In this document: one piece after another, positions 1 through 30,142 of the stretch
How positions within the stretch are numbered: position 1 is the first letter of the stretch
Layout of the letters: every line of letters begins with the position of its first letter
Origin: an uncultured Candidatus Saccharibacteria bacterium
Lineage (GTDB): Bacteria > Patescibacteriota > Minisyncoccia > Phycocordibacterales > Phycocordibacteraceae
DNA: 30,142 nt
Assembly: GCA_964426785.1 (NCBI GenBank)
Contig: CAYRRU010000001.1
Coordinates: 1-30,142 of the forward strand
Direction: 5' to 3'
Translations under genes and position numbers: made by a program
Notes under the pieces: generated by a model
Databases searched by the model: none
What the model was told of the DNA's origin: nothing
Seen by the model: the letters and a program-made list of their open reading frames with translations, nothing else

Positions 1-1397
1 TTTCGTGACTCAGGTTTATTCAAATCCATAAGGGGAATGATGTGGAAGTTTCCATTTCCTATGTGGCCAGCAATCGTGTCTATCAACTTGTATTCGTCCA
101 GAATGGCGTAGAGCTTCGGGAGGAACTCAGGGTACACCTCAGGTGACACGACAAAATCATCAATAAACGGAGATGCATAGTATCCAGAAAGATTTTTGCG
201 CAGAAGTGCGAAACTCTCCCTGCGCACCATCCAGTATTTCTCTGAAGCGCGTTCGTCTTTCAATACCTTGAGTGGAACTTTGTAGTGAAGGAGTGCGTCA
301 TGGGCTTCGCGCGCACGCTTCAGTGCAATCGCATGAGTGTCTTCTGAGAATTCCGCCATAAGCACAAGCTTTGGAACACCCCCACGAAGCACCATGAATA
401 ATTCCGGTAGGAAGGAAAGTCCAAGCTTAAAGGCTCTCCAGAATCCCATCTGCGCAAGCATCTGAGGAAGGAACCGCACTGCAAGCTTGAAGGTGTGATC
501 GTCGTATGACTCAAACGATTCTGGCTTGTATCGCAATACGTCACGCACGATGTGCGGAAGCTCCTTAATATCTTTGAGGAACACCACCAGCATAGACCGG
601 TATGGCTGAGGCTTTACGAGTGAAAGTTTTGCGCGCGTGGTGAAGGCAAGTGTTCCTTGGGCTCCGGTTATAAGTTTAGCGAGATTGAAGGAGTCGTCAC
701 TCTTCACCTCCCAGAGCGCATACCCAGCTGAGTTCTTTGAGACCTTAGGTTTTGCGGACTGTATAAGAGATTGATTTGCACTAATCAGTGCATCCATCTT
801 GCGATATATTTCTCCTTCAAATGTCTCCAGTCCTTTCTTTTGTTCCAGTTCAAGCAAGGACAGTGCTTTAAAGAGTGCAACGGATCCGTCAGACAACACC
901 ACTTCAAGTTCCTCTACATATTTACGGGTCTTGCCATATTCAAGTGTTCGCTCACCTCCTGAATCGTTGTTTATAATTCCGCCCATAGCGCAAATACCGC
1001 GGGACGCCGGGTATGAGGGTAGTATCAAATTCTTCTTGAGTGTTTCTTTCTCAAAATCCCGATAGTACACACCAGGCTCGGTGACAGCATATCCATCACC
1101 AACCTCCCACACGCGATTCATATATTTGGTAAACACGGCAACCACCGAACGCGTAAGTGAGCCTCCAGACATACAGGTCCCTGCAGAACGTGCTGTGACG
1201 GAAACATCCTCCCCTGACTCCTTTGCTTTTCTGACTTCGGTAATAAGTACGGACACATCGTGTGTGTCTTTGGGATACACCACAAGGGACGGCGTTCTCG
1301 TAAAGAGACTGGTGTCACGACTGTACTTCGTGCGCTCCTGCTGACTGTCGGTGACGTCACCTTTAAGTGAACTCGCGAGATTATCTTTCAAACCCAT
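1..1397 (-). CDS. FAD-linked oxidase/dehydrogenase (FAD_binding_4 + FAD-oxidase_C; GlcD / D-2-hydroxyacid dehydrogenase-like), 3' end runs off the window
   Basis: Missing from the ORF track because no stop lies in the window. Translated by hand from ATG 1397 with no stop over 465 codons: TARSAGTCMSGG, PASRGICAMGGIINNDSGGERTLEYGKTRKYVEELEVVLSDG, PKVSKNSAGY, GAQGTL, GHIGNGNFHIIP. Confidence 0.88.
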   Translation of the reverse strand, partial: MGLKDNLASSLKGDVTDSQQERTKYSRDTSLFTRTPSLVVYPKDTHDVSVLITEVRKAKESGEDVSVTARSAGTCMSGGSLTRSVVAVFTKYMNRVWEVGDGYAVTEPGVYYRDFEKETLKKNLILPSYPASRGICAMGGIINNDSGGERTLEYGKTRKYVEELEVVLSDGSVALFKALSLLELEQKKGLETFEGEIYRKMDALISANQSLIQSAKPKVSKNSAGYALWEVKSDDSFNLAKLITGAQGTLAFTTRAKLSLVKPQPYRSMLVVFLKDIKELPHIVRDVLRYKPESFESYDDHTFKLAVRFLPQMLAQMGFWRAFKLGLSFLPELFMVLRGGVPKLVLMAEFSEDTHAIALKRAREAHDALLHYKVPLKVLKDERASEKYWMVRRESFALLRKNLSGYYASPFIDDFVVSPEVYPEFLPKLYAILDEYKLIDTIAGHIGNGNFHIIPLMDLNKPESR

Positions 1398-1411
1398 ACG
1401 AGCAGTATAAC

Positions 1412-1816
1412 TTAGTCGTGTTTGCCAACGACTTTAAAGTTGATGTGTAAGTTAAAAAGATAGTTCAATGTTCCGGTCACACAGGCGACCATTATACGAG
1501 CGGGCAAGTAATGAAGACCGGTAAAGGTAACGAGAAGCGCAACTGCGGTTGTAATAAGAAATGCGCCACCTCCTGCAACTCCTACGAAATACAGGTATCC
1601 ATGATGCACCGCACGCTCAGTCCCACGAAACACATGTGCTCTCGCCAGAAAGTAGTTAAGCGAGACCGCGACTATAAAGGCAAAGGGAGTGGAGACGTAG
1701 TAGGGAATACCGAAGAACTCGGTCATCACCCACAACAACAGAAGATCAAAGGCAAATGTGGAGCCTCCAACGAGCGCATACTTAAGGAAGCGTTTGATGC
1801 CGTTTCGATCAATCAT
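1412..1816 (-). CDS. GtrA-family 4-TM membrane protein
   Basis: RFLKYALVGG..FAFDL, SLNYFL, ARIMVACVTGTLNYLFN are typical GtrA motifs. Start moved from 1906 to ATG 1816, which has a TACTAT -10 box 6 nt upstream. Confidence 0.85.
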   Translation of the reverse strand: MIDRNGIKRFLKYALVGGSTFAFDLLLLWVMTEFFGIPYYVSTPFAFIVAVSLNYFLARAHVFRGTERAVHHGYLYFVGVAGGGAFLITTAVALLVTFTGLHYLPARIMVACVTGTLNYLFNLHINFKVVGKHD

Positions 1817-1887
1817 GTGGTAATAGTAGCCGTCCACAGCCCATACACCTAGCTTCATGTTGCGTCCCCAGGTATACTCCTCAGCAC

Positions 1888-2811
1888 ATGGCATCCATCC
1901 CCGCACTCAAAATCACCAACCTCAAGAAACAGTATCCAAAAGGTGTAGAAGCTCTAAAAGGCGTGTCTCTGGAAATTGAAGAAGGGGAGTTTTTTGCACT
2001 TCTGGGTCCCAATGGCGCCGGCAAAACCTCACTCATCTCTATTGTCTCGCATTTGGTAAACAAAACATCAGGCGAGGTCCTGGTGCAGGGAGTGTCCGTT
2101 GATCAGGATTCAAGCAAGACCAAATCGTTTATCGGTCTCGTACCACAGGAGTTTAACTTTGATATTTTCAAGAAAGTTATTAATACCGTACTTGATCAGG
2201 CTGGATACTACGGCATTCCGCGCAAAGAAGCACTTCCACGAGCGGAGAAGATACTTAAGCAGTTGGGATTGTGGGAGAAGAAGGATGCGACAGCCCGCGA
2301 ACTATCCGGAGGCATGAAGCGCAGGCTCCTCATCGCGCGCGCGCTCATCCATGAGCCAAAAGTACTTCTGCTTGATGAACCTACAGCCGGTGTTGATGTT
2401 GAACTACGTCGCGGTATGTGGGACTTCTTGCGGGAACTGAATGAAGGAGGCACCACGATCATTCTCACCACACACTACCTAGAAGAGGCAGAACAACTCT
2501 GTCGTCGTGCAGCCATCATCAATAAAGGAGAGATTATTCAGGAAGGTTCAATGAAGGAACTTCTTGCAAAGCTGAACTACGTCACGGTGCTTCTGGACAC
2601 CGTTGAACCGATAACCGAAGCGGTGGTGCAGTTGGTCAAAGGCCAGCCTCTTAAAAAGGTGGACGATAACACCTTTGAACTCACGCTTGCGCCGGGAGAG
2701 ACGATGAACGATGCGTTTCGCAAGCTTTCATCGGTTGGTGTGCAAATTGCAAACGTGCGCAACTCAGGCAGTCGTCTTGAAGAAGTATTCGTTAACCTAA
2801 CTACCGTATGA
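1888..2811 (+). CDS. yadG: ABC-2 type transporter ATP-binding subunit (YadG-like)
   Basis: Walker A GPNGAGKT, signature LSGGMKRR, Walker B LLLDEP, switch LTTHYLEEAE. Confidence 0.9.
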   Translation: MASIPALKITNLKKQYPKGVEALKGVSLEIEEGEFFALLGPNGAGKTSLISIVSHLVNKTSGEVLVQGVSVDQDSSKTKSFIGLVPQEFNFDIFKKVINTVLDQAGYYGIPRKEALPRAEKILKQLGLWEKKDATARELSGGMKRRLLIARALIHEPKVLLLDEPTAGVDVELRRGMWDFLRELNEGGTTIILTTHYLEEAEQLCRRAAIINKGEIIQEGSMKELLAKLNYVTVLLDTVEPITEAVVQLVKGQPLKKVDDNTFELTLAPGETMNDAFRKLSSVGVQIANVRNSGSRLEEVFVNLTTV

Positions 2812-3578
2812 GATCTCCCGCTGTCGTTGGATACCTAACCATGGTTCGTGAGCAGTGGGTGCGTATCATACGTATTTGGTCTCAAACTCTGCTTCCGCCG
2901 GTGGTCACGAACGTCCTGTACTTCGTTATATTTGGAGGATTCATTGGAAGTCAGATTGCTGAGGTGAACGGGGTCTCCTACATGGCCTTCATTGTGCCGG
3001 GACTCGTCATGATGGCCATTATCACCAGTTCATATATGAACACGGTGTCCTCCTTTTACCTGGCTAAGTTCCAGAAGAACATTGAGGAGTTGCTGGTGTC
3101 TCCTATGCCGAGCTGGACGGTGGTGGCGGGGTATGTGACGGGAGGGGTGATACGCGGACTCATGGTTGGATTCATGGTGCTGGTGGTCTCGCTCTTCTTT
3201 ACACATCTGGCGATACACAACGTATTCATCATTATTGCAGCAGCACTCCTCACGAGCATTCTCTTCTCCCTTGCGGGCCTCGTAAACGGCATGTTCGCAA
3301 AGTCCTTTGATGCGATGAACATCATTCCTGCATTCGTCCTTACACCACTTACATACCTTGGCGGCATTTTCTATTCCATTCATCAACTTCCACCATTCTG
3401 GCAGACGGTATCACTTGCAAACCCTATTCTCTACATGGTGAATGCGTTCCGGTTTGGATTCCATGGTGCAAGTGACGTACCCGTTGGTACGAGCTTCATG
3501 GTGATTGGAGGATTCATTCTGGTCTTCCTCGCCGCAACACTTTTGTTCTTTAAGAGGGGAGACGGGTTGAAGAATTAG
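2808..3578 (+). CDS. yadH: ABC-2 type transporter permease (YadH-like)
   Basis: RIWSQTLLPPV, YMAFIVPGLVMM, AKFQKNIEELLVSP, LTPLTYLGGIFYSI; ATGA overlap with the ATPase gene. Confidence 0.9.
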   Translation: MRSPAVVGYLTMVREQWVRIIRIWSQTLLPPVVTNVLYFVIFGGFIGSQIAEVNGVSYMAFIVPGLVMMAIITSSYMNTVSSFYLAKFQKNIEELLVSPMPSWTVVAGYVTGGVIRGLMVGFMVLVVSLFFTHLAIHNVFIIIAAALLTSILFSLAGLVNGMFAKSFDAMNIIPAFVLTPLTYLGGIFYSIHQLPPFWQTVSLANPILYMVNAFRFGFHGASDVPVGTSFMVIGGFILVFLAATLLFFKRGDGLKN

Positions 3579-3588
3579 TACCAATCTC

Positions 3589-4746
3589 TTACGAAAACTT
3601 TCGCACTGAAGACTTGGTCTTTGCGTTTCCTGCGTGGAGGACAGACACTTCTGTTGGATACTCCTTTTCAACTGCAGCAGGGGCATTAACTTGCGGAAGG
3701 AATACTTTAATAGTTGTGCCTTTGTTGAGTGCACTCTTAATACTGATAGAACCGTGGTGCACACGTACAATCTCGTTCACGATAGCAAGTCCGAGACCGG
3801 ATGATCCTGTGCCGACGTTACGAGCGCGGGACGAGTCGGCGCGATAGAAGGGTTCAAACACGTGGTCCAGGTCCTTCTGCGCAATACCCACACCCTCGTC
3901 ACTCACGGTGACAATCACTTGCGCGTCTTCGTCCGCGTGTACGGATACCGCAACTGACTTATTCTTGTCCTTCGATGTGTAGTTGATCGCGTTCTTTACC
4001 AAGTTCGTGATCACCTGATCAAGCGCGGTTGCGTTGCCCATGCTGTATATTTCGTCGTCAGTTGTGACGGTGAGGGTAACGCCGCGGGAGTGGGCAAGTT
4101 CTTGGTGTCGGGCGACAACGGTTTGCGCAAGTTGTCCCATGTCGATGGACGACAACTTCATACTTCCGGGACGTACGAGCGTATCAAAGGTAAGGAGGTT
4201 GTTAATGGTTTCTGACATGCGATCAAGTTCAACGATCGTGTCTTCAAACACATCCCGAACATCAGCATTAATGCTCGGATCCATGAGTGCGACCTCCGTA
4301 TTCGTCTTTATAATCGCCATGGGGGTGCGTATCTCGTGCGCCACGTTTCCAATGAATCGCTTCTGAAACTGCAGAGAATTACGCGCAGGCCACAATGCAA
4401 AGCGAGCAACCAAAAACCCAAACATGCCGGCAAGAAGAATAATGCCAAAGAAAGCGTACATGAGCGTCTTCGTACGCACGATCTCGATAGACTGGGCTTG
4501 AGTGTTGGTGGTGGTTTGAAGCGCCCCCTGCACATCCTGAAGCGTGTGCTCACTTATGGAGTCTGAGGTTTGGCTCTGGGAATACCCTAAGGCCCACCAG
4601 AACACGCCGATCGTAAGGACGATCAGAACAACCTGCAACAATATGACATTTACGGTAGCCCGCACGAACGGGTTATACCGATAGCTATCCGTTGAGGCGG
4701 TAACCCACGCCGCGAATGGTCTCAAATAGTGGTACGCCGTCTTCAT
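3589..4746 (-). CDS. Two-TM sensor histidine kinase (HisKA + HATPase_c)
   Basis: H-box VAHEIRTP, N-box NLVKNAINY, G1 DEGVGI, F-box FEPFYRAD, G2 GSSGLGLAIV. Start codon uncertain because of a 62-nt overlap with the regulator. Confidence 0.9.
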   Translation of the reverse strand: MKTAYHYLRPFAAWVTASTDSYRYNPFVRATVNVILLQVVLIVLTIGVFWWALGYSQSQTSDSISEHTLQDVQGALQTTTNTQAQSIEIVRTKTLMYAFFGIILLAGMFGFLVARFALWPARNSLQFQKRFIGNVAHEIRTPMAIIKTNTEVALMDPSINADVRDVFEDTIVELDRMSETINNLLTFDTLVRPGSMKLSSIDMGQLAQTVVARHQELAHSRGVTLTVTTDDEIYSMGNATALDQVITNLVKNAINYTSKDKNKSVAVSVHADEDAQVIVTVSDEGVGIAQKDLDHVFEPFYRADSSRARNVGTGSSGLGLAIVNEIVRVHHGSISIKSALNKGTTIKVFLPQVNAPAAVEKEYPTEVSVLHAGNAKTKSSVRKFS

Positions 4747-5362
4747 AAGTATCTAGTTTTTTACGGAGGTTTTTCATATGCACATCAAGCACGTTCGAGA
4801 AGCCAGGGAAGTCAAAGCTCCACACGTGGTCCATGACTTGCTCACGTGGGATAGCTTCGCCCGGGCTTCTCATAAAGAACTCAAGGAGAGCGAATTCCTT
4901 AAGGGTTAGGGTAACAGGCTTTCCGCCTTTCGTAACGGAGTGCTTAGTTGGATCAAGCATAATGTCGCGAATAGAGAGCACGCTCGGAAGCGCTTGCTCA
5001 GGACGACGTAGTACAGCATTGATGCGCGCAATAAGTTCGTCAAAGGAGAAAGGCTTTGCCACGTAGTCGTCTGCACCAAGATTAAGAAGATCAATCTTGT
5101 ATTCCGTCTCGTCGCGCGCGGTCAATATGATGATCGGCGTGGTGACGCCCTCGGCACGCGCATCGCGGCAAATAGTCGCGCCATCAATCCCCGGCAACAT
5201 GAGATCAAGGAGAATGAGATCGTACTCACTACGATAGAGAAGAATGCGTGTACGCGCCTTCTCGCTGTCAGCAAGCCAGTCAACCGTGAAGCCTTTCATC
5301 TCAAGACCTTTCTTGAGAGCCGTTGCAAGTTTTACTTCGTCTTCAACAATGAGGATACGCAT
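4685..5362 (-). CDS. OmpR/PhoB-family response regulator
   Basis: MRILIVEDE, phosphoacceptor DLILLDLMLP, GADDYVAKPF, winged helix LTLKEFALLEFF..NVLDVHMKNLRKKL..ETIRGVGYRL. Confidence 0.95.
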   Translation of the reverse strand: MRILIVEDEVKLATALKKGLEMKGFTVDWLADSEKARTRILLYRSEYDLILLDLMLPGIDGATICRDARAEGVTTPIIILTARDETEYKIDLLNLGADDYVAKPFSFDELIARINAVLRRPEQALPSVLSIRDIMLDPTKHSVTKGGKPVTLTLKEFALLEFFMRSPGEAIPREQVMDHVWSFDFPGFSNVLDVHMKNLRKKLDTYEDGVPLFETIRGVGYRLNG

Positions 5363-5418
5363 AGAGATGGGTATTAGTGCTAATTAATTGCTTTAGGCCA
5401 AGTATGACGGTAGACACC

Positions 5419-5434
5419 TTAAGACTTCATGAAG
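5419..5434. promoter_or_regulatory. Possible OmpR-type tandem binding site
   Basis: TTAAG (5419-5423) and TGAAG (5430-5434) are 11 bp apart, upstream of the regulator gene. Confidence 0.25.
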
Positions 5435-5493
5435 AAGCTCTCTATGTAGACGTTTACCACTACCTTCAGCTTACACCTGATACACTGCACTCC

Positions 5494-5910
5494 ATGACCC
5501 GAAACGAGCACAAAACCTTGCTGGTGATTAAGACCTTTATCTTTAACGATGAGGGAAAGTTTCTCACCCTTCTACGCGCGGCAACGGCACCCACACGTCC
5601 ACTTACTTGGGATCTACCAGGTGGTATGTATGAGCGCGGAGAAGATCCTGAACTAAGTGCACGACGAGAAATAATGGAGGAAACAGGGCTTGAGGTTACG
5701 GACCTAACCTTGCTTGGACTCAAGGTTAAGGAGCGTCTTACGGACACGGACGAGCCCGTGGTTCGGGTCGCGTATAGGGCAAAAACTAGTACGACTCTCG
5801 TAACTCTCAGTTTTGAACACGGTGAGGCTAAATGGGTGTCTCCAGAGGAGTTTTTAGAGCTTGAATCTACGCCAAGTTGGAAGGACTTTGCTCGCGAGCA
5901 TCTTTTTTAA
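5494..5910 (+). CDS. NUDIX hydrolase
   Basis: Nudix box GGMYERGEDPELSARREIMEETGL. Start placed at ATG 5494, which has TACACT 7 nt upstream. Confidence 0.9.
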   Translation: MTRNEHKTLLVIKTFIFNDEGKFLTLLRAATAPTRPLTWDLPGGMYERGEDPELSARREIMEETGLEVTDLTLLGLKVKERLTDTDEPVVRVAYRAKTSTTLVTLSFEHGEAKWVSPEEFLELESTPSWKDFAREHLF

Positions 5911-5944
5911 GGTTGTCCCCAAGGCAAATTTGGGGGTCCGGGAG

Positions 5945-5982
5945 TACAATAGTAATCCGTTCCTTCACAACTTATGTAGGGG
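5945..5982 (+). promoter_or_regulatory. -10 box TACAAT followed by a weak NrdR-box-like sequence
   Basis: TACAAT at 5945-5950. ACAACTTATGTAGGGG (5967-5982) matches the acaCwAtATaTwGtgt consensus at about 10/16 positions by eye. Confidence 0.3.
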
Positions 5983-6016
5983 TCGAAAATCACTATTTTC
6001 TTCTCCTTACGTGCCC

Positions 6017-6081
6017 GTGTTGGATGCGTCAGAGAGTGTGCAAGCCGCGTAAGCGGTGCATTTGAGTCTCTGACATCACAC
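6017..6081 (+). other. Long imperfect RNA hairpin with GNRA loop upstream of nrdA
   Basis: GTGT/ACAC, GAT/ATC, GTCAGAGA/TCTCTGAC (8 bp), TGCA/TGCA, CCGC-GTAA-GCGG. No U-tract on either strand. Confidence 0.6.
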
Positions 6082-6133
6082 AGACAATGTTCGGACACCT
6101 AAGTTGTTATTATCAAATTGCACACATGTACGT

Positions 6134-8926
6134 ATGAAGCAGGTCAAAAAGCGAAATGGTCAGATTGTAGCGTTTGAAACAGCAAAAATTACTGAAGCAA
6201 TGCGTAAAGCATTCGCGTCAGTGTATGTTCCGGTTACTGATGAGATCCTTTCGCAGATGACCGATGCCATCGTGCTGAATGTTGAAGAAACATTCCCTGA
6301 ATCAACACCAACCGTTGAACATATTCAGGATCGTGTGGAGTTTGTGCTCATGGAAAATGGCTACCTTGAGGTCGCCAAGCACTACATCGTGTATCGCTAC
6401 GAACACGCAAAGATTCGCGAAGCAAAACAAGAAGAGGTAATTGAGAAGATTGAACTGAAAGAGTTGCAGGTGACGACGCGTTCAGGAAAGTCTGAACCAT
6501 ACAGCGAAGCACGCATCCGCGAAACGCTTGCAGAAGCTATTAAAGGATACGAGAACGATGTAGACACCGAAGCCGTCATCGGACATTTGAAGTACGAACT
6601 GTACGAGAACATTTCCACCGACGACATCATGCGTGCACTCACCATGGTGGTGCGTTCAACCATTGAACGCGACCCTGCGTATTCAAAGGTAGGAGCTCGT
6701 CTCCTCCTTTCTCGTATTTACGCAGACGTGTTCGGTCATGGATTTGATAAAACAAAGCTGAAAGAGATTCATGCGGATGTGTTCGTGCGCAACATCAAAG
6801 ACGGCATCACTAAGGAGTTGCTTGATGAGCGCATGACGCAGTTTGATATGAAGCGCATCACGGACGCATTCATTCCCGAGAACGATCAGCACTTTGAGTA
6901 TATGGGTCTTGAGATTCTCTCGTCCCGCTACTGCATGGAGGACGTAGAGACCAAGAAGCCGCTGGAGACCCCGCAGATGTTCTGGATGCGTATTGCGATG
7001 GGACTTGCCCTTAATGAGAGTGAGGAGACGCGCACCCAGTCCGCGCTTGAGTTCTATGATGTCCTTTCTAACTTCTACTACACCCCAGGAGGACGAACCC
7101 TCTTCCAGGCAGGAGCGAAAAAGGCCCAGCTTTCTAACTGTTTCTTGAACACTGTGCCGGACTCTCTGGACGGAATCTTCAAGTCGCTCTCAGACAACGC
7201 GCAGTACCTGAAGTGGTCAGGAGGCACCGGAACTGACTGGACGAACGTTCGTGCGACCGGTTCCTTTATTAAAGGTACGGGTGTGGGCTCCCAAGGTATC
7301 GTGCCGTTCCTTAAGATTGCAAACGATGTGAACGTGGCGATTAATCGCTCCGGCAAGCGCCGAGGCGCTGGCTGTGTGTACCTTGAGACCTGGCACCTTG
7401 ATATTGAGGACTTCCTTGAGCTTCGCAAAAACACGGGAGACGAGCGCCGTCGCACCCACGACATCAACACCGCAAACTGGATCCCGGATCTATTTATGAA
7501 GCGGGTGCGTGAGGGAGGTGACTGGACGATGTTCTCTCCTGAGGAAGTACCTGACCTCCATGAGACGTATGGCGCTGACTTTGAAAAACGTTATGTCGCA
7601 TACGAAGAGAAAGCAGACAAGGGTGAGATCAAACTCTGGAAGCGCATGCCGGCTAGTGATCTTTGGAAGAAGATGCTCGCCATGTTGTTTGAAACAGGTC
7701 ACCCATGGATTACGTGGAAGGATCCTTCAAACATTCGCTCACCACAGGATCATGCGGGTGTGATCCACAACTCAAACCTCTGTACGGAGATTACGCTTAA
7801 CACCGGGCCTGATGAGACTGCGGTGTGTACGTTGGGGTCACTCAACTTTGCAAAGTTTGTCGTTGATGGAAAGTTTGATCATGCACTGGTGGAGAAAGTC
7901 ACCACGACATCCATCCGCATGTTGGATAACGTGATTGATCTCAACTTCTATCCAACACCAGACTCAGAGCGTGGCAATACTCGTCATCGTCCTGTTGGAC
8001 TTGGGGTGCGTGGGTACCATGATGCGCTCTACATGCTCGGTATTGATTTTGATTCAACCGAAGCACTTGATTTTGCAGACGAGAGCATGGAGGTGGTTGC
8101 ATACCACGCCATCATGGCGTCTTCAAAGCTTGCGAAAGAGCGCGGTGTGTATTCAACCTATAAGGGAAGTAAGTGGGACCGTAACATCTTCCCGCAGGAC
8201 ACCATTGCGCTACTCTCCAAGGAACGAGGCGAAGAGATTCACCTGCCTGCAGAAGGGAAGCTTGATTGGGAAGCGGTTCGTGCGCACGTTAAAGAGCACG
8301 GTATGAGGAACTCAAACCTCATGGCCATTGCCCCAACTGCCTCTACCGCAAACCTGGTCGGCTGTATCCCGTGTGTAGAGCCTATATACAAGAACATCTA
8401 CGTAAAGAGCAACAAGGAAGGGGACTTTGTGGTGGTGAACAAGTACTTGGTGGAGGATCTGAAGAAGCTTGGGTTGTGGAGCGAGAAGCTTCTCAACAAG
8501 CTCAAGTACTACGACGGCTCAGTCCAGATGATGGACGAGATTCCTGCTGACATCAAAGCAAAGTACAAGGAAGTGTTTGAAATTGATGCACGTTGGATTA
8601 TTGAAGCTGCAGCACGTCGTGGTCGTTGGATGGATCAGTCACAGTCACTCAACATCTTCTACAACGGAACATCAGGAAAGGAACTCTCCGAGATCTACTT
8701 CCTTGCCTGGGAGCGCGGACTGAAGACCACCTACTACCTGCGTACCCTTGGAGCGTCTCAGGTTGAGAAAGCGACCGTTTCAACTGCAGAGTTCGGCGCA
8801 ACACACACACGTGGAGCAAGTGTCGTGGGCGCAGTACCAGTCATCAGTGATGCAGAGATGCAAGCAAAGATGGCCCGCGTTGCTTCAGGGGAGGAAGTGG
8901 GAATTTGTGAATCGTGCGAAAGCTAA
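6134..8926 (+). CDS. nrdA: Class Ia ribonucleoside-diphosphate reductase alpha subunit with two N-terminal ATP-cone domains
   Basis: Catalytic LSNCF, NSNLCTEI, AVCTLGS, TTYYLR and C-terminal CESC; cones begin VKKRNG and VTTRSG. Start at ATG 6134. Confidence 0.96.
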   Translation: MKQVKKRNGQIVAFETAKITEAMRKAFASVYVPVTDEILSQMTDAIVLNVEETFPESTPTVEHIQDRVEFVLMENGYLEVAKHYIVYRYEHAKIREAKQEEVIEKIELKELQVTTRSGKSEPYSEARIRETLAEAIKGYENDVDTEAVIGHLKYELYENISTDDIMRALTMVVRSTIERDPAYSKVGARLLLSRIYADVFGHGFDKTKLKEIHADVFVRNIKDGITKELLDERMTQFDMKRITDAFIPENDQHFEYMGLEILSSRYCMEDVETKKPLETPQMFWMRIAMGLALNESEETRTQSALEFYDVLSNFYYTPGGRTLFQAGAKKAQLSNCFLNTVPDSLDGIFKSLSDNAQYLKWSGGTGTDWTNVRATGSFIKGTGVGSQGIVPFLKIANDVNVAINRSGKRRGAGCVYLETWHLDIEDFLELRKNTGDERRRTHDINTANWIPDLFMKRVREGGDWTMFSPEEVPDLHETYGADFEKRYVAYEEKADKGEIKLWKRMPASDLWKKMLAMLFETGHPWITWKDPSNIRSPQDHAGVIHNSNLCTEITLNTGPDETAVCTLGSLNFAKFVVDGKFDHALVEKVTTTSIRMLDNVIDLNFYPTPDSERGNTRHRPVGLGVRGYHDALYMLGIDFDSTEALDFADESMEVVAYHAIMASSKLAKERGVYSTYKGSKWDRNIFPQDTIALLSKERGEEIHLPAEGKLDWEAVRAHVKEHGMRNSNLMAIAPTASTANLVGCIPCVEPIYKNIYVKSNKEGDFVVVNKYLVEDLKKLGLWSEKLLNKLKYYDGSVQMMDEIPADIKAKYKEVFEIDARWIIEAAARRGRWMDQSQSLNIFYNGTSGKELSEIYFLAWERGLKTTYYLRTLGASQVEKATVSTAEFGATHTRGASVVGAVPVISDAEMQAKMARVASGEEVGICESCES

Positions 8927-8938
8927 TCAGACAGACCT

Positions 8939-9973
8939 ATGCCTATCACCCGAGGAACAGATAAGGTTGATGTAAACAACCGCAAGATCATTAACGGCAA
9001 AGACGCTGACGTGATGCAGTTGTATCCGATGCGACACACCTTTGCATGGGACGCATACAATGTGGGTAACGCAAACCACTGGCTTCCTACAGAAATCAGC
9101 ATGCAGAAGGACGTGGAGCAATGGAAGAGTAAGGATGTATTGTCGGACGACGAGCGTCAGGCCTTTGAAACGGTTCTTGGTTTCTTCACCACTGCAGACT
9201 CTATCGCGGCCAACAACGTGGTGCTCGCGCTCTACAAGCACATCACGAGTCCCGAGTGTCGTATGTACTTGCTTCGCCAGGGGTACGAAGAAGCGATTCA
9301 CACCCACGCATACCAATACATTGTGGAGTCACTTGGTATGGACCAGGGACGTATCTTCAACATGTACCGCGAGGTGGAGTCCATATACAATAAGGACAAT
9401 CTCGTACTCTCGCTTAACGAAGGCATCTTTGCGGATGACTTTAAGACCGGAACCTTTGAGAACGATCAAAAGTTCCTGGAGAACCTCATCGTCTTCTCAC
9501 TCATTCTTGAGGGTATCTTCTTCTACTCATCCTTTGCGGTTATGTTCGGGTTCCAGCGTCAGGGCAAACTAACGGGTGCTGCTGAGCAAATTCAGTACAT
9601 CATGCGTGACGAGTCCCAGCACTTGAACTTCGGCATCAACATGATCAATGCGATTAAGGAGGAACAGCCTGAGTTGTGGACGCCTGAATTCCAGGCCCAC
9701 ATCATTGATTTGGTGAAGCGTGCGGTGGTATTGGAGTACACCTTCGCTACGGAGGTCTTCCCACGAGGTATCTTCGGCATGAACGCTGAAGGCTTCAAGC
9801 AATACATTGAGCACATTGCTGATCGCAGACTTGCTCGTGTGGCGCTTCCAGCTCAATATAATGTTGCAAACCCTTTCCCCTGGATGAGTGAAGCTATTGA
9901 CCTTAACAAGGAGAAGAACTTCTTTGAGACGCGTGTGACGGAGTATAAGACCGGAGGAACACTCAACTGGTAG
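8939..9973 (+). CDS. nrdB: Ribonucleotide reductase beta subunit (tyrosyl-radical class Ia type)
   Basis: Ligands FFTTADS, EEAIH, ILEG, RDESQH; radical Tyr retained in HTHAY. Confidence 0.96.
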   Translation: MPITRGTDKVDVNNRKIINGKDADVMQLYPMRHTFAWDAYNVGNANHWLPTEISMQKDVEQWKSKDVLSDDERQAFETVLGFFTTADSIAANNVVLALYKHITSPECRMYLLRQGYEEAIHTHAYQYIVESLGMDQGRIFNMYREVESIYNKDNLVLSLNEGIFADDFKTGTFENDQKFLENLIVFSLILEGIFFYSSFAVMFGFQRQGKLTGAAEQIQYIMRDESQHLNFGINMINAIKEEQPELWTPEFQAHIIDLVKRAVVLEYTFATEVFPRGIFGMNAEGFKQYIEHIADRRLARVALPAQYNVANPFPWMSEAIDLNKEKNFFETRVTEYKTGGTLNW

Positions 9974-9974
9974 C

Positions 9975-10000
9975 ACAAAGGCCGCGAAAGCGGCCTTTGT
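9975..10000 (+). terminator. Intrinsic terminator after nrdB (potentially bidirectional)
   Basis: Perfect 11-bp stem ACAAAGGCCGC-GAAA-GCGGCCTTTGT. Confidence 0.85.
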
Positions 10001-10025
10001 CATTTATGTAGACGAATGCTATGTT
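9997..10025 (+). promoter_or_regulatory. Sigma70-type promoter of the 10065 orphan gene
   Basis: TTGTCA-17 nt-TATGTT with an extended TG; the -35 overlaps the nrdB terminator tail. Confidence 0.6.
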
Positions 10026-10064
10026 TGCCTCACGTCTAAGGACGAATTGAAAAGGAGAGGCGCC

Positions 10065-10487
10065 ATGTGGCGTAAAGCACTTTGGTTCGTGATGTTCGTG
10101 GTCGCGCTTGTACCGGTGCTTCTGGTGCTAGCGCTTCTGACGGATGTCGGTGGGGACTACCTGTTGGCTCTGGTTGCTGAGTACTTGCGACTCAGTATTG
10201 GGGTCTTGGTGCTCCTCATCCTCTGCAATGGGTTCATGTACGTCATTCGATATAGGAACAGACTGCAGTACGACGACGAAAGCCCTGAAATTGCATGGGT
10301 CGGTGCTGGTGCCCTGATCGGCATCATGCTCACGGTCGTCCTGGCGGTCGTTGACTACCACTTCCGACCGCACGTGTGGTTTGGATGGCCACTCGTGGTT
10401 CTTGGGGGAGCTTTGTTTTTCGGCATCCCCGCAGCGAATCTCGGAAGCCTTCTGTACCGTGCCCGAGCGGGCTTGCGTGGCTACTAA
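10065..10487 (+). CDS. Hypothetical 4-TM membrane protein
   Basis: AGGAG SD before ATG 10065; four hydrophobic segments; own promoter and terminator. Confidence 0.75.
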   Translation: MWRKALWFVMFVVALVPVLLVLALLTDVGGDYLLALVAEYLRLSIGVLVLLILCNGFMYVIRYRNRLQYDDESPEIAWVGAGALIGIMLTVVLAVVDYHFRPHVWFGWPLVVLGGALFFGIPAANLGSLLYRARAGLRGY

Positions 10488-10507
10488 GCCAACAACCCAA
10501 AGACAAC

Positions 10508-10545
10508 CCCCGCGCTGGCTACCAAGCTGGCGCGGGGATTCTTTT
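10508..10545 (+). terminator. Intrinsic terminator between convergent genes
   Basis: CCCCGCGCTGGC-TACCAA-GCTGGCGCGGGG (12 pairs incl. 2 G-U) followed by ATTCTTTT. Confidence 0.75.
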
Positions 10546-11317
10546 ATCTACGCGAATACCCACCACCAAACGCACTACGCACAAAAGCAATGAGTACGAA
10601 CAGAATACCTGCAACAAATACATAGAACCAGAACGATGAACGGAAAATCATAAGCAGAAATGCAAGAAGTGCCTGCCACATGTTTTGTATCGTTGCACCT
10701 ACATCAAATGATTTCTGTACGTTCTCCTCGGGAGTTGATATTTCAGATGTAGCCTTCGGTGTTGTTGAGCTTGCAAGCTTTTCAAGAGCGACAATGGCGC
10801 TTGCTCGTATGTTCTCACCCGCATTAATAGTTGTTGAGGCAAATGTGGAGACGGTTGGGGTGACGACATCAAGCGCACCTTTAACTGCTCCAGCAACCTC
10901 ACGAGCGCTCGTGCTTCCGCCTGACGATTCTACTGGCGGGGGAGCGGCCACGGTTATTGAAGTAGTTGCACTTTGTGTGGCCTCAAGTGTGTCACTTGAG
11001 CCAGTAACGCCATCAATGCGGGCACTAAAGACATGTGCGCCTTCGGTTGCGGTCCAGGGATGCGAGACTATCTGGGTTGTGCCGGGCGCACCAGTAAATG
11101 GTTTAGAACCAATAGACGTGTCATCCACTAGAAACACGACACTTCCCGAAAGGGAGTCAGTACTGCTGTTGTATACAACGGTGTGGATCGTAACCACCTC
11201 GCCGACGGTAGGTGTAAGTTTTGAGAGCCACAGTGACGAGGAAGGGAAGCCAGCCGGGATTGAGGCGCCAAAGGCAAGAGAAGGGAGGAGAAGGAGCAGA
11301 AACAGCGCTTGGTACAT
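10544..11317 (-). CDS. Exported, C-terminally membrane-anchored protein with an Ig-like (CARDB-like) beta domain
   Basis: Signal peptide MYQALFLLLLLPSLAFG, beta-rich domain (VTIHTVVYN..WTATEGAHVFSARID), S/T/P linker, C-terminal TM. Start 11317 has TATACT 6 nt upstream. Confidence 0.75.
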   Translation of the reverse strand: MYQALFLLLLLPSLAFGASIPAGFPSSSLWLSKLTPTVGEVVTIHTVVYNSSTDSLSGSVVFLVDDTSIGSKPFTGAPGTTQIVSHPWTATEGAHVFSARIDGVTGSSDTLEATQSATTSITVAAPPPVESSGGSTSAREVAGAVKGALDVVTPTVSTFASTTINAGENIRASAIVALEKLASSTTPKATSEISTPEENVQKSFDVGATIQNMWQALLAFLLMIFRSSFWFYVFVAGILFVLIAFVRSAFGGGYSRR

Positions 11318-11385
11318 AGAGTCAGTATAAGACACAGGGACTGGTGTTTTTCACCCAAACAATGCTATTATATTAGTCAACGATT

Positions 11386-12237
11386 ATGGCTAAAAATCAA
11401 GCCCCAAAAGTACGAGCCGGACACCTCCTTGCACGACAAATTGCCGTGGGAGTGCTGTCGTTTGCCATTCTTCTTGAGTCGCTCGCGCTTCTTGGTGGAC
11501 TTGGATTTCTTGGAGCTCCAGGAAATAACCTGGCTAGTGTTATTTCAGGAGTAGTCGCGATGCTCACCAACGAAGCTCGTACGGATGAACACCTCGCGGC
11601 ACTTACCGAGAACGAACTTCTGACTCGCGGAGCTCAAATGAAGGCAGACGATATGGCAGAGAAAGGATACTTTGCTCATGTGGGTCCTGATGGATCTCCT
11701 CCTTGGAAGTGGTTTACCGAGGCTGGGTACAAGTATCAATACGCAGGTGAGAACCTTGCGGTCAACTTCACTGAAAGCGAGAACGTGGTGACGGCGTGGA
11801 TGAATTCTCCTACACACCGTGCAAACATATTGCGTCAGGAATTCACTGAGATAGGTATTGGCATTGCGACCGGCACACATAAAGGAAAGAAGGCAGTGTA
11901 CGTCGTGCAATTCTTTGGAAAACCAGCAGCAGGAGCGCCTGTTCCAACTCCCGATACGCGTGTTGCGCTTGCAACTGCAGCAACGGTGCCTCTTACCACA
12001 CGAGACGTTTTGGGTACGACGACCGAGAATGTTGTTACGCAGTTTGTAGATGCGCCAGAGAGTGACGCAAAGAGCACGCTCTACTCTCTAGCCGGAATTC
12101 TTCTTGCCGTACTTCTTGCTGGTGTGGTATTCGGCAAACGCCTGCCCGTCCTATGGCCCTCTATTTCAGTTCTTCTGGTGTTGGTGATTTTGCTTGGGTT
12201 TGTCCTTCTGCAGAAGGAGGTGTTGCTTGTTCTGTAG
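11386..12237 (+). CDS. CAP/SCP-domain membrane protein
   Basis: YFAH, AGENLA, WMNSPTHRANIL, FTEIGIGIA; one N-terminal and two C-terminal hydrophobic helices. Confidence 0.9.
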   Translation: MAKNQAPKVRAGHLLARQIAVGVLSFAILLESLALLGGLGFLGAPGNNLASVISGVVAMLTNEARTDEHLAALTENELLTRGAQMKADDMAEKGYFAHVGPDGSPPWKWFTEAGYKYQYAGENLAVNFTESENVVTAWMNSPTHRANILRQEFTEIGIGIATGTHKGKKAVYVVQFFGKPAAGAPVPTPDTRVALATAATVPLTTRDVLGTTTENVVTQFVDAPESDAKSTLYSLAGILLAVLLAGVVFGKRLPVLWPSISVLLVLVILLGFVLLQKEVLLVL

Positions 12238-12505
12238 CGCTCTCGCCCCACTCAGGTTTTTCTCCTGTTTTTATACATATATAAAGGAGGCTACCGATAA
12301 GGAAGCCTGCCCACAGCACGTGGAAGAGTACGGGCATCACAAGGGCAAACAATGGCTCGCCTTGGTGTCCAATGAGGTAGTTTGAGAGCCTACCTACCTC
12401 AAGGGCGAGTAGTACGGCATAGACGAGGGTTATGCTCCAGCCTTGCCAGGTGACGGGGTACCAACCCCAGCCATAGCGTTTTGCCTTAAACCAGAGCTTA
12501 GTCAT
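12161..12505 (-). CDS. Small 2-TM membrane protein with WFKAKRYGWGW N-terminus
   Basis: Trp-rich N-terminus and two TM segments; extended -10 TGGTATCAT 6 nt before ATG 12505; 3' end overlaps the CAP gene. Confidence 0.75.
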   Translation of the reverse strand: MTKLWFKAKRYGWGWYPVTWQGWSITLVYAVLLALEVGRLSNYLIGHQGEPLFALVMPVLFHVLWAGFLIGSLLYICIKTGEKPEWGESATEQATPPSAEGQTQAKSPTPEELK

Positions 12506-12564
12506 TGATTCATGATACCAAAGGTATGCGCATATACCCTGCATTTGGTACACTACCAGTACCT

Positions 12565-13110
12565 ATGGCATACGATTTTCAAAAACTAAAAGCAGATATC
12601 AAAGAGACAGAGGAGTGGTTGAACCGAGAGCTCTCGGGTGTGCGCACGGGACGCGCCACCCCAACCCTACTTGATAACGTGAAGCCTGAAATTTATGGCG
12701 CTCGTTCTCCTATAACAAACGTAGCTAGCGTCACTATTGAAGACGCAAAGACACTACGCATCGTGCCGTGGGATAAGACGGTGGTGAAAGCCATTGAAAA
12801 GGCTATTACCGATGCTGATCTTGGCGTATCGGTTGCAACGGATGATATGGGACTGCGGGTTATTTTCCCTGAACTCACCCAAGAGCGTCGTCAGCAGATT
12901 GCAAAGATTGCAGGAGAGAAAGCTGAGCATGCAAAGGTGACACTGCGCGGGCACCGCAATGACGCGATCAAGGAATTGGAGAAGGAGGAGAGTATGGGTA
13001 AAGACGAGATCTTTCGTCTGAAGGAAGAATTGCAGAAACTCATTGATGCCGGTAACGCATCTCTTGAGGCAATTGCGAAGAAGAAACAGGACGAAATCAC
13101 CACAGGATGA
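12565..13110 (+). CDS. frr: Ribosome recycling factor
   Basis: RTGRATPTLLD, LRIVPWDK, PELTQERRQQ. Start MAYDF at 12565. Confidence 0.95.
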   Translation: MAYDFQKLKADIKETEEWLNRELSGVRTGRATPTLLDNVKPEIYGARSPITNVASVTIEDAKTLRIVPWDKTVVKAIEKAITDADLGVSVATDDMGLRVIFPELTQERRQQIAKIAGEKAEHAKVTLRGHRNDAIKELEKEESMGKDEIFRLKEELQKLIDAGNASLEAIAKKKQDEITTG

Positions 13111-14207
13111 GCATACTTCTCTTCATTGCGGTTCTGGTCATACTCATCGTCGTGCATGAGTTTGGGCACTTTGTGGTGGCCAAGATGTCGGGAATGCGAG
13201 TGGATGAGTTTGGTATTGGCTACCCACCACGCGCCATAGCGTGGAAGCGGGGAGAGACCGAGTATTCTCTGAACTGGCTTCCGTTTGGTGGGTTTGTGCG
13301 TATTTATGGGGAGGATGACGTGGCGATTGCAGAGGACCCAAAGGACGCTGACCGTGCGTTCTTTCGTAAGCCACGCATACAGCAGGCACTCGTGCTTGTT
13401 GCGGGTATTTTAATGAACCTATTCTTCGCGTGGCTTCTCCTTACCATCACGCTTGGTATTGGAGCTCCTCGTGCACTGACTCAAGAAGAATCAGGAACGG
13501 TAGCTGATGCGTACGTGCTTGTTTCAAGTATTCTGCCTGGCTCGCCGGCGGAAGAAGCTGGATTTAAGCCAGGGGATCGTATTGTCTCTGCTTCAACTGA
13601 AGAGGCAACATTCTCTGATCGCTCGGCCGAAGCATTCACCACATTCATAACAGGAGAGGAAGGACCCGTCACGTTTGTGCTTGAACAACAAGGCGTAGAG
13701 CGCACCATAACCGCAACACCACGAGCAGGTCTGGTGCCGGGCGATCCTGAGCGCGTGGTGCTTGGTGTGGGCGTGGCCACCGTTGGGACGGTGCTTACGC
13801 CCTGGTATCTGGCTCCTATTGAAGCATTTGATCTAACGGTGCACTTGGTTAAAGAGACCGCGGTCGGTCTCGTAAACTTCTTCGGCAGTATCTTTATGTT
13901 TAAAGCGGACCTCTCGCAAGTGTCGGGTCCTGTCGGTATTGCAGGAGCAGTAGGGCAGGCGGCAGGAAGCGGCATTGCCGAACTCTTTACCCTCACCGCG
14001 CTCATCTCCATTAACCTGGCACTCATCAATGTTCTTCCAATACCTGCACTTGATGGAGGAAGGCTTCTCTTCGTACTTATTGAGTCAGTAATTCGCAGGC
14101 CACTTCCGCGTGCGTTTCAGGGGGCTGTGAACACGCTTGGATTCGCGTTCCTTATTCTCATCATGCTTGCGGTTACGGCAAGCGACATCTTCAAAATAAC
14201 GATGTAA
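13107..14207 (+). CDS. rseP: Site-2 (M50) intramembrane zinc metalloprotease with one PDZ domain
   Basis: HEFGH, LPFGGFV, GPVGI, NVLPIPALDGG. Confidence 0.93.
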   Translation: MSILLFIAVLVILIVVHEFGHFVVAKMSGMRVDEFGIGYPPRAIAWKRGETEYSLNWLPFGGFVRIYGEDDVAIAEDPKDADRAFFRKPRIQQALVLVAGILMNLFFAWLLLTITLGIGAPRALTQEESGTVADAYVLVSSILPGSPAEEAGFKPGDRIVSASTEEATFSDRSAEAFTTFITGEEGPVTFVLEQQGVERTITATPRAGLVPGDPERVVLGVGVATVGTVLTPWYLAPIEAFDLTVHLVKETAVGLVNFFGSIFMFKADLSQVSGPVGIAGAVGQAAGSGIAELFTLTALISINLALINVLPIPALDGGRLLFVLIESVIRRPLPRAFQGAVNTLGFAFLILIMLAVTASDIFKITM

Positions 14208-14213
14208 AGAAGA

Positions 14214-14241
14214 CTGCCGCGCCCAAAAAGGGGCGCGGCAG
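14214..14241 (-). terminator. Intrinsic terminator of the gmk-like gene
   Basis: 11-bp stem CTGCCGCGCCC/GGGCGCGGCAG; TCTTCTTT tail on the minus strand only. Confidence 0.75.
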
Positions 14242-14256
14242 AAGGGGAAATGTCCC

Positions 14257-14844
14257 CTAAGTCAGGTGTTGTTTGATCTCGTTGATCACCCGAGGAAGCT
14301 CAGACGAGTCCCGTCCCGCGTCAACGAAGCGGAATGGTGTCTTTGCACGCTTGGCCATCACTGCCCAGTCGTGTTCAAGGGCTGCTCGCTCCTTGATGCT
14401 CGCTTCAGTTTCGCCGCGCTCCAGCAGTCGCGCGTGCAGGACCTCTTCGCCCGGTGTGTTCAGAAAGATCGAAGTGATGCGAGTGTCAGGATACTGGTCT
14501 GCGACAAAGCGACGCAGACGCGCGACCGTGTCGGGCACCAGGATCATGATCCCGACGTCAGAGGCGGTCAGACAGATGTCGCGCACGCTACTACGAAGCG
14601 TGCCGTAGGAAGTGTTTCCGCGCTCAACGAGCCAAAGGAACAGCTCAGCCCGCCGACAGTAGTCAAACCAGTCTTGCTCTGCGTAGGTGTACTCGCCCAA
14701 CAGATCGCTCGGACGTTCTTCACGAGTCGTTTGACTCGGTACCATCTGAGCATTCCGATGCGAATCAATGAGTCGCTTTGCGACCGTTGTTTTCCCAACT
14801 CCGGAATGCCCCGATAGGGTAATTATGCGAGGCGCTTGCGCCAT
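14257..14844 (-). CDS. Divergent guanylate kinase-like P-loop NMP kinase
   Basis: GHSGVGKT, SQTTREERP, SYGT, RLLERGETEASIKER. AGGAG SD before ATG 14844. Confidence 0.8.
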   Translation of the reverse strand: MAQAPRIITLSGHSGVGKTTVAKRLIDSHRNAQMVPSQTTREERPSDLLGEYTYAEQDWFDYCRRAELFLWLVERGNTSYGTLRSSVRDICLTASDVGIMILVPDTVARLRRFVADQYPDTRITSIFLNTPGEEVLHARLLERGETEASIKERAALEHDWAVMAKRAKTPFRFVDAGRDSSELPRVINEIKQHLT

Positions 14845-14956
14845 GGCGGTATCTCCTAACCGTTGCCTACAGCCATCTAAATACAAAACACGGGAAAGTC
14901 AATTGATGAGCGTACCTTTTGCCCTTGTGGATGCGACACCTTATACTAGGAGGACT

Positions 14957-16198
14957 ATGCGCCAATCAGCACTTTTTACTAAAACCAGACGGGATGCGCC
15001 GTCTGATGAGACCGCGAAGAACGCTCAGCTACTTATACGAGGAGGGTTTGTACATAAAGAAATGGCGGGAGTGTATTCATACCTACCATTTGGTGTCCGT
15101 GTGCTTCAGAACATTGAACACATTGTGCGTGTGTTCATGGGTACCATCAGTGCGCAGGAAATTCGTATGGCCACCCTGCATCCTGCAGAACCTTGGAAGC
15201 AAACTGGTGGGTGGGACAACATTGATGTGTTGTTTAAAATAAACTCACGCACTGAAAAGGAATACGCACTTGGTCAGAGTGAGGAAGAGATTGTTACACC
15301 GATTGCAAAAGACAACGTCGTTTCATACAAAGATCTTCCCGTTGCGGTGTATCAGATAGGACAGAAGTATCGTGACGAGCTTCGTGCAAAGTCAGGTGTC
15401 ATGCGCGGACGAGAATTCGGTATGAAGGACATGTACAGCTTCCATGAGACTCAGGAAGACTTTGATCGCTTCTATGCGATTGTAAAAGAGGCGTATCTGA
15501 AGATCTATCAGATTTGCGGACTCACCGCCAAAGTAACAGAGGCGTCAGGCGGAAGTTTCTCTGAAAAACTCTCCTACGAGTTCATGGTTTTGACCGATGC
15601 TGGTGAGGACGACATTGTGTATTGTCCTGAGTGTACGCACTGCGCAAATGTTGAAGTGTCAAAGGAGAAGGAAAGGGAGACGTGTCCTTCGTGCGCCAAG
15701 GGGGCGCTTGTCGCGGCTAAGGCGTCTGAGGTAGGAAACGTGTTTGATCTTGGCACTAAGTATGCAAAAGACTTCGGCTTTACGTTTAAGGACAAAGAGG
15801 GAAATGATCAGTATCCCATCATGGGTTGCTACGGACTTGGTACCACGCGCCTTATGGGCGTGATTGTGGAGGCCCTTGCTGATGAAAAGGGTATGGTCTG
15901 GCCTGAAGCCGTGGCGCCGTACCCCTTCCATTTGGTCTCTCTTGGCGGGGATAACAAAGAGGTGAAGGAATACGCTGAACAGCTCTACAAAGACCTCTCA
16001 GAGGCTGGTGTGCCGGTTCTCTATGACGATCGTGACCTCCATGCCGGAGAGAAACTTGCCGACTCAGACCTCATTGGTATTCCATACCGCATCATTGTGG
16101 GAAAGAAGACACTGGAAAGCGGACAGATTGAAATCGTGCACCGCAAGACAGGTGAAGTGAAGTTGCTGACACGCGAAGAGTTTATGAAGAAACCGTAA
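14957..16198 (+). CDS. proS: Prolyl-tRNA synthetase, short form lacking the INS editing domain
   Basis: QLLIRGGFV, YQIGQKYRDELRAKSGVMRGREFGMKDMYSF, EVGNVFDLGTKY, MGCYGLGTTR, anticodon domain DLIGIPYRIIVG. Start 14957. Confidence 0.95.
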   Translation: MRQSALFTKTRRDAPSDETAKNAQLLIRGGFVHKEMAGVYSYLPFGVRVLQNIEHIVRVFMGTISAQEIRMATLHPAEPWKQTGGWDNIDVLFKINSRTEKEYALGQSEEEIVTPIAKDNVVSYKDLPVAVYQIGQKYRDELRAKSGVMRGREFGMKDMYSFHETQEDFDRFYAIVKEAYLKIYQICGLTAKVTEASGGSFSEKLSYEFMVLTDAGEDDIVYCPECTHCANVEVSKEKERETCPSCAKGALVAAKASEVGNVFDLGTKYAKDFGFTFKDKEGNDQYPIMGCYGLGTTRLMGVIVEALADEKGMVWPEAVAPYPFHLVSLGGDNKEVKEYAEQLYKDLSEAGVPVLYDDRDLHAGEKLADSDLIGIPYRIIVGKKTLESGQIEIVHRKTGEVKLLTREEFMKKP

Positions 16199-16200
16199 GT

Positions 16201-17256
16201 ATGGCAAAGCGCATCGGCAAGCACTCCATATTTAGTAACGATATCGGCATTGATCTCGGAACGGCTAACACACTCGTCTATGTGCGCGGGAGAGGCATTG
16301 TGATGAACGAGCCATCGGTTGTTGCGGTGAATGATAAGACGGGACAGGTGGTTGCGGTTGGTATGGAAGCAAAGAAGATGCTTGGCAAAACCCCACCTCA
16401 CATTCGTGCCGTACGCCCTCTCTCACACGGCGTTATTTCTGACTTTGAAGTAACGCAAGAGTTGCTTGCGTATTTGATTACCAAAGCAAACGGCGGACGT
16501 GCACGACTACTTGGACCACGTGTGGTGGTTGGCGTGCCGACCGGTGTCACTAACGTTGAGAGTCGCGCCGTGCGAGACGCTGCTATGACTGCAGGAGCAC
16601 GCGAAGTCTACATTATTGAGGAACCAACAGCAGGAGCTATCGGTGCAAAGCTTCCGATTACCGAACCTCGCGGAACCATGGTGCTTGATATTGGGGGAGG
16701 TACCACTGATATTGCGGTACTCGCACTTGGTGGCACCGTTGCAAGTAAGAGCTCGCAAGTTGCGGGAGATCGCTTTAATGAAAACATTATTGACTACGTG
16801 CGTAGTGAATTTCAGCTGGCGATAGGGGAGCGCACGGCAGAAGATGTGAAGATTGATATTGGTGCGGTGATAGCACTTCCAGACGCTATGGAGAAAGCAA
16901 TTCGTGGACGCGATTTGGCGACGGGGCTCCCACGAGAAATTATCCTGACCGATACGCACGTCCGCGAGGCGCTCACGCCGTCTCTTGATTCCCTTATGGA
17001 GGCGATGAAGGAAGTCATTGAGAAAACCCCACCAGAGCTCCTTTCTGACGTGCTTGAGCACGGAGTAACCGTGTTTGGTGGAGGCGCACAACTGCGCGGA
17101 CTCCCTGAGCTTCTCTCCAAGATGCTTGGGGTGCCGGTGCATGTGGCGAGTGAGCCGTTGACGGCGGTGGTGCGCGGGACCGGCATTGTGGTTGAAGACC
17201 CGCGGGCGTGGAGTGAGATTTTCATGCATGAAGAGGCAATTCTTGCGAAACAGTAA
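16201..17256 (+). CDS. mreB: Rod shape-determining actin MreB
   Basis: IGIDLGTANT, EPSVVA, DIGGGTTD, AGDRFNENI, GGGAQLRG. Confidence 0.95.
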   Translation: MAKRIGKHSIFSNDIGIDLGTANTLVYVRGRGIVMNEPSVVAVNDKTGQVVAVGMEAKKMLGKTPPHIRAVRPLSHGVISDFEVTQELLAYLITKANGGRARLLGPRVVVGVPTGVTNVESRAVRDAAMTAGAREVYIIEEPTAGAIGAKLPITEPRGTMVLDIGGGTTDIAVLALGGTVASKSSQVAGDRFNENIIDYVRSEFQLAIGERTAEDVKIDIGAVIALPDAMEKAIRGRDLATGLPREIILTDTHVREALTPSLDSLMEAMKEVIEKTPPELLSDVLEHGVTVFGGGAQLRGLPELLSKMLGVPVHVASEPLTAVVRGTGIVVEDPRAWSEIFMHEEAILAKQ

Positions 17257-18007
17257 TAGGGCGTTACTTTCAGGAGGTCGCATTGCTGCGGCCGCTACCA
17301 TCATAGGTCTGGTGGTGTTGTTCTTGCTCCGTTCTCTATTCCCGGACACGTTCTTTGCGCTCTCGCGTCCACTGTGGAGTTTGGGGGAGTCACTCACTGC
17401 GTCGGTCGGAACACTCACCGCTCCGTATGAAAGCGCGGACGAGTTACGAAAAGAGCGAGACGCACTTAAAGCCGAGCTTGAAGCGGAGCGTAATAAGAGT
17501 GTGGTGCTTAGCGAGCAAGTAGCTGATCTTTCAGGACTCGCTCACACGGGTGAGCGGATAGTGGCGGGTGTATTGGTGCGTCCTCCTGTGTCACCCTACG
17601 ACACGCTCGTTGTTGCGACAGGTTCTAAGAGTAATGTACGAGTAGGTGCACGCGCGTACGGGCCCGGAGGAGTGCCTATCGGTGTGGTTGAGTTAGTAAG
17701 CCAAGAGAACGCACACATTGCGCTCTATTCAAGTGCAGGGACCGAGACGCAAGGGTGGATTGGTGAGACGCGCATTCCTGTCACCCTTATAGGACTTGGT
17801 GGGGGGATGTTTCGTATCAGTGTTTCCAAAGACGCACCCATTACGATTGGCGAGCAGGTACTTATTCCGGGACCCGGCGCGCTTCCGATTGGTACAGTAG
17901 CGCGGGTTGATGCCGATCCGTCTTCGCCAACAGCACTCGTCTATGTGCGACCACTCGCCAGTCCCTTCACCATTACGTGGGTTGCAATTGATCAAACCTC
18001 TCCATGA
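17228..18007 (+). CDS. mreC: Rod shape-determining protein MreC
   Basis: N-terminal TM, coiled coil (LRKERDALKAEL), beta-barrel region (YDTLVVATG..IGVV); located after mreB. Confidence 0.85.
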   Translation: MKRQFLRNSNRALLSGGRIAAAATIIGLVVLFLLRSLFPDTFFALSRPLWSLGESLTASVGTLTAPYESADELRKERDALKAELEAERNKSVVLSEQVADLSGLAHTGERIVAGVLVRPPVSPYDTLVVATGSKSNVRVGARAYGPGGVPIGVVELVSQENAHIALYSSAGTETQGWIGETRIPVTLIGLGGGMFRISVSKDAPITIGEQVLIPGPGALPIGTVARVDADPSSPTALVYVRPLASPFTITWVAIDQTSP

Positions 18008-18249
18008 TACGCATTGCCGTAATCGGCCTTTCCGTACTATCACTGTTTCTTTTCCCATGGCCGATGACGCTTACGCTTGGGTTTATTGCGTCCTTGTTTT
18101 TTCCACCTGTCGCATTAGTACTTGGTGTTGCTGCTGAATTTCTGTATGGAGCGCATGGTGTGCCGTATGCGGTGCTTTTCGGAGCGGTTGTCTCAGTTAT
18201 TGCCTACGTTCTGCGTGGATTTGTGAAGGAGCGTATTATGGATGTATGA
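18004..18249 (+). CDS. Short membrane protein in the mreD position (MreD-like)
   Basis: 81 aa, almost entirely hydrophobic, ATGA-coupled to mreC and mrdA. Identity rests on synteny only. Confidence 0.6.
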   Translation: MIRIAVIGLSVLSLFLFPWPMTLTLGFIASLFFPPVALVLGVAAEFLYGAHGVPYAVLFGAVVSVIAYVLRGFVKERIMDV

Positions 18250-19931
18250 GATGGGGAACACGTAGAAAACGAGTGCTTGAAATTGCTCCGGACGAGATAT
18301 TCCTTGATTCAACTAACATGCCTGACTTTGATCAAAACAGGCTTGAAGGAAATCTAGAGAAGCCTCTCCCTGAACGCGCGTACCTGGGGTTGCTGGGTGC
18401 GGTCGTGCTTATTTTTTTGGTACTTGTCGTACAGGCAGGAAACTTAAGTCTTGTGCAAGGAGGAACCTATGCTGCGCAGAGTGAGAGGAATCGCCTACGT
18501 CCTGAGGTGTTGTTTGCTCAACGGGGGGCGATAACGGACCGCAACGGAACGGCGCTCGTTACGAATGAGCCGGGAGAAGATGGGCATCCTATGCGCGTGT
18601 ATCGCACACCAGGATTTTCAAGTGTGCTCGGGTATGTGTCATATCCGAAAAAGGATCGGTCCGGTTTCTATTACGACACTGACATTACCGGCCTCGCGGG
18701 AATGGAGAAAGCATTCAATGAGCGATTGGCGGGTGCTAACGGCACACTGCTTATTGAAGAGGATGCACTTGGAAAAGTTCAGTCGCAGGGGAGCGTACGG
18801 CAGCCCGTGAATGGAGAGAATGTGACGCTCTCCATAGATGCTCGCGCACAGGAAGCGTTCTATAACGCAGTGAAGGGTCTTGCAGATAAGATTCCGTACC
18901 AAGGCGGAGCTGCGGTGCTTATGGACGTTGAGACGGGAGAAATACATGCGCTGGTTTCGTATCCTGAATATGACTCAAACATTCTTTCTCGCGGTACCCC
19001 TGCTGACGTGATTAATGGATATAGCACCGACTACCGCCAGCCATACCTCAATCGCCCGGTCTCAGGGCTCTATACGCCCGGCTCTATCGTAAAGCCCATG
19101 ATTGCAGCGGCAGCGTTTAGTGACGGGGTTATTAGTGCGGAGAAGTCCATTTATTCCAGTGGTCGGTTGGTAGTACCAAACCCCTATGACGCATCCAAAC
19201 CAACTATCTTTAATGACTGGAAAGCGCACGGGGATACGGACATGAGGCGAGCAATTGCGGTGTCGTCTGACGTGTATTTCTATACGGTGGGGGGCGGGTT
19301 TGGCGATCAGAAGGGGTTGGGGATTGAGCGACTCGCGTTCTGGTACAGCGCCTTTGGTTTGACCGAACCAACGGGTATTGAAATAGAAGGAGAGGAGAGT
19401 GGGTTTGTACCTACACCTGCCTGGAAAGAAAAAACGTATGGTGAGCCATGGCGCATTGGTAACACGTACCACACCGCTATTGGACAGTACGCGGTACAGG
19501 TAACGCCGCTTGAAGCAGCACGCTCCATCGCGGCAATTGCGAACGGTGGGAAGCTTGTGCGCCCCACACTCATGGTTGGTGGTGTGCCGGAAGGCAAAAC
19601 AATTGCGATAAGTAAGGAGGCACTGCGCATTGCGCGCGAGGGCATGAGACAGGGTGTTACCGAAGGAACGTCCATTGGGCTTAACGACCTATCTTCCTAT
19701 GTAAAGATTGCAGGAAAGACCGGTACGGCACAGCTTGGCGCGAACAATGAGTGGTACAACACGTGGGCGGTAGGATTCTTTCCGTACGACAAACCGAAGT
19801 ATGTGTATACCGTGGTGATGGAACGCGGGCCCGCAGGGACTGCGATTGGAGGTATTTATGTGGTGCATCAGGCGTTGTCTGAGCTGCGCAGGACGGCGCC
19901 AGAATACTTTGGCCTTGCGCCTCTTGAATAG
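18246..19931 (+). CDS. mrdA: Penicillin-binding protein 2 (class B transpeptidase)
   Basis: RGAITDRNG, SxxK (GSIVK), SxD (SSDVYF), KTGT; located in the mre operon. Confidence 0.9.
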   Translation: MRWGTRRKRVLEIAPDEIFLDSTNMPDFDQNRLEGNLEKPLPERAYLGLLGAVVLIFLVLVVQAGNLSLVQGGTYAAQSERNRLRPEVLFAQRGAITDRNGTALVTNEPGEDGHPMRVYRTPGFSSVLGYVSYPKKDRSGFYYDTDITGLAGMEKAFNERLAGANGTLLIEEDALGKVQSQGSVRQPVNGENVTLSIDARAQEAFYNAVKGLADKIPYQGGAAVLMDVETGEIHALVSYPEYDSNILSRGTPADVINGYSTDYRQPYLNRPVSGLYTPGSIVKPMIAAAAFSDGVISAEKSIYSSGRLVVPNPYDASKPTIFNDWKAHGDTDMRRAIAVSSDVYFYTVGGGFGDQKGLGIERLAFWYSAFGLTEPTGIEIEGEESGFVPTPAWKEKTYGEPWRIGNTYHTAIGQYAVQVTPLEAARSIAAIANGGKLVRPTLMVGGVPEGKTIAISKEALRIAREGMRQGVTEGTSIGLNDLSSYVKIAGKTGTAQLGANNEWYNTWAVGFFPYDKPKYVYTVVMERGPAGTAIGGIYVVHQALSELRRTAPEYFGLAPLE

Positions 19932-19937
19932 TCCATA

Positions 19938-19965
19938 TTGACGACTGCCCGCTACCACGTAGAAT
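19938..19965 (+). promoter_or_regulatory. Sigma70 promoter of greA
   Basis: TTGACG-16 nt-TAGAAT. Confidence 0.65.
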
Positions 19966-19992
19966 GGGGCGAACTAAGTAAGGTAAATTCTC

Positions 19993-20466
19993 ATGATGAC
20001 CGAGCAGGAAACAATGGTGAGCCAGGAGAAGTTCGACGAGATGGTTAAGGAGCTCGAGAACTTGAAGACGGTTCGTCGTACGGAGATTGCAAAGAATCTT
20101 GAGTACGCTCGTTCACTCGGAGATCTTTCGGAAAACGCAGAGTACCAGGAGGCACGTGAGCTTCAGGCAGCGACTGAGGAGCGTATTCGAAAGCTTGAGG
20201 AGTTGGTGAAGCGCGCAAAGATTGTGACTGACGGCAAGAAGAAAGACGTTGTTGGTTTCGGATCTAAAGTCGTGATCAAGCGCGAAGGCACAACCGAGCC
20301 ACACGAGTATACGATTGTGGGAAGTGAAGAAGCAGACATGCGCGAGCGAAAGCTCTCACACGTTTCGCCCCTTGGTGCTGCACTTATGGGAAAGAAGAAA
20401 GCAGATGTGTTTACCTTTGAAACACCAAACGGCAAACAAACCTATACGATTGAAAAGGTTTCCTAA
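19993..20466 (+). CDS. greA: Transcription elongation factor GreA
   Basis: GDLSENAEY, YTIVGSEEAD, SHVSPLGAALMG. Confidence 0.96.
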   Translation: MMTEQETMVSQEKFDEMVKELENLKTVRRTEIAKNLEYARSLGDLSENAEYQEARELQAATEERIRKLEELVKRAKIVTDGKKKDVVGFGSKVVIKREGTTEPHEYTIVGSEEADMRERKLSHVSPLGAALMGKKKADVFTFETPNGKQTYTIEKVS

Positions 20467-20468
20467 GT

Positions 20469-20514
20469 AAGGAAAAGAGATTGGGCCCTCGCGAGAAGCG
20501 AGGGCCCTTTCCTT
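20469..20514. terminator. Bidirectional intrinsic terminator
   Basis: GGGCCCTCGC-GAGAA-GCGAGGGCCC (20483-20507) flanked by AAGGAAA and TTTCCTT. Confidence 0.85.
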
Positions 20515-20532
20515 TGGCTGGCCGAGAGTGGG

Positions 20533-20745
20533 TTAGTGCCCGCGCGCTGGCGGCTCGAACTTCGGGCCCTCGTCCCGGACCCTGGATTCCCCCAGGGAAG
20601 CCACAAGCAGGAACAGAAATCCAGCGATGCCGAGCGCAAAACCTAGCGCGAACGGAACTCGCAGTTCGGGCAAGGGCCACTCAAAGACGGCCATGAGCCC
20701 GAATACGACCGCAAAGCCAAGAAAGATCAACGACAACATACGCAT
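20533..20745 (-). CDS. Hypothetical 70-aa 2-TM membrane protein
   Basis: AGGGAG SD 7 nt before ATG 20745; two hydrophobic helices; ends at the greA terminator. Confidence 0.65.
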   Translation of the reverse strand: MRMLSLIFLGFAVVFGLMAVFEWPLPELRVPFALGFALGIAGFLFLLVASLGESRVRDEGPKFEPPARGH

Positions 20746-20855
20746 CTGTGTGCTCCCTGATGTACGTGTCTGCCCATATGGGCTTGTGTGCACCATACTA
20801 CCCATCCGTAAGTTCGCAAATGCGAATGTTCATACATATGCTAGTCTAGGACCAT

Positions 20856-22319
20856 ATGTCGAACCTCGACTCTATACGCGCTGAACGCCTGAAGAAACTA
20901 AACCTGCTTAAGGAGGCGGGTATTGACCCATACCCCGTACGAAGCCGTAGGACACATACGGCCGTTGATTTCGCACAGAACCACAAACTTCTGGAGGAGG
21001 GGAGTGAAGCGGTGACGGTTGCAGGACGTGTTACCTCAATTCGTGAGCACGGAGGATCACTCTTTGCAGATCTCTTTGACGGTACGGGAAAGACACAGGT
21101 GTATCTACAGAAGGATACACTCGGAGACGAAGCGTATGCGCTATTCACTGAAACGGTGGACCTTGGAGACATTGTTGAAGTCTCAGGACCTGCGATGACT
21201 ACAAAGCGAGGTATGCCATCTGTTTCCGTTGGAGAATGGCGCATGCTCGCAAAGTCACTCCTTCCCATGCCCGACGAATGGTACGGACTTAAGGATGAAG
21301 ATGAGAAATACCGAAAACGATATCTTGATATTCTTCTTGATCGTACTGTCGCTGAGCGCATCACACGCAGGTCAAAATTCTGGAACACGATTCGCACCTA
21401 CCTACTTGCCCGCGGCTTTATTGAAGTGGAGACACCAGTGCTAGAAACAACAACGGGTGGGGCAGAGGCACGTCCATTTGTTACGCACCACAATGCGCTT
21501 GATATTGATGTATATCTGCGCATAAGTGCAGGAGAGCTTTGGCAGAAGCGACTCATGGTTGCCGGACTTCCAAAGGTATTTGAGATTGGTCGTATCTTCC
21601 GCAATGAGGGTATGTCGTTTGAACACTTGCAGGACTACACACAACTTGAGTACTACGAAGCGTTTAGTGATTACGAAGCGGGTATGGAAATGGTAACCGA
21701 CCTGTATCGCACTATTGCTGACGAAGTGTATGGCTCACGCGTGTTTACCATCAAAGACTTCACCGTTGACCTCGGTGCTGAGTGGGTTCGTTATGACTAT
21801 TGCGCACTCATAAAGGAACACTTTGGTATTGACCCTCTACAAACTAGTGCAGAGGAGATTATGAGTGTACTTGAGAACAAGAACATCTCATTTGATAAGA
21901 AAGGTTTCAATATTGAACGAGGCGTTGATCTCTTGTGGAAGCAAATTCGTAAGTCTATTGGGGGTCCTGGATTCCTTATTGGTGTGCCTGCGTATCTTGA
22001 GCCACTCGCCAAGCGCAGTCCTGAGGACGACCGTGTTGTGGAGCGATTCCAAGTACTCCTTGGAGGATCTGAAAACGGAAAGGGCTTTAGTGAGCTGAAT
22101 GATCCAATTGATCAAGCAGGACGCTTTGGACACCAACAGTCTCTTCGCGATCAGGGTGACGACGAGGCGCAGATGAATGATGCAACGTATGTTGAAGCAC
22201 TGGAGCATGGAATGCCTCCTGCTTTTGGATTCGGTGTGTCTGAGAGACTCTTTAGTTTCTTGGAAGGTGTGTCTGTACGCGAAGGTCAGATCTTCCCCTT
22301 GATGCGTCCAAAGGAATAG
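20856..22319 (+). CDS. lysS: Class II lysyl-tRNA synthetase
   Basis: OB-fold (VAGRVTSIREHG), GGAEARPFVTHHNALD, GRIFRNEG, FSELNDP, LEHGMPP. Confidence 0.95.
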   Translation: MSNLDSIRAERLKKLNLLKEAGIDPYPVRSRRTHTAVDFAQNHKLLEEGSEAVTVAGRVTSIREHGGSLFADLFDGTGKTQVYLQKDTLGDEAYALFTETVDLGDIVEVSGPAMTTKRGMPSVSVGEWRMLAKSLLPMPDEWYGLKDEDEKYRKRYLDILLDRTVAERITRRSKFWNTIRTYLLARGFIEVETPVLETTTGGAEARPFVTHHNALDIDVYLRISAGELWQKRLMVAGLPKVFEIGRIFRNEGMSFEHLQDYTQLEYYEAFSDYEAGMEMVTDLYRTIADEVYGSRVFTIKDFTVDLGAEWVRYDYCALIKEHFGIDPLQTSAEEIMSVLENKNISFDKKGFNIERGVDLLWKQIRKSIGGPGFLIGVPAYLEPLAKRSPEDDRVVERFQVLLGGSENGKGFSELNDPIDQAGRFGHQQSLRDQGDDEAQMNDATYVEALEHGMPPAFGFGVSERLFSFLEGVSVREGQIFPLMRPKE

Positions 22320-22321
22320 CA

Positions 22322-22345
22322 AAAGGCGCTCTGGGGAGCGCCTTT
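22322..22345. terminator. Bidirectional intrinsic terminator
   Basis: AAAGGCGCTC-TGGG-GAGCGCCTTT between convergent lysS and the orphan gene. Confidence 0.8.
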
Positions 22346-22354
22346 CACCAATCG

Positions 22355-22639
22355 TTACATTGTCGCGTACTGCGCCTCCAAAGCGGAGAGGACTTGATTC
22401 GCGGTGACGTCGTTTCCGGCGATCATCACGAACCCTCCACGCTTTGGTTTGACCGGCTCCTTCAACGAGGTGTTCGTTACGATTGCGAAGATTTCAGTCT
22501 TCGTAGTCTTCGGAACGTCGCCGATGTCGACGATTTTCGCGGTCGCCTCGCCACTGCTCTTAAGTCTCCTCAAGACTTCCATGGCTGGTCTATCCGTCTC
22601 GTACGCCACGAACATCCTACGTTCTGGGACGTTGCCCAT
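22355..22639 (-). CDS. Hypothetical 94-aa soluble alpha/beta protein
   Basis: AGGGAG SD 7 nt before ATG; alternating strand/helix pattern; preceded by a promoter and structured leader. Confidence 0.75.
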   Translation of the reverse strand: MGNVPERRMFVAYETDRPAMEVLRRLKSSGEATAKIVDIGDVPKTTKTEIFAIVTNTSLKEPVKPKRGGFVMIAGNDVTANQVLSALEAQYATM

Positions 22640-22695
22640 TACTATTCTCCCTGATTTGATTGGTGTTTTTGGTGCCCGCTTGGGCGAAAGGACTC

Positions 22696-22734
22696 ATAAA
22701 ACGAGAATCGGACCCTCTCTCGGGGGTCCGATTC
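22696..22734 (-). terminator. Leader (attenuator) terminator upstream of the 94-aa gene
   Basis: GAATCGGACCC-C-C-GAGA-G-A-GGGTCCGATTC: 11-bp stem, GNRA loop, then TCGTTTTAT on the minus strand. Confidence 0.7.
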
Positions 22735-22760
22735 AAATCTCCTGCACTACCGTCTAATTT

Positions 22761-22853
22761 CTAGTTGGAAATTTGAATCGAAACCCGAGCCATCGTAATG
22801 AGGCCGAGGTGACAAAAGACGGTAGTGATGAATTGAGAGATTGCTCGTTCCAT
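22761..22853 (-). CDS. Putative 30-aa leader peptide MERAISQFITTVFCHLGLITMARVSIQISN
   Basis: ATG 8 nt after the -10 box; spans the P1 5' arm and the antiterminator 5' arm; TAG at 22763-22761. Could be a chance ORF. Confidence 0.35.
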   Translation of the reverse strand: MERAISQFITTVFCHLGLITMARVSIQISN

Positions 22854-22861
22854 GTCCCTGC

Positions 22862-22890
22862 ACAATACCTTTTTTAGCGACTTTCGTCAA
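22862..22890 (-). promoter_or_regulatory. Sigma70 promoter driving the structured leader
   Basis: TTGACG-17 nt-TATTGT. Confidence 0.75.
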
Positions 22891-22917
22891 AGTGATGGGG
22901 ATAACATCGTTATGATG

Positions 22918-22963
22918 GTGGGATGAAGTGTCATATACTTACTTATTAGTGGGAGAAAGTGGG
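22918..22963 (+). promoter_or_regulatory. mraZ promoter with MraZ-type GTGGG repeats
   Basis: GTGGG at 22918, 22949 and 22959 plus GTGTC at 22928 (about 10-bp phasing) around the -10 box TATACT at 22934-22939. Confidence 0.7.
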
Positions 22964-23001
22964 AGAGACAGAAATCTCCATCACTTCCGCAATACCAATC
23001 C

Positions 23002-23436
23002 ATGTTCATCGGAGAATACCGTCACACTTTTGATACCAAGAATCGCATTTCGCTACCGGCGAAGTTTCGTCGTGAGCTCGGTGCGACGGTGGTGGTAACG
23101 CGCGGACTTGATAAGTGTCTTTTTGTATATCCAAAGAGTGCGTGGAAGAAAGAAGCAGAAAAGATTTCAAAATACTCAACCGGAAGTGCAGCAGGACGCG
23201 GACTCTCACGTCTCATGCTTGCAGGAGCTGTTGAGGCTGATGTTGATAGCGCTGGTCGCATCTTGGTCCCTGACTACTTGCGCAGTTTCGCCACCCTTAC
23301 GGACAAAGGCGTCATAGCTGGTGTGTCTGATCGTGTGGAGATCTGGGACGAGAAGTCCTGGGAGCGATACACCGAGACTATTGAGCGTGATGCGGACGCA
23401 TTCGCCGAAACACTCGGTAGTGGAGGAGCTCTATAA
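23002..23436 (+). CDS. mraZ: Division/cell-wall cluster repressor MraZ
   Basis: MFIGEYRHTFDTKNRISLPAKFR, DSAGRILVP, GVSDRVEIWD. Confidence 0.96.
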   Translation: MFIGEYRHTFDTKNRISLPAKFRRELGATVVVTRGLDKCLFVYPKSAWKKEAEKISKYSTGSAAGRGLSRLMLAGAVEADVDSAGRILVPDYLRSFATLTDKGVIAGVSDRVEIWDEKSWERYTETIERDADAFAETLGSGGAL

Positions 23437-23442
23437 AATACT

Positions 23443-24396
23443 ATGGAAACCAAACACGAATCAGTCCTATTCAATGAGTCCATAGAAGCGCTTGAGATCA
23501 AGTCTGATGACGTTGTCGTTGATGCAACGCTTGGTGGGGCAGGGCACTTTGGCGCGATACTGAAACTCCTTGGAAGCGAGGGGACATTGGTTGGTATTGA
23601 TGCGGATCAAGACGCTGTTGAGCGTGCGCAGGCTGTGGTAACTGCTGACACTAGGAGCGAGAAACCAACCGTGCACGTGGTTGAAGGGAATTTCCGTAAC
23701 CTAGAAGGCATTCTGGAAGACAAGGACCTTAAACACGCCGACAAGGTGCTCTTTGACCTTGGCTGGAGTAGCTTCCAGCTAACCCGTGGTCGCGGGTTCT
23801 CCTTTCGTACTGACGAGCCCCTTCTCATGACCTACGGCAACCCCAAGGAGTCTCAGACGGCAGCAGACATCGTGAACTCATCATCCGAAGAAGCACTTTC
23901 AGAAATAATCTTCACGTTTGGTGAAGAGCGCTTTGCTCGCGGTATCGCGAAAGCCATTGTGCGTGAGCGCAAAAAGGAAAAAATTCTCACGACTGCTCAA
24001 TTGGCTGCTGCTGTTGAAGCAGGCACTCCGTCTTGGTACCACCACCGCCGTCTACATCCCGCAACCAAAACATTCCAGGCTCTCCGTATTGCGGTGAATG
24101 ATGAACTTGGTGCACTCCGCGACGGACTTGCTGCTGCGCTTAAAGTGGTGCCGGCTGGAGGACGTATCGCGGTCATCACTTTCCATAGCATTGAGGATCG
24201 GATTGTGAAGAGTGTGTTCCGAGACGCAGCGTATGACGGGAAGGGAAGTCTTGGAAACCGCAAACCCATAGTGCCAAGTGATGCCGAGCTTGAGGTAAAT
24301 CCACGAGCGCGCAGCGCAAAGCTACGAGTGTTTGTGCGCGGTGAAGGCGAGCAAACAAAGCGTTCTATTTTTCATAACAACATAGCCTATGTCTGA
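23443..24396 (+). CDS. rsmH: 16S rRNA m4C1402 methyltransferase
   Basis: HESVL, DATLGGAGH, FDLGWSS, HPATKTFQALRIAVNDEL, FHSIEDRIVK, NPRARSAKLR. Confidence 0.96.
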   Translation: METKHESVLFNESIEALEIKSDDVVVDATLGGAGHFGAILKLLGSEGTLVGIDADQDAVERAQAVVTADTRSEKPTVHVVEGNFRNLEGILEDKDLKHADKVLFDLGWSSFQLTRGRGFSFRTDEPLLMTYGNPKESQTAADIVNSSSEEALSEIIFTFGEERFARGIAKAIVRERKKEKILTTAQLAAAVEAGTPSWYHHRRLHPATKTFQALRIAVNDELGALRDGLAAALKVVPAGGRIAVITFHSIEDRIVKSVFRDAAYDGKGSLGNRKPIVPSDAELEVNPRARSAKLRVFVRGEGEQTKRSIFHNNIAYV

Positions 24397-24673
24397 TCGA
24401 TTGATTCCACTCCTTGGCGCCTCGGCTCTGTTGCTTGCAACGGTGTATCTTGGGCTTGTAGTAACTACTATTTCTTTTGCAACCTGGCAGACCCAAGGCG
24501 TTGCGCAAATTCGTGAGACAGAGGGAGCCATTGCTGACCTTGAAGCTAAATACTACGAGTCAATCGCGCGCATCAATAGTACAGATCCTGGAGCCTACGG
24601 ACTTGGAGCACCGGTAGCTGTGCGCTACGTGGCTGAAGTAACTGGATCCACGGTTACGTTCGCAGGCCGCTAG
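24389..24673 (+). CDS. FtsL-like bitopic protein
   Basis: One TM then a coiled coil; located between rsmH and ftsI. Synteny-based call. Confidence 0.6.
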   Translation: MSDRLIPLLGASALLLATVYLGLVVTTISFATWQTQGVAQIRETEGAIADLEAKYYESIARINSTDPGAYGLGAPVAVRYVAEVTGSTVTFAGR

Positions 24674-24676
24674 TAT

Positions 24677-26410
24677 ATGCGTCGGGCGTTTCGTTTAAAA
24701 CTAAGAATTCTCTCCGGCATTATACTTGTCTTCACGCTTCTTCTTGTTACTCGCTTGTATTTTGTACAAGTCGTTAATGGTGGAGAGTATGCGCTACGTG
24801 CAGAGCGCCAATACGTGCGTTCTAGCGAACAACTCTACGACCGAGGTAGTATCTACTTCACTCGCAAAGACGGCTCACACCTCTCTGCGGCAACACTTGC
24901 AACAGGTTTTGTACTTGCGATTGATCCAAAGCGTATTAAGGATCCTGAAGCGCTCTACGAGACACTCAATGCACTTGTACCGCTTGATAAAACAGTATTC
25001 CTTGAATCAGCAGGGAAAGCAGATGATCCGTATGAAGTCATTGCGCGACGAGTTGATGAGAGTATTGGACGCGCCATTTCTGATAAGGATATTCCTGGAG
25101 TCATTGTGGAGCGTGAGCGATGGCGCACGTATCCAGCAGGCGCGAAAGCTGCTCAAACCATAGGATTTGTTGCGTACGACAACGATAACGAGCTAGCGGG
25201 ACGGTTTGGCCTAGAACGCTACTACAATGATGTTCTCACCCACAAAGCAGATGGACTCTTTGGGAACTTTTTTGCTGAGCTTTTTGCGAATCTTGATAGT
25301 GTGATAGTTGATGCGCGTAGTGCTCGTCAAGGTGACATCATTACCTCTATAGAGCCTGTCGTGCAGGAGAAGCTGGATCAGGTACTTATGGAGACGAATG
25401 CTCGCTACGGAAGCCGTGAGACGGTTGCGATCATTATGGATCCGAAGACGGGAGAAATTATCGCACTTGATTCAGTGCCTTCGTTTGACCCAAATGACTT
25501 TAGTGAAGCAGACCCTTCGGTCTTTGGAAATCCAGTTGTAGAGCACGTGTATGAGTTTGGCTCCATTATGAAAATGCTTACGGTAGCTGCTGGGCTTGAT
25601 GCAGGTGTTATAACACCAACCTCAACCTATAACGACGTCGGGTGTATTACCGTGAACACGCGTAAGATTTGTAACTACGACCTGAAGGCTCGCGGAGTCG
25701 TTCCGGTACAAGAAATCCTCTCACAATCCCTTAACCTTGGAGTGTCTCATATCACGGGGCTTCTGGGTCACGAGCGATTCCGTACGTACTTTAAAAAGCT
25801 CGGTATGGGAACGGAGACGGGTATAGACCTTCCGGAAGAAACACACGGCATTATCACTAATATTGAGAATAGTCCTCGTGACGTTGAGTACTTCAATGCG
25901 TCTTTCGGTCAAGGTATTGCGCTTACGCCCGTAGAGATGGTTCGGGCACTTTCCGTGCTTGCGAATGATGGAAAAATGGTAACGCCACACTTCGTGCGTT
26001 CCATCCGACTTGAGTCAGGAATTACGAAGAACTTAACCTGGGGCGAACCAGAGCGTGTGTTTTCAGAAAAGGCCTCAGACGAGACCACACAGATACTGGT
26101 GAATGTGGTTGATAACGCACTTGCCGGCGGAAAGATGAAAATCCCTGAGATGAGTGTCGCCGCAAAGACCGGAACGGCCCAAATCCCGGACCCAACCGGT
26201 GGCTACTATGACGACCGGTACTTCCACTCCTTCTTTGGGTACTTCCCAGCCTATGATCCTAAGTTTGTGATCCTCCTCTATACGCGGGAGCCAAAAGGCG
26301 TAAAGTATGCATCAGAGACCCTGACGGAGCCCTTCATGGAATTGACTCACTTTTTAATCAATTATTACGACATACCGCCAGACCGCGCTTCCTATGAAAA
26401 CACTCGCTAA
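24677..26410 (+). CDS. ftsI: Division class B penicillin-binding protein (PBP3)
   Basis: RGSIY, GLERYY, SxxK (GSIMK), SxN (SLN), KTGT; dcw position. Confidence 0.88.
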   Translation: MRRAFRLKLRILSGIILVFTLLLVTRLYFVQVVNGGEYALRAERQYVRSSEQLYDRGSIYFTRKDGSHLSAATLATGFVLAIDPKRIKDPEALYETLNALVPLDKTVFLESAGKADDPYEVIARRVDESIGRAISDKDIPGVIVERERWRTYPAGAKAAQTIGFVAYDNDNELAGRFGLERYYNDVLTHKADGLFGNFFAELFANLDSVIVDARSARQGDIITSIEPVVQEKLDQVLMETNARYGSRETVAIIMDPKTGEIIALDSVPSFDPNDFSEADPSVFGNPVVEHVYEFGSIMKMLTVAAGLDAGVITPTSTYNDVGCITVNTRKICNYDLKARGVVPVQEILSQSLNLGVSHITGLLGHERFRTYFKKLGMGTETGIDLPEETHGIITNIENSPRDVEYFNASFGQGIALTPVEMVRALSVLANDGKMVTPHFVRSIRLESGITKNLTWGEPERVFSEKASDETTQILVNVVDNALAGGKMKIPEMSVAAKTGTAQIPDPTGGYYDDRYFHSFFGYFPAYDPKFVILLYTREPKGVKYASETLTEPFMELTHFLINYYDIPPDRASYENTR

Positions 26411-27677
26411 AGCCATCGTCGCACAAACACTTGCCGTCCTTGCACGGGGTGTTTTGCGCAAATATAGCCCTGCGGTGGTGATGGTGACGGGGAGTGTGGG
26501 GAAGACGTCTACCAAGGACGCGGTTGCCATTGCGCTCTCTGAGCACTTTTTGGTCCGGGCAAGTGAGAAGAGCTACAACAGCGAGTTCGGTGTTCCGCTC
26601 ACCATCATTGGAGCGAAGAATCCTTGGAACAATCCTATTCGTTGGATCAAAGTATTTCAGGAAGCTCTCGCGCTCATTATGTTGCCGAACCACTATCCCA
26701 AACTTCTGGTGCTTGAGGTTGGGGCAGACACGCCCGGCGACCTTGCCCGCATTTTGCGTATCGCGACACCTGACGTGGTGGTAGTGACGAACTTGCCTGA
26801 GGTGCCGGTCCACGTTGAGGCGTACGCAACTCCTGAAGCAGTACGCGAAGAAGAGTTTGCTCCTGCCTATGCGCTTGCTCCGGGCGCCCCTCTTATCGTA
26901 AGTGCGGACGACCCGTATGCGCTTGCTATGTCAGAACCACTGCCGGTGCATATCATAACGTACGGCACACACAAGGATGCAGATATTCGTATTGAAAAGC
27001 CTGAACTAGCCTTTAAGAAAGGAAAGCCTATTGGTATGGAGGCCAAGGTTCACGTTGATGGGGAAGCACACATTCTTACCGCTCCCCACGCACTTGGCCG
27101 TCAGCAACTCTACGCCCCCGCAGCCGCTCTTGCGGTAGCGCGAGCGCTTCATTTGACGACGAAGGAGGCACTGCGTGGCCTTAAGAATTATCAGCCACCA
27201 CCAGGTCGTGCACGTATCCTTTCCGGGAAGAACGGTTCAGTGCTCATTGATGACTCCTATAACGCGTCTCCAACGGCTGTTGCAGAAGCCCTTGGTGCGC
27301 TTGCACTCATCCCCGGCAAACGTCGTATTGCAGTTCTTGGCGACATGCTGGAGCTTGGTCGGTATTCAACCGAAGAACACCGACGCATTGGAGACCTCGC
27401 CTGTGTCTCGGCAGATGTGGTCGTAGGTATTGGAAAGCGTGCAAAAGTCATCGCTGAAGCTGCACTTTTGGCTGGCTGTTCTCCTGGTAATGCACTTATG
27501 TTTGCAACCTCTAAAGAAGCTGCACCAGTGTTGGCCGAGATGGTACAGGAAGGGGATGTGGTGCTGGTTAAAGGATCACAGTCTATCCGTACGGAGAGGG
27601 TGGTGGAGGCGCTTCTTGAAGACCCTGCTGACGTTGTGCATTTGGTTCGGCAAGATAGGGAGTGGAAGTCCCGCTAG
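26394..27677 (+). CDS. murF: UDP-MurNAc-tripeptide:D-Ala-D-Ala ligase, lacking the usual N-terminal domain
   Basis: TGSVGKTSTK, SYNSEFGVPLTI, VLEVG, LIDDSYNASP, VLGDMLELG, LVKGSQ. Confidence 0.88.
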   Translation: MKTLAKAIVAQTLAVLARGVLRKYSPAVVMVTGSVGKTSTKDAVAIALSEHFLVRASEKSYNSEFGVPLTIIGAKNPWNNPIRWIKVFQEALALIMLPNHYPKLLVLEVGADTPGDLARILRIATPDVVVVTNLPEVPVHVEAYATPEAVREEEFAPAYALAPGAPLIVSADDPYALAMSEPLPVHIITYGTHKDADIRIEKPELAFKKGKPIGMEAKVHVDGEAHILTAPHALGRQQLYAPAAALAVARALHLTTKEALRGLKNYQPPPGRARILSGKNGSVLIDDSYNASPTAVAEALGALALIPGKRRIAVLGDMLELGRYSTEEHRRIGDLACVSADVVVGIGKRAKVIAEAALLAGCSPGNALMFATSKEAAPVLAEMVQEGDVVLVKGSQSIRTERVVEALLEDPADVVHLVRQDREWKSR

Positions 27678-27716
27678 CTTCATTTTTTCACAGGATTCTG
27701 GTATAACTGTCCTGAC

Positions 27717-27791
27717 GGCCTCATCGTCTAACGGTTAGGACAGATCCCTCTCACGGATCAAATCGGGGTTCGATTCCCCGTGAGGTCACCA
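27717..27791 (+). tRNA. tRNA-Glu(CUC)
   Basis: Acceptor GGCCTCA/TGAGGTC, anticodon arm GATCC-CTCTCAC-GGATC (CTC at 27750-27752), T-loop GTTCGATTC, encoded CCA. Confidence 0.96.
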
Positions 27792-27871
27792 ATTGGTTTT
27801 CTTAAGTTTTTCATCTTTATAGTCGAGTCATAACCCCCCGAATTGATGGGTGTCTCTGCTATTATTTTGAT

Positions 27872-28129
27872 ATGGAAAATTTAGAACAAGAGCTTATCGC
27901 AATAAAGGAAAGAAACCTCCGGGTTGAGGCGGACAAAGCGTGGGAGACTAGTTTTTTCCGTAAGATACTTATCTCTGTAATAACTTACATAGTAGCCTCT
28001 GTTGCGCTCTATACTATCGGCGTACCTGACTTCCACCTTGGGGCCATTGTCCCAACTATTGGGTTCCTTCTCTCCACACTCACAATTCCTTCTATCAAAA
28101 AATGGTGGATACGTAGGAACTTTAAATAA
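27872..28129 (+). CDS. Hypothetical 85-aa 2-TM membrane protein
   Basis: ERNLRVEADKAWETS followed by two TM helices; extended -10 TGCTATTAT 6 nt before ATG; visibly AT-rich. Confidence 0.8.
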   Translation: MENLEQELIAIKERNLRVEADKAWETSFFRKILISVITYIVASVALYTIGVPDFHLGAIVPTIGFLLSTLTIPSIKKWWIRRNFK

Positions 28130-28132
28130 CGT

Positions 28133-28158
28133 GCGCCCGACCAATTAAGGCCGGGCGC
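28133..28158. terminator. Bidirectional intrinsic terminator
   Basis: GCGCCCG-A-CC-AATTAA-GG-C-CGGGCGC followed by TTTCTC. Confidence 0.75.
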
Positions 28159-28172
28159 TTTCTCGTTAGAGA

Positions 28173-28733
28173 CTAAGAATCAAAATCGAAATACTTCTGT
28201 TCTGCGAGAATGAACGAGCGGAGCTGGTCGGCCTTGATGATGTCTCCCGCCTTGGGAGCTGAACCATTCTTCATCGTCCAATTAAGGACGACCCACTTGT
28301 CCACCAAGAGTGGGTACGCAACTGTCTGTCCTTCGAGCACTTCAAGGACGTCCAGGGGAATCCCGTAATTCGGATGATTTGGACTGAGGACCGGGTCGCT
28401 TGTGAAGCGAGTATACGGGATGCCCAGGCGCCAGAGGGTGTTGCCCCACCAGTAGTGCCGAATATGACCGACAAACTCCGAGCCCTCGATGTAGTTCTCC
28501 TTGCGGTAATCTCTCTCGGCCATATCTCGAATCTCAGAGACGGGGAACCGCCAGTCGGACTCGATTATCGTTCGGGCGACTTTCGCGAGGTTGTTCTTAA
28601 ACCGAGGCCGGGTCAGGAAAGGAATCACTTCCTTGTTTCCACCTTGTTGGCCGATTTCACGCACAAGCAGTTCAAGCACTTTCATGCCCATACCCATGCC
28701 GCGAACCATTTCGTCTGCATTAGACTTAGTCAT
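28173..28733 (-). CDS. Hypothetical 186-aa soluble protein
   Basis: GGGAG SD before ATG 28733; own consensus promoter and terminator; no family recognised. Confidence 0.75.
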   Translation of the reverse strand: MTKSNADEMVRGMGMGMKVLELLVREIGQQGGNKEVIPFLTRPRFKNNLAKVARTIIESDWRFPVSEIRDMAERDYRKENYIEGSEFVGHIRHYWWGNTLWRLGIPYTRFTSDPVLSPNHPNYGIPLDVLEVLEGQTVAYPLLVDKWVVLNWTMKNGSAPKAGDIIKADQLRSFILAEQKYFDFDS

Positions 28734-28790
28734 GACAAAGAACTCCCATATCCATCCTGCCTCCACAATGGAGAGCGCTCGGATACCTGG

Positions 28791-28819
28791 ACTCTAGGAC
28801 CTTTATAGCCTCATGTCAA
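28791..28819 (-). promoter_or_regulatory. Sigma70 promoter of the 186-aa orphan
   Basis: TTGACA-17 nt-TAGAGT. Confidence 0.75.
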
Positions 28820-28945
28820 AAAAACGATGGTTAGTTCCATCTAAGGCACCCTAGCTATTTTATAAGCTGCTGAACCAAAGGTTTTGAGTTCAATATCGCT
28901 AGGGTCACACATTCCGTGTGCAATTTAAATAAATAGAAAAGCAAC

Positions 28946-28991
28946 AGCCGTCCACGTGAGAGCGAACGGTGTCGCTCTCGTGTGGACGGCT
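28946..28991 (-). terminator. Long hairpin / terminator after the 79-aa ORF
   Basis: AGCCGTCCAC/GTGGACGGCT (10 bp) plus AGAGCGA/TCGCTCT (7 bp) around a 6-nt loop; GTTGCTTTTCT tail on the minus strand. Confidence 0.65.
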
Positions 28992-29229
28992 AGTTGGAGA
29001 CAAATACTTCTCCGCTGAAGGTGCAGACGGTTCCGTCGGGCCCAGGAACGCAGTTGATTTGAATCAGTCTGCAGTCTTCGGAAAAGGCGTGCGAAGCGTT
29101 CGGGTCGGCGATCTGCATGAGGCAGGTGGCTCCGCAGAGCGCTGCCTTTGATACCGTTGGCCGGTATCCCTTATAGATCTTCCCAGCTTTGCGAACAGCC
29201 GGCCGGATACTCTTTGATCTCTGATCCAT
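28990..29229 (-). CDS. Hypothetical 79-aa basic, Cys-rich protein
   Basis: 3' part of track ORF 28990..29613. AAAGGAAAGGAG SD before ATG 29229; candidate promoter TGGACA-18-TATGCT (29293-29264); stop codon sits at the base of the hairpin. Confidence 0.6.
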   Translation of the reverse strand: MDQRSKSIRPAVRKAGKIYKGYRPTVSKAALCGATCLMQIADPNASHAFSEDCRLIQINCVPGPDGTVCTFSGEVFVSN

Positions 29230-29272
29230 TGTGGCCACTCCTTTCCTTTGCCACCCTGGCCCAAGCATAGCC

Positions 29273-30085
29273 CTAGTCGTAGGTGCGTGTCCAGGTACCA
29301 AACCCGAAGGGAAGTTGTAGATAGGAACCAATGCGTGTGCGATGAATGGAGTGCGCGCACCCGAGTGAACCAAGATGCCCACCAATACGTCCTGCAAGGG
29401 AACGCATGTATGCACCACTCCCACACACCACACGTATTTTGAGTATGGTAAACGTGCGATTCTCGCTTTCCTTAAAGAGTTCAGCCCACTTCGGACGTAT
29501 TGTGCCAATACGAAAATCAGCACCAAGCGCTTTTGAAGGCTCATCACTTGTTGGCGTGAGTGCGAGCATGTCGGCAACACGTCCTGCAAGTTGAGTGGAG
29601 GATAGTGTTTCAACTGAACGAAGACTAATGCGATAGAACGTTTCAGGATGCTCAGGAATAGTTATGGTGTGGAGCGTGTTTTCAAGTGCATACATAAAGA
29701 GAGGTTTTCCGTTCACCGTCTTTGATGAGAATATCGGGTATGTCCGCAGATGCGTGCCCAGCTCATTTCTTAACGCACTTTGTATCCGCCCGATATCTGC
29801 ATGAGAAGGGGAAAGGGACGGCATACCAAGAACGTCCCCGGTGTCGGTTCCAATATCAAGCAGAACCTCAACCTCATACTCTTTATCAAGTCCCGTGTAT
29901 AGCTTCTGCTTCTTGCACTCGTCACCAAGAAGGACAAGAAGCTTCCCGTGCGCCATGGGATCAAGACGCCCAGCATACGCAACGGGGAGGTCACTTTGAA
30001 TACCACTTTCTTCCTTCCACAGCGCTACCGCTTCAAGAGGCGTCTGTCCGACGTTCTTTTCAATGACGGTATAGCGATTACTCAT
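29273..30085 (-). CDS. truB: tRNA pseudouridine(55) synthase TruB family, no C-terminal PUA domain
   Basis: YAGRLDPMAHG (catalytic Asp), KEYEVEV..TDTGD, CGSGAYMRSLA, SIHRTRIG. Confidence 0.85.
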   Translation of the reverse strand: MSNRYTVIEKNVGQTPLEAVALWKEESGIQSDLPVAYAGRLDPMAHGKLLVLLGDECKKQKLYTGLDKEYEVEVLLDIGTDTGDVLGMPSLSPSHADIGRIQSALRNELGTHLRTYPIFSSKTVNGKPLFMYALENTLHTITIPEHPETFYRISLRSVETLSSTQLAGRVADMLALTPTSDEPSKALGADFRIGTIRPKWAELFKESENRTFTILKIRVVCGSGAYMRSLAGRIGGHLGSLGCAHSIHRTRIGSYLQLPFGFGTWTRTYD

Positions 30086-30142
30086 TGAATGAATGCTATT
30101 CCTTTGTGTGTGTTACGCAAGAAGCCCGTCCACTACCGCCTT

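Follow-up and report, generated by a model that had tools for sequence, protein, structure and literature searches.

The element that precedes a 94-aa gene on the minus strand of the window (the whole stretch of DNA that was analysed, 30,142 nt) is probably a ribosome-mediated, that is leader-peptide, transcription attenuator, for which both the translation of a short ORF and termination at a hairpin are predicted. It represents a known kind of regulator, of which it forms a new family restricted to one clade; the copy present here is a rewired variant. The initial annotation had described a promoter, the helices P1, P2 and P3, a terminator-like hairpin and an alternative helix, and all of them were found again at the stated positions of the minus strand. 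Their positions are given here together with the leader ORF, the pairing regions and the downstream gene.

22862-22890, minus strand: promoter, with -35 TTGACG at 22890-22885, a 17-nt spacer and -10 TATTGT at 22867-22862
22761-22853, minus strand: leader ORF of 30 codons plus stop, from ATG 22853 to TAG 22761, encoding the peptide MERAISQFITTVFCHLGLITMARVSIQISN
22827-22817 with 22755-22745, minus strand: P1, 11 perfect pairs (CACTACCGTCT with AGACGGTAGTG), enclosing P2 and P3
22809-22802 with 22791-22784, minus strand: P2 hairpin (CCTCGGCC with GGCTCGGG), sequestering the 5' end of region 2 and kept in relatives
22773-22768 with 22761-22756, minus strand: P3 (AATTTC with GAAATT)
22767-22791, minus strand: region 2, leader codons 21-29, the 5' strand of the antiterminator, which also supplies P2 with its 3' strand and P3 with its 5' strand
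22782-22769 with 22740-22727, minus strand: alternative helix (TTCGATTCAAATTT with AGATTTGAATCGGA), 14 pairs of which two are G-U
22719-22742, minus strand: region 3, the shared strand, pairing with region 2 (antiterminator) or region 4 (terminator)
22705-22734, minus strand: terminator-like hairpin with 11 bp, the relatives having 16-17 bp
22696-22704, minus strand: U-rich tail TCGTTTTAT, 3' of the terminator-like hairpin
22355-22652, minus strand: putatively regulated gene, with SD AGGGAG at 22652-22647 and ATG at 22639, 94 aa

BLASTN of the element against 60 relatives gave marginal matches only, and the 94-aa protein was missed by a direct search of 200 genomes from its family; for this reason 30 genomes of the genus were sampled for the DNA upstream of mraZ. 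In at least 10 of these 30, nhmmer located the element 150-330 nt upstream of mraZ, on the strand opposite to it. With a covariance model trained on 12 copies, full-length copies, nearly always one per genome, were recovered in 41/151 genomes of the genus (Paceibacteria); 150 genomes of other genera of the order gave one weak match to the model (30 bits) and no other. Wherever the position of mraZ was compared, the copies adjoined mraZ and diverged from it, and the mraZ-anchored loci of named MAGs were arranged likewise. The genome of the window (0.54 Mb, 85% complete) has the gene order lysS (plus strand), 94-aa gene (minus), leader (minus) and then mraZ-rsmH-ftsL-like-ftsI-mur, diverging on the plus strand. 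This distribution, with covariation of both helices, bears out the initial annotation in its view of an unclassified but conserved switch of the attenuation type on the minus strand. Two genomes carried two tandem leader-plus-gene modules upstream of mraZ, the second module of locus L060 sitting ahead of a short acidic protein.

L060 (genome G134), 749-891 and 1501-1651: tandem modules
L100, 433-583 and 1193-1345: tandem modules

Covariation was counted on the homologous leaders for each of the two helices. In the terminator, both sides had changed in 12 of 17 pairs among 29 distinct sequences and in 13 of 17 among 42 distinct sequences, a count that leans towards this state since the covariance model was fitted to it. 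The antiterminator pairs lay outside the model; both sides had changed in 13/25 of them among the 29 distinct sequences and in 14/25 among the 42, where 87.7% of the cells were paired. On the model-based alignments 86-88% of the antiterminator cells were paired, versus 28-65% when the partner strand was slid, and a plain MAFFT alignment of 12 copies gave 91% paired cells, with 10/24 pairs changed on both sides, versus 29-66% in the same control. All of these counts come from related sequences, and neither the counts nor the shuffle controls are to be read as probabilities. Since both helices covary and share region 3, the competition of antiterminator and terminator that had been proposed is the conserved core of the element. 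The antiterminator holds two to three conserved mismatch positions, and in this genome the alternative helix continues across an internal loop into CTCGGG/CCCGAG. G-U and U-G pairs are frequent (for example 31/42 and 29/42 at two antiterminator positions, and several in P2); on the opposite strand they would be A-C, which fixes the minus strand as that of the RNA, as first assigned. At least five T in eight were present in the U-rich tail of 20 of the 42 homologues and at least four in 36, the remaining tails, with three T or fewer (6 homologues), being weak. In relatives, codons 2-5 (ACUCAAGC) pair with UCGCUUGAG in a start-region helix (85% paired, 6/9 pairs changed on both sides), and P2 is paired in 85% of the cells across copies, with 4/9 pairs changed on both sides and many G-U; both of these helices can sequester region 2. 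The part of anti-antiterminator is thus played in relatives by the pairing of codons 2-5 with the TCGCTTGAG segment, together with P2.

Downstream of the terminator hairpin, a second small hairpin overlaps the U-tract in about 15/27 relatives (L040-L069, 0-45 nt after the terminator hairpin). On the 3' side of this hairpin and before the downstream SD, a TGATCTTTCA motif is conserved in relatives, where this genome has GAGTCCTTTCG (22682-22692, minus strand); UCUUUC could pair with a GGGAG-type SD. RNAalifold, run on the MAFFT alignment of the region after the ORF, recovered the terminator core alone, with neither the second hairpin nor the TGATCTTTCA motif resolved.

The sequences of regions 2 and 3 are conserved far beyond what base pairing alone needs. 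Such conservation would suit an attenuator worked by a trans-acting factor, in which an RNA-binding protein (possibly the downstream product or one linked to MraZ), a tRNA or an sRNA binds regions 2 and 3 and the ORF either delivers ribosomes or is incidental. The conserved motif and second hairpin after the terminator in many relatives, the basic C-terminal helices borne by the downstream proteins and the MraZ boxes adjoining the promoter also speak for it. However, coding together with two or three alternative pairings can account for the conservation of these regions, a model with a protein only leaves the conserved frame, start and stop position of the ORF unexplained, and no known RNA-binding domain was seen in the downstream family, so that we regard a trans-acting factor as quite unlikely.

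At the gathering score, no Rfam 15 family was found in the window or in 12 homologous loci, in line with the initial annotation, which recognized no known class. The top match of a permissive search was L20_leader (15.9 bits versus a threshold of 58.7, E=3); this and a weak match to RNAI were dismissed as noise. The whole leader has an MFE of -77.6 kcal/mol and a z-score against shuffles of -5.74 for the minus strand, the plus strand scoring -3.97, and a helix as long as P1 arose in just 0-2 of 300 loop shuffles. The initial annotation leans towards the three-way junction closed by P1 as the sensor, which would make the element a metabolite riboswitch with the P1/P2/P3 junction as aptamer and a ligand that stabilises P1 and thereby leads to the terminator. 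A perfect 11-bp P1 is indeed improbable by chance and the fold is strongly non-random, no known Rfam class fits, which leaves room for a new one, and the whole element is 100% identical in the nearest relative, G257. Against this, a scan of all homologues for a P1-like helix showed that P1 and P3 are limited to this genome and G257, one other lineage having an unrelated 10-bp analogue; both are missing from about 40 other family members, and P1 was rejected as a family feature. There is thus no conserved ligand-binding junction. The junction and its loops vary in sequence and length and are coding sequence with a conserved frame, and the conserved nucleotides belong to the alternative helices, no conserved unpaired core being visible. 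In the metagenome contig X16, the 5' arm of P1 carries two changes, ATC to ATT and ACT to ACG, both synonymous, which weaken the helix and are uncompensated, the 3' arm being unchanged. Taken with its narrow distribution, these changes indicate that P1 is a recent lineage-specific anti-antiterminator and not a conserved aptamer stem. A riboswitch is in our view highly improbable and the junction was not upheld as sensor. Of the riboswitch or attenuator logic initially invoked, the attenuator part stands, in its leader-peptide form, and the riboswitch-like sensor does not, because the junction lacks conservation and lies in coding sequence.

Several changes set apart the lineage of this genome and G257. 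The start-region helix was lost (region 2 reads UCGAUUCAA versus UCGCUUGAG in the family), two conserved antiterminator mismatches became pairs, the terminator was cut from 16-17 bp to 11 bp, and a 15-nt insert was gained that forms the 3' arm of P1. The P1-P2-P3 junction is the predicted stand-in, as anti-antiterminator, for the start-region helix of the relatives. Between the two genomes, positions 22677-22856 are identical at 180/180 nucleotides, with the flanking lysS and rsmH being 83-90% identical. This extreme conservation, the strong promoter, the stable structure and the terminator would also fit a terminated leader of about 160 nt that works as a small RNA in trans, alone or together with the peptide, attenuation being secondary. 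Attenuator-derived sRNAs and functional leader peptides are known, for example rnTrpL/peTrpL (PMC6614838, PMC7298713). Such a role leaves the covarying antiterminator unexplained, however, and is compatible with attenuation and not an alternative to it; as the primary function of the leader it is very unlikely.

The leader ORF, read on the minus strand, covers the 5' arm of P1, P2 and the 5' arm of P3. An in-frame ATG (GTG once) with conserved TCG-CTT-GAG codons was present in 41 of 42 distinct copies, and the frame is kept over ORF lengths of 26-34 codons, so that all indels preserve it. This frame was free of stops in 30/30 copies. Of the other two forward frames, one was open in 8/30 copies and one in 1/30, and on the reverse strand the three frames were open in 16, 5 and 3 of the 30. 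The peptides of the relatives follow the pattern M(T/N)QA...(hydrophobic)...GL(L/I)xPVGVSLEVSPK. In the variable middle of the ORF the second codon position is the most conserved, and Leu/Ile/Val make up 42% of the corresponding part of the peptide and LIVF 50%, with less than 1% D+E and no run of a single codon. Peptide conservation peaks where the RNA pairs, and selection on the peptide and on the RNA is therefore inseparable there. In 30/30 copies the stop codon follows region 2 by 3-18 nt and precedes region 3 by 2-18 nt and the terminator stem by 10-26 nt, a spacing that places it inside the antiterminator loop.

Upstream of the ORF, TTGACG-17-TATTGT is the sole sigma-70-like site in 22000-23500 according to a consensus promoter scan, and the pattern of TTGACA/G, 17-nt spacer and TAnnnT recurs in every copy. 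The start codon is found 8 nt past the -10 in this genome and 6-11 nt past it across the homologues, so near that the transcripts should be leaderless or nearly so. In the MFE structure of this genome, the 5' end with the AUG (GGGACAUGGAACGAG) is base-paired to the terminator tail (CUCGUUUUAUGAGUCC; 22695-22855, minus strand), so that a terminated leader would lock its own start codon; this pairing is absent from the relatives.

A conserved hydrophobic ORF with its own strong promoter and hairpin terminator could also be a stand-alone gene for a small protein, be it a membrane peptide or one akin to type I toxins, in which the pairings tune the translation or the mRNA stability of the gene itself and the downstream gene is reached by incidental read-through. 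The hydrophobic and branched-chain richness is of a general kind, and a membrane peptide would look alike. The pairing of the start-codon region, with downstream sequence in relatives and with the terminator tail here, recalls the start locking of type I toxin mRNAs. Yet hydropathy and charge-free length class just 9/30 peptides as TM-like, several having R/K/E/D in the core, and the consensus scan of 22000-23500, which cannot prove absence, showed no opposite-strand promoter for an antisense RNA. The element is moreover single-copy and fixed beside mraZ, neither mobile nor multi-copy. An SD-led gene follows on the same strand in every copy, 25-77 nt past the hairpin in nearly all, and for the 94-aa gene the same scan detected no promoter of its own; finally, a plain terminator needs no selected competing antiterminator. 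We consider a stand-alone small-protein gene unlikely.

For the preferred reading, a leader-peptide attenuator, the ribosome was modelled by masking -12 to +15 nt. In nascent transcripts ending before region 4 the antiterminator was the MFE structure in 26/29 copies without a ribosome; it persisted with a ribosome anywhere within the first 16-18 codons and was lost when the P site was about 4-12 codons before the last sense codon. In the full-length RNA the terminator state was more stable in most copies, and the equilibrium folds of most relatives had the terminator as MFE wherever the ribosome was placed. Given this insensitivity of the equilibrium fold in relatives, the decision would have to depend on kinetics, as it does in classical attenuators. 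In this genome, the equilibrium fold with the ribosome at codons 12-16 had 14/14 antiterminator pairs and 0/11 terminator pairs, and with the ribosome at codon 3, 20, 25 or 30 it had the terminator. The predicted energies were -33.4 kcal/mol for the extended antiterminator hairpin alone, -30.9 kcal/mol for the three-way junction and -21.3 kcal/mol for the terminator.

The attenuator would work as follows. A strong promoter of the sigma-70 type would start a leaderless message at the leader ATG or within a few bases of it. Region 2, the last third of the ORF, could pair with region 3 in a long antiterminator hairpin with the stop codon in its loop; alternatively, region 3 could pair with region 4 in a GC-rich hairpin followed by the U-rich tract, the putative terminator. 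Upstream ORF sequence would also sequester region 2, through codons 2-5 and P2 in relatives and through the P1-P2-P3 junction in this genome. A ribosome keeping pace with the polymerase would cover region 2, upon which the terminator would form and the downstream gene would be off. A ribosome lagging or stalling in the Leu/Ile/Val/Phe-rich middle (about codons 9-17) would permit the 2:3 pairing and hence read-through. From the sequence we infer that the leader ORF is translated and that termination occurs at about 22697. The signal could be the supply of charged branched-chain tRNA or the general pace of translation. Public runs labelled as RNA yielded short Logan contigs, which carry neither strand nor transcript ends; one of them spans the hairpin and another the promoter.

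The initial annotation had regarded the downstream gene as an orphan, which turned out not to be the case. Fifteen of 31 downstream genes form one BLASTP cluster of fast-evolving proteins of 120-180 aa with an SRFLRI-like motif, and an HMM of this family matches the 94-aa protein (E=9e-5, 31-sequence set) and several others. The 94-aa protein, for which Pfam gave no match, is thus a predicted divergent short member of the fast-evolving family that follows the element in most genomes; a few loci carry a short acidic protein in its place. The family had no sequence match in Pfam or the PDB. A confident AlphaFold model (pLDDT 91) has a generic fold with an alpha/beta core and two long helices, and Foldseek searches of the PDB, AFDB clusters and the ESM Atlas returned no convincing structural neighbour. 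Between this genome and G257 the downstream gene has 55-70% nucleotide identity versus 83-90% for the flanking housekeeping genes and 100% for the leader, a divergence that suggests diversifying or relaxed selection on the putatively regulated protein. The genome, which is 85% complete, showed neither IlvC nor LeuB-type genes, and biosynthetic feedback logic is accordingly not to be expected. Past the gene, a probable bidirectional terminator lies at 22317-22350 between the convergent lysS and 94-aa genes, in the form of a 15-bp hairpin flanked on either side by A/T-rich sequence.

Between the leader promoter and mraZ we also noted repeats that resemble MraZ boxes.

22918-22962, plus strand: MraZ-box-like repeats, GTGG 22918, GTGT 22928, GTGG 22949 and GTGG 22959, with 10-nt spacing within each pair

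These repeats fit the pattern of MraZ operators, whose boxes consist of GTG(G/T) and a 6-nt spacer (PMC12957436). Their distance upstream of the -35 of the divergently oriented leader promoter is 28-75 nt, and MraZ might therefore act on both promoters.

A broader reading, rather doubtful, is that the switch is not specific for an amino acid and gauges translation pace in general, or leaderless initiation, in an obligate symbiont unable to make amino acids. Lagging ribosomes would turn on a rapidly diversifying protein whose gene lies back-to-back with the MraZ operator of the division and cell-wall cluster, and the present lineage would have re-engineered the sensor (new P1/P3 junction, repaired mismatches, shortened terminator) with the output kept. 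If true, this would tie host-derived nutrient supply to the control of division. Should the element be a leader-peptide attenuator, as we prefer, it would mean that ultra-small cells couple transcription with translation, that they translate leaderless messages and that the pace of the ribosome is one of their regulatory inputs. A fast-evolving anonymous gene family beside the division cluster would also be marked as tightly regulated, and its function would become more accessible to experiment. The rewired variant offers a small natural experiment on the evolution of a switch in which both alternative folds stay. To our knowledge, almost no cis-regulatory RNAs have been described in Patescibacteria/CPR, and a limited literature search found no paper on attenuators in CPR.

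The attenuators of the enterobacterial leaders trpL, ilvL/ivbL, leuL, hisL and pheL have an SD and a 5' UTR, runs of codons for the sensed amino acid and a matching biosynthetic operon. The present element has the same 1:2, 2:3 and 3:4 topology, with a stop codon sited so that a terminating ribosome would mask region 2 and a stalled ribosome would favour the antiterminator. Unlike these leaders it is predicted to be leaderless and has no codon run, and none of the corresponding Rfam leader families matches it. The leader of bmrCD in B. subtilis (PMC4191407) and that of mef/mel (PMC4335068) respond to ribosome-targeting drugs and control transporter or resistance genes; the element resembles them in that its leader ORF would sense slowed translation generally and in its non-biosynthetic target, whereas nothing ties the downstream family here to drugs. 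With leader peptides of Deinococcus deserti, which are leaderless from a 5'-terminal AUG and predicted to act in attenuation (PMC4007540), it has the predicted leaderless start at a 5'-terminal AUG in common.

The closest known system is the ilvBNC attenuator of C. glutamicum. Its transcription starts 0-1 nt from the codon that starts the leader, which is thus leaderless, its leader peptide IlvL has 15 codons and is rich in Ile/Val/Leu, and it forms anti-antiterminator, antiterminator and terminator hairpins, the first of which also covers the translation start (PMC11857589). The leaderless start, predicted here, the leader rich in branched-chain residues and the logic of three hairpins, with the first one over the translation start, are in common with the element described here. 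There is no sequence similarity between the two, and the lineage here is Paceibacteria (CPR). The present leader is also twice as long (26-34 versus 15 codons), the antiterminator strand is formed by its own 3' third, it has no tight cluster of regulatory codons, and its putative target is a fast-evolving gene outside branched-chain amino acid biosynthesis.
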